This document shows, one piece after another, positions 1 through 64,000 of a DNA stretch of 64,000 nucleotides. Position numbers and translations under genes: made by a program. Source of the DNA: Bdellovibrio sp. (GTDB lineage: Bacteria > Bdellovibrionota > Bdellovibrionia > Bdellovibrionales > Bdellovibrionaceae); contig JACMRL010000022.1 of assembly GCA_014376435.1 (NCBI GenBank), positions 44,634 to 108,633 of the forward strand, read 5' to 3'. The first letter of the stretch is position 1. Every line of letters begins with the position of its first letter. A model generated the notes under the pieces. It worked only from the letters and a program-made list of their open reading frames with translations. It made no database searches and was not told the DNA's origin.

Positions 1-187
1 GTCCTGCGCCCGCGGTTAATACTTGTCCCATAATTACTTCATCAATTTCGTTGGCCGAAACATTCGCTTTTTCAAGAGCAGACTTAATTGCAATTGCGCC
101 TAATTTAGTTGCGGGTAAAGTTGAAAGTGATCCCATAAATGCGCCGACGGGTGTGCGTGCGGCCGAAACGATGACGACTTTTTCCAT
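1..187 (-). CDS. acetyl-CoA C-acetyltransferase (thiolase), N-terminal part; gene runs off the window start
   Basis: Reverse-strand translation from the ATG at 187..185 gives [62 protein letters not shown], a canonical thiolase N-terminus. It is absent from the ORF track because it is open-ended. Confidence 0.85.
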
Positions 188-328
188 AAAAATGACTCCT
201 TAAAAAAATGAATATTTGAAGACTGTCAGCTTAACCGGTTTTTAGGATGATAGTCAGTCGCGGAAACGCTGTTACGCTAGCCGCAAAACCAGTTGACTAT
301 TTAATTGGAATCACACAATGGTGGTTCT

Positions 329-1201
329 ATGGCAAAAACAAAACCAGCACTAAAATCACATACTAAAGCTAAACCAGTTAAGGTTGCTAAAAAAGACAAC
401 AAAAAGCCCATCAAAAAGCCTGCTGTTGTAGCAAAAAAAGCAGCACCAGTTAAGACGCAAAAAGTCGTAACTAAGCCTGCTCCTAAAAAAGTTGAGCCTA
501 AAAAAGAAAAAGAAGTCAAAAAAGTTGCACCTATCGCTGTTAAAAATAACGCGAAGGCTAGCGAAAAAGTGATCGAAAAGCCCATCTCAAAAGTGGCAGT
601 GAAGCCAGTTGCAAAACCAATGAAGGCTGAAACTAAAGCAAAATCAAAAATTAAGAAGCCGGAAAAGAAAACGGAAGAAGACTTTGATGACGTGGTGATC
701 GGTGATGATTTTGGCGAAAGTGAAATTGCTGAATACGAAGACGACTTAAAAGCCGTAGAAGACGACGACGATGATACAAACTTAGAAATCACCGATGACG
801 ATGAAACCGAAGAAAAAGATGAAGAAATCTATTTAACAGATTCTGAGGGACGCAGATTATGCCGCGTACGTGATTGTGACCAAGTATCAAATGTTGAAGG
901 CTACTGCCGCTACCATTATTTATTATTATGGAAAAAAATCCAGATTCGTAAGCACATCTTAATTGATACGAAGCTTGAAAAGTATATCGAAGATTTAATG
1001 GCTCGCTATCCAGATAAATTCTTAGACGTGATCAAAAAAGATCTTAAATCAGAGAAAGACTTCTTATCAGTTATCCAAGAGATGGAACTTGATGAAAATG
1101 CTTTGGCTGAAAACGACGACGAAAATGAAGTGCAATCATTCGCGGATGAAATTCGTGGTATTGGTGATGCGCCAAGCATGGAAGACGATAGCGATTTCTA
1201 G
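329..1201 (+). CDS. hypothetical protein with a Lys/Ala/Pro-rich basic N-terminal region, an acidic tract and a Cys/His motif
   Basis: ORF 305..1201. An in-frame ATG at 329 (MAKTKPALK) is the more plausible start than the TTG at 305. Composition and the motif CRVRDCDQVSNVEGYCRYHY were read from the translation. A hairpin terminator follows. Confidence 0.6.
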   Translation: MAKTKPALKSHTKAKPVKVAKKDNKKPIKKPAVVAKKAAPVKTQKVVTKPAPKKVEPKKEKEVKKVAPIAVKNNAKASEKVIEKPISKVAVKPVAKPMKAETKAKSKIKKPEKKTEEDFDDVVIGDDFGESEIAEYEDDLKAVEDDDDDTNLEITDDDETEEKDEEIYLTDSEGRRLCRVRDCDQVSNVEGYCRYHYLLLWKKIQIRKHILIDTKLEKYIEDLMARYPDKFLDVIKKDLKSEKDFLSVIQEMELDENALAENDDENEVQSFADEIRGIGDAPSMEDDSDF

Positions 1202-1224
1202 TTTTTAAATTTAAATTAAGAAAT

Positions 1225-1255
1225 AAAAAAGGACTCATCAATGAGTCCTTTTTTA
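1225..1255. terminator. bidirectional intrinsic terminator between convergent genes
   Basis: The stem AGGACTCAT (1230..1238) pairs with ATGAGTCCT (1241..1249). An A-run lies upstream and a T-run downstream, so it can function on both strands. Confidence 0.7.
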
Positions 1256-1277
1256 TTTTAGAATGTATTAAATCTAA

Positions 1278-2588
1278 TTACTCGCACGAAGTATTCATCG
1301 CGACGCCGGCAAAGTGACCATCTAAGTCTAAATCAAGTTGTAATTTTCCAGAGCGACATGCGTTTTGTAAAGTAGCTGCCGCGAAAGCTGCGTTTGCTTT
1401 TAATGAAGCGTAATCAGCATCAGTCATCATGGTTTCTTTTTTCATAAATGATTTCATCGAATCAGACGCTAGGTCTGCATTCAATTTTAATAATTTATGG
1501 TAAGTCTCAGGGTTAAAATGCGCTAAACCCGCTAGTAAGCCCGCAGTTTTTAAATGATTCGGGCGATTCACGCCGCAGTCATTATCTTTCATCATCATCG
1601 CCCGTGCCTTGATTGCGCCTTTAGCCGTGATTTCTTCCGGGGTCATTTTGCCTGCATGTTTTACTTCTCCAGCTTCCACATAGTAAAACTCTTCCGTGTA
1701 ATGAATATTACCGAAACGATCACTTTGATTCATTAATGTGTCTAATAAGATCATGTCGGCCACGTTTTTCATTTGTAAAACTTTTTGCACGTTAGCCACT
1801 TCAAAACGATTTGAAACCAAAATATTCGCAGGCTTACTACTTTTTAGTATTTGATAAATAGGGCTTTTATCACGAAAGTTAACCGCGCGCGCGGCTTGAT
1901 CCGCTCCACCAAAAAACATATCAGTGTATTTTTCTTCTTTATTTGGATTTTTTTGTAAAGCTCCGTAGCTTTGTTTAAAATCATCCGTCATCATCAAATC
2001 GCGCTTTGGACTGGTCGAGCCCGGACTTAAAAAGCTAAGTAAGCTTCCCCAGGTTTGCGCGATCAATGAGGCACCTTGTTTTTTTGCCGCTAATTCAGCA
2101 ATCGTTTTTTTACCGATGGCCGTATGTCTTTGAACATCCATCGTACGTAGTACAGAAACCGGCACTTGATTAACGTCACCTAAAAGACGAGATAAATGAT
2201 AGTAACCCAAGATTGAAGGCGTGTAGCTGCAGCTGGTACTTAATTTATATTTCGTTAACATTTTAGATTCAGGAACATCACAAGATTTTGCCTCAACTTG
2301 CGCCGCAGTCATGCCTTCAGGAATCGAATAAAATTCAACCGCAGGATTTGTACTTGCCGTTTTGCCACAAGCGGCCACGGTTGCGGCCGAGCCGTTAATA
2401 TCATAAGAGCAAAGAGTTTGCTCAAGCTGCAAATCTTTTTTTGAATATTCACCCCCAGATAATTTACTAGGGATCACACAAATTTCACCCGCACTACGGG
2501 CAATAATTTGTTCCCCGCGGGGTAATGAAGGAGTCAGGGTGGCCATTGCCACCGGCGCAATCAATAGGATAAGGGATGCTTTCAACAT
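1278..2588 (-). CDS. secreted hypothetical protein, possible atypical (Fam20-like) kinase fold
   Basis: 436-aa ORF with signal peptide MLKASLILLIAPVAMA and 8 Cys. The motifs ILLDTLMNQSDRFGN and MKDNDCG resemble kinase catalytic and metal-binding loops. The functional call is weak. Confidence 0.3.
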   Translation of the reverse strand: MLKASLILLIAPVAMATLTPSLPRGEQIIARSAGEICVIPSKLSGGEYSKKDLQLEQTLCSYDINGSAATVAACGKTASTNPAVEFYSIPEGMTAAQVEAKSCDVPESKMLTKYKLSTSCSYTPSILGYYHLSRLLGDVNQVPVSVLRTMDVQRHTAIGKKTIAELAAKKQGASLIAQTWGSLLSFLSPGSTSPKRDLMMTDDFKQSYGALQKNPNKEEKYTDMFFGGADQAARAVNFRDKSPIYQILKSSKPANILVSNRFEVANVQKVLQMKNVADMILLDTLMNQSDRFGNIHYTEEFYYVEAGEVKHAGKMTPEEITAKGAIKARAMMMKDNDCGVNRPNHLKTAGLLAGLAHFNPETYHKLLKLNADLASDSMKSFMKKETMMTDADYASLKANAAFAAATLQNACRSGKLQLDLDLDGHFAGVAMNTSCE

Positions 2589-2790
2589 AGTTCCGCCTTT
2601 GTAGTATGTGTTTACAAAGGAGTTTTAAGCGAAATGCGTTCCAAGCGGAGAAGGCTTAGGGCATAGGTTTGTTAGCTTTTGGTGTCAAAAAGTTGGTCTG
2701 TGGGACGATTCAGGGCTTATTTATCGGACATCATTAATATTGCGGAGATAAGCTAATAAGGCATTTAATTAAATTTATTTGAAAAAATAT

Positions 2791-3108
2791 CTAGTCGCCG
2801 CCTAAGATACATTTTGTCTCAGCAAGTACAGTTGTGATCATTCCGTTATCACAGGCAAACATAAATCCGATATCGCTGTTTGGTTTTTGGTAGGAACCTT
2901 CAACGATGACACTATGTTGGGTCATGCCGTAGATGTTGTACCAATTTGCATAAGCTTGTGTGTCACCCGTGCAGTAAGCGTGAGGAACTTCAAACTGTTC
3001 TACTTCGCCCAAGCCACATGACGTAATCGTTTGGAAAGTATAGTTGTTATTAGCGGCGAATACGTTTAAAGACGCGCACATAATAAGTAAAGCAGTTAGT
3101 TTTTTCAT
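2791..3108 (-). CDS. small secreted hypothetical protein
   Basis: 105-aa ORF with N-terminal signal peptide MKKLTALLIMCASLNVFA and 5 Cys. Confidence 0.5.
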   Translation of the reverse strand: MKKLTALLIMCASLNVFAANNNYTFQTITSCGLGEVEQFEVPHAYCTGDTQAYANWYNIYGMTQHSVIVEGSYQKPNSDIGFMFACDNGMITTVLAETKCILGGD

Positions 3109-3233
3109 TTTTTTTCCTTTGTTTAATTTTGGAATTAGCTAAACCTGCTTTTAATGCCATTTACTTTAGTTTTCAAGTCTCTGGGGACTTCTTGACGTAA
3201 TCTTAATTTTAAAAATTGATCATTTCTAATAGG

Positions 3234-3986
3234 CTAGCGTTCGCCCCAAACAGCGAAAATATCATAGTCTGTAAAAAATGCAGTAGCTAAACCTTTCGTA
3301 ACTCCGACCAAGTATATTTTCCCCTGAATAGTCGCAAATAAAGGGGCGCCACTGTCTCCGGGTGCCACGCGCGAAATTGACTGAGACTGTGCCGAGTATT
3401 TAGAAAAAGTCATTTGATTTAAGTAAGCGAATTGTTTCGTATCATTGGTGTTAATGTATTCAATCGGATTCACACTCACGAGCAGTGGGTTCATTAAATT
3501 AATTCCTTGAATCGATTGTTTCCAAATATTTGCGAAAATAAAATCGGTAGGTAAAGTTAACGGAGTATTTAATCTAACAAATGCGAAATCACTTCCGGGT
3601 GGAATTTTGTTCGCGACAGAGCCAAAATCAATTCCTTTCATAAATTTAACAGTAACTTTAGATTCATGACGTAAAATAGTGATGTAGCCGCTGCGATAAG
3701 TTGTCCCATCTGGACGGGTTCGCGTTTGGTATTCCCCGATTTCAATTTTTATTTTTCCCATGTAATTTAAAGTAGAATTAGTTACGCAGTGGGCGGCGGT
3801 AACAACGGTGTCGTTAGAGATTAAAGTGCCGACGCAATAGCCATCGATGATATCACCATCGGGAGTGGGTCCCGGAATTTTTAATTGAACAACTGATTGC
3901 CAACTTTTATCTACGGCAGGGCTTGCGGGTAATAATGCAAAGGCATTTGCGCAGAGCAAAGAAATTAAAATTAGTGAAATTTTCAT
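3234..3986 (-). CDS. trypsin-like serine protease (S1 family), secreted
   Basis: Has a signal peptide, the His motif VVTAAHC, Asp in DFAFVRL and the Ser motif GDSGAPLF. Confidence 0.85.
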   Translation of the reverse strand: MKISLILISLLCANAFALLPASPAVDKSWQSVVQLKIPGPTPDGDIIDGYCVGTLISNDTVVTAAHCVTNSTLNYMGKIKIEIGEYQTRTRPDGTTYRSGYITILRHESKVTVKFMKGIDFGSVANKIPPGSDFAFVRLNTPLTLPTDFIFANIWKQSIQGINLMNPLLVSVNPIEYINTNDTKQFAYLNQMTFSKYSAQSQSISRVAPGDSGAPLFATIQGKIYLVGVTKGLATAFFTDYDIFAVWGER

Positions 3987-4076
3987 TCGGACCTTTCGTT
4001 AAGTGCTAGATAACGATCAGTCGAAAACAGGGTGGGTTCAACAAAGAAGTGATTAACGCAAAAGAACTAAAGAGGA

Positions 4077-4667
4077 TTAATGCAAATCGTCTTTTTTCTT
4101 TTTACGTCCGCCAAAAATTTGCGGAGTCTTCGTATCAATCTCTTCTTCTTCGGTCATAGGTTCATCATCTTCGGCAGTTTCTAAGCCTAAATCTTCCATT
4201 TGTTCGGCGGTTTCCTTAAGCAGTGCAGCTTCGTTTTCTAAACCGAGTAAACGATTTGCTTCCTCTTCTAAATCTGGATTTACGCTGGAGTATTGCAGCC
4301 AAAGTTTTTGTTTTTCGAATGGGTATTCTTGCCAAACGAAAGGCATTTCGTGACCTTCTTCGTTCTCGAAATATTCAACCATGAGGCTTGCAATCGCATC
4401 TACGGCAATATGAATTTGGGAGATCGCATCTTGTTTAATTTTAGAGTGATCCAGCGAAACTTCGAAGTTTTGATAACGTAATTCGCCAGGGCGGTTAATC
4501 CCAACGCGCAGCAGTATTTCATTTTGGTAAATGCGGCCCTGAACTAGGAGTTTTTTACCATCAAGTTGAGTTTTAAAATTTCCTTCAAAAACGGTTTTAA
4601 TTTGAGTAGAAAATTCTTTTGGCAGGTCGGTCCACTTTTTAGACTCTTTTTTACGCGGAATCATCAT
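4077..4667 (-). CDS. hypothetical protein with an acidic C-terminal half
   Basis: 196-aa ORF divergent from miaB. No motif recognised. Confidence 0.5.
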   Translation of the reverse strand: MMIPRKKESKKWTDLPKEFSTQIKTVFEGNFKTQLDGKKLLVQGRIYQNEILLRVGINRPGELRYQNFEVSLDHSKIKQDAISQIHIAVDAIASLMVEYFENEEGHEMPFVWQEYPFEKQKLWLQYSSVNPDLEEEANRLLGLENEAALLKETAEQMEDLGLETAEDDEPMTEEEEIDTKTPQIFGGRKKKKDDLH

Positions 4668-4771
4668 AAGTACCCTTTAGCGCCCAATAAAAAGAGGGCT
4701 TTTGTTGACTGAAATAAGAGATGTTTCTATAACTCAAAAACGCTTCGCTACACAATGGGAAAAATCAAAAA

Positions 4772-6145
4772 ATGCTAGAAACCACGATCGACTCTGAAAT
4801 GAATTTCTTAAGACCCCAATTTGATCAAGATCTAGGAAAAGGCCGCGGCGTCTACATCTCAACTTACGGCTGCCAGATGAATGTCAATGATACCGAGCGC
4901 ATGTACTCGCTTTTAGAAATGGCCAATTTTTCTGTGGTGCAAACGCCGCAAGAAGCTTCGATTATTATTATTAATGCATGTTCCATCCGTGAAAAACCAG
5001 TTCACAAAGTTTATTCTGAAGTGGGCACTTACCGGAAACTAAAAGAAAAAAATCCAGATATTAAAATAGGCGTTGGCGGTTGCGTCGGTCAGCAAGAAAA
5101 AGACAAGTTGATGAAAACTCAGCCCATGATTGATTTTGTTTTTGGTACTGACAATATTGATACGCTTCCAACTTTAGTGGCCGAAGCTTACAACACGGGT
5201 GCAAAACTTGTGGATGCAAAGTTCGCACATAAGGCTCCGTATCACGTAGAAACTTTAGTTCGTAATCCGGGGATTTCAACTTTTGTAAATATCACCAAAG
5301 GTTGCGATAACTTTTGTAGCTTTTGTATCGTGCCGTTTACCCGTGGTCGTGAAAAATCGCGCCCAATCAATCATATTTTGATGGACATACGTACGTTAGT
5401 AAATCGCGGCGTAAAAGAAGTAACGCTTTTAGGTCAGAACGTAAATTCATACGAATCTGAAGGTGGAATTGATTTCGCCGATTTATTAAAAGCGGTGGCA
5501 ACCCAAACTGATATTCAGCGCGTTCGTTACACAACTCCGCATCCAAAAGATTTTAATGATAAATTATTTAATGTCTTAGCGGACCACCAAGATAAAATCG
5601 GCGAGTACGCGCATATGCCAGTGCAAAGTGGTAATTCACGTATTTTGCAAAGAATGAATCGTGGTTACACGCGTGAAGAGTATGTTGAAAAAATTAATCG
5701 CATGAAAGAATTAATTCCAAATCTAGTTTTATCGACTGACATCATCGTGGGTTTTCCGGGCGAGACCGAAGAAGAATTTCAAGATACCATGTCACTGGTG
5801 CACGAAGTAGGTTTTGAAACAATCTACGCTTACGTTTATTCTCCACGCCCTTTTACCAAAGCTGCGGAATTTACGGATCAAGTACCGGAAGATGTTAAAA
5901 GCGAGCGCTTAAACCGTTTATTCGATTCACACGAAGCCATGGCTTTTCCATTAGCGAAAAAATATGAAGGCCAAGTTTTAAATGTTTTAGTTGAAAAAAT
6001 TAACGACCAAGGCAAAGCGCAAGGCCGAAGTACACAAAACAAATTAGTTTACTTCATGGGTTCCGAAAGTCTGATCGGCCAGACGGTTCCGGTCAAAGTA
6101 ACTCAAGCTTTTCCAAACACCATCCGCGGAGAATTAGTTCTATGA
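4772..6145 (+). CDS. miaB: tRNA-2-methylthio-N6-dimethylallyladenosine synthase (radical SAM methylthiotransferase)
   Basis: Has an N-terminal UPF0004 Cys triad context (YGCQMN, INACSIR, GGCVGQ), the radical-SAM CDNFCSFCIVP motif and a C-terminal TRAM-like region. 457 aa. Confidence 0.9.
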   Translation: MLETTIDSEMNFLRPQFDQDLGKGRGVYISTYGCQMNVNDTERMYSLLEMANFSVVQTPQEASIIIINACSIREKPVHKVYSEVGTYRKLKEKNPDIKIGVGGCVGQQEKDKLMKTQPMIDFVFGTDNIDTLPTLVAEAYNTGAKLVDAKFAHKAPYHVETLVRNPGISTFVNITKGCDNFCSFCIVPFTRGREKSRPINHILMDIRTLVNRGVKEVTLLGQNVNSYESEGGIDFADLLKAVATQTDIQRVRYTTPHPKDFNDKLFNVLADHQDKIGEYAHMPVQSGNSRILQRMNRGYTREEYVEKINRMKELIPNLVLSTDIIVGFPGETEEEFQDTMSLVHEVGFETIYAYVYSPRPFTKAAEFTDQVPEDVKSERLNRLFDSHEAMAFPLAKKYEGQVLNVLVEKINDQGKAQGRSTQNKLVYFMGSESLIGQTVPVKVTQAFPNTIRGELVL

Positions 6146-6681
6146 TGATGACACCTGATTTTTTATTTTCAAAACCTCAAGACGAGCGCGTCGATTTCAC
6201 GGAAAAAGATTTGCTCTTGATGGTTCCTTACGGACTTTCATTATCAAACGGCACCGATCGCCCTTTTTTAATTCTAAAAGACGAAGCGGGGGAAGAGACC
6301 TTACCGGTAGCGATTAATTCGTTAGAAGCGGGTGCGACCTTAACTCAATCCGCGCAAAACAGCGTGCCCGTGAGTTTACATAAGTTTTCTGAAAGTTTAT
6401 TAATTAGTCTTGATATCAAACTTGAACGCTGTGTATTCGTCGAAATCAAAGGCGTACACCAGTACGTTCGTATCTACATGAAGAATCACCCACGCTATAC
6501 GAGTTTAAAATTTCGTGCGGACGAAGTGATGAGTTTATGTATTCAATTAAAAATTCCGATCTACGCAACTCGTAATTTCATTGGCCGCTCAAAAGTGATG
6601 AGTGCGGAAATTACTGAAATCGCGCAAGAGCTTTCTTCGCATCCGTTAGCGACGGCAAAAACTAATAATTACTTGATGTAG
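6142..6681 (+). CDS. bifunctional nuclease (BFN/DUF151) family protein
   Basis: ATGA overlap with the miaB stop. The segment PFLILKDEAGEETLPVAINSLEAGATL matches the typical BFN-domain N-terminal pattern. Confidence 0.55.
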   Translation: MMMTPDFLFSKPQDERVDFTEKDLLLMVPYGLSLSNGTDRPFLILKDEAGEETLPVAINSLEAGATLTQSAQNSVPVSLHKFSESLLISLDIKLERCVFVEIKGVHQYVRIYMKNHPRYTSLKFRADEVMSLCIQLKIPIYATRNFIGRSKVMSAEITEIAQELSSHPLATAKTNNYLM

Positions 6682-6689
6682 GAGTATGC

Positions 6690-7193
6690 ATGGCGATCGT
6701 GACGGCTCGTGGATTTACTCCGAAATTAGGCGCAGATGTTTTTGTCGCTGACGGCGCACAGATTATCGCGAACGTTGAAATCGGCGAGCGCTCGTCAATC
6801 TGGTTCAATACAACCTTACGTGGTGATGTGATGCCGATTAAGATTGGCAAAGAAACTAATATTCAAGACGGAAGTGTACTGCACGGTACGTTCGGAAAAT
6901 TTGGCTGCGAAGTGGGTGATCGCGTGACGATTGGCCATTCCGTAATTTTGCATGGCTGTAAAATAGGCACGCGTTGTTTGATCGGGATGGGTTCCATCAT
7001 TATGGACGGAGCTGAAATCGGAGAGCATTCGGTGGTCGGCGCCGGAAGTTTAGTCACCGAGGGTAAAAAATTTCCACCGCGTTCGCTCATCGTGGGAAGA
7101 CCTGCCGTTTTTAAACGCGAACTGAACGAAGATGAATTAAAATTTTTGGAACAGTCCGCCGATAATTATCTTATGTACAAAACCTGGTACTAG
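6690..7193 (+). CDS. gamma-carbonic-anhydrase-like / hexapeptide-repeat (LbH) protein
   Basis: 167 aa. Left-handed beta-helix repeats with the conserved segments IRGD-like LRGDV, NIQDGSVLH and GHSVILHGC. Confidence 0.8.
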   Translation: MAIVTARGFTPKLGADVFVADGAQIIANVEIGERSSIWFNTTLRGDVMPIKIGKETNIQDGSVLHGTFGKFGCEVGDRVTIGHSVILHGCKIGTRCLIGMGSIIMDGAEIGEHSVVGAGSLVTEGKKFPPRSLIVGRPAVFKRELNEDELKFLEQSADNYLMYKTWY

Positions 7194-7235
7194 TTGTGTT
7201 AGCCTTGGTAAACAATTACCAAGGGAGAACTTTCA

Positions 7236-8705
7236 ATGAGTTCAGATCAGTCTCAGTTCGAGTTAGCACTCACATTTGACGATATATTACTAATTCCTCA
7301 GTACTCTGAAATTGTTCCGACCGAAGTAATTCCGAAAACTTTTTTTGCAAAAAATCTCTATTTAAATTCTCCATTAATTTCTGCCGCAATGGATACCGTG
7401 ACCGAGAATAAAATTGCTAGAATCATGTCGCAAAACGGTGGCTTAGGTATGATTCACAAAAATATGTCAATCGAAGCCCAAGCCTTCGAGGTTGAAAAAG
7501 TAAAAAAATACGAAAGCGGAATGATTCAAGATCCGATTACTTTATCTCCGGATCATTACGTCAGTGAAGCTTTAGAAATTATGGCGAAGTATTCAATTAG
7601 CGGCGTACCAATTACTTCTCAAGGAAAGCTGGTCGGTATTTTAACGAACCGTGATTTACGTTTCGAAACAAATATCAATCAACCGATTCGTCAGATCATG
7701 ACGAAAGAAAATTTAGTGACTACCGCAGAAGGTACGACTTTAGATCAAGCGAAAAAGATATTACAAAAACACCGTATTGAAAAATTACCCGTCGTAAATA
7801 AAGAGGGAATTCTAAAAGGCTTGATCACGATAAAAGATATCGAAAAAGCCGAAGCCTATCCGCAAGCGACGAAAGATTCGAAAGGTCGCCTGGTATCGGG
7901 TGCGGCGGTTGGCGTGGGCGGTGATTCTTTTGAAAGAGCTGAAGCATTACTAGCTGCCGGTGTTGACGTCATTTGTGTTGATACGGCTCATGGTCATTCT
8001 AAAAATGTCATTTTGATGGTGCAGCAAATCGCCGAAAAATATAAAGACGTGATCATCGTGGCGGGTAATGTGGTAACGAGTGAAGGTACGGAAGAACTGA
8101 TTAAAGCGGGCGCAGACGTTGTCAAAGTGGGCGTCGGTCCGGGCAGTATTTGTACAACGCGTGTAGTGGCCGGCGTCGGTGTTCCACAAATTTCGGCGAT
8201 TATAAAATGTGCGGGTACTGCAAAAAAATATGGTAAATCAATTATCGCCGATGGCGGCGTAAAATACTCTGGCGATATCACCAAAGCATTAGCGCTGGGT
8301 GCAAACACCGTGATGATCGGTAACTTACTGGCCGGGGCGGAAGAAGCTCCTGGTGAAACAATTTTATATCAAGGTCGTACATACAAAATGTATCGTGGGA
8401 TGGGTTCATTAGGCGCGATGGCGAAAGGGTCGAAAGATCGTTACGGCCAGCGTGACATCATGGATTTAGATAAATTAGTACCGGAAGGTATCGAAGGCAA
8501 AGTTCCGTACAAAGGAAATGCCAGCGGCATAATTCATCAGCTGATCGGTGGATTAAAATCAGGTATGGGATATATCGGCGCAAAAAATATTGATGAACTT
8601 CAACAGCGTGCGCGCTTTGTGCAAATCACGGGGCAGGGTTTGAAAGAATCGCACGTACACGATGTGAGTATTACCAAAGAAGCTCCGAACTATCGTTTAG
8701 AATAA
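7236..8705 (+). CDS. guaB: IMP dehydrogenase
   Basis: 489 aa with a CBS pair insert, the catalytic loop [11 protein letters not shown] and GGVKYSGD. Confidence 0.95.
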
Positions 8706-8723
8706 ATTTTTAGGGGAATTAAG

Positions 8724-10289
8724 TTGAAAGAAAAAAATGGCTTTCTTATTCTAGATTTCGGCTCGCAAGTAACGATGCTGATCGCGCGCAGATTGCGCGA
8801 TCTTGGTTATTACTCCGAGATCAAAGCTTACAACGAGCCTTTAGATAAAATTAAAGAGTTTAATCCTGATGGCATCATCTTAAGTGGTGGACCAAATTCG
8901 GTTTACGACGAAAAAAGTCCCAACCGCGATGTAAAAAAACTTTTAGAAATCGCACCAATTTTGGGAATTTGTTACGGCATGCAATTACTGGCAAACCAAC
9001 TGGGCGGAAAAGTTGAACCAGGGGAATCTCGAGAATATGGTTTAACTGAAATTAACTGGGATGCTGAACTTCATAAGAATTTAAAATTACCATGGCCAGC
9101 GAAACATAAGATTTGGATGAGTCACGGGGACGTCGTTACAAAACCCCCGACAAATGCAAAAGAACTTCTACGAACCAGTTCGCACTTGGCGGGTTTTATC
9201 GCGGACGAAGTTCACCACAAATATATGGCGCTTCAATACCATCCGGAAGTTTCACATTCAGAACACGGGATCGAATTTTTAAAATACTTCGCTTCGTGGT
9301 GTGGCGCTAAGCCTACTTGGAAAAGCCAACACATTCTTCATGCGGCCGAAGCGATGGTTTTAAAAACGGTTGGCCCAACGGATCACGTGCTTTGTGCATT
9401 AAGCGGAGGGGTTGATTCTTCGGTGGTAGCGACCTTACTAACAAAAATTCTTGGTGCAGAGCGTGTGCACTGCGTATTCGTGAATAACGGATTACTGCGC
9501 TTAAACGAATTTGAAAGCGTGATGGCGGCATATAAAACCTATGGCCTGAACGTAATCGGCGTCGATGCGGAAGATCAGTTTTTAACGGCGTTAAAAGATA
9601 TTTCAGATCCAGAAAAAAAGCGTAAAGCGATTGGTGAATTATTTATTACCGTATTCGAACAGACTTTAAATAAAGAACTAAAGCACCTAAAAGATAAAAT
9701 TCATTTCTTAGCGCAAGGGACGTTGTACCCAGACGTGATCGAAAGCGTTTCATCACTTGGCGGAAGCGTTACGATCAAATCACACCACAACGTGGGTGGT
9801 TTGCCTGCGAAGATGAAATTGAAATTGGTTGAGCCCGTTAGAAATTTATTTAAAGACGAAGTAAGGCGCTTAGGTGAAGAGCTGGGCCTGACTCACGAAT
9901 TTATCTCTCGTCATCCATTTCCGGGGCCTGGTTTAGGGATTCGTATTATGGGTGATATTACAAAACAGAAACTAGAAGTTTTGAAAAAAGCCGATCAAAT
10001 TTTCATTCAAGCACTTCGTGATGAAGGTTTGTATCATAAGATTTGGCAGGCTTTCTGTGTTTTGCTTCCGGTGCAAACCGTTGGAGTACAAGGCGACGGA
10101 CGAACTTACGAAAATGTTTTAGCTCTTCGTGCGGTGACTTCAGTCGACGGGATGACCGCGGACTGGTTTGATTTTGATGCGGCTTTTTTGCGTAAAGTTT
10201 CGAACCAAATTACCAATCAAGTTCGCGGCGTAAATCGTATTGTTTATGATGTGACTTCGAAACCGCCGGCTACGATTGAGTGGGAATAA
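8724..10289 (+). CDS. guaA: GMP synthase (glutamine-hydrolysing)
   Basis: TTG start preceded by AGGGGA. GATase domain (GICYGMQ), ATP-PPase P-loop SGGVDSS and the conserved C-terminus KPPATIEWE. Confidence 0.95.
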   Translation: MKEKNGFLILDFGSQVTMLIARRLRDLGYYSEIKAYNEPLDKIKEFNPDGIILSGGPNSVYDEKSPNRDVKKLLEIAPILGICYGMQLLANQLGGKVEPGESREYGLTEINWDAELHKNLKLPWPAKHKIWMSHGDVVTKPPTNAKELLRTSSHLAGFIADEVHHKYMALQYHPEVSHSEHGIEFLKYFASWCGAKPTWKSQHILHAAEAMVLKTVGPTDHVLCALSGGVDSSVVATLLTKILGAERVHCVFVNNGLLRLNEFESVMAAYKTYGLNVIGVDAEDQFLTALKDISDPEKKRKAIGELFITVFEQTLNKELKHLKDKIHFLAQGTLYPDVIESVSSLGGSVTIKSHHNVGGLPAKMKLKLVEPVRNLFKDEVRRLGEELGLTHEFISRHPFPGPGLGIRIMGDITKQKLEVLKKADQIFIQALRDEGLYHKIWQAFCVLLPVQTVGVQGDGRTYENVLALRAVTSVDGMTADWFDFDAAFLRKVSNQITNQVRGVNRIVYDVTSKPPATIEWE

Positions 10290-10296
10290 TAAAAAT

Positions 10297-11139
10297 ATGA
10301 AAAAAATTATTTTTGTGATTTTTTTCCTTAAGCTCAGTTCTGCTTTGTCATATTATCAAGTCTTAGATCAGGTTGATCAGACAAATCAGTATTACATTAT
10401 TGATATGCGCGCAAGAAGTGGCAACGAAACTGAGTATTTCGAAAATTCAGTTCACTTCGAATGGCAACAGCTATCTCAATTGGGTCTACCGAGTCGCGGC
10501 TACATAAAAAGCAATGTTGATTCCTTAGTGAGTGATCTTTCGGATTTAGGAATTCATCCGGATAAAAAAATAGTGATCATCGGTCGAGGAATTCGTGGTC
10601 GAGGCGAAGAGGGACGCGTTGCATATACTTTAGTAAAAATAGGTTTTAAAGAAGTATTTATTTCAACAGGTCAATTTCTACGGGATCACGGCTTTAAATC
10701 TAAATCGAAAGCGCCGCCACATATTTTAAAATCAGCTTTATTTAAAGTTAAAATAAATAATGATTTGGCATTAAGTCGTGTTGATATGAAGTCTTTGCTA
10801 CGAGATAAACCGAAAAAAATTAGCTGTATCGATTTGCGGCCGAAGAATAATCTAGAACAAGCGTTTAATCTAAAATATTTTTGCAAAAAAATTGAATGGC
10901 GTTCATTTTTTACTCGAAACATGAAAATCGATTTGCTTATTGCTGCGGAACTGGATCGTCAGCAAATTAAAAAAGAAGACCAAATTATTTTACTTAGTGA
11001 AGCTGGCTTATCTTCCGGAGGTATAACGCTGGCCATGCGTGAACTGGGCTACCGGAAGGCCGTTAATTTTGAAGGTGGCTACTCGGACCTCAGAGCTCTG
11101 ATGTTTGATTCGAATATTTTGAGCGAACGTGCTAAATAA
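10297..11139 (+). CDS. tandem rhodanese-like domain protein, apparently lacking catalytic cysteines
   Basis: ATG at 10297 (MKKIIFVIFF, signal-like) is in frame with track ORF 10276. There are two rhodanese-homology-like halves. The active-site loop positions read IIGRGIRGRGEE and LLSEAGLSSGG, with no Cys. Confidence 0.4.
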   Translation: MKKIIFVIFFLKLSSALSYYQVLDQVDQTNQYYIIDMRARSGNETEYFENSVHFEWQQLSQLGLPSRGYIKSNVDSLVSDLSDLGIHPDKKIVIIGRGIRGRGEEGRVAYTLVKIGFKEVFISTGQFLRDHGFKSKSKAPPHILKSALFKVKINNDLALSRVDMKSLLRDKPKKISCIDLRPKNNLEQAFNLKYFCKKIEWRSFFTRNMKIDLLIAAELDRQQIKKEDQIILLSEAGLSSGGITLAMRELGYRKAVNFEGGYSDLRALMFDSNILSERAK

Positions 11140-11141
11140 AA

Positions 11142-11462
11142 TTAAGCAACTTTTTTAATTTGTACGTCAAATTTTAGTCCCGCTTGATATAACTGATCTT
11201 GCATGATGTATTTAACGGCCATTATTTCCGGAAGTTTACATTTTCTAATCATTTTAACGGCTAAATAAATACTTGGGATCTGTCTTCCTTTTTCAATATC
11301 GCATAGCATACTTTTTGGAATTCCAAGAAAGTCAGCCATATCTTTTTGAGTTTTATCCTGCATGGTGCGTGCGGATCTCAAATAACTGCCAAAAGTTAAT
11401 CTTCCATAAATTTTTTGTAGGCGCTGGCTTAAAGATTTAGTACTCATGTTTGTTAACCTCAA
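11142..11462 (-). CDS. XRE-family HTH antitoxin (HigA-like)
   Basis: HTH segment KTQKDMADFLGIPKSMLCDIEKGRQIPS. It lies immediately downstream of, and overlaps, a RelE-like ORF. An alternative start is the ATG at 11447. Confidence 0.75.
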   Translation of the reverse strand: MRLTNMSTKSLSQRLQKIYGRLTFGSYLRSARTMQDKTQKDMADFLGIPKSMLCDIEKGRQIPSIYLAVKMIRKCKLPEIMAVKYIMQDQLYQAGLKFDVQIKKVA

Positions 11463-11718
11463 TAACTCTTAGTTCAATCGTGTTTTCTAATTCAATATAT
11501 AAAGCTCTATAAGATCGATTTAGTCGTATTGATCTTTGTCCGCTGCGCTGGCCTTTTAAAGGTTCGTCATGATATCCAGGAACCATTCTTATCTTGTAAA
11601 TACCAAATTGCTCTACAATTTCAATCCAGTGTTCGAGAGCTTCAACTATGTGGACAGGGAGTCTATTAAGTTGTTTTTCAGCAAATCTTGTCATCGTTAC
11701 TTTGGATTTTAATTCCAC
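11437..11718 (-). CDS. RelE/ParE-superfamily (HigB-like) mRNA-interferase toxin
   Basis: The C-terminal pattern PLKGQRSGQRSIRLNRSYRALY...IEVNKHEY is typical of RelE/HigB toxins. The start is either GTG at 11718 or ATG at 11694. The toxin-first gene order is HigBA-like. Confidence 0.7.
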   Translation of the reverse strand: MELKSKVTMTRFAEKQLNRLPVHIVEALEHWIEIVEQFGIYKIRMVPGYHDEPLKGQRSGQRSIRLNRSYRALYIELENTIELRVIEVNKHEY

Positions 11719-11731
11719 TTCATACCGATCT

Positions 11732-11752
11732 AGTACTGTATATTACAGTACT
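11732..11752. promoter_or_regulatory. inverted-repeat operator candidate upstream of the toxin-antitoxin operon
   Basis: AGTACTGTA-TAT-TACAGTACT has perfect 9-bp arms and lies 14 nt upstream of the toxin ORF start. Confidence 0.55.
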
Positions 11753-11962
11753 TTCTAAAAGTTGTCAATTCTGGCATTTTGAAATTCTCAGATTGCAATT
11801 ATTAGGCTTTGGAGAGTTCTGAACAGTTTCAAGTGAGGGGTAAGCAGATTTGAATATCGGAACAGCAGCTAAGCTTTATCCAGCCGGCTTTTCCGGGGAT
11901 AATGCGCCGCACACAAGGACATTGATTTTGATTGGGTCTTCTCAGGGAAGTACACTACATCG

Positions 11963-14900
11963 ATGAGTTTTGTACATCTCCATAATCATTCTGAATACTC
12001 ACTACTCGAGGCGGCGGCTCGTATTAAAGGGATCGCGAAAAAAGCGGCTGAATATGAAATGCCGGCCGTAGCTTTAACGGATAACGGTAATATGTTTGGG
12101 GCGATTGAATTTTATTTCGCCGCTTTAGATAAAGGTGTGAAACCCATCATCGGGATGGACGCTTACATGGCGCCCGGATCCAGATTAGATAAAAAACAAG
12201 ATCCTAATCAAAGATTTTCTGAGAATGCTTTAGGGCCTCGTAGATTAGTACTCTTAGCGCAAAATTATCATGGTTACCAAAATCTTTGTAGATTGAGTAC
12301 GACGGGTTTCAAAGATGGCTTTTACTGGAAGCCGCGGATTGATGACGAAGTATTGAAAGAAAATAATTCTGACTTAATTTGTTTAACGGGCGGCTTTCGT
12401 GGAGAGCTAGCGGATACTTTTTTAAAAGAGGGTCCAGAAGCGGCACTGAAACGTTTACGTCAGTTAAAAGAAATTTTTAATGATCGTCTTTATTTAGAAA
12501 TGTGTCGTACTCGTCCCGAGTGGGCGCAGATTAATTCGTTTATCATCGAAGCTTCAAAAATTTTAAGTCTTCCCGTAGTTGCGACCAATGAAGTTCATTA
12601 TTTGACGGCGGATGACCAAATTGCGCAGGAAGTTTTAGTTTGTATTGGTACGAATAAAACTTTGGCCGATGATGCCCGTTATAAATTAGGAAGTTCTGAA
12701 TTTTATTTTAAATCTGCCACCCAGATGCAGAATTTATTTAAAGATGTGCCGGAAGCGATTTCAAATACTTTAGAAATTGCCGGTCGTTGTGACGTAAAAT
12801 TTAAATTAAAAGATTCTACCGGAAAAGCGATTTATCATTTACCGAGTTTTCCGACGACAGAAAATCGGACGGTATCGGAAGAGATTATTTTTAAAGCGAA
12901 CCTGGGTTTACAAAATCGTTTTCAAGATATGGTCGATCATCATATGGCCTTATCCGATGAGAAGAAAAAAGAATATCAAGATCGTTTAGATTACGAACTA
13001 GGTGTGATCGACCGTATGGGTTTTAACGGTTACTTTTTGATCGTCCAAGATTTTATTAATTGGGCTAAAGATAGTGATATTCCGGTGGGACCGGGGCGTG
13101 GATCTGGGGCTGGTTCATTGGTTGCTTACAGTTTACGAATTACTGATTTAGATCCGATTCCCTACTTTTTACTATTTGAGCGCTTCTTGAATCCTGAACG
13201 TGTGTCGATGCCCGATTTCGATATTGATTTCTGTCAAGATCGTCGTCAGGAAGTGATTCAGTACGTAACACAAAAGTACGGGGCTGAATCAGTTTCACAA
13301 ATTATCACTTACGGAAAATTACAATCTCGGGCCGCGATCAAAGATGTGGGCCGGGTACTCGCGATGTCTTTTGCCGATGTGGATGCCGTATCAAAACTAA
13401 TTCCTGATAAACTGGGTGTTACTTTAACAGAATCGTTAGAGATGGAACCGCGTATTCGCGAAATGATGGAAGCAAACCCTACCGTTGCCACATTATTGGA
13501 TCTAGCCTTAAAAGTGGAAGGCATGGTTCGTCACGCGGGAATTCATGCCGCGGGCGTTATTATTGCCGATGGAAGTTTAACGATGCACGCGCCGATGTAC
13601 CGCGGAGCTGCGGATGAAAATGTCGTGCAGTACGATATGAAGCATGCCGAGAAAATTGGTTTGATTAAATTCGACTTCTTGGGTTTAAAAACTTTAACTC
13701 ATATCAACAAAGCTTTAAAATTAGTTTTTAAAAATCGCGGGGTTAAAATATTAGAAAAAGATATTGATATCCACGATTCGAAAATCTACGAACTTTTATC
13801 TCGCGGCGATACGGCCGGAGTATTTCAGTTCGAGGGTGAAGGTATTTCCGATGCTACCCGTAAGATAAAACCCACCTCTTTCAATGATGTGACCGCGATT
13901 ACTTCGTTGTATCGTCCGGGACCGATGGCAAATATTCCTGAGTTTACAAAACGCAAACACGGGGAAAGCCCAGTCGAATATTTATTGCCCGATAGTAAAA
14001 AAATTTTAGAAGAGACTTACGGAATCATGGTTTACCAAGAACAAGTAATGGGGATTGCCGCCGTGATCGCCGGATACTCATTAGGTGAAGCCGATATGCT
14101 TCGTCGGGCGATGGGTAAAAAAATTAAAGCCGAGATGGATCAACATCGCGAGCGTTTTTTACAAGGGGCCAGCGAACGTGGGCACGATAAGAAAAAATCA
14201 GAGGAGCTATTTGAGTTGATGTTTAAATTCGCCGATTACGGATTTAATAAATCCCATGCGGCCGCGTACTCGGTTATTACCGCTCAGACGGCGTGGATTA
14301 AACATTATTACCCGGCTGAATTCTTTGCAGCACTTTTATCAACCGAGGTAGGTGATACCGATAAAGTTGTAAAATACGTTAAAGATGCGCAGAAACGCAA
14401 TTTAGTGGTTCGACCGCCGCATGTTAATTTTTCTGATTATTTATTTACGGTGAATGGCGACGAGATTTATTTTGGATTGGGCGCGATTAAAGGAGTAGGA
14501 GAGTCAGCCGTTCAAGCAATTCTTGAAGCCCGTGATAAAATGCCCGAGAAAAAATTTAATACGATTGAAGATTTTTTTAATAGCGTTGATTTACGTAAGG
14601 TAAATAAAAAAGTTTTAGAAAATTTGACAAAAGCGGGCGCTTTTGATGATTTCGGCTATCACCGTGCACAGTTATTTACGGGCTATCCGCAATTCTTAGA
14701 TCGCGCGGTAGAAACTCAAAAAGATCGTGAATCGGGTCAGGTTTCATTATTTGAGTTAAGCTCAAAAGAAGAAACAACCGTGGTATTACCTGATGCAAAA
14801 GTTTGGTCACGAATTCAATCTTTGGCATTTGAAAAAGAAGTTTTAGGTTTTTATCTAAGTGATCATCCGTTACGTGGTTTTGAAAATTTCTCGAAAGTTT

Positions 14901-15496
14901 GGGCTTCGGCCACGGTTGCAGACCTGCCAGCTTATTTCGATAAACATGCATCTGACGCCGAAAAGGCCGGAGAAAAACCAAAGTGGGGCGAGCAACGTAA
15001 TAAAACCCGCGTAATTCTTGCGGGGCTGATTACCGAGCATAAAGAGCTGATTACTAAAAAAGGCACGCGTATGGCGTTCGGTAAAGTGGAAGATCTAACG
15101 GGAAACTGCGAGCTAGTTATTTTCCCAGACACCTTTGCCAAATACGGTCATTTATTACTAGAAGAGAAACCTTTGTTAGTGGGTGGCGGTTTAGAGGTCG
15201 CAGAGGGTAATCCAAAAATTATCGTCGATAGCTTTGCGTTGTTCGATGAAGTCTTACGTAAAACAAAAAAGATATCGATGCGTTTAGATAAGATCGATAT
15301 GGATGATTTTAAAAAGTTAGATGATCTATTAGGAACGCATAAAGGCTCAACCGACGTACGTCTAGTGATGAAAGTTGATGGACTTGAAATGGAGATCTTT
15401 CCCGACGAGCCTAAACAAATACAGATCTCAGACGATTTTTTTGAAGGAATTCACCAGCTGTTTGGTCGCACAGACTTTATTGAAGTGCAAAGTTAG
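11963..15496 (+). CDS. dnaE: DNA polymerase III alpha subunit
   Basis: 1177 aa with the PHP domain start MSFVHLHNHSEYSLLEAA, palm/fingers motifs (PDFDIDF, FNKSHAAAY) and an OB-fold C-terminus. Confidence 0.95.
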   Translation: MSFVHLHNHSEYSLLEAAARIKGIAKKAAEYEMPAVALTDNGNMFGAIEFYFAALDKGVKPIIGMDAYMAPGSRLDKKQDPNQRFSENALGPRRLVLLAQNYHGYQNLCRLSTTGFKDGFYWKPRIDDEVLKENNSDLICLTGGFRGELADTFLKEGPEAALKRLRQLKEIFNDRLYLEMCRTRPEWAQINSFIIEASKILSLPVVATNEVHYLTADDQIAQEVLVCIGTNKTLADDARYKLGSSEFYFKSATQMQNLFKDVPEAISNTLEIAGRCDVKFKLKDSTGKAIYHLPSFPTTENRTVSEEIIFKANLGLQNRFQDMVDHHMALSDEKKKEYQDRLDYELGVIDRMGFNGYFLIVQDFINWAKDSDIPVGPGRGSGAGSLVAYSLRITDLDPIPYFLLFERFLNPERVSMPDFDIDFCQDRRQEVIQYVTQKYGAESVSQIITYGKLQSRAAIKDVGRVLAMSFADVDAVSKLIPDKLGVTLTESLEMEPRIREMMEANPTVATLLDLALKVEGMVRHAGIHAAGVIIADGSLTMHAPMYRGAADENVVQYDMKHAEKIGLIKFDFLGLKTLTHINKALKLVFKNRGVKILEKDIDIHDSKIYELLSRGDTAGVFQFEGEGISDATRKIKPTSFNDVTAITSLYRPGPMANIPEFTKRKHGESPVEYLLPDSKKILEETYGIMVYQEQVMGIAAVIAGYSLGEADMLRRAMGKKIKAEMDQHRERFLQGASERGHDKKKSEELFELMFKFADYGFNKSHAAAYSVITAQTAWIKHYYPAEFFAALLSTEVGDTDKVVKYVKDAQKRNLVVRPPHVNFSDYLFTVNGDEIYFGLGAIKGVGESAVQAILEARDKMPEKKFNTIEDFFNSVDLRKVNKKVLENLTKAGAFDDFGYHRAQLFTGYPQFLDRAVETQKDRESGQVSLFELSSKEETTVVLPDAKVWSRIQSLAFEKEVLGFYLSDHPLRGFENFSKVWASATVADLPAYFDKHASDAEKAGEKPKWGEQRNKTRVILAGLITEHKELITKKGTRMAFGKVEDLTGNCELVIFPDTFAKYGHLLLEEKPLLVGGGLEVAEGNPKIIVDSFALFDEVLRKTKKISMRLDKIDMDDFKKLDDLLGTHKGSTDVRLVMKVDGLEMEIFPDEPKQIQISDDFFEGIHQLFGRTDFIEVQS

Positions 15497-15530
15497 GTTA
15501 GAATGAACCAGAGCTTTAAAGGAGAACACT

Positions 15531-16523
15531 TTGAAATTATTCAGTAAATTATCTTTTAAATTAAGTTACGTAGGTTTTATTTTTGCGCTGGGTTGCCAAA
15601 CCGCCCACAAGGCACCAACGGTGGTGGCTGAAGAAGCGATTGTTACGCCGGCACTCAAAACAATTATCAAGCGCACGGTAAAAGACGTAAACTTAAAAAA
15701 GTTAAGCGATGATAAAGCACCGAAAAAACGTGTCGCCGTTTTACCATTTTTAGATAAAAATTCTGAGCGCGATACGGCAGTATTAGAGCAAGCTCGCCAA
15801 ACTTTTATGGATGATTTAAATAAAACCGAAGCAATGATCGCAATCGATACGGCTGAAATAAAAATTGATCTTAAAAAATATATTAAAAACAACACGTATA
15901 ACTTAGCTGCACTGGCTAAAGATTTGCAAAATGCGGGTGTGAGCTCGGTTTTAGAAACTAAAGTTATCGAAGTCAGATTAAAAAATGATTTTAACGATGA
16001 CGGTACAATTAAGAAAGCAAAACTTGCGGCATTTGAAGTGGTACTGCAGGCTCGCTTGATCAATATCCGTTCGGAACAAGAATTATTCAATACGGTTAAG
16101 ACGGTAACCATCGAAGAAGAAAATACGAAGCTTCCTGAAAACGTAAGCTCTAATTACTTCTTTAATAAAAATCCTGAGCTAGTGGGTTTATTAATTAAAG
16201 ACGCCGCTTTAGATTTTACTCCGCAGATCGCGGAAGCTCTTGTGCAAATCACTTGGGAAGGCCGCATCGCGGCCTTAAACGGCGAGAAAATTTACTTAAA
16301 CGTTGGAAAAATTTCAGGCGTACAAGTCGGTGATGTTTTAAAAGTAGTTGAAGACGGTAACGAAGTTTACGATCCAGAAATTGGTTACCACATCGGAAAA
16401 GTTCCGGGACGGGTGAAGGGAACTTTAGAAATTATTAGCTACTTCGGTCAAGACGGCGCCGTCAGCGTGGTTCATTCGGGGGCAGGTTTTAAAGAAAATG
16501 ACCGCGTTGAACTTTATCAATAA
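15531..16523 (+). CDS. lipoprotein, hypothetical (LpoB/FlgO-like N-terminal part, FlgT_C-like C-terminal part)
   Basis: TTG start after AAAGGAG. Lipobox FALGC. The family resemblance rests only on KKRVAVLPF and the C-terminal GxxVGDxL beta-rich segment. Confidence 0.45.
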   Translation: MKLFSKLSFKLSYVGFIFALGCQTAHKAPTVVAEEAIVTPALKTIIKRTVKDVNLKKLSDDKAPKKRVAVLPFLDKNSERDTAVLEQARQTFMDDLNKTEAMIAIDTAEIKIDLKKYIKNNTYNLAALAKDLQNAGVSSVLETKVIEVRLKNDFNDDGTIKKAKLAAFEVVLQARLINIRSEQELFNTVKTVTIEEENTKLPENVSSNYFFNKNPELVGLLIKDAALDFTPQIAEALVQITWEGRIAALNGEKIYLNVGKISGVQVGDVLKVVEDGNEVYDPEIGYHIGKVPGRVKGTLEIISYFGQDGAVSVVHSGAGFKENDRVELYQ

Positions 16524-17151
16524 AAATTCTTTTCAAATTGAATCATCCTATTTGGGTTCTTATGATTACCAAAGGGCCGAGCTTTTACAGCTCGATCTGT
16601 ATCAATTAGCTTTAAAAAAACAGTTCTCGGTCATTGGTTTAGAGCACCCGGCGGTATTAACTCTTGGGCACCGGGCCACATTACAAGATGAAGTTTTATT
16701 CGATTCTATTCCAGTAGTGCGCTCATCGCGCGGTGGACTAGCCACCATTCACTCGGAAGGTCAGTTAGTTATCTACCCTATTTTAGATTTACGTGCCCTA
16801 GGTATCGGCGTGAAAGACTATGTCAGACTTTTAATGAAGACGACTCAAGCTTTGTTAACTGAGTTAAAAATTGACTCAAGTATTGATGATCAAGTCGTTG
16901 GTTTAAATACAGTAAATGGAAAAATTGCATTTTGCGGAATTCAAATTAAAAACGGAATCTCGCAACACGGAATTAGTCTGAATGTACGAAATGATTTAAA
17001 GCTGTTTAATTCAATCCGCGCCTGCGGAATGGAGAATCTACGCCTGGATCGCTTAGCAAACTGGAGTGTCGATGCCAGTCTTTCCGAGCTGTTTACAGTT
17101 TGGAATCGAATTTTTAAAGTCCAATTAGAGCGATTGGGCGCTGCGGATTAG
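16498..17151 (+). CDS. lipB: lipoyl(octanoyl) transferase
   Basis: Motifs SRGGLATIHSEGQLVIYPIL and KIAFCGIQIKNGISQHGISLNV (catalytic Cys/Lys region). 217 aa. Confidence 0.85.
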   Translation: MTALNFINKNSFQIESSYLGSYDYQRAELLQLDLYQLALKKQFSVIGLEHPAVLTLGHRATLQDEVLFDSIPVVRSSRGGLATIHSEGQLVIYPILDLRALGIGVKDYVRLLMKTTQALLTELKIDSSIDDQVVGLNTVNGKIAFCGIQIKNGISQHGISLNVRNDLKLFNSIRACGMENLRLDRLANWSVDASLSELFTVWNRIFKVQLERLGAAD

Positions 17152-17904
17152 CTCTGTAATTAAACTTTCTTGCTGAGACTTGATCACGCCCTTCACAATA
17201 CTTTTAAAAGATAAGTCAGGACCGCGGCCATAAGCTAAATTGTAAACCACGATATCTTGACTAGGTAGCTGTTCAAAAACGGTAATCACCTCGCGAAAGT
17301 AAACTGCCGCATCGATTCCCGGCGCATTCGTTTCGTTGAAAGAATGAATTACATATTTTGAGTCATTTTTCCAGATATGTTGGGTAAAACAGTAAGAAGA
17401 TTTTCCGATGCTGAAGATGGAAGTTTCCTGGCAGACTATATTTTTATTTTCATCTGAAGTAATTTTTTTCAGACCTTGAATTGTTTTTTGTTGAAATTCG
17501 TTGCTCATAAAAACTTTAAATACCTTGTCTAAGTTAAGTTTTCCCAAGCAATTCAGCGATTCAATTCTTAGAAAGCCCTCTTCAAATTTACGAGCCATAA
17601 CGGGCGAGTTTGACAGAACACTGCTTAAGAAATCGACTTTGATTTCATTACCACAAGTGTAAGAAGTTTTCATTTCTGTGAATATTTTTTTTTGCACGTC
17701 GCCCGCAAAGTTTTGGATGTAGTCCATAGGATTATCACTTTGGTTATTTCTATCCCAAAACAAATGAATCTGTTGAGTCACGCTGGAAATTGGTTTTATT
17801 TGACTAGCCCACAAATTGTAGTCGCCACTGTCAACTTGCCAAGCATTCGCCTTCGCGTATGAAATAACAACGAGCAAAGATAAAATCAGCTTATTAATAA
17901 TCAT
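17125..17904 (-). CDS. secreted hypothetical protein
   Basis: 259 aa with a signal peptide. Its 3' end overlaps the convergent lipB 3' end by 27 nt. Confidence 0.5.
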   Translation of the reverse strand: MIINKLILSLLVVISYAKANAWQVDSGDYNLWASQIKPISSVTQQIHLFWDRNNQSDNPMDYIQNFAGDVQKKIFTEMKTSYTCGNEIKVDFLSSVLSNSPVMARKFEEGFLRIESLNCLGKLNLDKVFKVFMSNEFQQKTIQGLKKITSDENKNIVCQETSIFSIGKSSYCFTQHIWKNDSKYVIHSFNETNAPGIDAAVYFREVITVFEQLPSQDIVVYNLAYGRGPDLSFKSIVKGVIKSQQESLITELIRSAQSL

Positions 17905-19279
17905 TTGGCCCCTGAAAATTAAGTTTTAAGTATTGGCTAGTTGTGTAATTCGGAAATTCTTTAGACATCTTTAACAATACCTCACCCACGATTGCATTGG
18001 TGTAAGCTTTCGATTCCCACATAATTAGCGAGCGTGCGATAGCCGTTGCAGTGAAGTAGTGATCTGCGTCCCAGTAAATCTGAGTATCTTTCTGACGAGC
18101 ATTTTTTAATAGCGAATGCACTCCGTAAACTAATGCGGTATGAACCCGATCTTCGCGGGGGTTTGCATAATGTAATAACGAAGCCATCGCATACGCCGTA
18201 GTCAGAGTTGGGTCTTGCCAAATATTTCCTTCATTCGTCCAGCTACCATCACCTAGTTGCATCGCTAAAATCTTATCGACGATTCGTTTATGTGATTGCT
18301 CGGTGATACAAGTCTCGCCTGCTTTTTCGCTAGAAGCGATGGCGTAAGACAAATTTAAAGTATTTGGGTAATAAATTCCGCAATCTTTGTGTTCATCGTT
18401 GGCGATCGCTTTATTTAACATTTCGCAAGCGTCAGTACGGCCAATCTGATTTGGCTTGCCCGCTAGGGCTAACATTCTTAGAATATTGGCGTTCACCACG
18501 CAATCTACATCATTACGGTTGAAGGGAATACGGGCGCCTTTGCTCGAACTAGCAAAGTAAAAGCGTGGCATGTTCGGATCATTTTCGTCATGTAACCAAG
18601 TTAAAAATCCACCTGAATTTTTTAGATTATTAAAGCGATTATAAAATTGCGCTTTGCGGTTCACATCTCGAAATTTAGAAAATTCAGTTAACGAATTTTC
18701 TGAAATTTTATATTTGTCACCATTGATTTTAGCATTATACATTTTCGCTGAAAAAACGGATGAAGAAGTGTCAGAATCATTTGGCACATTCGTAAACCCA
18801 TGCCAGATCGGCAGTAGTGTCATATTAATTGGACGTCGTACCTCTACGCCTTTATTCATTCGTGGGGGATAAAAGTTAAATGTAGAACCTTGTTGGTAAC
18901 GGGTTAAAGAATTAATTCCATTTTGAATCGAAGCAGGAATTTGGCTGAGCGGCGCTTCATGTTTTAGGTCAGAATTTTCTAAATAAGTTTGTGCTAAGAT
19001 ATTAATAACCGCCGCGGTCGTAAAACCCGTAGCTTCTTCATTTTTACCAATCGGACGGCCAACACCCGCCATAATTGGAATTAAAGTTGATTGAATACGG
19101 GTCGGCCATTCACCTACAAAATAATTTTCATCGGCGGCTTGTATTTGATTATTCAAAGAGGCTTCGATTGCTTTATACGAAAGCTGTTTTAACGACAAAG
19201 ACTCGAGCGGAATTTTTCCTGCCAAAGCCGTAGATGTTAAAGCAATTATGTTTAATAAAAGAAATGATTTTTTTAACAT
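17894..19279 (-). CDS. secreted protein, possible alpha/alpha-toroid (prenyltransferase/squalene-cyclase-like repeat) fold
   Basis: 461 aa with a signal peptide. The segments LGDGSWTNEG and DVDCVVNANILRMLA resemble terpenoid-cyclase-type repeats. This is a weak call. Confidence 0.35.
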   Translation of the reverse strand: MLKKSFLLLNIIALTSTALAGKIPLESLSLKQLSYKAIEASLNNQIQAADENYFVGEWPTRIQSTLIPIMAGVGRPIGKNEEATGFTTAAVINILAQTYLENSDLKHEAPLSQIPASIQNGINSLTRYQQGSTFNFYPPRMNKGVEVRRPINMTLLPIWHGFTNVPNDSDTSSSVFSAKMYNAKINGDKYKISENSLTEFSKFRDVNRKAQFYNRFNNLKNSGGFLTWLHDENDPNMPRFYFASSSKGARIPFNRNDVDCVVNANILRMLALAGKPNQIGRTDACEMLNKAIANDEHKDCGIYYPNTLNLSYAIASSEKAGETCITEQSHKRIVDKILAMQLGDGSWTNEGNIWQDPTLTTAYAMASLLHYANPREDRVHTALVYGVHSLLKNARQKDTQIYWDADHYFTATAIARSLIMWESKAYTNAIVGEVLLKMSKEFPNYTTSQYLKLNFQGPNDY

Positions 19280-19300
19280 TTCAACGCTTTCTTGATTTTA

Positions 19301-19885
19301 TTATTTAACTAAGTGACAAGTATCAACTTCAACCAAAGCGGGAAGCCCAGATTGAACGATTCCTTTATGATGACCTTCGACGATGGCTTGGTCGATCGAA
19401 ACTGAATCACCTTTAGTTTCAGAATTAAATTCTATTTTTGCATTTTCTAAAATCTTCTTAAGGCTCGAAACCATATGCATCGAGCCATCAATCGCCATTA
19501 ATTCTTGCGTACGACTTTCGCGACTAATGCCCATCGTTAGTTGGCCTAAAATTGCATCATCAATGGCTCGAATATCTTGAAACGATTTTTCCGGTAAAAC
19601 TAATACGGTATATAATCCAATCACCTGATGGTTTAATACACATAGTTTAATTTTCAAACCTTCTATCTGAGCACTACCGCATTTTTTTAAATCATCCGGA
19701 CTTTTTATATCGTCTAAAACAAGAGTTTTGATTTCAGCGCTTTGTTGTGAAGGTATTAGTCCGGACTTTGCAGTAAGAGAAGCCGTGATTTTGCAATCCA
19801 GGGATTCTGCCGAAGCTGTGAAACCAATCAATAAAGTAGTTAAAATAAGTAAGTTAGATTTTTTTATAAGTACCTCCATGGGCAT
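19301..19885 (-). CDS. secreted hypothetical protein
   Basis: Track ORF 19301..19951. The internal ATG at 19885 (MPMEVLIKKSNLLILTTLLIGFTASA), preceded by GGATAGG, gives a proper signal peptide. Confidence 0.45.
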   Translation of the reverse strand: MPMEVLIKKSNLLILTTLLIGFTASAESLDCKITASLTAKSGLIPSQQSAEIKTLVLDDIKSPDDLKKCGSAQIEGLKIKLCVLNHQVIGLYTVLVLPEKSFQDIRAIDDAILGQLTMGISRESRTQELMAIDGSMHMVSSLKKILENAKIEFNSETKGDSVSIDQAIVEGHHKGIVQSGLPALVEVDTCHLVK

Positions 19886-19992
19886 ACCTATCCATAAAGT
19901 GTTCCAGCGTAAGGTTATGTTTAATTGCAACTGAGACGTTTTCATCATCAAAAGAGTGGGCAGACGACGTTAATTGTCAGTTAATAAATGGT

Positions 19993-20397
19993 TTACCACT
20001 TCACTTTTTCGGAACGGTGTTTTTTGATCTCACCACGGATTTTTTTGCCTTCGAGGCGCTTTCTGATTGAACTTTTTTTAGGTTTAGTTGCCAGACGTTT
20101 TTTCGGGTCAATCAACGCTTTAGCAATCATTTGATTTAGTAATTGGTAAGCTTTTTCTTTATTACTTTTTTGATCGCGCTGGTCTTCATTACGGATCAAA
20201 ATCTCATCACCTTGCACTAAACGATGCGCTAATCGCACAAATAATTTTTGTTTTTCAACTTCGGTTAAAACTAAAGAATTTGAAATTGAAAATCGTAACT
20301 GCACGGCTGAGTTTGTTTTATTTACGTGTTGCCCGCCGGGACCCGAAGAGCGGGTAGCGGTCCACTCAAGCTCAGTCCACGGGATCATTATCTTCAT
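19993..20397 (-). CDS. arfB: alternative ribosome-rescue factor / peptidyl-tRNA hydrolase ArfB
   Basis: 134 aa with the GGQ motif SGPGGQHVNKTNSAV and a basic C-terminal tail. Confidence 0.85.
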   Translation of the reverse strand: MKIMIPWTELEWTATRSSGPGGQHVNKTNSAVQLRFSISNSLVLTEVEKQKLFVRLAHRLVQGDEILIRNEDQRDQKSNKEKAYQLLNQMIAKALIDPKKRLATKPKKSSIRKRLEGKKIRGEIKKHRSEKVKW

Positions 20398-21071
20398 AAG
20401 CTATGTTGTCTTTCAAGAAAGTAAACCACGATAGCTAGAATTATTAAGCCCACGCCCATGATTAACTTTTCGTGATCTTCCAACCAATCTAATTTATAGC
20501 GCTCGATGGTTTTTGCCGACAGCCACGCAAAACTAAGCATCGTAACTAAAGTTCCCACCGCTAAGACTAAACTGAGTAATACAAAGCCCATCCAACCATG
20601 ACCCACCGAAGTTAAATAAATTGGTAAAAATGCTTCGCATGGAGAAAAAGTTAAGAGCGACAATAAACTTAAAATGGCCCAGCCATCTTTTGAAGTTTTT
20701 TTAAGTTCATCCAGATGATGATGTTCCGATTCGTGAGAATGATCACAGTGTGTATGCTTATGACCTATTTTATATTGGTAAATTTGGTAACAACCGTAAA
20801 GCGCAATCGATAAACTTGCGATTAAAATAAAATAACTTTCAACTTGATGGTAAACACCCATGCCTAAAACAAAAAGCAAAGCGCCCAGTAGGGTAGTCAT
20901 GATCACGTGACCCATCCCCGCAATTATTAAAATCGATTGGGTTTTAGACCACGTCCATTTTTGCGCGCGCGATGCCATCACAAAAGGCAACCAGTGCGTA
21001 GGAATCGCAGCGTGTAGGACGGCAATTAAAAGGCCCGTGATTAGGACGGGTAAAATACTGAAATCACTCAT
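20394..21071 (-). CDS. integral membrane protein with a His-rich loop, putative metal transporter
   Basis: 225 aa with about 6 hydrophobic helices and the central loop GHKHTHCDHSHESEHHHLDE. ATGA overlap with arfB. Family not assigned. Confidence 0.35.
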   Translation of the reverse strand: MSDFSILPVLITGLLIAVLHAAIPTHWLPFVMASRAQKWTWSKTQSILIIAGMGHVIMTTLLGALLFVLGMGVYHQVESYFILIASLSIALYGCYQIYQYKIGHKHTHCDHSHESEHHHLDELKKTSKDGWAILSLLSLLTFSPCEAFLPIYLTSVGHGWMGFVLLSLVLAVGTLVTMLSFAWLSAKTIERYKLDWLEDHEKLIMGVGLIILAIVVYFLERQHSL

Positions 21072-21175
21072 GAATTAATTGGTTTAATCAAGGCCGTGGC
21101 GGAATGCAAGCCTTCCCGCCACGAAGCTTGAATATAGGCTTAAAAGCTGTTAATTTTTACAAACAATTCTTTAAT

Positions 21176-21251
21176 CGTCCTTTAGCGCAGTTGGTAGCGC
21201 ATTCCCATGACATGGGAGGGGTCGTAGGTTCGAGTCCTACAAGGACGACCA
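21176..21251 (+). tRNA. tRNA-Val (anticodon GAC)
   Basis: Manual cloverleaf, 76 nt. Acceptor CGTCCTT/AAGGACG, D-stem GCGC/GCGC, anticodon stem TTCCC/GGGAG with loop AT-GAC-AT, T-arm GTAGG-TTCGAGT-CCTAC, encoded CCA. Confidence 0.85.
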
Positions 21252-21343
21252 ATCAACTATGATAACCAACTAAATAATTCAAACTCACCGTGCTTACGAA
21301 GATAGCTTTTGTATATTGATTCGAAGCTTTGTACTTTGCGCAC

Positions 21344-22243
21344 ATGAAAAAAATTAATCTGTATTTTACGATGCTTTTGGTTTTGCTCTCTGGTCTTAGC
21401 GTAGCGGCGCAAACTTTATCGGCCGAAGCTTTATTAAGTCGAGACATTATGCTGTCCGCGAAAAGTTTAGATTCTGATAAAAAGATTTATAATTACTTCT
21501 ATATTCCTAAAGTCTACAGCGAGCTAGAAAGCGAAAAAGGCCGTCACTCTTTCGTAGACCGTTATTTATCAGAGCGCGCGGGTAGTTTTTGGGATGCAAA
21601 TTTCACGGATGCTTCAACGAAAAATTATGCCGCCGGTGCCGGTTTATACTTTGCGATTGATCCATTAATTTCAAAGTCTTACGGAAATACATTTATTGAA
21701 GTGATAATGCCGGCGGGAACACGCTTTATTAACGTGGTTTCACCAATTCCTTTGAAAAAAGATACAATGGCGGCCTTGATTGCCGAAGGTTACATGACGG
21801 CTGATCAAGTGGGTGAGTTATTTCCAAAACGCGCTGGTTTTTACCGAGATACTTTGCGCGCGATGGTTTTACCTCAGTACACACACTTTCGTAAAATGGT
21901 GCAGAATATTTTTACCACGCAGAATATTCAGTTTATTGAGTATAACTTCAATTCTAGTCTGAGTACTTTTTGCAGCAAACATAGTTATTCAGCTTTTGTT
22001 TATATCGGTTCACATACCGAAACATCACGCGGTTTAAGTATGTTCTCAACAGAATTAAATTTACCCAATCAAAGCGCGAGCGAAGCCGTGCAGTTACAAG
22101 CGATTGTTAAGTTCAGAAATATATTAGATAATTTGGCCGTCATTGGTAAAAAAGGTCGCGCGGCCGTTAAAGAGTACATTCTTAGTCAGTACTCGGCCGC
22201 TGAATATCTTGCCGTTAAGAAATCAGCTTACAGCTGCGAATAA
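21344..22243 (+). CDS. secreted protein, candidate H-Y-E-type (PARP/diphtheria-toxin-like) ADP-ribosyltransferase
   Basis: ATG at 21344 gives the signal peptide MKKINLYFTMLLVLLSGLSVAAQ. The motifs GRHSF, GAGLYFAIDPLISKSYG, FIEVIMPAG and QFIEYNF have PARP-like spacing. The ORF is solid but the function is tentative. Confidence 0.35.
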   Translation: MKKINLYFTMLLVLLSGLSVAAQTLSAEALLSRDIMLSAKSLDSDKKIYNYFYIPKVYSELESEKGRHSFVDRYLSERAGSFWDANFTDASTKNYAAGAGLYFAIDPLISKSYGNTFIEVIMPAGTRFINVVSPIPLKKDTMAALIAEGYMTADQVGELFPKRAGFYRDTLRAMVLPQYTHFRKMVQNIFTTQNIQFIEYNFNSSLSTFCSKHSYSAFVYIGSHTETSRGLSMFSTELNLPNQSASEAVQLQAIVKFRNILDNLAVIGKKGRAAVKEYILSQYSAAEYLAVKKSAYSCE

Positions 22244-22320
22244 CCCCGCTTTTGAAAGAATCGCCTGTACAGAAAAACGACAGGCGAAGTTCAATATAAC
22301 TTCGGCTATATTACTGCTAC

Positions 22321-23445
22321 ATGAAGTTGTTAAGATTCTCTCCTATTCTATTTCTTACGTTCGCACTGAGCTTACAAATGGCTTGGGCAGATACTTCTCA
22401 TGCTAACGAAATCACATCTATTTCTAAAATCGGTACAGGGTCAGAAGCGACGACTGTTTCCGCGCAGTCCTACGGTGATGTTTCTTCAGAAAAAGTAGCT
22501 GAAATTATTCATGAAGCTGAATTGACCAATGCAGATACCATGGTCGTATCGGATCATCCCGAAGTCATGAAACTTACGGCTAAGGCTTACGAAGAAACAA
22601 AAAATCCGGCCAAACTTAAATTCATGCCGCTAGGTATTTTAACCAAGATGTCTGCAAAGGCTCGAATCGAGTTCTCGGATTATTTAGCGCGCGCCAATGA
22701 AACCATTCGTACTGATAAAGTAACCTTGATCGTACTAACAATTACGACCGCGGTAGATTCTTTCATTTGGATTCAGGCTACGTCGATGAGTTTTCCGCAA
22801 AAGCTTTCGATGGTCTCGTTAAATATGTTGTTTGCGGTCACTTTTGGATTAGACCGTGATTTATGGGGCAAAATGACGATGCCAATTCATCATAAAATGA
22901 TGAAGACCTTTGATCGCTTAGGCGGAGCGAAGGTTCAAATTTCTAGATCGGGTCAAATCATTGCTAGTCAGTTTGTTTCCAACTTAACGATGGGTACGGC
23001 CTTTTACGTACTACGCGCGGGTTTAATTTCTTTTGATCACATCGAAACGCTTTTAATTTCGACGGCATTTTGGGCGCAGACCATGAAACTAACCACGATG
23101 ATGAGTTTGACTCAATTTGCTTGGGCCGAGCTTTATAATAAAGTAGATGCAAAAGTAAATCCGGTCGCAAAGTTAAATTTAAAACGTATTGCTGATACGC
23201 GTGGAATTTTACTAACTAGCTTAGCTAGTATTAGTATGGTTTTTCAGCCCGAAATTTACGGTAATACCCCCATCATTACTTTTATCGTGCACGGGGCAGT
23301 TGGATTAACTGCTCTGCTGGGAGCGGAAAAAATTATTTCTGTCTTAGAAACTAGTAAGCCATCAAACTTATTATATAAATACTCAAATAAATTCGAAGAT
23401 GCCTTAAAACCAGCGCCGTCGATGTTGTGCCGCGATTTATTTTAA
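22321..23445 (+). CDS. hypothetical membrane protein with an N-terminal signal peptide
   Basis: 374 aa with a signal peptide, a soluble segment and several hydrophobic helices. Confidence 0.5.
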   Translation: MKLLRFSPILFLTFALSLQMAWADTSHANEITSISKIGTGSEATTVSAQSYGDVSSEKVAEIIHEAELTNADTMVVSDHPEVMKLTAKAYEETKNPAKLKFMPLGILTKMSAKARIEFSDYLARANETIRTDKVTLIVLTITTAVDSFIWIQATSMSFPQKLSMVSLNMLFAVTFGLDRDLWGKMTMPIHHKMMKTFDRLGGAKVQISRSGQIIASQFVSNLTMGTAFYVLRAGLISFDHIETLLISTAFWAQTMKLTTMMSLTQFAWAELYNKVDAKVNPVAKLNLKRIADTRGILLTSLASISMVFQPEIYGNTPIITFIVHGAVGLTALLGAEKIISVLETSKPSNLLYKYSNKFEDALKPAPSMLCRDLF

Positions 23446-23460
23446 AATACGGGAAGTCAC

Positions 23461-24714
23461 ATGCTAAAGATATTGATTACGTTAACTAGTTTATTGACCT
23501 TTTCCTTTGCCGAGGCACAGATTACTTTGGTGCGCGATAAGCGCGTTCAATCTTTTTTAAGAAAAACGGTTTCAGATAAAGATGTTTATGACACTTCTAT
23601 CAATTCACCCAAGTCAGCGGCTTTTTCTGAAGATGGCACGAAGGTTTATGTGAATTCTTTAGAAGGTATGCAGACGGTGGTTTACGCTTGGCCTAATTTG
23701 GAAAAAATTAAAGTCATCGATCATCGTTTTGATTCGAAAAATCAAAATTTATTCCAAGGTGAAGAGACCGTTTTTAATTACCCTTTTTATCAAAAACCAT
23801 CTGCCGGCGTGAATGTATTTCGCGGTAAGCCGGTCGAAATGGCTTTTTCGCATCACGGTGATTATTTGTGGGTGACTTATTACCGTCGTGATTACGACGC
23901 TTCGGCGCAGTCTCCGTCGGCGGTTGCAATCATCGATACACGTACCGATGAAATTGTTCGTGTAATGCCTACTGGACCCATTCCTAAGTTTGTGACGATT
24001 TCGCCTGACGGGAAAACGGCGGCCATTACTCACTGGGGAGATAACACGATTGCATTGATGGATATCAGTAGCCATAACGTAAAAGATTTTAAGTATGCAG
24101 CGCACTTAACGGTTGAAAGACAATTAAGCCAGGAAGATAAAGCGGGCACCGACCGTGATTCAACTTGTGGTTTTTGTTTACGCGGAACGGTTTTCACTCC
24201 TGATTCACGTTTTTTGCTGGTCGCGCGGATGGGTGGCGGTGGAATTGCGGGATTTGATATTGAACAGAGAAAATATTTAGGTTCAATGATGAATATTCGG
24301 TCAACGCCTCGTCATTTAGTGGTGACCGCGAATGGAAAAAATTTAATCGTTTCAAGTAATGTCAGCGGTTACGTGACAAAATTAAATTTAGATTTATTCG
24401 TAAACGAAATGCGCGGAGCTCAGGGTAAAAGAATTAAAGCCACCGGCGGCCAAGAAGCTTTCGTCGGCGTTGGGGCGCGCACCATCGAAGTTGATCCGAC
24501 CGGGCAATATATATTTGCGGCGGTAAATGACGGAATCAAAGTCGTGGCGGTTAATGTAGAGACCATGAAGACCATTAGCGAAGTTAAAGTGGATCCTTTT
24601 CCCGTAGGCTTAGCCATTTCTAAAGATGGGCGCTACATCGTGGTCACTTCGCAAGGCCGCTCTGGCCAAGGCGGCGGAAATTCGGTTAATATTATTCGCG
24701 TTGATAAAAACTAA
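23461..24714 (+). CDS. beta-propeller repeat protein (YncE/lactonase-like), secreted
   Basis: 417 aa with a signal peptide and repeated SxDG+xhhVxxxxxxxV blades (SEDGTKVYVNS, SPDGKTAAITH, TPDSRFLLVAR, SKDGRYIVVTS). Confidence 0.6.
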   Translation: MLKILITLTSLLTFSFAEAQITLVRDKRVQSFLRKTVSDKDVYDTSINSPKSAAFSEDGTKVYVNSLEGMQTVVYAWPNLEKIKVIDHRFDSKNQNLFQGEETVFNYPFYQKPSAGVNVFRGKPVEMAFSHHGDYLWVTYYRRDYDASAQSPSAVAIIDTRTDEIVRVMPTGPIPKFVTISPDGKTAAITHWGDNTIALMDISSHNVKDFKYAAHLTVERQLSQEDKAGTDRDSTCGFCLRGTVFTPDSRFLLVARMGGGGIAGFDIEQRKYLGSMMNIRSTPRHLVVTANGKNLIVSSNVSGYVTKLNLDLFVNEMRGAQGKRIKATGGQEAFVGVGARTIEVDPTGQYIFAAVNDGIKVVAVNVETMKTISEVKVDPFPVGLAISKDGRYIVVTSQGRSGQGGGNSVNIIRVDKN

Positions 24715-26021
24715 AGATACTTAAGTAATTTCTTTTTCCAATCTGAGTAGGGAGGCTGCATCAGCTTTCGTAAAAATCCAAAATAGCTTTGTTTAATTAC
24801 GGCGCGCTGGTGGCTTAATTCTAAAAAGCCAAAGTGCCCGTGGTAACGCCCTTGGCCGCTTGCGCCCACTCCGCCGAATGGTAAATGATGATTGGCTAAG
24901 TGAACCAGCACGGAATTAATTCCGACTCCGCCGGAAGGTAATTCATTTAAAACTGAGTTAATAAATTTTTTATTTTTAGAAAAAATATACAACGAAAGAG
25001 GCTTCTCGTATTTTCTGACTAATTCAAAAAGTTCAGTTTCTGTTCGATACGTTAAAATCGGCAGCACCGGACCAAAAATTTCTTCCTGCATTGCTCTCGA
25101 AGTAAGTTCAGGTTGGCTTAAAATATCTAGAGTTGAGTTTGCAGCGACGTTTGCTAAATTTTGCAAACGCTCGGCATGGTCTTTAGAAATGATACCACCC
25201 TGTTCGTCCAATTTGTGAGTTACGGCCAATTTTTTCAAACGAGTCGTTAAATCGGCTGCGATGCTTTCGTGCACAATTATATAATCTGGAGCCACGCAAG
25301 TTTGACCACGATTTAGGTACTTGCCCCAAAAAATTTTCTCGCTGGTTAATTCTAAATCGGCAGTTTCGTCAACGATGGTGGGTGATTTTCCACCCAGCTC
25401 AAGCGTCATCGGAATTAACCTTTCGGCGCAGGCTTTTGCAATTATTTTTCCCACGGCGGTTGAGCCCGTGAAAAAAACGTGATCAAAATCATAACTTAAA
25501 AGCTCGGTCGTTTTGTCTTTATCGCCCGTTTCAATCATAACTTCGTTCTCCGCGAAACAATCTTTTACTAATCGCACGAGTAAGTTTGCCGTGTGCGGAG
25601 TTAATTCTGAAGGCTTAAGCACCACCGTATTTCCGGCAGCCAAAGCGGTGATCAATGGAATGACGGCTAATTGAAACGGGTAATTCCACGGCGCAATGAC
25701 TAACACGACACCCTTATTTTCAAAACGTATCCAGCTTGCGTGGCCCAACAAAGTAAGGGGCGTCGGAACTTTTTTGTCAGACATCCACAGATCTAGTTCA
25801 GCAGTGATATGTTTTAATTCTGAGAGCGTCGGTAAAATCTCGCTGATATCGGTCTCGAAGGTAGGTTTTTTAAAATCATTATACAAAGCTTTTTGAATGT
25901 CGTTTTGATTTTGCTTCATCCAAGTTTTGACTCGATGAAGTCGGGAGATGCGGTCTTTTGGATGATCATGTCGCCAAGTGATTGATTTTGTTTTTAGTGC
26001 CTGAAATGAACCAGATTCCAT
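24711..26021 (-). CDS. NAD(P)-dependent aldehyde dehydrogenase (class-3-like)
   Basis: Motifs FTGSTAVGK, ELGGKSP and the catalytic Cys context NRGQTCVAPDY. 436 aa. Confidence 0.85.
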   Translation of the reverse strand: MESGSFQALKTKSITWRHDHPKDRISRLHRVKTWMKQNQNDIQKALYNDFKKPTFETDISEILPTLSELKHITAELDLWMSDKKVPTPLTLLGHASWIRFENKGVVLVIAPWNYPFQLAVIPLITALAAGNTVVLKPSELTPHTANLLVRLVKDCFAENEVMIETGDKDKTTELLSYDFDHVFFTGSTAVGKIIAKACAERLIPMTLELGGKSPTIVDETADLELTSEKIFWGKYLNRGQTCVAPDYIIVHESIAADLTTRLKKLAVTHKLDEQGGIISKDHAERLQNLANVAANSTLDILSQPELTSRAMQEEIFGPVLPILTYRTETELFELVRKYEKPLSLYIFSKNKKFINSVLNELPSGGVGINSVLVHLANHHLPFGGVGASGQGRYHGHFGFLELSHQRAVIKQSYFGFLRKLMQPPYSDWKKKLLKYL

Positions 26022-26022
26022 T

Positions 26023-26817
26023 TTATAAATCCTTAAAGTTAAATAATTTTTGATCTAGCAAATGGCTAGGTTTTGCATTTTGAAGTGCTTTGGTAAATGA
26101 AGCGCCTAGATTAGGAATATCATTTTCTAAATCTTTGATTAGCTTTTTCATTTTTTGACGTTTCATGCCTTCTTGCGATCCACATAAGTTACAAGGAATT
26201 ACAGGAAATCCCCATTCGACGGCCAGTTTGATTAAATCTTTTTCAGCCACAAAAACCATGGGGCGAATAACGGTGTTACGGTCATCGTCTGAGCGCAGTT
26301 TCGCGGGCATGGTCGAAAGTTGGCCGACGTAAAATAAATTTAGTAAAGTTGTTTCAATGACGTCATCCCGATGATGACCTAGTGCCATTTTATTAAAACC
26401 TTTTGCAAAAGCGAAATCATATAAAATCGCTCGGCGCAGTTTTGAACAAAGCGAACAGAAAACGCCGTTGGTTACTTTTTCGGTTACGATCGAATAAGTA
26501 TCTTTTTGAATAACAGATAGTTTTAAATCTTCTAATTCAAACCAAGCTTTAAATTCATCAATCTGAAAACCGGGTTGTTTTTGGTCTAAGATGACGGCTT
26601 CGATCGTAAAGTTAAGTTCAGCACGTTTACGGATCTCTTCCAATAAAACCATTAGAATCGAAGAGTCTTTACCGCCGGATACGCAAATCATGACCTGATC
26701 GCCTTCGGCAATCATATTAAATTCGGCTAAAGCTTGGGTAATTTGTTTTCTAATTTTAATCGCTAGCGGGTGTTCGCGATCAACTTTTTTTAGAGCTTTT
26801 TTTAAAGGTAGCATCAT
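26023..26817 (-). CDS. ttcA: tRNA 2-thiocytidine biosynthesis protein TtcA
   Basis: PP-loop SGGKDS plus the Cys motifs CSLCSKLRR and CNLCGSQ. Confidence 0.8.
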   Translation of the reverse strand: MMLPLKKALKKVDREHPLAIKIRKQITQALAEFNMIAEGDQVMICVSGGKDSSILMVLLEEIRKRAELNFTIEAVILDQKQPGFQIDEFKAWFELEDLKLSVIQKDTYSIVTEKVTNGVFCSLCSKLRRAILYDFAFAKGFNKMALGHHRDDVIETTLLNLFYVGQLSTMPAKLRSDDDRNTVIRPMVFVAEKDLIKLAVEWGFPVIPCNLCGSQEGMKRQKMKKLIKDLENDIPNLGASFTKALQNAKPSHLLDQKLFNFKDL

Positions 26818-27887
26818 TATTCAACCTGACGAATATTGATTGAAGGACGGGCGATCTGAATATTATTTTTAGCTAAAAGATCAAACGCCGTTTTAAAAAC
26901 TTTATCGGCGATTACAAACTGACGACCGTAATTTTCAATAAAATAAATAAGCTTAATTGTAAAACCATAATCATTTGTCTCTTGCACAAAGGCAAAGGGC
27001 GCCGGAATTCCGCGAACGTCAGAGATCTGGCTAGCCGCTTGTTCTAAAATTTCAATCGTAGCTTTCATCTCAGTTCCGAAAGGAAATTTAAAAATTTGGC
27101 TACGTACGATGGGTTGACCTTCCGGAGAAAAATTTGAAACTTGTGATTGCGCCACTAGTTTATTTGGTAAGGTAATTAGCTCGTCGGTAAAACCGACCAG
27201 CATCGTCGAGCGCCAAGTTAGTTCTTTTACCTGACCCACAATTTTTACATTGCCATTCATGATTTCTAGCCAGTCACCAATTTCAAATGTCTTATCAATT
27301 TGTAAAGAAATTCCCGCAAATAAATTTCCTAAAGTATCTTGTAGGGCAAGACCCAGAATAATTGAAAATGCCGCCGACGTGGCTAATAGAGGGGTCAACT
27401 GCACTCCAAAAATTACGCTCACTGACCAAAAAGCAATTAAAATTGAAAGCACCAAAGAGAAAATATTAACGAGCAGCGAGGGAACTCCGGAACGCATCGA
27501 GCCTAAAAATAAATACTGCAAAACTAATAGCCGACAAGTGCGCACGAAAAAAATGGCGCCAGAAATATAAGTAACAATCGCAATGTAAGGTAGGCTTCGT
27601 CTTGCGTAATCCGATTCTGCCGACGACTGAGAAACTAAAAAATATACGCCGTACAAGACTGACATCGTGATAAAGTGGCGAAGTAATTGTTTTAAGTGAT
27701 TCGTGATATTAGCATGACGTTCGTTAGAAACTGTTTTTAGAAAAAAACGGTAAAATAAAAATGCAATGATTCCTAAAGCCGATAATAAAATAAAAGTCTC
27801 TAGATCAATGATTTGATAAAGTCTTTGTGTTTGGATCAATCGGTCATTCATAGTCGTTAAATCCTTTAAGCTGCAAGTGACAGTCAC
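26817..27887 (-). CDS. mechanosensitive ion channel (MscS family)
   Basis: N-terminal TM helices and the MscS beta-domain signature GDWLEI...GQVKELTWRSTML...ITLPNKLV. Confidence 0.8.
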   Translation of the reverse strand: MTVTCSLKDLTTMNDRLIQTQRLYQIIDLETFILLSALGIIAFLFYRFFLKTVSNERHANITNHLKQLLRHFITMSVLYGVYFLVSQSSAESDYARRSLPYIAIVTYISGAIFFVRTCRLLVLQYLFLGSMRSGVPSLLVNIFSLVLSILIAFWSVSVIFGVQLTPLLATSAAFSIILGLALQDTLGNLFAGISLQIDKTFEIGDWLEIMNGNVKIVGQVKELTWRSTMLVGFTDELITLPNKLVAQSQVSNFSPEGQPIVRSQIFKFPFGTEMKATIEILEQAASQISDVRGIPAPFAFVQETNDYGFTIKLIYFIENYGRQFVIADKVFKTAFDLLAKNNIQIARPSINIRQVE

Positions 27888-27978
27888 GTAAGCGTCTAAA
27901 CTTTAGACACATTTAAATATTTTTCAAGATATAAATTTTCAGACTTTGGGTCTATTAATTTGTGCTATTTTAACCTCA

Positions 27979-28602
27979 ATGAAACGTGGCATTTTTAACT
28001 TTATTCTAATTTTATCAGCGTTTAGCTTTTTGACTCGTGCTGCTCATGCGGCCAAGCTAATTCCGGGAACCCAGTTTTGTAGTAATATGCAGCTAATCGA
28101 TACACCAAAAGAATGGCAAGATGGCCAAGTTCCCACTTCGTTTAAAGCGGATCATTTAGTGGTTTCAAAAGAGCGTAAGAAACTTTATTTATTAAGCGAA
28201 GGACGTCTTATTAAAGAATACAAAGTTTCATTCGGCTTTAATTACAAAGACGGTGCAAAAGATCGCAGTGGCGATGGCCGTACGCCTGAGGGTTTGTACG
28301 AGATAAACTTAAAAAAAGCGAAAAACCAAACGGCTTACCATATGGCCTTACAAGTTTCTTATCCCAATAAATTGGATTTAGATTACGCAGCCATGAAGGG
28401 TTGGGACGCCGGCAGCGATATTCTTATTCACGGTCTTCCGTCTCGTCCGGTGGATCATTTAATCCCAGACGTCATCAAGAACGTTCATGCGTATCGTGAT
28501 TGGACTCAAGGCTGTATGGCCGTTACCAATCAAGAGATCGAAGAGATCTTTGAACTGGTTGAAACCTCAGTTCCCCTCGAAATTTGTCCTTTGCCTAACT
28601 AG
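27979..28602 (+). CDS. L,D-transpeptidase family protein (YafK-like)
   Basis: ATG at 27979 gives the signal peptide MKRGIFNFILILSAFSFLTRAAHA. Catalytic region ILIHGLP...TQGCMAVTN. Confidence 0.7.
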   Translation: MKRGIFNFILILSAFSFLTRAAHAAKLIPGTQFCSNMQLIDTPKEWQDGQVPTSFKADHLVVSKERKKLYLLSEGRLIKEYKVSFGFNYKDGAKDRSGDGRTPEGLYEINLKKAKNQTAYHMALQVSYPNKLDLDYAAMKGWDAGSDILIHGLPSRPVDHLIPDVIKNVHAYRDWTQGCMAVTNQEIEEIFELVETSVPLEICPLPN

Positions 28603-28669
28603 ACCTTCCTCGACGTCTTGTAGTCATTCTGCCAGAAGTCTCTTAGACTAAAGAGGTTGAGGAGACAGC

Positions 28670-29167
28670 ATGACAGAGACAGCTCTTAAAAAACCCACCG
28701 GCGTTTATTTTTTAGCAATTTTATTTTTGTTAGCACCTTTTGGAAATTTGCTGATCAGCTTTGCTGGTTCGGGAGTTTCAAATTGGCATGACATGAATGT
28801 GATGATTCCATTTTTGCAATCGGTACCGGCCGTAGACTGGTTGTGGCTGGGGCTTTTATTCATTACCGGCATTCTACTTTTTAGACCTCATAAATTAACT
28901 TGGTCATTAGCCTTAGTAACTTTATCTATTGTTTTAGCGATCAATGCATATCGCCTTTATCAAGCCGATACCAATTCAATCGACCCAACATTTTTAAAAG
29001 TTTTCTCCGTTTTAGCGATTGTTTGCACGCTAAGTATTTTAGTGATTGCGGCTTATTTTAGATTTCCATACCTAGACCGACGTGCCCAATGGATGTCGAA
29101 TCAGCCGAATGAAGACCGCAGAGGTTCTGATCGCGAAAAGAAATCAGAACGTCGAAAGGGAAATTAA
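28670..29167 (+). CDS. hypothetical membrane protein with a basic C-terminal tail
   Basis: 165 aa with 4 hydrophobic segments. Confidence 0.5.
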   Translation: MTETALKKPTGVYFLAILFLLAPFGNLLISFAGSGVSNWHDMNVMIPFLQSVPAVDWLWLGLLFITGILLFRPHKLTWSLALVTLSIVLAINAYRLYQADTNSIDPTFLKVFSVLAIVCTLSILVIAAYFRFPYLDRRAQWMSNQPNEDRRGSDREKKSERRKGN

Positions 29168-29297
29168 CTACACCTTGGTCTGTATCAAAACAAAACGTAA
29201 CATAATGATTTAAGTTTTAGTTAAAGTGTACCGAAAAGATAATGTGATAAATTTTGAGATAATGCTCAAGTAAAATCAGTACTTAAAGAGGTTTGAG

Positions 29298-31547
29298 ATG
29301 AAAATGAAGTCAAATAAAAATTCGCTACTAAAATGTCTAAGATGGACCGCTGCAAACTTGGCTTGGTCAGTGATGGCATTTTCGCCGGTAGCACTCGGTA
29401 AAGAAGCTGAGAATATTTCAAAGCAGAACCTAGAAAATTTTGTCAAAGAAACCGGATTAAATAAAAAAATCACTTTAGGTGAATACTGGCAAAAAGTTAA
29501 AGCAGATGCTCCGGCATTTTTGCGTAAAGATTTAGACGCATACATCGAAAAAAATAAGAATTTATTAATGCCGGAAGTAGTTGTTAAAACCGTTAAGGGC
29601 ACGGACGGAAAAATGGTTCCGGTTATGCAGATCACTGAAAACGGTAAAGTCAACACGGCGCAGTTTTTTGGAGAGAAAAATAAGTTTGTTAAATATAATA
29701 ATATCACTTTATCTGAACTTGATCTTCAGCGAGTAACTGATGTGGCGACGCGGATTGAGGCGAGCGATTACAATGTAAAGGTTGCGGCAGATGCTTATCG
29801 TACATCGGTGGGTGCGAAGCGCGATAAATTATCAAATTTTTCTCGTGATATGGCGCGCTTCAGCGGATTCACGCGCGTAACTCCGCAGTTGTGGAAAGCT
29901 CTTTCGATGAAAGAGCGTGCAGATATGATCATTACCATGCGTTTGATGAACCAATCAGCGCAAAAAGTATTAAGCCTTGAATCAGGTTCAATGAAGCCAG
30001 CGGCGCAAGGTGCTTCGATTGAAAACTACTATAAAGCTATTTTTGCTGATGCGAACGCTGCGACAAAAACTAAATCAGCGTACGTCGGAAGCAAAGCGGG
30101 TGAATCATGTGTGGTCGCAGGTTATATTGGTAGCTACCAAGAAATTTTAAATTACAAAAAACAAAAATCTTTATCTTGTTCGGTTGATAAGGGTATTGAA
30201 TCTTACAAAGAGCGCGCCGAATACGGCTTTATCACGCAAGCTAATCAAACATGCGTAAGTACAAAAAGTGTCGACCATGTTGCGTGTAACCCATTGATAT
30301 TTGGCTACCCAAAAGGCAGTCCAGCCTGCGTCGAGAAATACAAAGATGAATTTTCTAGAGCCACAACTTCTTGTGACGGGCAAAGTCGTTTATCAAGTTC
30401 AAAGTTAGAACAAATTCCGGGTAAAGATTATTCGAAATTAATGCCGCGCGAAAAACAGCTTGAAGCAATTAGAAATGATCAAATCGCTGAGAAATTTGAA
30501 TTGACCGAAAATTACTTAGCAGGTGTTTTAGCAGCAAAAAATAAATCAATGGCTGAAGCTTTAAAAGATGGAAAGTGGAGCCAAGGTTTAGAAGAAATGT
30601 TATCCAGTATCCAGGGCGGCTTCGAGGGCGAAATTGGAAAAGCGATCGCTATTTGCGAACAACGTATTAAAAATAATCCACAACAAGCAGATCCACAGCA
30701 AAAAGATGCGTGCGATCAATTACATCGTCGTTGGCTATTTACAGAGATGATTCAAATTAGATTGCGTAAGCAAGGTGGTTGTGATGCAAATGCAGTTTAC
30801 GTTGGTTCGGCTGATAAATTAGATTCAATTACTAAAAATCTTTGTAAATGTAATGATACGGGTAAATTAATTGCTCTAGGCGAAAAATGTGAATTAAGTG
30901 GTGGAGCAGTACCTCTTCCGGCGGTTCCGGCAGCGCCCGAAGTGTCGTGTGCAAGTCAATATGAAGGTGCCACGGGAATGAACGCAGACTGTCTGTGTAC
31001 GACAACGAATGCGTTACCCACCGAAGTTGTTCAATCAAAAAATACGAATATGGAAAATTATCCAGAGAATATAACGGCTTCGAGTGCGCCTAAATACACT
31101 TGTAGCAATTTTGATATTCCGTGGAAAGCAGTCGGGATTGGTGCGCTCGTAGCGCTTGGTCTTTGGTGGTTATTTAAAAAGAAAACAAATGATCAGCTGC
31201 TACAAGTGCAGCCACCACAAGTGCAGCAGCCAGCGGCTCCATTGTGTCTAGCGCCTAGAAATCCGGGTGCTCCTCCATGTACTTGTGGACCATGCGGCGC
31301 AGGTTTTGAAGTTTTAGATCCTAATGTTTGTCAGTGTGTGCCTAAACCGGTTATTCCCGGTTCAGTTCCCGTTCCTTGTTTAAACGGTTCGACGGCAGCC
31401 ACGGAAGCATTGTGTCCTAGATGTCCGGCGCCTTTTCAAGCTCAGCAGGTATCGATGCCCTCGACGCAGCGTCCGAATGGTTGCCCGAAGCCGAATGAAG
31501 GTAACAACGGGCAAAATAATAACGGTGGCAGCGGCGGCGTGAATTAA
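29298..31547 (+). CDS. large Cys-patterned exported protein with a single C-terminal TM helix and a Cys/Pro-rich tail (paralogue 1), unassigned family
   Basis: 749 aa. AAGAGG RBS, signal-like N-terminus, TM helix AVGIGALVALGLWWLF followed by KKK, and the tail CLAPRNPGAPPCTCGPCGAG...CQCVPKP...CPRCPAP. Clearly paralogous to the next gene. Confidence 0.7.
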   Translation: MKMKSNKNSLLKCLRWTAANLAWSVMAFSPVALGKEAENISKQNLENFVKETGLNKKITLGEYWQKVKADAPAFLRKDLDAYIEKNKNLLMPEVVVKTVKGTDGKMVPVMQITENGKVNTAQFFGEKNKFVKYNNITLSELDLQRVTDVATRIEASDYNVKVAADAYRTSVGAKRDKLSNFSRDMARFSGFTRVTPQLWKALSMKERADMIITMRLMNQSAQKVLSLESGSMKPAAQGASIENYYKAIFADANAATKTKSAYVGSKAGESCVVAGYIGSYQEILNYKKQKSLSCSVDKGIESYKERAEYGFITQANQTCVSTKSVDHVACNPLIFGYPKGSPACVEKYKDEFSRATTSCDGQSRLSSSKLEQIPGKDYSKLMPREKQLEAIRNDQIAEKFELTENYLAGVLAAKNKSMAEALKDGKWSQGLEEMLSSIQGGFEGEIGKAIAICEQRIKNNPQQADPQQKDACDQLHRRWLFTEMIQIRLRKQGGCDANAVYVGSADKLDSITKNLCKCNDTGKLIALGEKCELSGGAVPLPAVPAAPEVSCASQYEGATGMNADCLCTTTNALPTEVVQSKNTNMENYPENITASSAPKYTCSNFDIPWKAVGIGALVALGLWWLFKKKTNDQLLQVQPPQVQQPAAPLCLAPRNPGAPPCTCGPCGAGFEVLDPNVCQCVPKPVIPGSVPVPCLNGSTAATEALCPRCPAPFQAQQVSMPSTQRPNGCPKPNEGNNGQNNNGGSGGVN

Positions 31548-31565
31548 AATAACGAGGTTAGCACT

Positions 31566-33779
31566 ATGAAGTTAGATTTATTTAAATTTTCGAAATGGAT
31601 TTCTGCTTGGACAGCGGTCGCAAGTATGGTGTTTACACCGATCGCGATGGGTAAAGAGTCCGAAAAAATTTCGATGCAGATAATGCAAACGGTGTTAAAC
31701 GATACCGGTTTAAATAAATCGATGACCCTGGGCGCTTTTTACGAAAAAAATAAAGATTTACTTCCTCCGCGTTTGCAGAAAAAAATTGAACCGGTTGTTA
31801 TTAAATTTAAAAATCAAATCATGCCTACTTTCGAACTAGTAAGTCTTAAAGCCACGAATGGCCAAGTTGTGCCAACCCTCCGCATTTCGCAAAACGGCGA
31901 AAGTATGAATATGCAGTGGTTCGGCGAAGAAAACAGATACGTTAAATTTGGTAATACGAACTTAACCGAAATTGATATGATTAACTTCGATGATATGGTC
32001 GTACGTATTTTAGCTACGGATGAAAAACTTCGTAATCAAGTTACAGGCCCCATCAGTACAAAATCTAGAATAAATAAAAAATTTGCTCCGTACCCAGAAG
32101 TGAATACGCGTGAATGGGCTAGCATGTCTAATTTTGACAAAGCGGCTTACATCGTTAATTTAAGATTACTTTGGTTGGATGCAGAAAAAGTTTTAGCCGA
32201 AGTGAATGCTAAAAAAGGCAAAAAAACTTCGGGCAACTTTTTAGAGAAAAACGAACACTTTGTTAAACTGTTTTTCGGCGAAGAAGCCCGCGCGGCCGCC
32301 TTTGCAGACACTTGTATTGTCGCAGGTTACGTCGCTAAGTATGACAAAAAAACTCAAGTCTGCAGCCATCATTTAATTAATGAATTAGATGCGGCGACCG
32401 GCGCCCCTTCGCTTTATTCAAAAGCAAAACAACAGTGTACGGGCGGAAGCTTTTCATGTAACCCGGCTATTTTTGGTACCCCGAATGGTCAGGCAACCTG
32501 CGTAACCCCGGGAACGAATCAAGAATATCAAGAGGCCACTCTTTATAATGGTAAGTGTGAAAAACAAAGTCGTTTGCAGGCCGCGGCACCTAACTTTTTA
32601 AAAAGTGATGCAAAAGTAAAGGGTCGTTACGAATCTGAGAATGAAAAAATCTCAGATGAAATCAGAAGACAAAATGCCCAGACTGAACAAGCAAAAAATT
32701 CGTACGCGGCTACCGAAGAATATCTCATCGGTATTCTTAAGTTCAAAGGCCTCAATGTTTCAGACTTATCAGAAAAATCATTATTAGACGAAAAAGTAAT
32801 GGAACAAGTACTTGAAGCTAGAAATTCATTTAAAAATCAAATCGATATCGCCATGAAAGCCTGTGATGCAGAGTCGAAAGAATCACTGACTAATGATCGT
32901 CGACATGAAAAAAATTATTGGAAAGCTTGTGATAATTTAAAAAGTCGTTACTTGTTTGTTGAAGCTTATTTTGCTTCAAAATGTAAACAAGGTAAGTTAG
33001 ACGATGCCACGTTAAAATGTTCATGCGATGCACCGAAAGGTCCATCCGTTGTTCCGGGTGCTAAGTGTACCATTGAACCAACGGGGGCCGGCGCTGCTCC
33101 GTCCGCGGATATTTCTAAACCGGTGGTACCACGCGATTGTAAAAAGTATGGTTCAGTGCTTGGTATGGGGCCAGACTGTAAATGTGCGGGCGGCAGTGAT
33201 CCTTCTGAAACAGCTGCATCAACTGTTACTGGTCAAAAACAATTTGCTTGTAAAGATAAAGATGAAAAAGATCTTTCAGATAAAGACAAAGAAAAAGAAT
33301 GCACAGGAATTTTCTGTTCTTCTTTTTTAAAGAAATTGTTATGGGCAGGTGCTGCGATTGTCGGCGGAATTATTATTTACAAAGGTGTCCAGAAATATTT
33401 AGGTTTTAAAAAGCCAGAATTAAAATCACCGGGCGATGGTTGCCCAACGGGCGGAACGGCTCCGTGTGTGGCCGAATGTAAATCGCCCTATGCACGACAA
33501 GGTGATGGTACATGTAACGGTTGCGCGGGCTGCCCGGGACTTGGCCAGGTGGCTACGCCAGCGTCGGGTTGTAATTGCGTTACACAAACTGTTAACCCAG
33601 CAGTTACTTCGATAAAGTGTCCAGATAATACTTCTTGGAAACCAACTTTAGCAGAATGTCCTACGTACCCATGTGCAACCACGGTTCCACCAACTTCGTT
33701 TCAAAATCCACAGAATTGTCCGGCGCCAAGTAATGCAACTCCGACGTCAGGCACAGGTTCATCAGGTAAGGCTCGATGA
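31566..33779 (+). CDS. large Cys-patterned exported protein with a single C-terminal TM helix and a Cys/Pro-rich tail (paralogue 2), unassigned family
   Basis: 737 aa. Shares colinear blocks with paralogue 1, for example TGLNKSMTLG, CIVAGYVAKY, CNPAIFGTPNGQATCV, CEKQSRL and ACDNLKSRYLF. Confidence 0.7.
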   Translation: MKLDLFKFSKWISAWTAVASMVFTPIAMGKESEKISMQIMQTVLNDTGLNKSMTLGAFYEKNKDLLPPRLQKKIEPVVIKFKNQIMPTFELVSLKATNGQVVPTLRISQNGESMNMQWFGEENRYVKFGNTNLTEIDMINFDDMVVRILATDEKLRNQVTGPISTKSRINKKFAPYPEVNTREWASMSNFDKAAYIVNLRLLWLDAEKVLAEVNAKKGKKTSGNFLEKNEHFVKLFFGEEARAAAFADTCIVAGYVAKYDKKTQVCSHHLINELDAATGAPSLYSKAKQQCTGGSFSCNPAIFGTPNGQATCVTPGTNQEYQEATLYNGKCEKQSRLQAAAPNFLKSDAKVKGRYESENEKISDEIRRQNAQTEQAKNSYAATEEYLIGILKFKGLNVSDLSEKSLLDEKVMEQVLEARNSFKNQIDIAMKACDAESKESLTNDRRHEKNYWKACDNLKSRYLFVEAYFASKCKQGKLDDATLKCSCDAPKGPSVVPGAKCTIEPTGAGAAPSADISKPVVPRDCKKYGSVLGMGPDCKCAGGSDPSETAASTVTGQKQFACKDKDEKDLSDKDKEKECTGIFCSSFLKKLLWAGAAIVGGIIIYKGVQKYLGFKKPELKSPGDGCPTGGTAPCVAECKSPYARQGDGTCNGCAGCPGLGQVATPASGCNCVTQTVNPAVTSIKCPDNTSWKPTLAECPTYPCATTVPPTSFQNPQNCPAPSNATPTSGTGSSGKAR

Positions 33780-34333
33780 TCATTGATCAAACACCGGAGC
33801 CCCAAACAAAAAGGGCTCCACAAAAAACTATCATTTCTAAAGCTTTATTCCAGCGCTTCGACTTTGCCGAAGGCGCTAGCTTTCATCGTGGCCCGCAACG
33901 AAGATCGGGTCTTCAATTAGCTTTGTGGACGTGGTTATCGGCTGGGATTGATACTTTAGTTTTGATTTCGATGAGTTGCTTTTTTATGGTGATGTTTTCA
34001 TTTTTAATGCAGACGTCGGCAAAAAACGTATTAAATATTTTTATCAAACAGCCCGAGATAAAAACTTTATTTACCACTATTTTTTTAGTTAGCTTTTGGA
34101 TGTATCTGATCACGATGCGCGTTTTAATGAGTGCCTCCGTGGGAGAATGGACCTGTCAGTTAAGGTTGGGACAGCCAACCCAGCGCTTACACGTGAGTTA
34201 TATTTTGCGTGTGATGGCACGCACCTCATTGATTTTAATGACGGGTGTGGTGGTGCTTCCGCTTCTATCATTACTATTAAAACGTGATTTAGTCGGTGGC
34301 ATCACTGGAATTAAAATTTACTCGTTAAAATAA
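33776..34333 (+). CDS. RDD-family-like membrane protein
   Basis: ATGA overlap with the upstream paralogue. Has TM helices and the pattern SVGEWTCQLRLG...RDLVGGITGIKI, reminiscent of RDD domains. Confidence 0.45.
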   Translation: MIIDQTPEPQTKRAPQKTIISKALFQRFDFAEGASFHRGPQRRSGLQLALWTWLSAGIDTLVLISMSCFFMVMFSFLMQTSAKNVLNIFIKQPEIKTLFTTIFLVSFWMYLITMRVLMSASVGEWTCQLRLGQPTQRLHVSYILRVMARTSLILMTGVVVLPLLSLLLKRDLVGGITGIKIYSLK

Positions 34334-35440
34334 TTTTTCTAATAAGACGCAAGATTCAAAATGTGAAGTTTGCGGAAACTGATCAACAATCTTTATATCC
34401 TTAATTTGGTAACCGCTAGCTGCTAAAATTTTTAGATCTTGGGCCATGGACTCTGGAAAACACGAAATATAAATACAAGATTTTGCCTGCGTGCGGATGA
34501 CTTCGTGGGTGAATTTTTTTAAACCCGAACGCGGGGGATTTACCACGGCAAAATCGACGGGTTGCTGATTTGCGATCGATTTATTTTGAAAGTCGCCTAA
34601 ATTAATTTTTAGATTTTTACTTAAGCTACTTTTTTCCGCATTCAGCTTCAAATATTCTGTCGCCGATTCATCAGATTCAAAAACCTCTACATGGAAACCC
34701 TTGGATAAAAGTGGCAAGGTAAATTGTCCTAACCCCGGACCAAATTCAATCGCGGTGGTTTCAGAGCTTTTTGAATCTGTCCAACCCAATAAAATTTCGA
34801 TCATCTTTTTTGCCGAAAACCAAGAGGGTTGGGTAAAATCAGAGACTAAACCAAAAATAGGAATTTTTTGTAAGTCAGCCGTGTAACTTTCAAACCAAGC
34901 ATGTGGCTCTGGATCGGTGAGTCTTAAAATTCCGCCTACGATGGAAACTTTTTTACCTTTTTGTCCAACTTCAATATGAATATTTTTTTCTAACAAGTTA
35001 ATTAAAATACTTTTCTCAGCTAACAAATTTTTAATATCTAAATTAGAAAAATCTAACCAGCATCCGCGTTGTCCGCTGGGACCAATCCGCAAACGGGCCG
35101 AGCCTTTTTTAATCGGAAAATGAACCTGACGAAATTGGCTAAAAAAACTTTGTAGTTCAGGGCTAAGCTGTAAACACTGTTTGATATCGATTAAGTTTTT
35201 AGCCTGATCATAAAAACCCATCTGTTGAATTTGTTCATTCTGGATTGTAAAATCAAGACGATGTCTTAGTCCGTATTCTCCGCAGCTGATGAATTCAATG
35301 GCGGGATGCGAGATGTTTTCAGCGTCTAAAAGGCCTGACAGAGTGGCAATTTTTAATTTTTTTTGCTCTGCATAGCTTAAATTCCAATGTTTGCATCCTT
35401 GGCAGGCGGGGAAGTATGTACAGCTCATATTCGTTGACAT
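34325..35440 (-). CDS. SAM-dependent RNA (uracil-5)-methyltransferase, RlmD/TrmA family
   Basis: N-terminal Fe-S Cys cluster CTYFPACQGC, SAM motif IEFGPGLG, VVNPPRSG and the catalytic Cys context YISCFP. Confidence 0.7.
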   Translation of the reverse strand: MSTNMSCTYFPACQGCKHWNLSYAEQKKLKIATLSGLLDAENISHPAIEFISCGEYGLRHRLDFTIQNEQIQQMGFYDQAKNLIDIKQCLQLSPELQSFFSQFRQVHFPIKKGSARLRIGPSGQRGCWLDFSNLDIKNLLAEKSILINLLEKNIHIEVGQKGKKVSIVGGILRLTDPEPHAWFESYTADLQKIPIFGLVSDFTQPSWFSAKKMIEILLGWTDSKSSETTAIEFGPGLGQFTLPLLSKGFHVEVFESDESATEYLKLNAEKSSLSKNLKINLGDFQNKSIANQQPVDFAVVNPPRSGLKKFTHEVIRTQAKSCIYISCFPESMAQDLKILAASGYQIKDIKIVDQFPQTSHFESCVLLEKLF

Positions 35441-35468
35441 ATTTAACCCTCCTGATTAAAAAATAAGA

Positions 35469-38381
35469 ATGAAAAACTTAAAGATATTTATAGCGCTTTT
35501 TGCGACCGCGGTCACGATTAAATCATCAACGGCTTTAACGGCTGATCCGGTTCTTAAGAACTTTATCGATCAAAAAAATACGCTGATTGCCGACGCTCGG
35601 CAAATTACTTTTGTTGGACCCCGCTCGGGCGAAGGCTATTTCAGTGCCGACGGTAAAAAAATGATTTTTCAATCCGAGCGCGAGCCCGGGAATCCTTTTT
35701 ATCAAATGTATATTTTAGATTTAAAATCTGGCCAAACTTCTCGCGTCTCCACGGGGCAAGGTAAAACCACTTGTGGTTGGATCAAGCCTGATATGAAAAA
35801 AGTAATGTGGTCATCAACGCACTTAGATTCAAAAACAAAAGAAAAAATCAAAGGCGAATACGCCGCGCGCGCAAAACCCGTCAAGGGCCGTTACTCGTGG
35901 AGTTTCGATGATCAATTTGATATTTTTGAATCTGATCTGCAGGGTAAAAACGTTAAACGTTTAACTAAAGAACTTGGTTACGATGCAGAGGGTTCTTATT
36001 CTCCGGATGGTCAATGGATTGCTTTTGCTTCCAATCGCTCGTTATACAGTGATCAGTTTACGGAAGATGATAAAAAAGTTTTACAACGTGATCCATCTTA
36101 CGCGATGGAAATTTACATCATGAAAGCCGATGGCACGCAAGTTAAGCGTTTAACAAATTCTTTGGGCTATGACGGCGGACCTTTTTTTAGCGCGGACGGA
36201 AAAAAAATAACGTGGAGACGTTTTAATGCGGATGGCTCAAAAGCTGAAATCTACACAATGAATGTGGATGGTTCTGAACAAAAGCAAATCACCAGTCTTG
36301 GTTCAATGTCGTGGGCGCCATTTTTTCATCCGTCGGGTAAATATATAATTTTTGGCTCATCCGTTTTAGGTTATTCAAACTTTGAATTATTCATCGTGGA
36401 TTCTGAAGGAAAGCAGAAACCCGTTCGCGTGACTTTTGCAGATGGCTTCGACGGATTGGCAAGTTTTTCGCCCGATGGCCAAACTTTAACTTGGTCACAC
36501 CGTAATGAAAAAGGTGATAGCCAAATCTATTTAGCCTCTTGGAATCATGATGAGGCCTTAAAGCTTTTAAATTTATCTGATGCAATTTCGCCCGAGCAAT
36601 TAAGGCTGGGTTCCGATATCAATGAAAAAGACGTGCGTAATATCGTAAGCTATTTAGCCTCTGAAAAAATGCAAGGACGCGCGACAGGTTCTGCGGAAGA
36701 AAAAATCTACAGCACAGAAATCGCAAGGTTATTTAAATCTTTTGGATTAAGACCGGCATTTGGCGATGATTTCATCCAAGCCTTCGAATTTACTTCGGGA
36801 GTTTCAGCTACCGAAAACAATACGGCCGAATTAAAAGGTCGAACTCAAACTAAGTTGAATCGCGGTGATGATTACCAAGTACTTTCCTATTCTAAAGTGG
36901 GAGATTTTCAAGCTTTACCGATTGCTTTTGCCGGATACGGAATCGTTGCGCCCGCAACCGATAAGTTACCCGCATACGATTCGTTTAAAGAATTAGATGT
37001 AAAAGGAAAATGGGTTTTGGTATTGGATCATATTCCAGAACTACCGTCGCAAGAAATGAAACATAATCTTTTAAGTTATTCTCGTCCCCAGCATAAAATT
37101 ACCGTTGCTAAAAACCGCGGTGCCGCGGGCGTTATTTTCATTTCAGAAACATCTTTAAAAGATTTAAAGTTCGAAGGCAGTCTTTCAGAAAGCACTGTAC
37201 CGGTTATAAAAATTTCATCAAAAGTGATCGATCAAATATTAAAAAGTGCAGAATTAACCAACGGAATTAAATCTTACGATGATTTAAAAACACAATTTGA
37301 AACTTCAAAACAAACGGTGGGTTTTACTTTCAATTCAGAGTATTTAAGTGCACGCATTGATTTAAATTTTGAAAAATCAGTCGGGCGTAACGTGATTGCG
37401 GTTTTAGAGCCAACTAAAAAAGCTAAAGCCTCAAAAGCCATTTTGATTGGCGCTCACGGTGATCATTTAGGTTTGGGCGAGCGTACGGGTTCATCACTGG
37501 CGCGCGCTAAAGAAAAATCGAAAATTCATTTTGGCGCTGATGATAATGCTTCGGGCGTAGCGGGCGTGATCGAGCTTTCGAAGTATTTTTCGGAAAAACG
37601 GAATGAAATTAAAAAACCGATGTACTTTGCCGTTTGGTCCGGTGAAGAAGTGGGTGTTTTAGGTTCAAGCCACTTTGTCAAAGTTTGGAAAGAGCAAAAA
37701 AAATCTGAATTTAGCCAAAGCTTCGAAGCGGGTTTAAATATGGATATGATTGGCAGATTACGTGATCAGTTACAAGTGCAAGGCGTGGCTTCCGCGAAGC
37801 AATGGGTGGGTCTAAGTGAAGAAGTTGCTTTAATCTCGGGGGTTCCCTTAGCCGTCACTGCAGATCCTTATTTGCCGACCGATGCGATGAGTGTGTACGT
37901 AGCCGGTGTGCCATCAATTTCATTTTTTACGGGCTCGCACGAAGAATATCACACGCCACGTGATACGGCTGAAACTTTAAATTACCCGGGTTTAGTTCGT
38001 AGTATTGGTGTGGTAAAAACTTTTGCCGAAAAGCTTGTGACAGTTTCGACAACCGTAGTGAAATACGAAAAAGTTGAAGGTAACTCTGGTCAAAGAATGG
38101 AAGGCCGTAGCTTTCGTATTTACCTAGGCACGATTCCCGATTACAGCCAAGAAGGTGTTAAAGGAGTTCGTGTTTCAGGGGCTTCTAAAAATTCTCCGGC
38201 TGAAAAAGCCGGGGTCAAAACGGGTGATATTATTATTGAGTTTGCTAAAACAAAAATCGAAAATTTATACGATTATGTTTATACATTACAGGCCGTTAAA
38301 CCAAATATTTTAACCAAGATGAGCGTCATGAGAGACGGAAAAAAAATCGATTTAGATATTCTTCCGTTATTAAAAGAGTAA
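35469..38381 (+). CDS. multidomain secreted peptidase: TolB-like beta-propeller + M28 aminopeptidase + PDZ
   Basis: 970 aa with a signal peptide. PD40 repeats (YSPDGQWIAFASNR, FFSADGKKITW, FSPDGQTLTW), M28 motifs (HGDHLG, GADDNASGV, SGEEVGVLGS) and a C-terminal PDZ (SPAEKAGVKTGDIIIEF). Confidence 0.75.
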   Translation: MKNLKIFIALFATAVTIKSSTALTADPVLKNFIDQKNTLIADARQITFVGPRSGEGYFSADGKKMIFQSEREPGNPFYQMYILDLKSGQTSRVSTGQGKTTCGWIKPDMKKVMWSSTHLDSKTKEKIKGEYAARAKPVKGRYSWSFDDQFDIFESDLQGKNVKRLTKELGYDAEGSYSPDGQWIAFASNRSLYSDQFTEDDKKVLQRDPSYAMEIYIMKADGTQVKRLTNSLGYDGGPFFSADGKKITWRRFNADGSKAEIYTMNVDGSEQKQITSLGSMSWAPFFHPSGKYIIFGSSVLGYSNFELFIVDSEGKQKPVRVTFADGFDGLASFSPDGQTLTWSHRNEKGDSQIYLASWNHDEALKLLNLSDAISPEQLRLGSDINEKDVRNIVSYLASEKMQGRATGSAEEKIYSTEIARLFKSFGLRPAFGDDFIQAFEFTSGVSATENNTAELKGRTQTKLNRGDDYQVLSYSKVGDFQALPIAFAGYGIVAPATDKLPAYDSFKELDVKGKWVLVLDHIPELPSQEMKHNLLSYSRPQHKITVAKNRGAAGVIFISETSLKDLKFEGSLSESTVPVIKISSKVIDQILKSAELTNGIKSYDDLKTQFETSKQTVGFTFNSEYLSARIDLNFEKSVGRNVIAVLEPTKKAKASKAILIGAHGDHLGLGERTGSSLARAKEKSKIHFGADDNASGVAGVIELSKYFSEKRNEIKKPMYFAVWSGEEVGVLGSSHFVKVWKEQKKSEFSQSFEAGLNMDMIGRLRDQLQVQGVASAKQWVGLSEEVALISGVPLAVTADPYLPTDAMSVYVAGVPSISFFTGSHEEYHTPRDTAETLNYPGLVRSIGVVKTFAEKLVTVSTTVVKYEKVEGNSGQRMEGRSFRIYLGTIPDYSQEGVKGVRVSGASKNSPAEKAGVKTGDIIIEFAKTKIENLYDYVYTLQAVKPNILTKMSVMRDGKKIDLDILPLLKE

Positions 38382-39113
38382 TTAAAATTTTAAATCAGGA
38401 CATTTTTGCGTAAAGAATTTTTGTAAGTCAGCGCCCTGATATTTAAAACCGTAGTTGCCGTTGGCGTAACCTAGAAATTCCTTGTTGGTCAGTGAGCATG
38501 ATTTGCTTGAATTCGCTGAATGAATGATTGATTTATTATTCGCATGATCAAATCCGGTTCCACCCATTTTAAATCCGCCATCGACCCAAAAACCACGGGC
38601 CGGCATGATTTCGACTCCGCCTTTATTTTTTGGGGATAAAGGAAGTTCGGTAAAAGTGCCGGGAGTTAAACTTACGATTGAAAAATCAACCGCCGATAAT
38701 CTTAGCTCATGACCAGAAACCATTTTAATCGTCACATCATCATTATCTTCGATTGAGTAGTCAGGATAGTCAGTGATTAACGGGAAAAGAAAATAATCGC
38801 GGCTTGAGGTCGTTTTTGATGGATCACCATCACCATAAGAATTGAATACCATCAATTCGCCCGAATTTGAAAAATAATAATCGCGGTATTTTAAATCAAT
38901 AATATTTCGCGGGGTGATTGATAAAAAACAAACTCGTCTTTCTACGTCCCACTGCCGATTGATTTGGATATTTCCAGATCCCGTTAGTACATGTTCACAT
39001 TTTGCATTGGTGTAGGCCGCGTGCGCTTTGCTGCTAACGAACTGTGAGCCTAGAAGTATCGCCAATGTAGCCAGCGTAGCGGATGTAATTGAGCTTCGTA
39101 GTGGTATATTCAT
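38382..39113 (-). CDS. secreted hypothetical protein
   Basis: 243 aa with signal peptide ...LGSQFVSSKAHA. Confidence 0.5.
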   Translation of the reverse strand: MNIPLRSSITSATLATLAILLGSQFVSSKAHAAYTNAKCEHVLTGSGNIQINRQWDVERRVCFLSITPRNIIDLKYRDYYFSNSGELMVFNSYGDGDPSKTTSSRDYFLFPLITDYPDYSIEDNDDVTIKMVSGHELRLSAVDFSIVSLTPGTFTELPLSPKNKGGVEIMPARGFWVDGGFKMGGTGFDHANNKSIIHSANSSKSCSLTNKEFLGYANGNYGFKYQGADLQKFFTQKCPDLKF

Positions 39114-39230
39114 ATATTTTAGTCTGTCTTTTTTTGTCGCAGTTTGAAACCGACTCTGGTCTAGTTTTAGTCTGCCAAGCCCTAATTAAAATCGACGCTG
39201 TACACACGGAGCCTTAAGGTGATTTTCCTA

Positions 39231-39458
39231 ATGGAAAAAATTGAAATACAAAAAAAATTAGAAAAACGTAAAGCCTACCTCATCTGCATGATTATTTTCT
39301 TGGGGCTTTTTATACCCACGTTCTTATCGATGACCAGTCGCTACGGAGTTTCGGTTCCTCTGCAAGCCAGCTTTTTCTTTATGATCTTATTCGTGATGGC
39401 TATTTTGTATATTAAAGTGCAAAGAATCGAAGCGAAGATCAGTCACCTTCCTAAATAG
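39231..39458 (+). CDS. small membrane protein, hypothetical
   Basis: Track ORF 39219 (GTG) with an ATG at 39231. Two hydrophobic helices. Confidence 0.35.
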   Translation: MEKIEIQKKLEKRKAYLICMIIFLGLFIPTFLSMTSRYGVSVPLQASFFFMILFVMAILYIKVQRIEAKISHLPK

Positions 39459-39467
39459 GCAGTGCAA

Positions 39468-39641
39468 ATGTCGACAGATTATATTCTGGGTGATGATGAA
39501 AAAGAAGTTTTAAAACTTAAACTGCAACATGATTTGCGGCAGCCCGAGCAAGTAAAAGATTTTTTTAACGAGTGGGATTTTGCGAAAACTCACCCCGACT
39601 CCTACTTGGTAGCCCCGGCGGTGACTTCATATCATCGCTGA
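39468..39641 (+). CDS. 57-aa ORF, possible N-terminal remnant of a larger gene
   Basis: Below the track threshold; translated by hand as MSTDYILGDDEKEVLKLKLQHDLRQPEQ.... The first ~22 aa resemble the YxLGxxExExxRLxxQ N-terminus seen in some class-I SAM methyltransferases, but no methyltransferase core follows. Confidence 0.25.
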   Translation: MSTDYILGDDEKEVLKLKLQHDLRQPEQVKDFFNEWDFAKTHPDSYLVAPAVTSYHR

Positions 39642-39651
39642 CAAAAAGTAA

Positions 39652-40197
39652 TTATAAATCAGCATCTGCTCTTTTAGTTTTACATTTTTCTAAGTAATGA
39701 CCCAGTTCAGAGCAGGGAATGCGGCGATGTCCCCCCTCGGTTTGGTAACACTGAATTTGTCCGCGTTTAATTTCGCGGCGAACGGTGTTTTCGGAAACAC
39801 TCATATGTTCCTTTAATTTTACTACAAATTCTGGCAGTGAATAATCTTCTTCCGCTTTTTGTAAACTCTGTTTGAAAGTTGAAGCATCGGGAAGCCATTT
39901 TTTATTCTCTAAATGTTTATCAATATGAATCCACGCATTTTCTAACTGTTCGGCGGCGGCGTGAATTAAATCTTCTGATAAAATGGCAGATTTGCTAGGT
40001 TTGGAAGAAATGGAGGATTTGGAAGAATCAGTCGATGCTTTTTCTGACTGCAGCGGAATGTGTTTAAAATATCCGATGTCGGGAATTGAAAAAACTAAGT
40101 CGTTTGCGACCCTGCGGATCACGATCGGATAATCGAAACTTTTTTGATTTAATTTCTTCATGAAAAAATGATAGCCAAATTCTGCCAAATCTGACAC
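39652..40197 (-). CDS. HicB-like (UPF0150) N-terminal domain fused to an excisionase/MerR-type HTH
   Basis: YPIVIRRVANDLVFSIPDIGYF and LIHAAAEQLENAWIHIDKHLENKKWLPDAS look HicB-like. The C-terminal SVSENTVRREIKRGQIQCYQTEGGHRRIPCSEL looks like an excisionase-type HTH. The start is uncertain (GTG 40197 or ATG 40161). Confidence 0.5.
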   Translation of the reverse strand: MSDLAEFGYHFFMKKLNQKSFDYPIVIRRVANDLVFSIPDIGYFKHIPLQSEKASTDSSKSSISSKPSKSAILSEDLIHAAAEQLENAWIHIDKHLENKKWLPDASTFKQSLQKAEEDYSLPEFVVKLKEHMSVSENTVRREIKRGQIQCYQTEGGHRRIPCSELGHYLEKCKTKRADADL

Positions 40198-40211
40198 GAA
40201 AATTGCAAAAA

Positions 40212-40273
40212 TTTATGCTATAGGTCGAACGCAATATTAGCTAACTATTATTGCGTTCGACCTATAGCATAAA
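40212..40273. repeat. perfect 25-bp inverted repeat with a 12-nt spacer, filling the xis-like/int intergenic region
   Basis: Left arm TTTATGCTATAGGTCGAACGCAATA (40212..40236), spacer ttagctaactat, right arm TATTGCGTTCGACCTATAGCATAAA (40249..40273). It ends 3 nt before the int ATG. Confidence 0.9.
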
Positions 40274-40276
40274 AAG

Positions 40277-41197
40277 ATGGATCAGAATTTTCATAAAAAT
40301 AGGCAACAAATATCCATCATCGATAACAAAGAAGACATCGCGATCATCGGATCGTGGTTATTTCAAAAAGGTAAAAAAACCCAAATCTACTACCGCAGAA
40401 TCGTACGTGAGTTTTTTAAGTTTTATCCAAAGCTTACGATGCGTACCACGCAGATTACTCACTTAGCTTTATTCTTGAAAACCTTTAGCAACTATTCAGA
40501 TTCGACCCGAAACACTTACAAAAATGCCCTTTCATCTTTATTTACTTTTGCAACGAAGACGGGTTATTTAGAAAGGAATCCGGCCTTAGCTTTAGATAAT
40601 TTAAAAACTCCCGATAAAATCTATTCGAAAGTGCTTTCGCGCGAACAAGTCGAACGCATGATTCAGTTAGAAGAAAACCCACGCAATCATTTGATCTTAA
40701 ATATTCTTTATTTTACTGGGGTGCGCGTAGATGAAATCAGTCATTTAAAAAAATCGTCTTTTCATAATTCTGAAAACGGAATGATTATGATGGTGGAAGG
40801 TAAGGGTCGCAAAGTAAGATCAATTCATTTACCTAGCCATTTGTCAGATGCAATTATGCGCTACGCTTTTACATTAGATTCGACGGATTGTTTATTCACC
40901 AATGATCGACTGATTGATTTTGGAATCGAAATTTTTGAACGAAAGCCAATCAGTAATTCGCAAATATTTCGCATCGTTAAAGCCGCTGCTAAAAAAGCTA
41001 AGTTAAGTGTTCAACCTTCGCCGCATTGGCTACGTCATACGAGCGCCACGCACGCGATTGAAGCGGGTGCACCTATTCACGTGGTACAGAGATCACTGGG
41101 GCACGAGTCAATCTCGACCACGGGGAAGTATCTTGACCTTCGTCCTAAGGAATCTGTTGGGGATTATATTGCGCCGTTAAATAAAAGAACTTACTGA
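40277..41197 (+). CDS. tyrosine site-specific recombinase/integrase (XerC/D-like)
   Basis: 306 aa. Catalytic residues sit in FTGVRVDE (R), GKGRK (K), HWLRHTSATH (H-x-x-R), LGHESISTT (H) and GKYLDL (Y). Confidence 0.85.
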   Translation: MDQNFHKNRQQISIIDNKEDIAIIGSWLFQKGKKTQIYYRRIVREFFKFYPKLTMRTTQITHLALFLKTFSNYSDSTRNTYKNALSSLFTFATKTGYLERNPALALDNLKTPDKIYSKVLSREQVERMIQLEENPRNHLILNILYFTGVRVDEISHLKKSSFHNSENGMIMMVEGKGRKVRSIHLPSHLSDAIMRYAFTLDSTDCLFTNDRLIDFGIEIFERKPISNSQIFRIVKAAAKKAKLSVQPSPHWLRHTSATHAIEAGAPIHVVQRSLGHESISTTGKYLDLRPKESVGDYIAPLNKRTY

Positions 41198-41360
41198 TCG
41201 ACTTATTTAAATTTACGAGATTTTCTTGTGCGTCTCAGGTCGAGACAGCTTAAAATTGTCCGTAGGTTTTTAAAACTTTAACAATGTGCTGACCTGCTAA
41301 CAAATGTATTTCAATTCAACCCTAAAAAACCTGGCACTGATTACGCAATCGACTTAGCTT

Positions 41361-41873
41361 ATGAAATGGCGTGCGACTTTCTTAATATTACTATTTTCAA
41401 TCAACAGCTTAGCCAGCGAACTAAAAGTATTTGGTGAAGCGCCAAGCGGTGCTGAAGTCAGAATGCGCATTAGCTACCAATTAAGTTTATCAAGCTTTAC
41501 CTGCACCAGCGTTCGATTGCGAAATTGGCGTATTTCTCCCAAAGTTATTAATTTAGAGTATAAAATGCAAGGCATCTCAAAAGCTTTCTTGATTTCTGCG
41601 CCACTTAGAATTGACGAATGTTGGGCAGAATATACTTCGTTACCTAGTATTCAAGTCAAACTTCCAGGAACTTCGTTTGCGACAGATATTGGTATTAGAA
41701 GCGGGTCGGGTATTGCGACGGGTTCAAGTTCTGCTAATGTGGTTAAGATTCAACGTGTCTTATGCAAAAAAGTACAAACTCAGAAAGGATTAACGACCGC
41801 GTGTTCTTCAACGCCAGTTATGTTTGGTCCGTCCAACGAAGCCGAAATTTTAATTGAAGAAAAGTTAGATTAA
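41361..41873 (+). CDS. secreted hypothetical protein
   Basis: 170 aa with signal peptide MKWRATFLILLFSINSLA. Its stop codon lies in the 9-bp duplicated target of the downstream cassette. Confidence 0.45.
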   Translation: MKWRATFLILLFSINSLASELKVFGEAPSGAEVRMRISYQLSLSSFTCTSVRLRNWRISPKVINLEYKMQGISKAFLISAPLRIDECWAEYTSLPSIQVKLPGTSFATDIGIRSGSGIATGSSSANVVKIQRVLCKKVQTQKGLTTACSSTPVMFGPSNEAEILIEEKLD

Positions 41874-41880
41874 AAATTTA
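41872..41880. repeat. left copy of the putative 9-bp target-site duplication AAAAATTTA
   Basis: Identical 9-mer directly abutting the left TIR. Its partner is at 42877..42885. Confidence 0.65.
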
Positions 41881-41902
41881 GTAAGTGGTGTAAAAAACGG
41901 GG
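41881..41902. repeat. left terminal inverted repeat GTAAGTGGTGTAAAAAACGGGG
   Basis: The reverse complement of 42855..42876 is TTAAGTGGTGTAAAAAACGGGG, so the only mismatch is at the outermost base. Confidence 0.9.
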
Positions 41903-42065
41903 CTTGAGTTTCTCAGTAGAATCAAGGACTTCAAAGCCGATGATAATTTGGACTTAATAGCGAGCATATTGAGTTGTGCTTTTATGACTCTGAACGCAAA
42001 AGCCTAAGCTCATTGACTTAAGTGCTAATAAACCTTAACTATTTCTTGAAATACAGGGGGTATTC

Positions 42066-42455
42066 ATGAAATTAGTTGCCATCATTTTGGCTTTTATTGG
42101 TAGTTCCGCATTTGCTTCTGCCGACCGTTATGACTTACAAATGGATTTATACTTGAATGGAAAACACATCTCATCGCCCAACGCAAATGTTAAGGCTGGA
42201 GAGATTACGACTATTACTCAAAAAATAGACACAAAAGAAATTTCCATTTCATTTTTAGCAAATCTTAGGTCTATACAAAAGATTGACCTTATTTGGATGC
42301 CTTTTTCTGTTCGTATATATGATTTAAACGGTCAAGTGCTTCTGGCGGGAGACCATCAAATATATGCTAAAGAAAATGAACAAATGAATTTCACCGTAGG
42401 AAACAACGGAGATGAAGTTTCCTTGTCGGTTACTGCCAAAAAAGAATCTCTTTAG
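42066..42455 (+). CDS. small secreted hypothetical protein (cassette passenger)
   Basis: 129 aa. RBS GGGGG before the ATG, signal peptide MKLVAIILAFIGSSAFA, followed by an intrinsic terminator. Confidence 0.55.
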   Translation: MKLVAIILAFIGSSAFASADRYDLQMDLYLNGKHISSPNANVKAGEITTITQKIDTKEISISFLANLRSIQKIDLIWMPFSVRIYDLNGQVLLAGDHQIYAKENEQMNFTVGNNGDEVSLSVTAKKESL

Positions 42456-42483
42456 TTTTCGTCTTAAGATTGATGACTGAATT

Positions 42484-42512
42484 AGCCCGCCAATGAGCGG
42501 GCTTTTTCTTTT
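42484..42512 (+). terminator. intrinsic terminator
   Basis: The stem AGCCCGC (42484..42490) pairs with GCGGGCT (42497..42503), with loop caatga, followed by TTTTTCTTTT. Confidence 0.8.
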
Positions 42513-42554
42513 GTGAAATCTTCAGAATCGGGACTTTTTCCATTTAGTCCTGAT

Positions 42555-42779
42555 ATGAGAAATGCCCAAATTGGAAACCCAAATGTAATTGTAAGAGACC
42601 TGTCAACAAAAGATGATTACTTCATTGATGAAGTTGTTATTCCAGCAGATGAGCTGACTCTTGACGGTATATCAGAACGTGAGCTTGAAGACTTTATTTT
42701 GTATTGGAGAACTACTTTTGAAACAGTAAAAGTGGTGGAATTTTCCCCCTGTTTCAGGGAAGTTGTCTCAAGGTCATGA
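42555..42779 (+). CDS. small acidic hypothetical protein (cassette passenger)
   Basis: The track ORF starts with GTG at 42513, directly on the terminator T-run. The ATG at 42555 (MRNAQIG...) is more plausible. No signal peptide. Confidence 0.3.
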   Translation: MRNAQIGNPNVIVRDLSTKDDYFIDEVVIPADELTLDGISERELEDFILYWRTTFETVKVVEFSPCFREVVSRS

Positions 42780-42854
42780 GATTATTAATAATCGGTTTAT
42801 TTAGTTCCTATCTACACTTAGACAATTTCCTGTCTCAAAATTAGCCTTTAAAAA

Positions 42855-42876
42855 CCCCGTTTTTTACACCACTTAA
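42855..42876. repeat. right terminal inverted repeat CCCCGTTTTTTACACCACTTAA
   Basis: Reverse complement of the left TIR with 21/22 match. Confidence 0.9.
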
Positions 42877-42885
42877 AAAAATTTA
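42877..42885. repeat. right copy of the putative 9-bp target-site duplication AAAAATTTA
   Basis: Identical 9-mer directly abutting the right TIR. Confidence 0.65.
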
Positions 42886-43404
42886 GTTATTTAAGAACTT
42901 TCATTTTGAAACACGAACTTCATGCAAAGCTTTATCTTTGCACGCGGTGGCGCTTGGGTTAGCGGCGATAAAAGCTAAATTTGGCATTGGGAACTTAGGC
43001 CATGCAACTTTGCCGACTAGACAACGATTAAAGCAAAATTTCCGTAGTTAGTGGTGCATTCTAGACAAGATGAAACGGTGGATTTAAAACAGGCCACAAA
43101 TTTTATGTCCCATCTACAGAAACAAAAAATATCTACAAAACTTTTAATTTTAAAAAAATTCAGTCACAAGTCTTTGCCAATTTCCTTGGTTCATTAGGAC
43201 TGTCGAACTTCTTACCAGCGACGGCGATTGTCTTATTGTAAATCGTTTGGTCGCCCTGAAGTCTTCTAATCAAGTTAAACCCGTTTTAAATTTGGAATGC
43301 TTCTGGCTACATAGATTCTTGATGGATCGTTTAGTTTGAAAAAAGGGTAATGAAGCTCGCAGACATCTGAACGATATCAATTTATCAAAAAAAAGAGGAG
43401 TAAA

Positions 43405-43935
43405 ATGAAATCAATTTTATTAGCAACAACGGTATTGTTTACAGGTTTTTTTGCGGTCGCTGCCGATCCTATGCAGGGTTTACCAGCGTCTGTCGCTCTG
43501 CTTCACAGCGCTCTTTACGGCGCTAATATTTGCAGTAAAGATCTTCCGGTGGGTTCCGAAATTTATGAATTAGGTAAAGGAAAAAAATTATATTTAGTTC
43601 CTTGTGTAATGGGTGCTTACCAAGGTTCAACAAATGCATTTATTACTGAAAACGATGACCAAATTGCTGTGCCATTGATGGTTCTAGCATTTGACGAAGT
43701 AATCAATGGAATCGCGCCTACTTTAGAATTAACCGAAGCATCGTATGATGAGAAAAAAATGTTACTTTATTCATCGGCGAAAGGTCGCGGTTTAGGCGAT
43801 TGCGGTCAAAGCTCAATTAGTAAAATTGAACTTTCTGAGTACGGAACTGTTGGTGTAAAAACAGTCGAAGTTAGATCTAAAAGTAAATGTGATGGAAAAC
43901 TTAGCGGATGGCCTATCGTGTTTAAACAAAAATAG
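43405..43935 (+). CDS. secreted hypothetical protein (possibly DUF1176-like)
   Basis: 176 aa. AGAGGAG RBS and a signal peptide. The segment LYLVPCVMGAYQGSTNAFI is vaguely DUF1176-like. A terminator follows. Confidence 0.4.
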   Translation: MKSILLATTVLFTGFFAVAADPMQGLPASVALLHSALYGANICSKDLPVGSEIYELGKGKKLYLVPCVMGAYQGSTNAFITENDDQIAVPLMVLAFDEVINGIAPTLELTEASYDEKKMLLYSSAKGRGLGDCGQSSISKIELSEYGTVGVKTVEVRSKSKCDGKLSGWPIVFKQK

Positions 43936-43968
43936 TTCCTTATTTTGATTACAAAAGAACCATATTGA

Positions 43969-44000
43969 CGAGGGGATAAGCAAAACCCTCGTTTTTTTTT
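43969..44000 (+). terminator. intrinsic terminator
   Basis: The stem CGAGGG (43969..43974) pairs with CCCTCG (43986..43991), followed by a T9 run (43992..44000). Confidence 0.6.
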
Positions 44001-44023
44001 GGAATATATGCTTTATTCATTGC

Positions 44024-45091
44024 ATGAAAACTCCCCCAATTTCGATCGTGAAATCTGTTAAATTTAAAGCTAAACCTGAAGCCACAACCTTGGGTTTTGG
44101 TAAGTATTTTACCGATCATATGTTCACCGCAAAATACTCGGTTGAAAAAGGTTGGCATCAAGCAGAAGTTGGACCCTATAAATCTTTTGAAATTGACCCG
44201 GGCGCAAGCGTTTTACATTACGGCCAAGCATTGTTTGAGGGAATGAAAGCATTTAAACAAGAAAATGAAAAAGTTGTTTTATTTAGACCTGAATTTAATT
44301 GGCATCGCATGGTGGCGGGGGCGGATCGTTTATGTATGGAAGCTCCACCCAAAGATTTATTTTTAAACGGAATTAAAGAGCTCGTAAAAATTGACCAAGA
44401 GTGGATTCCAGATCAGCCAGGTTCATTATATATTCGTCCAACCCTAGTGGGCACAGAAGCTTTTTTAGGCGTACGTCCGTCAAATGAAATGTTATTCTTC
44501 GCAATCTTATCACCGGTTTCCTCTTACTACGCTGAAGGTAGCGCGCCCGTAAATATTTGGGTCGAAACAAATTACCTTCGCGCCGCGCCCGGCGGATTAG
44601 GCGCAACGAAAGCCGCGGCAAACTATGCGGTCAGTTTAAAAGCGGCTCTGGATGCGAAGAAAAAAGGTTACTCACAAGTTCTGTGGCTTGATTTTTCGCG
44701 CGAATATATCGAAGAAGTCGGAACCATGAATGTGTTCTTCGTTTTTGAAAATGAAATTGTGACGCCTTCTTTAGATGGGACCATCTTGGGCGGAGGAGTA
44801 CGTCATAGCGTGATCCAACTTTTAAAATTATGGAATCTGCCAATCAGCGAGAGAAAACTAAAATTATCTGAGGTGTTAGAGGCTTCTAAAAACGGAAAAT
44901 TAAAAGAAGCTTTCGGAACCGGAACGGCTGCCGTGATCAGCCCAATCGGGGAACTTGCGACCGAGTCTTGGAAAATCAATTTAACCAACAACGGCCAGCA
45001 GGGTGAGCTATCTAAAAAAATCTACGACGAGTTAACCGGCGTTCAGTACGGTCGTCGTGAAGATAAATTAGGTTGGCTACAACCTCTTTAA
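44024..45091 (+). CDS. ilvE: branched-chain amino acid aminotransferase (class IV, long form)
   Basis: 355 aa. Contains HYGQALFEGMKAF, LYIRPTLVGTE, the PLP Lys context GATKAAANYA and EEVGTMNVFFV. Confidence 0.9.
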   Translation: MKTPPISIVKSVKFKAKPEATTLGFGKYFTDHMFTAKYSVEKGWHQAEVGPYKSFEIDPGASVLHYGQALFEGMKAFKQENEKVVLFRPEFNWHRMVAGADRLCMEAPPKDLFLNGIKELVKIDQEWIPDQPGSLYIRPTLVGTEAFLGVRPSNEMLFFAILSPVSSYYAEGSAPVNIWVETNYLRAAPGGLGATKAAANYAVSLKAALDAKKKGYSQVLWLDFSREYIEEVGTMNVFFVFENEIVTPSLDGTILGGGVRHSVIQLLKLWNLPISERKLKLSEVLEASKNGKLKEAFGTGTAAVISPIGELATESWKINLTNNGQQGELSKKIYDELTGVQYGRREDKLGWLQPL

Positions 45092-45157
45092 GGTTTGCCT
45101 AGAATACAGAAATCAGTTAAAAAGTTTCATAATTATAAAAAATACGTAGGAGTTAAC

Positions 45158-45616
45158 ATGAAATTAATCAGCATCGTCAGCGTACTTTTATTATCACTAC
45201 AAGTTTTTGCTTTAGAAGTTGGATCAGCAATTCCGGAACTAAAATTAAACGACCAGTTTGAAAAGCCAATTAAAGTTGCGGCTGACACAAAAGTTTTAAT
45301 TTTTGTCGCCGATAAAAAACCCTCAAAAACTTTGTCTGATTATCTGACTGAATCTAAATACGACTTAACGGCTAAAAAAGTTGTCTACATTTCAGATATT
45401 TCAAAAATGCCATCAATGATTTCAAGTATGTTCGCAAAACCTGCGATGAAGAAATATCACTATAATGTAGCTTTAGACGAGGCGGGCGATGAAACAAAGT
45501 CATGGCCCCGCCAAACTGACAAGGTAACGATTATGACTTTAAAAAATCAAAAAATTTCTCAAGTTCAATATTTACAAACAAAAGAAGAAATTGAAAAATT
45601 CTTTAAGGCGCTTTAA
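45158..45616 (+). CDS. secreted hypothetical protein
   Basis: ATG at 45158 after AGGAG gives the signal peptide MKLISIVSVLLLSLQVFA. The track's 45095 TTG start is unlikely. Confidence 0.5.
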   Translation: MKLISIVSVLLLSLQVFALEVGSAIPELKLNDQFEKPIKVAADTKVLIFVADKKPSKTLSDYLTESKYDLTAKKVVYISDISKMPSMISSMFAKPAMKKYHYNVALDEAGDETKSWPRQTDKVTIMTLKNQKISQVQYLQTKEEIEKFFKAL

Positions 45617-45920
45617 TCTCATCACAGTCGATTTCTCTGCAGCCTTCTGAGCGCTGCTTTGTATTTAAAGCCTTACCTTCGTCCATCATTCTTTGTTTGC
45701 ATTGATTGAAGGCTTCGTGATCAGCACTTCGTGGGTCGTAATATCTAGGATGATAAAGTTCGCACTGAGCCATCATTTCACCCCATCTTCCCTGAGCTTC
45801 ATATTTTTCGAGCGCGTGTTTTCCCATTAGTTCGTACGACGCGGAATCAGCGGCTTGTAAAAAATGGCCGTGAAAACTTAAAAATAAAATAAAAAATAAT
45901 TTTTTATTAATTACAACCAA
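45603..45920 (-). CDS. small secreted Cys-containing hypothetical protein
   Basis: 105 aa with a signal-like N-terminus and 4 Cys in the mature part. Confidence 0.4.
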   Translation of the reverse strand: MVVINKKLFFILFLSFHGHFLQAADSASYELMGKHALEKYEAQGRWGEMMAQCELYHPRYYDPRSADHEAFNQCKQRMMDEGKALNTKQRSEGCREIDCDEIKAP

Positions 45921-46101
45921 CGTTTGCTTCTTTGCAAATGTCTGCTTTTTGTTTGGCCTTAAATGATTTAGAATATTTGGACCGACACTCGGTGGTCATT
46001 TCGGCACTTTGGCATTTGAAAATAGGCTTGAGTGGAGTCCGCTTATCAGCTTGTGAAAATTGGGTAACTTGGCATAAAGAGGCAACTACGAATAACTTCA
46101 T
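45907..46101 (-). CDS. small secreted Cys-containing hypothetical protein
   Basis: 64 aa with signal peptide MKLFVVASLCQVTQFSQA and 4 Cys in the mature part. Confidence 0.35.
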   Translation of the reverse strand: MKLFVVASLCQVTQFSQADKRTPLKPIFKCQSAEMTTECRSKYSKSFKAKQKADICKEANVGCN

Positions 46102-46208
46102 ATAAAATCCCCCTATTTTAATTTTAGATAAGATTTATTTAAAAGCAATTTTTTTGGAACCGGATCTAAAATTGAGACATTTTTATGATCACTTAAATTT
46201 ATTATTGC

Positions 46209-46232
46209 ATTGTATATACATGTATATACAAT
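46209..46232. promoter_or_regulatory. 24-bp perfect palindrome, operator candidate for the NTase/RHH pair
   Basis: ATTGTATATACA|TGTATATACAAT ends 5 nt upstream of the ATG at 46238. Confidence 0.55.
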
Positions 46233-46237
46233 AGGGT

Positions 46238-46720
46238 ATGCTGCTTTATGAAATCGTAAATATTTTCGATGAAAAAAAAATTAATTACGCCTTGATTGGC
46301 GGGTATGCTCTCGCTTTACATGGTTTAGTTCGGGCAACCGTTGATGTCGACTTAATTTTAAGTCTCAGGCTAAACGATTTTCAGCTTGCCGAGGCAGCGT
46401 TAGCTCAGATTGGACTAAAATCCAGGCTTCCAATCCGGGCAGAAGATGTTATTAAAATGCGGCAAGAGTATATTGAAAAACGTAATCTTTTGGCGTGGTC
46501 GTTTGTTGACTATAAAAAACCACACCGACAAGTTGATATCTTAATTACGCATGACCTTAGAAAAGTTAAAACCGAAATGATGACAGTTGGTGGTAAAAAG
46601 ATGAAGGTAATTACTTTAAAAGAGCTTCTAAAAATGAAATTAGAAGCCGGCCGGCCGCAAGACTTGCTCGATGCTGAAAACATCAAAGCTAAGCTATCCT
46701 TAGAGCGTAAAAATACATGA
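46238..46720 (+). CDS. minimal nucleotidyltransferase-fold protein (DUF2204/AbiEii-like)
   Basis: ALIGGYALALHGLVRATVDVDLIL fits hG[GS]-x13-DxD. The C-terminal ITLKELLKMKLEAGRPQDLLDAENI is typical of this NTase group. Confidence 0.55.
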   Translation: MLLYEIVNIFDEKKINYALIGGYALALHGLVRATVDVDLILSLRLNDFQLAEAALAQIGLKSRLPIRAEDVIKMRQEYIEKRNLLAWSFVDYKKPHRQVDILITHDLRKVKTEMMTVGGKKMKVITLKELLKMKLEAGRPQDLLDAENIKAKLSLERKNT

Positions 46721-46944
46721 AAAAATCAAAAAAAATAAAATCAATTTCACCGGAAGAAGCCATTCAGTTTTTAGAAGACATGCAGACACTCCAAAGTGAG
46801 ATCGATGAACCAACCGTATTAATCAGCTTGCGGGTCCCGCAAAATCTGTTGCGGGCTTTGAAGACAAAGTCCAAGTCGGAGGGAAAAAAATACCAATCTG
46901 TATTAATTCAGTTTTTGCGTAACGGGCTTCGTGACCGGCGTTAG
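46717..46944 (+). CDS. BrnA/CopG-like ribbon-helix-helix small protein
   Basis: 75 aa with an ATGA overlap with the NTase gene. ISLRVPQNLLRALKTKSKSEGKKYQSVLIQFLRNGL matches the BrnA-type RHH pattern. Confidence 0.5.
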   Translation: MKKSKKIKSISPEEAIQFLEDMQTLQSEIDEPTVLISLRVPQNLLRALKTKSKSEGKKYQSVLIQFLRNGLRDRR

Positions 46945-47064
46945 TTTGAAGTTGGTCAGTCAGTTTATCTGATAAGTTATATTATGTTACAGCGAGTTCT
47001 TACTTGAGCTAAGGCTTTGAAGGTCCAGTACCAATCTCGCTATAGTTTAGCTATTCTAGCCTTC

Positions 47065-49608
47065 ATGAAATCAGAAAAAATATCATTTCTTATTGGTGCA
47101 TTTGTTACCATTCTTATTAGTGCACTTTCTGCATACTATTTAAATGAGAAAGATAAACTTGATTTGTACCAAACAGATTCATCTGTTGTGCGCCAACTAG
47201 CTAATTTCAATAATCGTCTTAATGATCTTAAAATGACAACGTTAAGCCATCCATTGCCGAATTCACCGGTGGCCTTAGTTGCAATTGATGATGCCGCCAT
47301 CGAAGAATTCGGTCGCTGGCCATGGTCTCGCGAAACGATTCGTCAAATCACGGAAAAGGCGATCGAAAACCAGGCTAAATTGATGGCTTATGATATTATT
47401 TTTTCTGAAAAAGAATCTTACTCTGATGCTGATCAAAAATTTGCTGATTTTATCAGTCAGAATAAAGAACATATTATTTTAGGTACAACTTCATCAGACA
47501 ATATCGATCAGAAGCTAAAACCTTACCAAGATATTTGCGCGACCGAAGCATTTTACCGCACTGGCGGCCGCAGTTTAGTTCAATTAAATCTTTCGTTATC
47601 CGTGATTGATCCCAAACCTGATTGGCAAACAATGGATTGGAAGTCGGTATTTCATCCGATCTTTAATCAAGCCGAAAAAGACGCTGAAAACGAAGCTTTA
47701 ATTAAGTATAATAAAGTTTCTGCCGATCAATTATCTGATTCACAAAAAAATTATTTAAAAGTGCTTCAGGCCCGTAATATTAATAATTACTGCGCACGTT
47801 GGTTGACGCCCGATGATTCATTAACGGATCAGACTGTAAAACAAAATATTTTAAATCAAATTCAAACGGTGAGTGCGCTCCCCGTTCAACAATACCTTGG
47901 CTGGACCACTAATATTCCACAAATTCAAAGCGCCGCAGAGCTAACGGCTTCATTTAATACGAAACTTGATCCCGACGGAATTATCCGTAATTACCCGCTT
48001 TTATACCGAGCTGGTTTACAGACAGAAAATACCTTTATTCCCTCATTGGCTTTGCAGGCGTATTTAACCGGAATGAATTACCGAGCAGAACTTAAATTCG
48101 TCGATGGTGAAAAATCAAAGCGGATTGAATCATTTAAGATTTATGATTCCTTCAAAGAGCCCGAATTATTAATCGCCGATATTCCCGTTGATGCGATGGC
48201 GCGAATGAAAATTAATTACTACGGCCCGCAATATACTTTACCGACTTTTTCGGCACAGGAATTACTTTCTTCTTCTGATGAAATGAAAGTCGTCATAGCT
48301 GGAAAATTAGAAAACGTTAAGAAAGCCCTATTTTTAAAAGATCGAATATTAATTATGGGAGCTACGGCAATCGGGATTAATGATTTGCGAAATACGCCGT
48401 TTCAAAATGCTTATCCCGGCCCCGAAATTCACGTCACGGCTTTAACTAACTTGATGGAAAAAAACTTCGTACAAAACTGGGCTTATGAATTACAGTTTTT
48501 ACCTTGGATTATCTTAATTATCGGTTTAATCGCTTCCTTCATCTGGTCAAAGGCATCTGCTTTAACGGCCGTTACCTCATTTTTTGCTTCGATCATTTTA
48601 ACCATCGCGATTGATTTTTTAATCTACGCAAAATTACATCTGTTTGTGGCTAGCGTATTTATTTTAATCGCTTTATTTTTTAGTTTTCTCTGTATTTTAA
48701 TCTACAAATATTTTTCGGAAGAGCGTAAAAAATTAGAGATTCGAAAAGCATTTTCTAAATACGTTTCACCCAAAGTTGTCGATGAATTAATGAAGTCTGA
48801 AAAAAACCTAGAACTAGGTGGTAAAAAAGAAAACTTAACCGCGTTCTTTTCAGATTTACGTGGTTTTACAACTTTATCTGAAAAATTAGATCCGCAGCAG
48901 TTAGTGTTTTTACTGAATAAGTATCTAACCATCATGACAAAAGAAGTTTTTAAAGCCGAAGGAACGATTGATAAATACATGGGTGATGCAATTATGGCTT
49001 TCTTTGGTGCTCCCCTTGCGCAAAAAGATCACGCTGAAAACGCCTGCTTGTGCGCGCTTGAATCAATGAAAAGGCTTCGCGAATTACAAATCGAATTTGA
49101 AGCAAAAGGTTATCCAAAATTAGATATCGGAATTGGTATTAACAGCGGTGATATGAGCGTCGGTAATATGGGTTCCGAAACGATCCAGAACTACACCGTA
49201 ATGGGCGATGCGGTAAATTTAGCTTCGCGTTTAGAATCGATTAATAAAGAATACGGAACTCATATTATCATGGGCGAAGAAACTTATAAAAAAGTAAATC
49301 ATCGTTTTTTATGCCGTGAAGTTGATTTAGTGCGGGTTAAAGGAAAATTGCAACCGGTCCGAATTTATGAATTGATTAGTGAAAGATCAGAAGCCGCCGT
49401 ATTTCAAGCTTGGTATGACCAATACAGTTTAGCTTATCGGGCCTATCAAAATAGAAATTTCGCTGAAGCTTTGGTAGAGTTTAAAAAAGCCCAAGTCTTA
49501 GCTGCTACAGATACAGTTAGCGAGATTTATATTGAACGAAGCGAAGATTATCTGCAAGAGCCACCGTCCGCTGACTGGGACGGCGTGTACACGATGAAAA
49601 CGAAGTAG
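47065..49608 (+). CDS. CHASE2 sensor-domain class III adenylate/guanylate cyclase
   Basis: N-terminal TM helix, a periplasmic CHASE2-like region (VALVAIDDAAIEEFGRWPWSR), 3 TM helices, and cyclase motifs FFSDLRGFT, KYMGDAIMAFFGAP and TVMGDAVNLASRLES. ATG at 47065 is preferred over TTG at 47017. Confidence 0.8.
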   Translation: MKSEKISFLIGAFVTILISALSAYYLNEKDKLDLYQTDSSVVRQLANFNNRLNDLKMTTLSHPLPNSPVALVAIDDAAIEEFGRWPWSRETIRQITEKAIENQAKLMAYDIIFSEKESYSDADQKFADFISQNKEHIILGTTSSDNIDQKLKPYQDICATEAFYRTGGRSLVQLNLSLSVIDPKPDWQTMDWKSVFHPIFNQAEKDAENEALIKYNKVSADQLSDSQKNYLKVLQARNINNYCARWLTPDDSLTDQTVKQNILNQIQTVSALPVQQYLGWTTNIPQIQSAAELTASFNTKLDPDGIIRNYPLLYRAGLQTENTFIPSLALQAYLTGMNYRAELKFVDGEKSKRIESFKIYDSFKEPELLIADIPVDAMARMKINYYGPQYTLPTFSAQELLSSSDEMKVVIAGKLENVKKALFLKDRILIMGATAIGINDLRNTPFQNAYPGPEIHVTALTNLMEKNFVQNWAYELQFLPWIILIIGLIASFIWSKASALTAVTSFFASIILTIAIDFLIYAKLHLFVASVFILIALFFSFLCILIYKYFSEERKKLEIRKAFSKYVSPKVVDELMKSEKNLELGGKKENLTAFFSDLRGFTTLSEKLDPQQLVFLLNKYLTIMTKEVFKAEGTIDKYMGDAIMAFFGAPLAQKDHAENACLCALESMKRLRELQIEFEAKGYPKLDIGIGINSGDMSVGNMGSETIQNYTVMGDAVNLASRLESINKEYGTHIIMGEETYKKVNHRFLCREVDLVRVKGKLQPVRIYELISERSEAAVFQAWYDQYSLAYRAYQNRNFAEALVEFKKAQVLAATDTVSEIYIERSEDYLQEPPSADWDGVYTMKTK

Positions 49609-49617
49609 ATTAGCAAG

Positions 49618-50001
49618 CTAGTCGCGGATCCATTTCTTAAAGCCCAACTTCAAAGCTGGCTCTAGGTCTTTATCCGCAATTTCAAATACATTATTTTGTC
49701 CGGTCGGATGACCGCATAATTGAATACGCATTAAACCGTCGTTTTTGTTTTCTGCCGAAAATACTTCGATGCCTCCGCTAAATTCTTTTTTCATCGCGTT
49801 CGGGTCGATTTTTGTACCCATTCCACATTGTAAAGAGCCGTCCGGTTTAAATACGAATACACGCTTGGTTAAATCTTTGTTGCTAGAGTCTGGTTTTTCA
49901 TTTCCGGTCATGACCATTTCCGTTCTGTCCTCAATTTTACAAGGCTTGTTCGAGCAACTCATGATGAAAATCGATAAAATTACACATATTAATAAACGCA
50001 T
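49618..50001 (-). CDS. lipoprotein, hypothetical
   Basis: 127 aa with lipobox FIMSC. Confidence 0.5.
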   Translation of the reverse strand: MRLLICVILSIFIMSCSNKPCKIEDRTEMVMTGNEKPDSSNKDLTKRVFVFKPDGSLQCGMGTKIDPNAMKKEFSGGIEVFSAENKNDGLMRIQLCGHPTGQNNVFEIADKDLEPALKLGFKKWIRD

Positions 50002-50011
50002 TTAAAATCCT

Positions 50012-51166
50012 TTATCTAAGGTAGTAAACTGAAGACTTCGTGTCGAACTGGGCTTTTACGCCGTAAACATTTCCTTCACCCGAAATAAAATAAACGATCG
50101 TTTTGTCATTTGAAATACTTGGTTTTGAAAATACGCCACGTCCAGGTTCAAATGAACCTTTCACTTCGCCGCTTAAGCTATCGAAAAACATCAGTTTTCC
50201 TTGCGATTCGCCGGTGACTAATAGGCCCTTCATTAGTCCTGGATCAATAAAAAGACCACTTTGAGTTTTTGTTTTCCAAACCACGGTGCCTTCGCGCTTT
50301 AAAAGCACCGCTAGATCTCCGCCCGAAGAAGTCGTGGCAATTTTATCTGAAAAAATAAGCGGTGTACTTGATCCACCAAAAGGGCTTTTCCAAATGATTT
50401 CTCCCTTATCTTTCGATATGCAGTACAGCTGATCGTCATAGCTATTTACGTAGATAAAGTCGCCGTCGACGATCGGACTTGAATCAATGTCTTTAAAACG
50501 GGTATTACGATTTAGCGTAATTTCCCATTGCGGTGTCCCCGTCTTTGAGTTGATGGATACAATCGATCCATCGCTGAATCCGACATAGATCATGCCATTT
50601 GAAAATGCCGGGCGCGAACCGCCACGAATTGTCATCAAATTTGAAGTATCTTGTCGATTGTATGTCCAAAGTTGTTTTCCGCTGACGGCATCCAAGGCAA
50701 ATACCGATTGGCTACCCGATAAAAAGTATAGAACACCTTCGTGTAGCAAAGGTTCTGCGACCAATTCAGATTTTGTATCAAAACTCCAAACCACGGATCC
50801 CTTGCCTAAATCAATCGAATACATACGGCCATTATTGCTACCGACAAATAAGCGATCACGAATTTGGGTACCGCTAGATTCAACGCCGTAAGGAATATCA
50901 ATGCGCCAAGTTTCGTTTTTAGTTTGAATATCGTAAGAGACCAAACCGTCTAGCGCATTTCCGACCACGATTTGATCGCGGTATAAAATTGGCGACATAC
51001 GGTTAATTTTTCGAAAACCCACATTAGGTCTAGACAATGTATCTTGTGACCAAAAAGGCGTAACGACAAAATTTTGATTCTTCGCCGTTTTTTTCTCTGA
51101 CATGGAAGTGCAGCCACCCAAAAATCCTACAACTAAAATAAAAGTAATAAACTTTTGAGTGAACAT
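50012..51166 (-). CDS. bamB: outer membrane protein assembly factor BamB (PQQ-like beta-propeller lipoprotein)
   Basis: 384 aa with lipobox LGGC and repeated xxG+hhahDxxTGxxxW blades. It lies downstream of a YfgM-like TPR gene, as in other proteobacteria. Confidence 0.7.
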   Translation of the reverse strand: MFTQKFITFILVVGFLGGCTSMSEKKTAKNQNFVVTPFWSQDTLSRPNVGFRKINRMSPILYRDQIVVGNALDGLVSYDIQTKNETWRIDIPYGVESSGTQIRDRLFVGSNNGRMYSIDLGKGSVVWSFDTKSELVAEPLLHEGVLYFLSGSQSVFALDAVSGKQLWTYNRQDTSNLMTIRGGSRPAFSNGMIYVGFSDGSIVSINSKTGTPQWEITLNRNTRFKDIDSSPIVDGDFIYVNSYDDQLYCISKDKGEIIWKSPFGGSSTPLIFSDKIATTSSGGDLAVLLKREGTVVWKTKTQSGLFIDPGLMKGLLVTGESQGKLMFFDSLSGEVKGSFEPGRGVFSKPSISNDKTIVYFISGEGNVYGVKAQFDTKSSVYYLR

Positions 51167-51169
51167 AAA

Positions 51170-51856
51170 TTAAGTACCGCTAGCTTTCTTGAACTGAATT
51201 AAGCGTAAATATTTTTCAGCTTCTTTTGAAGTCGAAGAGGCTTCTAATGCATGATCCTGTTTTTGATTGGCTAAGTTCGTAAGAATTTCTTCCGCTTTTT
51301 TATTATCATTCATTTTTTGGTAACAAAGCGCCTGCTGAACCTTCACTTCATTATGTAAAAAACTAGCTTCTTTACGGTTAACAATTTTTTGCCATGTTTG
51401 AACGGCATCCGGGCAAAGATTTTTGTCCGCCTGCATATGACCAATTTGCTGTTGCACTAAGGTATTTACTAATCCGCTGTCGTTATTTTCAACTTTTTGC
51501 AAAGTTGTTAAAGCTAACTCAGGATTTTTTTCAGTTACTAAAATATCAGATAAGTATAAGGCCGACATTTGCGCGGCTTTCGATTTTGGATAATCTTGAA
51601 TCACTTTTTCAAAGCCTGCTTTAGCGGCCGTGTAATTTACCGAAGCTTCCTCTTTTTTGGCGCCAGTTTCGGGAACCGCTTTTTTATTTTTTAGTTCTAA
51701 ATAACTTTTTTCAGCCAAGAAATAGCTTTCTTGCGCTTTTTGCTCTTTATTGGTGTTTGAAATGGAAATGCCCGACGCGATTGCTCCGCCAACGATTAGA
51801 ACAACCAACAAGCCGGCAACTATTTTCCAATTTTTTTCTACTATAGATGAATTCAT
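51170..51856 (-). CDS. membrane-anchored TPR-like protein (YfgM-like)
   Basis: 228 aa with an N-terminal TM anchor and a helical-repeat body. The position upstream of bamB supports the call. Confidence 0.5.
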   Translation of the reverse strand: MNSSIVEKNWKIVAGLLVVLIVGGAIASGISISNTNKEQKAQESYFLAEKSYLELKNKKAVPETGAKKEEASVNYTAAKAGFEKVIQDYPKSKAAQMSALYLSDILVTEKNPELALTTLQKVENNDSGLVNTLVQQQIGHMQADKNLCPDAVQTWQKIVNRKEASFLHNEVKVQQALCYQKMNDNKKAEEILTNLANQKQDHALEASSTSKEAEKYLRLIQFKKASGT

Positions 51857-51879
51857 GTATTTCTCTTTCCTAGGTGTAG

Positions 51880-52995
51880 TTAACGATTAAAAACTTCTTT
51901 AAGTGTCGTAAATGAACGGCTGGTTTTTCCCGGATGCTTTTGCTTAAGCGCCCCGATGGTTTTGATGCGCTCTTCTGCTAAACGATCGGCCGCCGTATGG
52001 CTTCCGATATGATCGCGTTTAGCAATTTCAAAAACTTTTTTAACATTATCGTAAACTTTTTTAGTTTTATCAAAAGCACGTTCTGGCGAATAGCCTTCTA
52101 GTTCAACGAAGACATTCATTAAACCACCGGCGTTCACCACATAATCGGGAGCATATAAAATACCTAGTTCACGTAATTGATCCCCATGCCGGGCTTCGGC
52201 TAGCTGATTGTTCGCGCCGCCGGCTATGACTTTACATTTAAATTTTAAAATTGTTTCATCATTGATGATGGCGCCCATCGCACAAGGTGCTTGAATATCA
52301 CATTCAACTCCTAAAATTTGATCGGGAGCAACGATTTCAACTTTGTAAATATCGTGCGCCATTTTGACGCGTGTTTGATCAATGTCAGACACAATTACTT
52401 TTGCGCCTTCTTCAACTAAGTACTTCACTAAATTAGAACCAACATTTCCTAAACCTTGAACGGCCACGCGCATTCCTTTTAAAGAGTCAGTGCCAAACTT
52501 TTCGCTGGCCGCGGCTTTGATTCCCATAAGCACGCCGTGAGCCGTGTACGGCGATGGATCACCCGAACCACCAAAAGCTTTGGGAATGCCCGTTACCCAC
52601 GGAGTTTCCATGTAGATATTTTCCATATCGTTAACTGTCGTGCCGACGTCTTCGGCCGTGATATATTTTCCATTCAAAGAATTAACGTATTGTCCGAAAG
52701 CTCTGAATAAACCTTCAGATTTTTGCGTCTTCGGATCACCGATAATAACGGCTTTTCCGCCGCCTAAGTTAAGTCCTGCGGCCGAAGCTTTGTAAGTCAT
52801 TCCTTTTGATAAACGTAATACATCGGTTAATGCATCTTCTTCAGTTTTATAGTTCCACATACGAGTTCCGCCTAATGCGGGACCCAGAGCGGTATTGTGA
52901 ATTGCGATAATGGCTTTAAGGCCTACGTTTTTATCGTGGCAAAAAAGCACTGTTTCGTGGTCACCGTGTTTTTCAATCATTTCAAATGGACCCAT
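51880..52995 (-). CDS. Glu/Leu/Phe/Val dehydrogenase family, leucine-dehydrogenase-like
   Basis: 371 aa. Contains [20 protein letters not shown], the catalytic Lys motif [12 protein letters not shown] and the NAD fold GLGNVG. Confidence 0.85.
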
Positions 52996-53122
52996 TCAAT
53001 CTCCTGCGTAAGCTCTTTAGATAAAGCCCATAAAAACTTTGTAAACTATAGAGGTAAATTGTTGTCACTTTTAGAGTAAAAGACCAGCGGTTACACTTCG
53101 CGCTACAAAGCCGTTGCCAAGG

Positions 53123-53611
53123 CTATTTAAGCTTGGGAGCTTTTATTGTCAGATCTTGTATTTCAAGCTTGAGTTTTTTGATTTTCTCGCTGAAAAACGA
53201 AAGTTCAGTGGTTTGAATGTCGCTTTTAAGCTCCATAAAAAATCGGTGAGGTTTTAATTGTATTTTTTGCCCTTGGACCAGGCAACTTAAATCCATCCAA
53301 ACTTCGACCATTTTCTTTTGATTATAGAGAACTTCGCGGAAAGTTGATTTGTTTTCGCAAACCGGAGTGGGGCTGACGGCGGCTCCTAAAAGTAAATCAC
53401 CCAGAGTACCGTCGAATTGATAAGCTTCGGTTAGATCACCCGTCATGTTCATTTTTAACGAGATGGATCTAGTTAAACCGCGCACTGGTTTTTGCGTTTT
53501 GTTAGCAGATTTGGCTTTGACAGAAAGCGAAAAAGTCGTAACTGAAAGCAGCGCTAAAATAAAAAAAGGACTTATTTTACTAAGTCCTTTTCGTATGAAA
53601 AATGGAGTCAT
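53123..53611 (-). CDS. secreted hypothetical protein
   Basis: 162 aa with a signal peptide. Confidence 0.45.
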   Translation of the reverse strand: MTPFFIRKGLSKISPFFILALLSVTTFSLSVKAKSANKTQKPVRGLTRSISLKMNMTGDLTEAYQFDGTLGDLLLGAAVSPTPVCENKSTFREVLYNQKKMVEVWMDLSCLVQGQKIQLKPHRFFMELKSDIQTTELSFFSEKIKKLKLEIQDLTIKAPKLK

Positions 53612-53620
53612 TAACCTTAA

Positions 53621-53941
53621 TTATTGAGCGTTAGAGATCTCTTCGGCAAGTCTTTTTTGTTGAACTTGCTCAGAAACGCGGAAGTGTTGTTTCTCTTTTG
53701 CGAATGTTAACATTGTTTTATTAGTACGCACGTTCACTGTTTCGTCAGTATTATCGACGATAAATTTTTGCTCAGTTTCTTTTTTAACCGCCAAGCGAGC
53801 GATTTCAAGATTGGTATTTAGGTTCGTGTGCAAGTCAGCCTGCGCCTTATTGTTTTCAACGATCAAAGTATTGAAATCAGCTACTTTAGCTTGTGAAGTT
53901 ACTGTCATTAAAAGGGCCGCTAAGATAATCATTGTTTTCAT
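53621..53941 (-). CDS. small secreted hypothetical protein
   Basis: ATG at 53941 preceded by GGAG gives the signal peptide MKTMIILAALLMTVTSQA. The track's upstream extension to 53986 is unlikely. Confidence 0.5.
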   Translation of the reverse strand: MKTMIILAALLMTVTSQAKVADFNTLIVENNKAQADLHTNLNTNLEIARLAVKKETEQKFIVDNTDETVNVRTNKTMLTFAKEKQHFRVSEQVQQKRLAEEISNAQ

Positions 53942-54120
53942 AAGATCTCCTGTTGCTAGATAGTAATGCACACAGAAGGCCAACAATACTTGGCTCTAAT
54001 GAAATATAAGCCCGGTTCAGTGTCTCAGTTTGAGAGGATATCTAAAGAAAAAATAACAGCTGACTAGTGTTTAAACAGTCGTGACATTCCCCTAACAAAT
54101 AGAGTAAGTTCGGTCCCAAT

Positions 54121-54717
54121 ATGCAGCAACTTTTTGCAACTCAAATCTATCAAAAGAAAATCCAGTTTGATTTAAAAGATCTGGCTAAAGAAATTCACCA
54201 AATAAGCACAGCCGATGTCGCCGGTCAGAAATGGTCATCTAAAAATTATCAAAATGGATACACTTCATATGGTTCATGGGACCAAATGCATAAGATGTCT
54301 TCGACCTTCCGTGATCTAGAAAAAAAAATTGATAAACATGTTCAAGCTCTCATTAAAAATCTCGATTTCGAGATCGATAAAAAAGCTTTAAAGATGGATT
54401 CATGCTGGGTGAATATCATGCCTCCGGGTGCGCAACATACGTCTCATTTACATCCAAATTCGGTCATTAGCGGAACTTTCTACGTTGCTATACCCGCTAA
54501 ATCCAGTGCAATCAAATTTGAAGATCCCCGTCTAGGCCTTTTTATGAATGCACCGACAGTGAAACTAAGTGGTCGTAAAGAGAATCAGCGATTTTTCTCG
54601 TTAGATCCGAAAGCTGGTGATGTCGTTTTATTTGAAAGCTGGCTCAAGCACGAAGTGCCGCGTAATGAATCGAAAAAACCTAGAATCAGCGTGAGTTTTA
54701 ATTACGGATGGAACTAA
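54121..54717 (+). CDS. putative 2OG-Fe(II) oxygenase-like protein (TIGR02466-type)
   Basis: 198 aa. H-x-H in HTSHLHPNSVISGTFYV and the C-terminal FESWLKHEVPRN...RISVSFN match my recollection of that family. Confidence 0.5.
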   Translation: MQQLFATQIYQKKIQFDLKDLAKEIHQISTADVAGQKWSSKNYQNGYTSYGSWDQMHKMSSTFRDLEKKIDKHVQALIKNLDFEIDKKALKMDSCWVNIMPPGAQHTSHLHPNSVISGTFYVAIPAKSSAIKFEDPRLGLFMNAPTVKLSGRKENQRFFSLDPKAGDVVLFESWLKHEVPRNESKKPRISVSFNYGWN

Positions 54718-55436
54718 AAAATCTAGATTTTAAATTTTCTAGCGACGCAAATTTAAAAAACTTATTCCAAAATTTAAATCTACAGATCTTTCCCGGACAA
54801 ATAACAACCCTATTAGGCCCGTCGGGTAGTGGTAAATCCACACTACTTAGAATTTTAGCGGGATTACAAAAAATTTCAGATCAAAGTTCCTATATCGTTC
54901 AAAGATTTCAAACTGAGTCTTTTGTTTTTCAAGAGGCTACTTTGTTAAACTGGAGATTTGGATATAAAAATATTATGTTACCCTTAGAGCTTGATCATCA
55001 AAAAGTAATTGATCAAAACTACTTTGAACAAATTGTGCAGATATTAAAAATTAAAGACATTCTTCATTTGTACCCGTATCAACTTTCGGGCGGGCAAAAA
55101 ATGCGTATATCGATCGCACGGGCTTTGGTGACAAAGCCTGATGTAATCTTTATGGATGAACCCTTTTCGGCGCTCGACGAGCCTACCCGCCTAGATCTAC
55201 AAGATGAACTTTTGCAGATTCAAGCCCGTTTGAAAATGACGATTATCTTTGTGACGCATTCATTTTATGAGTCCGTTTATTTAGCTGACCGGATTGTGAT
55301 TTTATCTAACGAAAAGCCAAGTCGAATTGTCTATGATCAAGTTCATAATAAAAATTTTGTAAGTCGGTTTGAAGCAAATTACCAAAGTAAAGTTCAAGAG
55401 ATTGCAGAGATTTTTAAAAAAAGCCAAACCGTATGA
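54708..55436 (+). CDS. ABC transporter ATP-binding protein (NitT/TauT-type)
   Basis: Walker A GPSGSGKST, signature LSGGQKMR and Walker B IFMDEP. Confidence 0.85.
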   Translation: MELKNLDFKFSSDANLKNLFQNLNLQIFPGQITTLLGPSGSGKSTLLRILAGLQKISDQSSYIVQRFQTESFVFQEATLLNWRFGYKNIMLPLELDHQKVIDQNYFEQIVQILKIKDILHLYPYQLSGGQKMRISIARALVTKPDVIFMDEPFSALDEPTRLDLQDELLQIQARLKMTIIFVTHSFYESVYLADRIVILSNEKPSRIVYDQVHNKNFVSRFEANYQSKVQEIAEIFKKSQTV

Positions 55437-56185
55437 GAAAAAATACTTCCAACACGCTTATTTTTTTAATCTACATCAGCTTTTTTACGATCATTGAGTG
55501 CGTGGTTCGTCGTGATTTAATTTCGAATGCTCTCGTCCCAAAACCAACCGATTTATTTGTTTTATTTTGGCAGCAAAAAGAAGTATTATTTTTTGCTTTC
55601 TGGCAAACTTTTTACTTATCGCTGAGCGCATTTGTTTTTGCGGGATTTTTCGCGTTTATCTTAGGAATTATTTTACATCAATTCGTATTTGCGCAAAAAA
55701 CTTTGATGCCTTTTGCTCTTTTTCTTCAGACGGTCCCAATTATTGCATTAGCTCCGCTTTTAGTTATTTATTTAGGGTTTAGTTCGCTGACAACTTTTAT
55801 CGCGGGCGTGATTGTCTGCTTTTTTCCAGTTTTAATATCAACTTTGTCAGGTTTAGAACGCGTCAGCATCAACCAAGAGGAACTTTTATCTTTTTTAAAA
55901 GCTTCAGGTTTTCAAAAACTGATCTATTTAAAAATTCCCGTCGCGATGCCAAGTGTTCTGTCAGGCTTAAAAACTTCGGCGGGGCTTGCCGTGATCGGTG
56001 TTGTATCTGGCGAATTTTTAGTCGGCGGTGGATTAGGTGCGTTGATCGATTCGTCTAGATTACAACAGCGGGTTGATTTTGTCTTTGCTAGCCTGATTTT
56101 ACTTTCCATTTTGGGTCTTTTTCTGATGCAGTCAGTTGAGTACATTTTTAATCTTTTATTGAAAAAATATCTAGTGAGGTCTTAA
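55433..56185 (+). CDS. ABC transporter permease
   Basis: 250 aa with about 6 TM helices. ATGA-type overlap with the ATPase gene. Confidence 0.75.
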   Translation: MRKNTSNTLIFLIYISFFTIIECVVRRDLISNALVPKPTDLFVLFWQQKEVLFFAFWQTFYLSLSAFVFAGFFAFILGIILHQFVFAQKTLMPFALFLQTVPIIALAPLLVIYLGFSSLTTFIAGVIVCFFPVLISTLSGLERVSINQEELLSFLKASGFQKLIYLKIPVAMPSVLSGLKTSAGLAVIGVVSGEFLVGGGLGALIDSSRLQQRVDFVFASLILLSILGLFLMQSVEYIFNLLLKKYLVRS

Positions 56186-56186
56186 C

Positions 56187-57116
56187 GTGAAATTACTTTT
56201 AGGTTTAACAACCGCAACATTTTTTTTATATTCAAGCATATTATTAGCCGATACGAAATTAGCTCTGAACTGGAAAGAAGAACCTGAATTTGGCGGGTTT
56301 TACGAAGCTTTGCCTTTTTATAAAAAACAAAACTTAAACATTACAATCCAAGTAGGCGGTTCAGGAACTCCGACAACACAAATGCTGATGAATTCGGTAG
56401 TTGATTATGCCATCGTCAGCGCCGAAGAAATTATTCTAAGCGCTGATCGCGATCCAAAAAGAAAGTTAGTAGCGATATTTGCCGTATTTGAAACTTCACC
56501 GTACATGATTATGGCCCATGAAAATTTTAAGGGGAAAAGTTTAGCCACTCTTTTTCAAGACAGCACCCAGACCATTAGTCTGCAAAAAGGTTTACCTTAC
56601 GTTGATTATCTTTTAAAAAAATTCGCGCCAGTGAAGGCCCAAATCGTCCCTTACACTGGCGGTATTTCTCTATTCCAATCGAATTTAAAAATCTCACAGC
56701 AAGGCTTTATTACTTCTGAAGCAATCTTAGCCGACCAGCAAAAACTTAAAAACAAAACTTGGTTGGTGGCCGATGAAGGTTTTAATCCGTACTTGGCCGT
56801 CTTGGCCGTCCGCGAAGATTACTTAAAAAACAATCGCGCTGCGGTTAAAAAAATGGTCGAAGCGACCCGCGAGGGCTGGTTGCTGTATCTAAAAAACCCA
56901 CAAGCCACAAATCTTCTGATGAGCCAGAAAAATCCAGCCATGAGCTTACAAACCATGAATTTAAGTCTCGAGAAAATGAAAAGCCTGATGAAATTTGAGC
57001 CTTTACTTTTGGGTCAGATGAAAGCTGAACGCTGGCAGACGCTGCAGCAGCAAATGTTTGAGCTGAAGCTGATTAAAAAGACTTCGCGCACCGAAGAACT
57101 TTTTCAAAATTTTTAA
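56187..57116 (+). CDS. ABC transporter periplasmic substrate-binding protein (NMT1/SsuA-like)
   Basis: GTG start 1 nt after the permease stop, with a signal peptide. The operon position supports the call, but the family call is weak. Confidence 0.55.
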   Translation: MKLLLGLTTATFFLYSSILLADTKLALNWKEEPEFGGFYEALPFYKKQNLNITIQVGGSGTPTTQMLMNSVVDYAIVSAEEIILSADRDPKRKLVAIFAVFETSPYMIMAHENFKGKSLATLFQDSTQTISLQKGLPYVDYLLKKFAPVKAQIVPYTGGISLFQSNLKISQQGFITSEAILADQQKLKNKTWLVADEGFNPYLAVLAVREDYLKNNRAAVKKMVEATREGWLLYLKNPQATNLLMSQKNPAMSLQTMNLSLEKMKSLMKFEPLLLGQMKAERWQTLQQQMFELKLIKKTSRTEELFQNF

Positions 57117-57132
57117 TAAATTTTAAAAGTCT

Positions 57133-57161
57133 TTGACGCTTTTTCTCTCAGTTGCTAAATC
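57133..57161 (+). promoter_or_regulatory. candidate sigma70-type promoter for yceD-rpmF-fab
   Basis: TTGACG (57133..57138), a 17-nt spacer, then TAAATC (57156..57161). It would give a very short leader before the ATG at 57171. Confidence 0.3.
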
Positions 57162-57170
57162 TAGCCGACT

Positions 57171-57725
57171 ATGAAAATCCGTCTAAATGAAATCCCTGAA
57201 GAAGGCCGTGAATATATTCTTAACCGTAAAACGGCTGAGCTTAACTTAGCATTAGAAGATCTGATCAAGAATCTTCCGTACGACGTTAAAATCTACATTA
57301 AGCCGATCAATACCAAAGACTTTGAAATGACCGGCACGATCAGGGCTACGACCAGTGAAGACTGCTCACGTTGCGGAATCGACTTTGATTATTCGATTGA
57401 TAAGAAAATTCACGAAATTTTGATCCCTTTTATGGAAGATGACCGCACCAGCCAGTACGCCCGCTCTTCAACGCCCATCAGCGAAGAATCTAGCGCTATG
57501 TCCGTGATCAACTACAAAAGTAGCCAAATTGACTTAGGCGACTACGTTCATGAAGCAATCGCTTTAGACATTCCGTTTAACCCTGCGCCCTCTTGTACGA
57601 AATCGGGCGAATGTACGCTTTGCCATAAAAACTTCGGTAATCAGCCCTTTATTTATGATGAGAAAATGGGCGAAGAGGCAAAACCCAATCCTTTTAAGGC
57701 GCTTAAAGATCTCAAGCTGAATTAG
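57171..57725 (+). CDS. yceD: YceD/DUF177 family protein
   Basis: 184 aa with Cys pairs CSRC...C...C. The conserved position upstream of rpmF supports the call. Confidence 0.75.
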   Translation: MKIRLNEIPEEGREYILNRKTAELNLALEDLIKNLPYDVKIYIKPINTKDFEMTGTIRATTSEDCSRCGIDFDYSIDKKIHEILIPFMEDDRTSQYARSSTPISEESSAMSVINYKSSQIDLGDYVHEAIALDIPFNPAPSCTKSGECTLCHKNFGNQPFIYDEKMGEEAKPNPFKALKDLKLN

Positions 57726-57808
57726 GCGTTGATTTTCGATTTACTCTGAAGCATAGTTTTAATCTTTTTAGTTAAAGATTAAGTTAATGAATATCCCTGG
57801 AGGATAAG

Positions 57809-58003
57809 ATGCCTACACCGAAGAAAAAGACCTCGAAATCGCGCCGCGACATGAGACGTTCTCACGATGCTTTAACCGCTCCAGCAATGGCTGTTGATAA
57901 AAAATCTGGCGAATTAGTTCGTCCGCATGTTGCATTTAAAGCCGCGGATGGCGCCCTTTACTACAAAGGCAAACAAATCAGCGCAGCTAAATCAAAAGCG
58001 TAA
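57809..58003 (+). CDS. rpmF: 50S ribosomal protein L32
   Basis: [22 protein letters not shown] is the canonical L32 N-terminus. GGAGG RBS. Confidence 0.9.
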
Positions 58004-58006
58004 TCT

Positions 58007-58993
58007 ATGTTTCGTTCAAAAGTCGCAGGCGTAGGATCTTTTTTACCTGAAAAAGTAATTACGAATTTCGATTTAGAAAAAATGGTCGAAACCTCAAGCG
58101 AGTGGATTATCCAACGTACGGGGATTGAGCGTCGCCATATGGTTGACGAGAATGAAGGAACTTCTGATATGTGTGTGCGCGCAGGCAACAAAGCCTTAGC
58201 CCATGCAGGTATGACAGTTGATCAAATCGACCTTATTATTGTTTGTACTTTAACCCCCGACTACAAAATGCCGGCCGCTGCTTGTCTAGTTCAAGCGAAG
58301 CTTGGTGCTAGAAATATTATGTCGTTTGATTTAAACGCTGCATGTTCTGGTTTTGTCTACGGTCTATTTGTGGCCGATCAATTTATAAAAACCGGCGTCT
58401 ACAAAAACGTCATGGTGTTCGGCGCCGAAAATCTAACTCGTTTATTAAATTACAAAGACCGCGACACCTGCATTCTATTTGGTGATGCCGCCGGTTGCTT
58501 TATCATGACACGCGCCGAAGAAAATGATCCAAATTATTTAATGACGGCGCACGCCCATGCCGAAGGTTCCTTAGCTGAATTACTTTGGGCTAAAGGCGGC
58601 GGCACGAGGTATCCATTTTCGCAAGAAGTTTGGGATACGGGTTCGCACTATATGCAAATGAAGGGTAAAGAGATTTTTAAAAACGCGACTCGCACGATGG
58701 CGACTGCCTGCCACGAAGCGATGGATGCGGTAAATCTTAAACCGGACCAAATTGATTGGATCGTCCCACACCAAGCAAATATGCGAATTACTGAAGCTGT
58801 CGCTAGCCACCTTGATTTTCCGATGGAAAAAATTGTGTCGACGGTGCACGAGACGGGTAATACTTCAGCTGCCTCAATTCCGGTTGCTTTCGATATAGCG
58901 ATGCAAGATGGCCGCATCCAGCGCGGACAAACGATTTTATTAACGGCGTTTGGCGCAGGTCTTACTTCAGGTTCAGCAATCCTAAGATTTTAA
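58007..58993 (+). CDS. fabH: 3-oxoacyl-ACP synthase III
   Basis: 328 aa with active-site AACSGF, HQAN and GNTSAASIP. Confidence 0.9.
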   Translation: MFRSKVAGVGSFLPEKVITNFDLEKMVETSSEWIIQRTGIERRHMVDENEGTSDMCVRAGNKALAHAGMTVDQIDLIIVCTLTPDYKMPAAACLVQAKLGARNIMSFDLNAACSGFVYGLFVADQFIKTGVYKNVMVFGAENLTRLLNYKDRDTCILFGDAAGCFIMTRAEENDPNYLMTAHAHAEGSLAELLWAKGGGTRYPFSQEVWDTGSHYMQMKGKEIFKNATRTMATACHEAMDAVNLKPDQIDWIVPHQANMRITEAVASHLDFPMEKIVSTVHETGNTSAASIPVAFDIAMQDGRIQRGQTILLTAFGAGLTSGSAILRF

Positions 58994-59019
58994 TTACTCA
59001 TACATTACGAGGTTCATCG

Positions 59020-59982
59020 ATGATGGCATTTTTATTTCCCGGACAAGGATCTCAATCCCCTGGTATGGGAAAATTTCTTTATGACGAATTTAAAATTGCG
59101 CGCGAAACTTTTGAAGAAGCTTCGGACGCGATATCGATTAATCTAAAAAAATTATGTTTCACAGAATCTTTAGAAACTTTATCGCTGACTGAAAACACGC
59201 AACCGGCCTTATTAACGGTTTCAACTGCCACTTCTCGAGTTCTAACAAGTCAGTTTGGCGCCACTGCAAACATTACGGCGGGCCATTCAATCGGCGAATA
59301 TGCAAGCTTGGTACTTGGTCAGGTGTTTTCATTTAAAGATGCGGTTCGTGCCGTACGGGTGCGTGGGCAAGCAATGCAATCTGCGGTTCCCATTGGCGAA
59401 GGTGGCATGACAGCAACTTTAGGTTTAGACGAAGCACAAGTTACATTTCTTTGTCAGTGGGCGGTCGAAGGTTCGGGACACTCCCCGCTTTCTCCGGCTA
59501 ATTTTAATTGCGACGGGCAAATTGTGATCAGCGGAAATATGGAAACTTTAAATTGGTTAAAAACTAATTTCAAACCGGAGGTTTTACCAGGTGAACCCAC
59601 GCGAGCGAAATTAATTCCGTTGCAGGTGTCGGCACCATTTCATTGCGAGATGATGAAGCCGGCAGAAGAGAAAATACAGGATTTTTTAAGTTCGATTCTA
59701 TTTAAAGATTCTTTAATTCCGATTATTCAAAATGTGCATGCGAAAAATGAACAAGAGGCTTCGGTTTTAAAAACCAATATTGTGAAGCAAGTTTCAGCGC
59801 CGGTTCGTTGGACGCAGAGTATGAATAACTTAAAAAATCAGGGGCAAAATATTGCTATTGAAGTAGGCCACGGAACCGTCTTGAAAGGCCTGTTAAAAAA
59901 GATCGATTCGGAGTTCTTTAAAGTCTACTCTACAAACTCGGTAGAAGATTTGAAATTGATTGAAACTTTAAGCCGTAAGTAA
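59020..59982 (+). CDS. fabD: malonyl-CoA:ACP transacylase
   Basis: FLFPGQGSQ and the active-site GHSIGEY. Confidence 0.9.
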   Translation: MMAFLFPGQGSQSPGMGKFLYDEFKIARETFEEASDAISINLKKLCFTESLETLSLTENTQPALLTVSTATSRVLTSQFGATANITAGHSIGEYASLVLGQVFSFKDAVRAVRVRGQAMQSAVPIGEGGMTATLGLDEAQVTFLCQWAVEGSGHSPLSPANFNCDGQIVISGNMETLNWLKTNFKPEVLPGEPTRAKLIPLQVSAPFHCEMMKPAEEKIQDFLSSILFKDSLIPIIQNVHAKNEQEASVLKTNIVKQVSAPVRWTQSMNNLKNQGQNIAIEVGHGTVLKGLLKKIDSEFFKVYSTNSVEDLKLIETLSRK

Positions 59983-60047
59983 TGCGACGCGCTTAGGGCA
60001 TAAAAAACTTGAGCTATAACTCTAGTTCAGTCATCGTGACAAAGCTT

Positions 60048-60797
60048 ATGAATATCGTCGATTTATCTAATAAAAAATTCTTTGTAACCGGCGGAAGCCG
60101 CGGTATTGGTGCAGCCATTGTTAAAACTTTGGCCGGCGCTGGCGCCCAGGTAGCTTTTACCTATTCAACTAATCAAGCCAAGGCGGAAGAACTATTAGCT
60201 TGTTTGCCTGGTTCTGGACATAAAATTTTTCAATTAGATGTAGCTGATTCAATGGCGATCGAGAAGGTCATCGCCGAAGTGATCACCTATTTTGGCGATA
60301 TTGACGGAGTCGTTAACAACGCCGGAATAACGCGTGATCAATTATTACTTCGCATGAAATCTGAAGACTTTCGAAAAGTTATTTCGACTAATTTAACGGG
60401 AGTTTTTTCGGTAACGAAAGCTTTCAGTAGGACCATGTTAAAGTCCCGTAAAGGATCTTTCGTAAATATCTCATCAGTCATTGGTTCGGTGGGTAATGCC
60501 GGACAAGCAAACTATGCCGCCAGCAAAGGCGGCCTTGAGGCTTTTACAAAGTCTGTGGCTTTAGAATTTGCTTCACGCGGAATTCGCGCGAACTGTGTAG
60601 CACCTGGCTATATTAAAAGTGATATGACGGATGCTTTGAGTGAAGAACAGCTAAAAATGTTTACCGATAAAATTCCGTTATCACGCGCGGGCGAGGGTTT
60701 TGAAGTGGCAAATACGGTTGCCTTTTTACTAAGCGATGCGGCATCTTATATCACGGGTCAAACACTTCACGTTAATGGTGGAATGTATTTAAATTAA
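60048..60797 (+). CDS. fabG: 3-oxoacyl-ACP reductase
   Basis: ATG at 60048 ([21 protein letters not shown]). Motifs NNAG and YAASKGG. SDR family in the fab context. Confidence 0.9.
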
Positions 60798-60852
60798 ATT
60801 ATATATAACGTATTCGTTATTAGATTTTGAAAACATAAAAGGAGACATTAAA

Positions 60853-61089
60853 ATGTCAGTAAATCAAAAAGTAAAAGATATTATCGTTGAACAACTTGGT
60901 GTGGATCCAGAAAAAGTAAAATCAGAAGCATCTTTTATTGATGATCTTGGCGCTGACTCTTTAGATATCGTTGAATTAGTGATGGCGATGGAAGAAGAAT
61001 TCGATCTTGAAATTCCTGACGAAGACGCTGAGAAATTAAAATCAGTAAATGATGTTCAAACTTACTTAGCCTCTAAGGGTAAAGCCTAG
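60853..61089 (+). CDS. acpP: acyl carrier protein
   Basis: 78 aa with the phosphopantetheine site DLGADSLD. Confidence 0.95.
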
Positions 61090-61091
61090 TC

Positions 61092-62363
61092 TTGGCCCCT
61101 TCTTTTGTTCGACAGAACGGTCAAAAGCGTGTCGTGATTACAGGAATCGGAGCGATTTCTCCTTTGGGGAATTCGCTCAGCGAATCTTGGCAGGCAGCCT
61201 TAAATGGCAAGTCTGGTATCGCGAACATCACGCATTTTGATACCACGGCTTTCGATGTGAAATTCGCAGGAGAAGTGAAAAGCTTTGAGGCTGATCTTTA
61301 CATTGAAAAAAAAGAACAAAAGAAAATGGATCTTTTCATTCAGTATGCGTTAGCCACGGCAAAGATGGCTTTTGAACAATCGGGATTAACAATCACCGAA
61401 GAAAATACTCACCGTACCGGGGTTTTTATTGGTTCAGGGATGGGTGGTCTTCCGTTTATCGAAGAACAACATTCTAAATTAATTGAAAAAGGCCCGGGCC
61501 GAGTGTCGCCGTTTTTTATTCCCTCGGTGATTACAAATTTAGCTCCGGGCTGGGTCTCGATGCAGCACAAAATTAAAGGACCGAATTTTACGATTACATC
61601 TGCCTGTGCGACCGGAGTTCACTCACTTGGTGAAGCTTACAATTACATTCGCTTTGGCTTAGCCGATCAAATGGTGGCCGGCGGAACGGAATCAGCAGTA
61701 AGCCCAATGGCGATTGCGGGATTTAGCAATATGCGCGCGTTATCCACTCGTAACGATGCACCTAGGGAAGCGTCTCGTCCGTGGGACAAAGACCGCGATG
61801 GCTTTGTTCTGGGTGAAGGTGCTGCTACTTTTATTTTAGAATCTTTAGAATCCGCAACCAAACGCGGAGCCAATATTTTATGTGAATTAACGGGCTACGG
61901 TGCTTCGTCGGACGCCTACCACATTACTTCACCGGATCCTGAGGGTGCAGGTTTTGTCTCAGCGATGAATTCAGCCATTAAAGATGCAGGAATTAATCCA
62001 GAAGATATTCAGTATATCAATGCGCATGGAACAAGTACGCCGATGGGTGATCCATTAGAATCTTTAGCGGTGAAAAAAATCATGAAAGACAATGCAAAAA
62101 AAGTTTGGATCTCGTCGACAAAATCGATGACCGGTCACTTACTAGGTGCCGCGGGGGCGATAGAATCTGCTTTTTGTGTGATGTCTTTAGTTGATCAAAA
62201 AGTTGCGCCGACAATTAATTTACATCATCCAAGCCCTGGATGTGATTTAGATTATGTTCCGTTAACTGCGCGTGATGGAAAATTAAAGCACGTGATGAAT
62301 AATTCTTTTGGTTTTGGTGGCACGAACTCTTGTATTATCTTTTCAAAATTTGAGGCTTTATGA
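61092..62363 (+). CDS. fabF: 3-oxoacyl-ACP synthase II
   Basis: No in-frame ATG lies near the N-terminus, so a TTG start is inferred. Motifs SACATG, HGTSTP and GHLLGAAG. Confidence 0.9.
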   Translation: MAPSFVRQNGQKRVVITGIGAISPLGNSLSESWQAALNGKSGIANITHFDTTAFDVKFAGEVKSFEADLYIEKKEQKKMDLFIQYALATAKMAFEQSGLTITEENTHRTGVFIGSGMGGLPFIEEQHSKLIEKGPGRVSPFFIPSVITNLAPGWVSMQHKIKGPNFTITSACATGVHSLGEAYNYIRFGLADQMVAGGTESAVSPMAIAGFSNMRALSTRNDAPREASRPWDKDRDGFVLGEGAATFILESLESATKRGANILCELTGYGASSDAYHITSPDPEGAGFVSAMNSAIKDAGINPEDIQYINAHGTSTPMGDPLESLAVKKIMKDNAKKVWISSTKSMTGHLLGAAGAIESAFCVMSLVDQKVAPTINLHHPSPGCDLDYVPLTARDGKLKHVMNNSFGFGGTNSCIIFSKFEAL

Positions 62364-62809
62364 AAATTTTAATCGCTTCTGATCACGCGGGTCTTGAGTT
62401 AAAAAATCAAATTGCCGAAGCGCTTAGAAAAACGGATGCAGTCGAAGACTTTGGACCTTTTAATTCAGATTCAGTTGATTACCCCGATTATGCCGATTTT
62501 GTTTGTCGTAGAATCCAGTCAGACGATGCTTCTGCTAAACTAACGGCGTTCGGAATTTTAATTTGCGGCTCTGGGCAGGGCATGGCACTTCGTGCGAATA
62601 AATACCCATTTGTTCGGGCGGCCTTAGTTTACAGTGATGAAATTACGCAAATGGCTCGTGAGCATAACAATGCAAACATTATTTGCATTGGTGCCCGCTT
62701 CACAGATTTTGAAAAAGCCTTAAAATGGGTGCAAATCTTTAAACAAACGGCTTTTGCAGGTGGTCGCCATCAAACGAGAGTTGCTAAAATTCATTCTTCC
62801 ATCCCATAA
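62360..62809 (+). CDS. rpiB: ribose-5-phosphate isomerase B
   Basis: [15 protein letters not shown] and ICGSGQGM. 149 aa. Confidence 0.85.
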
Positions 62810-62817
62810 TAAGGGAC

Positions 62818-64000
62818 ATGATAAATACAACGCAAGTAACTCTGGCAGCTGATCAAGAAATTTCCCAACTCATCCAAAAAGAATCGGTTCGGCAGCAAGA
62901 CGGATTAGAAATGATCGCTTCTGAAAATTACGCTTCTAAAGCCGTCATGGAAGCACAAGGTTCCATTCTTACCAACAAATACGCCGAAGGTTATCCAGGT
63001 AAGCGCTACTACGGTGGTTGCGAGTTCGTGGATGGAATTGAAATTTTAGCCATCGAACGTGCAAAAAAACTTTTTAGCGTAGGCTTTGCAAACGTTCAAC
63101 CGCACGCGGGTTCACAGGCAAACATGGCCGTATACATGGCCAGCATGAAGCCAGGCGAAACAATTCTGGGAATGGATTTATCGAACGGTGGGCATTTAAC
63201 TCACGGCAGTCCGGTTAACTTTAGCGGGCTTATTTATAAAGCCGCTTCTTACAAATTAGATTCTGAAACAGGTTTACTAAATTACGATTCGATCATGTCG
63301 ACCGCAAAAGAAGTAAAACCTAAATTATTGATCGCGGGTTACAGTGCTTATCCCCGTCATTTGGATTTTGCTAAATTTCGCGAAGTTGCTGATGAAGTTG
63401 GGGCCGAGCTATTAGTAGACATGGCTCACTTTGCGGGGCTTGTGGCTTCGGGCCATCATCAATCACCCGTTCCTTTTGCTGATTATATAACGTCGACGAC
63501 GCACAAAACTTTACGTGGTCCTCGCGGCGGAATTATTTTAACAAATACCGAAGAGAAATCTAAGTTAGTTAATTCTAGAATTTTTCCAGGCATCCAAGGC
63601 GGACCTCTAGAACATATCATTGCGGCTAAAGCGGTGGCATTTGGGGAAGCTTTAAAACCAGAATTTAAAACTTACATTGATCAAGTTTTAAAAAATGCAA
63701 AAGTTCTTGCCGAAGAATTAATGAAAGAGGGTTTTTCATTAGTGACTGGCGGAACCGATAATCACTTGATGCTTTTAGATTTAAGTCAAAGCAAGGGCTT
63801 AGCCGAATTAACCGGTAAAGTAGCCGAACACGCTTTAGATGAAGCCGGTATTACCGTTAATAAAAATACGGTACCAAATGAAAAACGTTCTCCGTTTGTG
63901 ACCAGTGGAATCCGTATCGGAACTCCGGCCTTAACGACGCGTGGAATGAAAGAAACCGAAATGAAAAAAATTGGTCAGTGGATCAGCCAAGTATTAAAAA
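62818..64000 (+). CDS. glyA: serine hydroxymethyltransferase (C-terminus beyond window end)
   Basis: Hand translation from the ATG at 62818 gives [38 protein letters not shown].... The PLP site [14 protein letters not shown] appears later. The ORF is open-ended, so it is absent from the track. Confidence 0.9.

Follow-up and report, generated by a model that had tools for sequence, protein, structure and literature searches.

The window analysed here, a 64,000-nucleotide stretch of a Bdellovibrio sp. genome, contains two large tandem genes, A and B, set among smaller co-directional genes (Table 1). A and B are separated by 18 nt, each lies downstream of a GAGG-type ribosome-binding site, and the stop codon of B overlaps the start of a gene (C) for a divergent RDD-family membrane protein. 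Open reading frame boundaries, the A–B spacer and the ATGA overlap between B and C are exactly as given in a preliminary description of this DNA. Two overlapping reading frames (29276..29707 on the reverse strand and 33028..33330 on the forward strand) fall wholly within A and B, are unsupported and were taken as spurious. A promoter and terminator scan across the locus was uninformative: it returned sites no more often than in shuffled sequence, and found no intergenic terminators.

Table 1 Features of the A/B locus, in coordinates of the window.
Feature	Position	Strand	Description
YkuD L,D-transpeptidase gene	27946..28602	+	Pfam E = 1.2e-16; co-directional neighbour
Gene S	28670..29167	+	165 aa; small membrane protein with four TM helices; opens the conserved cassette of co-directional genes
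Gene A	29298..31547	+	749 aa; copy retaining the ancestral C-terminal motif EGG...GGV
A, signal-peptide-like N terminus	29298..29399	+	Residues 1–34; heuristic
A, ectodomain	29400..31115	+	Residues 35–606; predicted periplasmic; 16 Cys
A, TM helix	31116..31175	+	Residues 607–626; IPWKAVGIGALVALGLWWLF, then KKK; helix 609–634 in the model
A, tail	31176..31544	+	Residues 627–749; Pro/Gln spacer, conserved modules with 10 Cys, Gly/Asn-rich end
Gene B	31566..33779	+	737 aa; divergent paralogue
B, signal			Residues 1–29
B, TM helix	33321..33380		Residues 586–605
B, tail	33381..33776		Residues 606–737
Gene C	33776..34333	+	185 aa; divergent RDD-family polytopic membrane protein; ATG overlaps the B stop (ATGA)

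A and B are paralogues, aligned by BLASTP colinearly over their full length at 28% identity (E = 2e-64); all of the matching blocks on which the preliminary description had based this relationship are present in the end-to-end alignment. The architecture that it ascribed to both proteins, with a signal-like start, one hydrophobic helix, Lys residues after the helix and a Cys/Pro-rich tail, is also common to both, and lies far beyond chance because about 400 homologue clusters have it too. In the N terminus of A a basic n-region is followed by a weak h-region and by A-x-G, which precedes KEAE (heuristic assignment), and this signal-like start is unusually conserved family-wide (W.AA.L...TM.FSPVA.GKEAE). 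Outside the N terminus each protein has one strong hydrophobic segment, the only stretch to reach KD ≥1.4, with a conserved Cys-bearing motif (Y.CEG.NWLPW) just ahead of it and Lys-rich residues directly after it. Over 61 proteins, net charge is −0.26 in the 12 residues before the helix and +2.8 after it. The signal, the one further TM helix and the positive C-terminal flank together predict, heuristically, a type I bitopic protein.

The predicted periplasmic part of A consists of an N-terminal α/β domain, a Cys core (CVVAGY, CNP.IFG, CD..SRL and ACDQLHRRW) and three long helices, with variable CxC knots ahead of the membrane; AlphaFold pLDDT is ~90 across most of residues 35–500. Each ~570-residue domain of this predicted kind is held by about eight conserved Cys pairs. 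The number of ectodomain Cys is even in 59 of 61 proteins (18 in B), and seven Cys of A are invariant (C271, C294, C330, C344, C359, C453 and C472). Invariant columns of the ectodomain are confined to Cys, Gly, Pro, Asn, Gln, Arg and Ala; no His, Ser, Asp or Glu is invariant, and the ectodomain thus has no invariant residue of catalytic type.

S, the first gene of the group, is also its best conserved (56–84% identity). In 9 of 21 orthologues, including that of B. bacteriovorus and also in a distant lineage, S ends in a PilZ domain (PF07238), matched at best with E = 5e-7. The S of the window is a short form that has lost the PilZ barrel and retains RFPYLDRR..W and the Arg-rich end; it terminates right after that motif, and matches neither PF07238 nor any other Pfam family at E ≤ 0.01. 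The product of C scores 16.5 bits against RDD (PF06271; E = 0.011), below the gathering score of 24.1, and its orthologues match RDD at E ≤ 0.1 in 20 of 20 cases (best 7e-7), several of them precomputed as ‘RDD (weak)’. Its hydrophobic segments span residues ~46–82, 94–122 and 142–177, and among the 20 orthologues R43 is nearly invariant and D59, R115 and D171 are invariant. C thus fits the RDD pattern of a polytopic protein with an Arg before and an Asp within the first helix and a second Asp further on (putatively the canonical R/D/D). The RDD family, following its Pfam description, is not known to have a defined function, so the membership of C explains little. The YkuD gene is a frequent neighbour, present at some loci and absent from others, and we treat it as context and not as core. 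A predicted L,D-transpeptidase gene, bd2061, peaks 20 min into predation (bioRxiv 10.1101/2025.09.24.678257); we do not equate it with the YkuD neighbour of the cassette.

Among 52 loci screened, every one with enough flank has the order S-A-B-C, with opposite-strand genes at both borders. B. bacteriovorus, strain HD100 included (Q6MLF3), has one copy of the big gene (X), and the single-copy order S(PilZ)-X-RDD occurs there and in a distant lineage. In a neighbour-joining tree, the A and B clades lie together, apart from the single-copy clades. The comparison shows that S (four TM helices plus a PilZ c-di-GMP receptor domain), X and a divergent RDD protein make up the ancestral unit, a cassette of three genes running in the same direction, and that X was duplicated into A and B within the Pseudobdellovibrionaceae, where the tails were expanded with Cys modules. 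In A-type and single-copy proteins the tail terminates in a short conserved motif, EGG...GGV(R), the final residue of which is invariant in single-copy proteins; in gene A of the window this motif is degenerate and reads NEGNNGQNNNGGSGGVN. The operon of a paralogue pair plus an RDD gene proposed earlier needs amending: the unit also takes in the upstream S, and its pair arose when a single ancestral gene was duplicated in one lineage.

The proposed coupling of the pair to the RDD gene stands in part. An RDD gene lies directly downstream in nearly all genomes, and B and C overlap or are separated by ≤6 nt in 13 loci, but in 10 of 25 loci an opposite-strand small gene sits between them and breaks the coupling, and one lineage has no RDD gene. 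In that lineage (L057), X lies between MscS and methyltransferase genes, without S or RDD. A dispersed paralogue found elsewhere adjoins SLT, GlmS, GlmU and M14 peptidase genes.

The wider neighbourhood of ~10 kb (MscS, a TrmA-like methyltransferase and an M28/PDZ protease) is also syntenic, so gene order alone is weak evidence for functional coupling. The cassette could then be inherited synteny, with A and B acting alone, for example as structural periplasmic or cell-wall proteins functionally independent of S and RDD, a reading with which the solitary X of L057, the setting of the dispersed paralogue and the frequent proximity of YkuD all agree. We nevertheless find it quite unlikely: S, X and C are tightly spaced in the same direction and bounded by opposite-strand genes, and S-X-C is kept in both Bdellovibrionaceae and Pseudobdellovibrionaceae as well as in a lineage further removed, whereas the presence of YkuD and other neighbours varies.

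The large proteins had been assigned to no characterised family, and sequence, profile and Foldseek searches likewise failed to place A or B. Pfam and NCBIfam scans of full-length A and B gave no family. PDB sequence and profile searches gave no usable match for A or B, and none with the A1 profile; a nanobody entry at E = 0.03 was set aside as chance or compositional. A Foldseek search of the AlphaFold model of A against PDB and BFVD gave no match with E < 0.001, and PADLOC gave nothing for S, B or C and one chance-level match for A (E = 0.01, 12.9 bits). The named family members are all Bdellovibrio or Pseudobdellovibrio entries called ‘hypothetical protein’. On these searches, the family is restricted to the Bdellovibrionota (predatory Bdellovibrio-like bacteria) and has no known relatives. 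The literature searched has no mention of Q6MLF3, CAE79904, Bdt_2021 or Bb109J_c1860, and no relevant mention of Bd2058–Bd2069.

Two resemblances were considered and rejected. Like VirB10, DotF/IcmG and TonB, A and B have a single TM helix followed by a Pro-rich spacer, and the single-copy profile matches DotF (E = 6e-5) and VirB10 (E = 0.06). These matches span the TM helix and low-complexity Pro/Thr sequence only, with no folded-domain similarity, and were judged compositional, not as homology to type IV secretion components. Moreover, VirB10, DotF and TonB carry their basic cluster before the helix and are oriented N-in/C-out, whereas the charge orientation of A and B is the opposite. The second resemblance is to C-terminal sorting signals (PEP-CTERM, MYXO-CTERM, LPXTG and GlyGly-CTERM), with which A and B share a Cys motif, a hydrophobic helix and a basic cluster. 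It was ruled out because such signals end their protein and here, in all full-length members, the basic cluster leads into a conserved tail of ~60–190 residues; NCBIfam models of sorting signals gave no match.

The tails themselves (123 aa in A and 132 aa in B) are composed of 8–9% Cys and 14–18% Pro. Their conservation is about equal to that of the ectodomain (36–49% versus 45–51% identity), in line with the earlier expectation, and all 12 Cys of the B tail are invariant in 20 orthologues. In the AlphaFold model of full-length A, pLDDT is 82–90 over about residues 660–730; the B tail modelled alone has a pLDDT of 55 and was left out of the fold search. Of 61 proteins, 60 have an even number of tail Cys, and in 20 of the 61 that number is not a multiple of four (2 mod 4). 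His is nearly absent from the same tails. Cys are gained and lost as local pairs: the NCP.G.CSGG element (C-x4-5-C) has been lost several times as a unit, and the HD100 tail has just one C-x10-C loop. Many tails contain 12–22 Cys. Each has one CxxC, the remaining Cys being arranged as CxC or Cx3-5C or standing singly.

The preliminary description had proposed cytoplasmic metal-binding tails, of metallothionein or zinc-ribbon type, on an A-B-RDD module, possibly for sensing or adhesion, with translational coupling. The location is favoured by the signal, the single TM helix and the positive-inside charge, and the invariant Cys framework with its CxC, CxxC and Cx4C knuckles could accommodate metal, since the 12 Cys that are typical of a tail could make three Cys4 sites; the ATGA or near-zero B–C spacing at 13 loci agrees with the coupling. 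The metal part fares less well. Neither full-length A and B (Pfam and NCBIfam) nor the isolated tails and pre-TM knots (Pfam, E ≤ 10) matched a zinc-ribbon, metallothionein or other metal-binding family, the sole tail match being a sub-threshold 10-residue CXCXC repeat. Paired CxxC...CxxC knuckles of zinc-ribbon or metallothionein type are absent from the A and B tails, each with its single CxxC, tail totals of 2, 6, 10 and 18 Cys exist, and the A of the window has lost one knuckle yet kept the presumed partner. In Bdellovibrio proper the tails hold 0–2 Cys, so metal binding cannot be the core function of the family. Together with the interrupted coupling to RDD, this leaves the proposal, in its strict form, somewhat unlikely.

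Even numbers and loss in pairs resemble disulfide bonding, which conflicts with the predicted cytoplasmic side, and the metal-binding idea is thereby neither proven nor refuted. The conflict would disappear if the tail were extracytoplasmic and disulfide-bonded, the helix being no conventional stop-transfer sequence and the protein an exported surface or periplasmic structure; a translocated helix could later insert in a membrane or oligomerise, with the outer membrane and the prey envelope as possible sites. Such an exported tail would explain why the tails share the even-number bias of the exported ectodomain, and it fits the Cys totals that are not multiples of four, the scarcity of His, a composition rich in Pro, Thr, Gly and Asn and nearly uncharged, resembling secreted linker or knot modules, and the Gly-rich helix (LGGLGILAL). 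We searched 216 ectodomains with an HMM built from 102 tail modules, and in one protein (P0033) found a tail-type six-Cys module N-terminal of the helix (20.5 bits, iE 2e-5), a point in favour of export. The other 215 had no significant copy, and the general idea of one Cys module shared by both flanks of the helix was rejected. Against export stands also the topology, since a signal peptide, a 17–20-residue helix and a Lys/Arg cluster are textbook type I and the charge bias is strong family-wide; even counts, furthermore, would likewise arise from zinc-binding two-Cys knuckles (CxC, CxxC and Cx4C). On balance we consider an exported tail unlikely. A bolder version, in which S-X-RDD is an unknown predator-specific trans-envelope machine with disulfide-bonded Cys modules outside the cytoplasm, the helix is no plain inner-membrane anchor, A and B are exported and possibly touch the prey envelope or insert in it, and PilZ confers c-di-GMP control, strikes us as very unlikely.

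Two-Cys units can also share a metal ion between chains. In the CD4/CD8–Lck zinc clasp and the Rad50 zinc hook, Cys pairs on separate chains jointly bind one zinc, and in CD4/CD8 the pairs belong to a type I membrane protein and lie, as predicted for A and B, in its cytoplasmic tail. The likeness, in CxC and CxxC pairs, is one of analogy alone, with no sequence relationship, and many tails of the family have 12–22 Cys. By this analogy, two-Cys units would be compatible with a cytoplasmic tail, and with the pairing of A and B, if zinc were shared between chains.

The explanation that we favour, tentatively, is that A and B, as tandem paralogues from a type I bitopic inner-membrane family, act as a periplasmic scaffold or receptor together with S and the RDD protein and have cytoplasmic tails. 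In this explanation the two ectodomains would associate in the periplasm as a heteromeric, non-enzymatic scaffold or receptor, anchored in the inner membrane along with S and the RDD protein, and the tails would serve as cytoplasmic docking modules whose Cys pairs may be stabilised by zinc within or between chains. Where S retains PilZ, c-di-GMP could affect the complex by way of S. Candidate outputs are envelope or cell-wall organisation, or something related to predation. The function that we infer for A and B has no homology behind it. Several observations count against the favoured explanation: the occurrence of X without S and RDD in L057, the dispersed paralogue, the split between B and C at 10 loci and the S without PilZ. 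The disulfide-like tail Cys statistics, which a cytoplasmic location would disallow, do so too.

A partial parallel is offered by cellulose synthase, in which BcsA-BcsB is a PilZ c-di-GMP receptor membrane complex. As there, a PilZ-bearing polytopic protein (S in many genomes) stands beside a large periplasmic protein with a signal and one C-terminal TM anchor. S, however, lacks a glycosyltransferase or any other domain with catalytic function and has only four TM helices, and in the window it has no PilZ; A and B have neither sequence nor fold similarity to BcsB, which has no Cys-rich tail.

The A/B family is thus conserved, syntenic and usually encoded at a single locus in Bdellovibrio-like predators, the model strain HD100 among them, and it has had no annotation, Pfam domain or structural relative. 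Its PilZ-bearing S partner suggests one specific output that could belong to some of the PilZ proteins of B. bacteriovorus, a large set of which most are unassigned. The tail is a puzzle in itself: its Cys statistics are disulfide-like, but it is predicted to lie on the cytoplasmic side, where disulfide formation is not expected. The answer would be either a bacterial type I protein with a new cytoplasmic module of zinc-clasp type or an unusual topology.

A and B, the two tandem large Cys-rich paralogues, and C, the RDD-like gene that follows them, were reproduced as ORFs with exactly the coordinates of the preliminary description (see table). GAGG-type ribosome-binding sites are present upstream of A and of B. 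The two proteins align colinearly over their full length (28% identity, E = 2e-64, BLASTP), and the alignment contains every sequence block from which their paralogy had been proposed. Their N-termini are basic and weakly hydrophobic, with A-x-G followed by KEAE or KESE. Each protein has one strong hydrophobic segment (residues 607–626 in A and 586–605 in B), next to which are Lys residues and then a tail of 123 aa (A) or 132 aa (B) containing 8–9% Cys and 14–18% Pro. The signal-like N-terminus, single helix and Cys/Pro-rich tail described earlier are therefore found in both, and the observation as a whole is confirmed. Two unsupported ORFs, 29276..29707 (− strand, 143 aa) and 33028..33330 (+ strand, 100 aa), lie wholly inside A and B, respectively, and are probably spurious.

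Genes of the cassette, its neighbours and related loci.
Feature	Coordinates	Strand	Description
YkuD L,D-transpeptidase gene	27946..28602	+	Pfam E = 1.2e-16; between MscS and S
S	28670..29167	+	4-TM protein, best conserved of the set
A	29298..31547	+	ORF, 749 aa
B	31566..33779	+	ORF, 737 aa; 18 nt 3' of A
C	33776..34333	+	ORF, 185 aa; ATG overlapping TGA of B
TrmA-like tRNA U5-methyltransferase	34325..35440	-	Pfam matches of orthologues
970-aa protein	35469..38381	+	Orthologue Pfam matches: Tricorn-N/PD40 repeats, M28 peptidase, PDZ
Small secreted-protein gene	L003 ~11941-12225	-	Equivalents in L007, L013, L014, L015, L017, L019, L022, L037
S orthologues, examples	L053:7203-7937, L055:7153-7887		

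A and B have no family in Pfam or NCBIfam, and comparison with PADLOC gave a single chance-level match only. The PDB was searched by single sequence and by profile, with negative results for A, for B and for the profile of the A/B family. A profile of their single-copy relatives matched DotF/IcmG (E = 6e-5) and VirB10 (E = 0.06) in the PDB; kinship was rejected, and these matches are treated as compositional, because they cover no more than the TM helix with its Pro/Thr-rich stretch, where the charges on either side are in reversed orientation. An AlphaFold2 model of A (input alignment of 69 sequences) has a pLDDT of ~90 for residues 35–500, covering most of the ectodomain (the predicted periplasmic part), and moderate confidence for part of the tail (~660–730, pLDDT 82–90). 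A Foldseek comparison of this model with the PDB and BFVD gave no match below E = 0.001, and isolated tails and pre-membrane knots gave no match in Pfam even at E ≤ 10. Thus Pfam, NCBIfam, PDB and Foldseek searches all fail to place A and B, in keeping with the earlier failure to recognize a characterized family. BcsA(PilZ)–BcsB, VirB10/TonB-like Pro-rich spanners and C-terminal sorting signals, and zinc clasps in the case of the tails, are functional analogies that fail on homology or defining features. A and B belong to no described family, and, as the B. bacteriovorus orthologue was not mentioned in the literature searched, we rate them as outside every known kind. Uncharacterized lineage-specific families are common, and the function of A and B is inferred only.

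Searching a 5.8-billion-sequence collection retrieved 60 proteins from A and 26 from B, all unnamed or 'hypothetical', with Bdellovibrio, Pseudobdellovibrio and Bdellovibrionota as the named sources. An HMM of 69 members, run against 1.84 billion representatives, gave 409 clusters (50% identity) with E < 1e-3; at E < 1e-30 there were 199. GTDB species genomes, in a pattern-limited scan, yielded 47 loci, which lie in Bdellovibrio-like MAGs or in two complete genomes, those of Pseudobdellovibrio sp. HCB154 and Bdellovibrio sp. qaytius. One plan is common to nearly all full-length members: the N-terminus (W.AA.L...TM.FSPVA.GKEAE) is unusually conserved, the ectodomain has in most cases 16–22 Cys (7 invariant), and a Gly-rich TM helix (NWLPWVLGGLGILALIAIF) precedes a basic cluster and a tail.

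A second tier of the family consists of 600–700-aa proteins with the same N-terminus, ectodomain and helix, and with short, Pro/Thr-rich tails containing 0–2 Cys and an invariant C-terminal ...EGG........GGVR. It includes B. bacteriovorus HD100 CAE79904.1/Q6MLF3, Tiberius Bdt_2021 and 109J Bb109J_c1860, all 'hypothetical'. The two tiers have only Cys, Gly, Pro, Asn, Gln, Ala and Arg as common invariant residues; that His, Ser, Asp and Glu are not among them speaks for a role in binding or scaffolding rather than an enzymatic one. B. bacteriovorus has one copy only, the ancestral-type gene X. The ancestral C-terminal motif survives in A-type proteins as EGGSGNNCP.G.CSGGVP (degenerate in the A of the window), and the B-type tail differs, with 12 of 12 Cys invariant in 20 sequences. 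Neighbour joining of the ectodomain sequences, computed without bootstrap, places the A and B clades together, apart from the single-copy clades. The single-copy X, the tail motifs and the tree grouping indicate that A and B are products of a duplication within Pseudobdellovibrionaceae, accompanied by expanded tail Cys modules. Two family proteins, P0052 and P0085, carry tandem 12-residue repeats (CP.G[ST]TG.[FY]PNC) and 20 Cys per tail, showing that the tail evolves by module duplication.

The order S-A-B-C, on one strand, is found in all adequately flanked loci (52 loci screened), between opposite-strand genes for MscS and the TrmA-like methyltransferase. A C-terminal PilZ domain is present in 9 of 21 S orthologues (best E = 5e-7); carriers include B. 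bacteriovorus and one distant single-copy lineage with the gene order MscS / YkuD / S(PilZ) / X / RDD / methyltransferase. The S of the window is a short form ending just past a conserved RFPYLDRR..W. S belongs to the PilZ-type membrane proteins in many genomes, but not in the window. In the lineage of the window and several others, S has lost PilZ and keeps only RFPYLDRR..W and an Arg-rich end with an RRxxxR-like motif. The window copy of C scores below the Pfam RDD threshold, and 20 of 20 orthologues match RDD (best 7e-7); with invariant R/D residues and three hydrophobic segments in common with them, C is predicted to be a divergent RDD protein. The YkuD gene precedes S in some related genomes but not in others. 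bd2061 has been named as a predicted L,D-transpeptidase whose peak comes early in predation (bioRxiv 10.1101/2025.09.24.678257); we do not equate it with the YkuD gene of the window. The methyltransferase and 970-aa genes are syntenic across all related genomes.

Gene order by itself is weak evidence of coupling, since the wider neighbourhood is likewise syntenic. In one lineage, an X-type gene with a Cys-free tail (L057:8001-10127) stands directly between the MscS and methyltransferase genes, with no S and no RDD gene. A dispersed 765-aa paralogue (L056:8001-10298, from one metagenome sample with L055) also lacks both, and its neighbours, SLT lytic transglycosylase, GlmS, GlmU and M14 peptidase, are all peptidoglycan-related. 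The proposed translational coupling of B and C stands for the window, given the ATG/TGA overlap, and the two genes overlap or lie ≤6 nt apart in 13 loci. It does not extend to the family as a rule, because 10 of 25 loci have a gap of ~415–490 nt with a conserved opposite-strand gene, absent from the window, for a small secreted protein (~85–94 aa; signal peptide, KDYQVTG.V.EVTDSKI.VDKKGEKFEI...KVTVYYSMTA.EIE.K and a Lys-rich end).

Identity to orthologues is 36–49% for the Cys region and C-terminus of A, 40–42% for the B tail and 45–51% for the ectodomain, and a doubled loop, C.DG[ST]......CP, is common to A- and B-type tails. Such conservation sets the tail apart from low-complexity filler. 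Under standard rules, the signal peptide, the one hydrophobic helix and the charge bias around it (net −0.26 before and +2.8 after; 61 proteins) predict a cytoplasmic tail, a location we consider probable; structural or inter-chain zinc would take roughly half of that share. The cysteines point the other way, towards disulfide bonds. Of 61 proteins, 60 have an even number of them in the tail, the same bias as the exported ectodomain shows (59 of 61); in 20 of 61 the number is not a multiple of four, and His is nearly absent. Both Cys of the C-x4-5-C in the C-terminal motif are missing together in several separate A-type proteins, the A of the window included, and the HD100 tail has only a single C-x10-C loop. 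However, two-Cys zinc knuckles, perhaps inter-chain, could also produce such a pairwise pattern. A tail-type 6-Cys module does lie N-terminal to the TM helix, on the predicted periplasmic side, in P0033 (residues 599–629; 20.5 bits, iE 2e-5), but this is the only significant case in 216 proteins, the other 215 ectodomains having none, and is too little to overturn the predicted cytoplasmic location. A tail-only AlphaFold model was poor (pLDDT 55).

We propose that A and B may together act as a periplasmic scaffold or receptor without enzymatic activity, with the inner membrane holding them beside S and the RDD protein and the cytoplasmic tails serving as docking modules. Where S keeps PilZ, it could put the complex under the influence of c-di-GMP. 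An envelope or peptidoglycan connection is only hinted at by recurrent cell-wall neighbours, namely the YkuD gene, both in the window and in many other loci, and the genes for SLT, GlmS and GlmU next to the dispersed paralogue; nothing supports adhesion specifically, one of the roles suggested earlier. The appeal of the family is that its cassette is conserved, predator-specific and linked to PilZ, that its fold has no match, and that topology and cysteines present a paradox open to testing.

Follow-up and report, generated by a model that had tools for sequence, protein, structure and literature searches.

A transposase-less 996-bp element of Bdellovibrio sp. as a probable internal-deletion derivative of an IS1-like insertion sequence with a passenger gene

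A segment of 996 bp in the genome of Bdellovibrio sp. is bounded by terminal inverted repeats (TIRs), flanked by a short duplication and devoid of a transposase. It lies in the window, which is the whole 64-kb (64,000-nucleotide) stretch of DNA that was analysed. A sequence-only reading had described the segment as a non-autonomous cassette or MITE with passenger genes. The locus raises the question of whether the segment is a transposon at all and, if it is, from what kind of element it came and what it carries. The 996-bp segment (41881-42876) is a real transposon insertion. Its features are collected in Table 1 with those of its full-length relatives.

Table 1. Features of the 996-bp element (positions in the window) and flanking duplications of full-length relatives
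Feature	Position	Strand	Details
Left target-site duplication copy	41872..41880	.	AAAAATTTA; same 9-mer at both TIRs (9/9)
TIR, passenger-proximal end ('right' end of full-length relatives)	41881..41905	+	GTAAGTGGTGTAAAAAACGGGGCTT; 24/25 to consensus
Passenger gene	42066..42455	+	129-aa protein; N-terminal Sec-type signal (MKLVAIILAFIGSSAFASA/D); all-beta mature part
Passenger intrinsic terminator	42484..42513	+	AGCCCGC-loop-GCGGGCT then T-run; terminator scan; within the block aligned with ISA
Unmatched 253-bp stretch, holding most of the 88-aa ORF	42509..42761	+	No match in related elements
Subterminal part, transposase-proximal ('left') end	42762..42851	-	Similarity to relatives' left ends
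TIR, transposase-proximal end	42852..42876	-	TTAAGTGGTGTAAAAAACGGGGTTT on the minus strand; 24/25 to consensus
Right target-site duplication copy	42877..42885	.	AAAAATTTA
ACE_BDE1 MAG copies A and B			Duplications TAATTTTTA and TATTTTTTA; 100% identical over 2,928 bp
L041 insertion			Duplication TAATTTATA; splits an ATPase gene
L046/L047 insertion			Duplication AATTTAATA
L048 insertion			Duplication TAAAGAAGG
L049 insertion			Duplication AATGAAATA
L053 insertion			8-bp duplication TAAAATAA

Ends of the element and its full-length relatives

The ends were read directly. Positions 41881-41902 read GTAAGTGGTGTAAAAAACGGGG, and positions 42855-42876 read CCCCGTTTTTTACACCACTTAA, which is the reverse complement save for the outermost base, as in the 22-bp repeats (21/22) claimed earlier. 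The perfect inverted repeat is 21 nt. Related elements extend the full TIR to 25 nt, with 23 of 25 positions shared between the arms, and the family consensus drawn from them is TTAAGTGGTGTAAAAAACGGGGCTT. The outermost base of the left TIR is G, and the symmetry that is present in all other copies is broken here. Similarity to the relatives' right ends continues past the TIR to about 41938, and about 60 nt are kept. Within the 64-kb window, the TIR 21-mer, TAAGTGGTGTAAAAAACGGGG, has exactly two matches, one on each strand, with up to three mismatches permitted. No other copy of the element was found within the window, and an Rfam search gave no match within or near the element. The abutting 9-mer is indeed identical at both ends. 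TIRs with a 9-bp duplication are the footprint of DDE transposition, and the transposition signature proposed earlier is supported further by the same ends on transposase-bearing elements.

The element was proposed to have inserted at the stop codon of an upstream ORF, and this was found to be so. The 170-aa ORF has its TAA at 41871-41873, and the left duplication begins within this stop codon and shares its own first two bases with it. This ORF would end identically in the empty site as reconstructed, GTTAGATTAAAAATTTAGTTATTTAAG. It is an orphan, with no homologue in 5.8 billion clusters.

The same TIR bounds elements of 2.5-2.9 kb in other Bdellovibrionota-type contigs. The earlier concern that the TIR might be unique to this DNA is thereby removed, and the insertion sequence (IS) with the same ends and a transposase that was to be looked for exists in seven full-length insertions. 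These are ISA/B (copies A and B of the ACE_BDE1 MAG), IS41, IS46, IS48, IS49 and IS53. They lie at different sites, each with its own duplication, 9 bp long at six sites and 8 bp at one. The target is AT-rich at six of the seven and at the site of the 996-bp element. Between copies A and B, sequence identity ends at the 25-bp ends and not beyond them. Since the two copies are identical, transposition in that genome was recent. The full-length elements encode a DDE transposase of 356-367 aa (ATG at about position 151), two variable middle ORFs and a terminal exported-protein gene. The middle ORFs are a hypervariable convergent pair, one on the plus and one on the minus strand. Across the family, the exported passengers comprise the all-beta secreted protein of 130 aa, small lipoproteins of two kinds and a membrane protein.

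A scan of viral contigs with the TIR gave 0 matches, as did a tblastn search of plasmids with the family transposase. Matches to an 18-mer of the TIR in Flavobacterium proved to be a single orthologous position inside a conserved coding gene. The remaining 18-mer matches outside Bdellovibrionaceae are singletons that do not extend past the 18-mer. Both sets were regarded as irrelevant. The parental family is IS1-like, belongs to Bdellovibrio-type bacteria and had not been described before.

The family transposase is distantly related to IS1. It reaches 42.3 bits (E 7.9e-11; model positions 8-133 of 199) with the NCBIfam IS1 model NF033558, below the cut-off of 100, and 25.6 bits with the IS1/IS1595 zinc domain NF050000, for which the cut-off is 28. 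No match was found in Pfam. Because the transposase falls below the IS1 cut-off and has no Pfam match, its putative chemistry is taken from remote homology and fold. An hhalign comparison with IS1A InsAB' (E 6.7e-5, probability 64%, 189 columns) places D211 and E233 on the second D and the E of IS1. Residues C42, C45, D124, D211 and E233 are invariant among the family transposases. The best PDB matches of the AF2 model are all DDE transposases or integrases, with an RNase-H-like DDE fold.

Two traits of IS1 are present in the family, namely a zinc finger and HTH followed by a DDE core with short D-to-E spacing, and a duplication of 8-9 bp. Two others are absent, namely the insA/insB arrangement with its -1 frameshift and an element length of about 0.8 kb; a single uninterrupted ORF is found instead. 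Some IS1 subgroups in ISfinder likewise have a single ORF, and this trait does not exclude the IS1 family. Like IS1A of Enterobacteriaceae, the family makes 9-bp duplications in AT-rich targets. Its transposase has an N-terminal CxxC...CxxC zinc finger before the HTH, a short spacing from the second D to the E (21 intervening residues, 24 in IS1A) and the motif GR(K/R)xLxxxK after the E. Unlike IS1A, it lacks the insA/insB frameshift; it exceeds the IS1A enzyme by about 130 aa, its catalytic core contains an insertion and its C terminus forms a long helix. The family ends do not begin with the IS1-type GGT... (the IS1 end was read from L057), and the elements are 2.5-2.9 kb long whereas IS1 is 768 bp.

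Internal deletion and the genes that remain

The 996-bp element aligns with ISA in three blocks. These are the right end, the passenger gene with its terminator (window 42060-42508 versus ISA 2310-2760, 72% nucleotide identity) and a 116-nt left end (window 42761-42876 versus the first 116 nt of ISA, IS46 and IS41, 83-88% identity). In the interior, 253 bp are unmatched here where the relatives have about 2.2 kb. At the left end, the last similar positions read ...CCTTGAGACAAC and end at position 115 of the elements. The inner edge of this left-end remnant marks the deletion junction, which falls just before the ribosome-binding site and start codon of the relatives' transposase. A tblastn search with the cognate transposase gave no match anywhere in the window, and the ORF list holds no transposase inside the element, in agreement with the absence claimed earlier. 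The relatives are 72-88% identical to the element, and at such identity its direct parent is not among them.

The 996-bp element is very probably a defective form of a passenger-carrying IS of 2.5-2.9 kb, derived by internal deletion and left without a transposase. The passenger is already present in the autonomous element, which makes the shorter form plainly a deletion derivative. The cassette described by the sequence-only reading is therefore TIR-bounded, transposase-less and provided with one passenger, but it was not assembled around its cargo. A sequence of events can be proposed. The parental transposase would bind the 25-bp TIRs and cut an AT-rich target with a 9-bp stagger, and repair of the gaps would yield the flanking duplication, as is inferred from the family. 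The element inserted immediately behind the stop codon that ends the 170-aa ORF and left the same 9-mer on both sides. Of its interior, about 1.5-1.9 kb is missing; the transposase gene and the plus-strand middle ORF are gone, as is most of the middle ORF on the minus strand. It retains its two ends, a short truncated ORF and the terminal passenger gene, which has a terminator of its own. The element is an ordinary kind of mobile-DNA relic.

The 129-aa ORF, the hairpin and T-run terminator and an 88-aa acidic ORF are all present as the sequence-only reading described them. The 88-aa ORF (42513-42779) had been taken for a second cargo gene. It lies mostly in the unmatched stretch and its last six codons are IS left-end sequence, so that it spans the deletion junction. 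The 253-bp stretch has no blastn or tblastn match in any retrieved locus or elsewhere in the window. The ORF could not be linked by BLAST to the middle ORFs of the relatives, and it matches nothing in Pfam, NCBIfam or PADLOC. Its codon score is 0.00 (host genes, 0.35 +/- 0.10; off-frame sequence, -0.70), and its frame scores clearly above its five alternative frames. In position, orientation and spacing it agrees with ORFs of 126-197 aa in the full elements. Given its place in the unmatched stretch and its reading across the junction into the IS left end, it is probably a truncated 5' remnant of the parental variable minus-strand middle ORF and not cargo.

The passenger protein is 59% identical in amino acids to the passenger of ISA and 53% to that of IS46, and its gene has the same position and orientation. 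In the profile and structure searches that had been suggested for the cargo, the passenger was found to belong to a family of 513 representatives and to have a confident all-beta fold. Its dN/dS is below 1. The AF2 model has a pLDDT of 86 and ten strands, with low confidence at residues 1-17. The window copy matched no family in Pfam, NCBIfam or PADLOC. Foldseek against the PDB returned one de novo designed beta protein (TM 0.49), and a sequence-profile search of the PDB returned nothing. An identity as a Secretin or CpaC protein was considered, since close homologues have a sub-threshold match of about 28 residues with the beginning of the Secretin domain and one JGI record has the label 'CpaC', but it was rejected as too weak.

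The ISA passenger and the IS46 passenger are less similar to one another than each is to a chromosomal gene on a different contig. Homologues of the secreted protein in L042-L044 and L054-L056 are at chromosomal loci with unrelated neighbours and no conserved partner. L044 is a second relic, in which a passenger is found with the decayed right end of an IS46-like element. As L044 retains the passenger without a transposase, the transposase has been lost and the passenger kept more than once. This survival hints at a benefit to the host.

Other readings of the segment

Deletion may also have occurred elsewhere, and a full-length copy that shared the cell may have supplied the helper transposase by which the 996-bp form was then moved in trans to this site. 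This is possible but doubtful. The TIRs are close to the consensus, 115 nt and about 60 nt of subterminal sequence are kept at the two ends, and the duplication is intact at 9 of 9 positions, although such a duplication is equally expected from a full-length insertion that later lost its interior. The family is active elsewhere, as copies A and B indicate, and the end of the L044 relic is decayed where those of the 996-bp element are preserved, and this suggests that the event was recent or that the ends have stayed in use. Against this, one short-form copy is known. Exact look-ups of the 129-aa and DUF1176 proteins returned the same strain only, the former at a single locus, and the only other contig with the element, L001, is from that strain (99.95% identity). 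No helper transposase is present within the window. No full-length copy and no second short-form copy was found for the source organism in the window or in a scan of species representatives, which gave no match to its species, and no empty site was found for it either. None of the transposase-bearing contigs retrieved came from the same sample, SRR9661224. Since the short form is known in one copy, deletion in situ is a slightly simpler account than deletion before arrival. Movement in trans is a sub-hypothesis of the internal-deletion explanation and is compatible with it.

The 129-aa and 88-aa ORFs had been proposed as a secreted effector and its cytosolic immunity protein. A signal-peptide ORF is indeed followed by a small acidic ORF on the same strand, and the latter has the frame preference noted above. 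The 88-aa ORF nevertheless crosses the deletion junction, has no homologue in related elements or loci and no match in the family databases, and is separated from the passenger by the terminator. The secreted homologues in L042-L044 and L054-L056 stand alone among unrelated neighbours. A functional pair is thus unsupported and very improbable.

It had also been suggested that the 996-bp segment is inverted by the tyrosine recombinase whose gene (40277-41197) lies 0.7 kb upstream, and that co-transcription of the cargo is switched in this way. The recombinase is Xer/integron-integrase-like, the repeats are inverted and no terminator lies between the upstream ORF and the segment. Inversion does not generate flanking direct repeats, yet the 9-bp duplication is present. 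At seven unrelated sites, these repeats flank elements with a DDE transposase, each time with a different duplication, and no homologue of the recombinase is close to any of them. The interior is collinear with the full-length elements, and the two available assemblies of the strain have the same orientation. The recombinase has weak similarity to tyrosine invertases (E about 1e-7, 31-32 bits against cut-offs of about 220), and its neighbour is an HTH protein of the excisionase type, as would fit an integrative islet. No convincing att-like direct repeats were found around this islet. The invertible segment is rejected as extremely improbable.

A chance inverted repeat without biological meaning has nothing in its favour beyond an AT-rich, low-complexity 9-mer, and it is dismissed because the TIR 21-mer is expected 0.01 times in the window (two matches in 0 of 100 shuffles), a given 9-mer of this composition would recur at the fixed abutting position by chance with a frequency of about 2e-5, and the same 25-mer ends transposase-bearing elements elsewhere.

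Relation to known mobile elements and meaning

MITEs are short (tens to a few hundred bp), non-coding and present in many copies. The 996-bp element is likewise non-autonomous, TIR-bounded, duplication-flanked and derived from an IS by internal deletion. It differs from MITEs in its length, in its intact gene with a terminator and in its one known copy.

Mobile insertion cassettes (MICs) have IS-type inverted repeats around one or more passenger genes, no transposase and a duplication of parental length (PMC4337579, PMC3913671, PMC3129680). The examples compared were MIC231 from IS231 of Bacillus cereus, the TnXax1-derived MICs of Xanthomonas and the qnrD mic. The 996-bp element shares these features. 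Its inverted repeats are those of transposase-bearing elements (24/25), its duplication has the length found at six of the seven full-length sites, no transposase lies inside, and at least one coding sequence unrelated to transposition, the intact 129-aa gene, is present. MIC231 was mobilised in trans by experiment, whereas the 996-bp element is a single copy known from sequence. The Xanthomonas MICs are many-copy. The parental family here is IS1-like and not IS4/IS231 or Tn3, and its passenger was already part of the autonomous element. By structure, the 996-bp element is a MIC-type derivative. In principle, a helper transposase from its own family could move it, as both ends are near-intact, and on this ground it is placed structurally among the mobile insertion cassettes.

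Transporter ISs (tIS) are ISs with passenger genes, and the IS1595 family and its relation to IS1 have been described (Siguier, Gagnevin and Chandler 2009, as cited in PMC3129680). The full-length relatives agree with this type, with one transposase and non-transposition genes in a single TIR pair and an N-terminal zinc domain of the IS1/IS1595 type. The 996-bp element lacks a transposase and, unlike its relatives, is not a tIS. The family also differs in its three extra ORFs (the hypervariable convergent pair and the exported-protein gene) and in that no curated IS model scores above threshold.

MICs, transporter ISs and IS decay are already well known, and no general concept is changed by these findings. 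For this family, a 25-bp TIR, a 9-bp duplication and an apparent preference for AT-rich targets are now defined. Because Pfam and NCBIfam models do not call the family, its elements and relics will be missed in annotations of Bdellovibrionota. The 996-bp element, with two ends and a marker-sized interior, is a natural minimal substrate for transposition tests of the family. Its passenger represents a predicted secreted all-beta family of about 130 aa with no known fold relative, which is transposon-borne and outlasts the loss of the transposase.

A broader proposal is put forward as speculation and is rather unlikely as a whole. In it, an undescribed IS1-like transporter-IS family of predatory Bdellovibrionota would be specialised in exported-protein genes, with a hypervariable ORF pair, and the 996-bp element would represent one stage of the family's life cycle. 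After loss of the transposase, the gene would be kept and domesticated or swapped with chromosomal paralogues, and the cassette would be a trans-mobilisable MIC. If this is true, the family would be a dedicated vehicle that shuffles cell-envelope and secreted proteins among predators.

Ends and surroundings of the element

The sequence-only reading had described near-perfect terminal inverted repeats (TIRs) abutted by identical 9-mers around a 996-bp segment, and these ends were confirmed (see the table). The 21-mer TIR core occurs twice in the 64-kb window, once on each strand, with up to three mismatches tolerated; the shuffle expectation is 0.01. By chance, the duplication 9-mer would recur at the fixed abutting position with a probability of about 2e-5. 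A repeat finder reports longer arms (33 nt at 88%), a consequence of the palindromic AAATTT inside the duplication. A Logan contig of the same strain (L001, run SRR9661224; 99.95% over 7,878 bp) has the segment in the orientation of the window.

Window 38382-43404, between the peptidase and DUF1176/aminotransferase genes, contains a recombinase, an HTH protein and several orphan ORFs. One of these, a 170-aa signal-peptide ORF, has no homologue among 5.8 billion protein clusters. The region looks like a small integrative islet containing the cassette. Flanking att-like direct repeats were looked for and not found.

Features of the window element, its surroundings and its full-length relatives
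Feature	Location	Description
Large peptidase gene	35469-38381	
Excisionase-type HTH protein	39652-40197	divergent to recombinase
Xer/integron-like tyrosine recombinase	40277-41197	
Target duplication, both copies	41872-41880, 42877-42885	9 bp, AAAAATTTA, abutting each TIR
TIR arm 1	41881-41902	GTAAGTGGTGTAAAAAACGGGG, read directly
TIR arm 2	42855-42876	reverse complement of GTAAGTGGTGTAAAAAACGGGG except outermost base, read directly
129-aa exported protein gene	42066-42455	plus strand
88-aa ORF	42513-42779	plus strand
Block 1	41878-41913	right end of ISA
Block 2	42060-42508	passenger gene and terminator; 72% nt to ISA
Block 3	42762-42876	left end, first 116 nt; 83-88% to ISA, IS46, IS41
Aminotransferase gene	44024-45091	with a DUF1176 gene
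IS46 insertion	L046/L047	2,794 bp; duplication AATTTAATA
IS48 insertion	L048	2,628 bp; duplication TAAAGAAGG
IS49 insertion	L049-L051	2,508 bp, within phage-like run of small genes; duplication AATGAAATA
IS53 insertion	L053	2,929 bp; duplication TAAAATAA (8 bp)
Middle ORF pairs	L018+L014 (ISA 1317-2275); L041 9153-9934; L046 6212-7043; L049 6066-6800; L053 1395-2294	
ATPase ORF halves	L041 7259-7738, 10431-10712	flanking the insertion

A transposon family with the same ends

An 18-mer from the repeat was scanned against 185,579 species-representative genomes and gave 38 stretches, the majority unrelated to the family. The Flavobacterium matches, all within one conserved coding gene, were rejected as family ends, as were the other non-family matches, which are singletons with similarity ending at the 18-mer. 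Four matches in a Bdellovibrionaceae MAG (ACE_BDE1, JAHBUV010000001.1) form two pairs with about 2.9 kb between partners. These elements (ISA and its second copy) are 2,928 bp each, mutually 100% identical, 1.9 Mb apart and in opposite orientations. Their identity ends at the repeats, and the duplication is TAATTTTTA around one copy and TATTTTTTA around the other. A metagenome scan added a contig-end copy (L040) and IS41 (L041, WBZN01000034.1), a 2,641-bp element with duplication TAATTTATA that splits a Walker-A ATPase gene. This ATPase is FtsK/HerA-like and adjoins a DNA methyltransferase gene.

A search with the largest element protein returned about 20 relatives (48-96% identity). Many are on contigs about 2.5-3.5 kb long, a length to be expected because the elements are repeats. 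The host groups in which relatives of the element and of its passenger occur make the window organism a probable member of Bdellovibrionota. The transposase-bearing relatives envisaged by the sequence-only reading were thus found, as seven full-length insertions at distinct sites (two in ACE_BDE1, one in L041 and the four tabulated). Six of these seven have an AT-rich duplication, as does the window site. The family consensus end is TTAAGTGGTGTAAAAAACGGGGCTT; its outermost base is variable, and is complementary between ends in all copies but the window's (G versus T). IS49, recovered in three sequencing runs, lies amid a dense one-strand run of 40-160-aa ORFs (L049 1-9336) with a phage/prophage-like look.

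In transposase orientation, full elements consist of the left TIR and a leader of about 125 nt, the transposase gene, two convergent middle ORFs (115-133 aa on the plus strand, then 126-197 aa on the minus strand), a terminal exported-protein gene and the right TIR. The terminal passenger is a 130-aa signal-peptide protein on the minus strand in ISA and IS46, a 106-108-aa lipoprotein in IS41 and IS49, a 149-aa lipoprotein in IS53 and a 164-aa hydrophobic protein in IS48. The slightly overlapping middle ORFs are present in every full-length element. They are hypervariable, almost unrecognisable between elements with transposases 56-96% identical, and are without a match in Pfam or PADLOC.

No Pfam model matches the 356-367-aa protein. 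Its similarity to the NCBIfam IS1 transposase model is significant (E 7.9e-11) at 42 bits, below the cut-off of 100, and it scored 25.6 bits against the IS1/IS1595 zinc-binding domain model (cut-off 28). An alignment of 14 family members shows no variation at C42, C45, D124, D211 and E233. In a profile comparison, 189 columns aligned with IS1A InsAB', whose sequence was rebuilt from a plasmid record in RefSeq (E 6.7e-5, probability 64%). D211 and E233 align with the second D and E of IS1, and a GR(K/R)xLxxxK motif is common to both. In the AlphaFold model (pLDDT 79), strands and helices follow the RNase-H-like core order beta1-3/alpha/beta4/alpha/beta5, and the model's top PDB matches are all DDE transposases/integrases (ISCth4, Metnase, Mu and retroviral intasomes). 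From these similarities, the protein is called a putative divergent IS1-like DDE transposase; certified membership of IS1 is not claimed. A 9-bp duplication, as in this family, is consistent with IS1.

Internal deletion and the passenger gene

Against ISA, the window element aligns in three collinear blocks. Left-end similarity breaks off past position 115, about 35 nt upstream of the relatives' transposase start codon, and the 253 bp between blocks 2 and 3 (42509-42761) match no related element. From these blocks and the unmatched stretch, the window element is read as the remnant of a family member that lost roughly 1.5-1.9 kb of its interior by deletion.

The 88-aa ORF had been taken for acidic cargo. 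It has no homologue in related elements or loci, Pfam, NCBIfam or PADLOC, its codon score is 0.00 (host genes 0.35 +/- 0.10; non-coding frames -0.70), and it ends six codons inside IS left-end sequence. It is probably not cargo. Its start corresponds to that of the minus-strand middle ORF of full elements, with similar spacing past the passenger terminator. The simplest reading is that it would be this variable ORF's 5' stump, which the deletion joined to the left end.

The 129-aa gene is a real gene. It encodes a Sec-type signal (MKLVAIILAFIGSSAFASA, then D), and its product is modeled confidently as all-beta (pLDDT 86, ten strands); a PDB search found no natural fold match. Identity is 59% to the ISA passenger and 53% to that of IS46. 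A filter-free profile search at E <= 1e-3 gave 513 representatives, of which almost all are about 130 aa long. Close homologues without IS ends and with unrelated neighbours are found in B. bacteriovorus CP002930 and on other contigs. Strong constraint acts on the family (dN/dS 0.02-0.19). Within it, the window copy is an outlier (dN 0.30-0.38 to all other members; dN/dS 0.19-0.44) that is either intact but fast-evolving or of a distinct lineage. Sub-threshold Pfam Secretin similarity, about 28 residues at the domain start, is found in five of six close homologues and not in the window copy, which diverged exactly in this stretch (residues 87-114 of the passenger-family alignment). A 132-aa member (P0040) has the JGI label 'Flp pilus assembly secretin CpaC'.

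Passenger dS is 0.66 between ISA and L054, a chromosomal copy without IS ends, 0.37 between IS46 and L044, and 1.26 between ISA and IS46. Each passenger is therefore nearer a copy outside complete elements, on another contig, than the other passenger, whereas the ISA and IS46 transposase genes share 93% DNA identity. This suggests that the passenger may have been repeatedly exchanged or re-captured. L044 (190-950) is a one-ended IS46-like fossil: its right TIR is decayed, its 130-aa passenger gene is intact, part of a middle ORF persists, and unrelated chromosomal genes lie beyond it. As this is a second relic, transposase loss with the passenger kept is recurrent.

Mobility and kind of element

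Since the ends are both nearly intact and family members are active elsewhere, mobilisation of the 996-bp form in trans is possible. However, one copy of the short form is known, the 64-kb window has no helper transposase, and in-situ deletion predicts an intact duplication equally well. The speculation that the two ORFs form an effector/immunity pair is unsupported, since the 88-aa ORF is without homologue and runs into the IS left end. A switch inverted by the neighbouring recombinase is rejected: inversion leaves no direct repeats at the flanks; at seven other sites these TIRs delimit DDE elements that have differing duplications, with no homologue of the recombinase nearby; the interior of the window element is collinear with theirs; and the recombinase, adjoining an excisionase-type protein, is Xer/integron-integrase-like and only weakly similar to invertases.

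The published definition of a mobile insertion cassette (MIC) is one or more passenger genes within IS-type inverted repeats, without a transposase, flanked by a target duplication and activated by the cognate transposase (PMC4337579, PMC3913671, PMC3129680). The window element has the repeats, passenger and duplication and is without transposase, and may be called a MIC by structure alone. Of the transposase-less cassette first described, the TIRs, duplication and passenger stand; the MITE label does not, as the element is too long and coding. Its autonomous relatives fit the transporter IS as Siguier et al. (2009), cited in PMC3129680, use the term. Only the family and the host group are new; the kind of element is already known.
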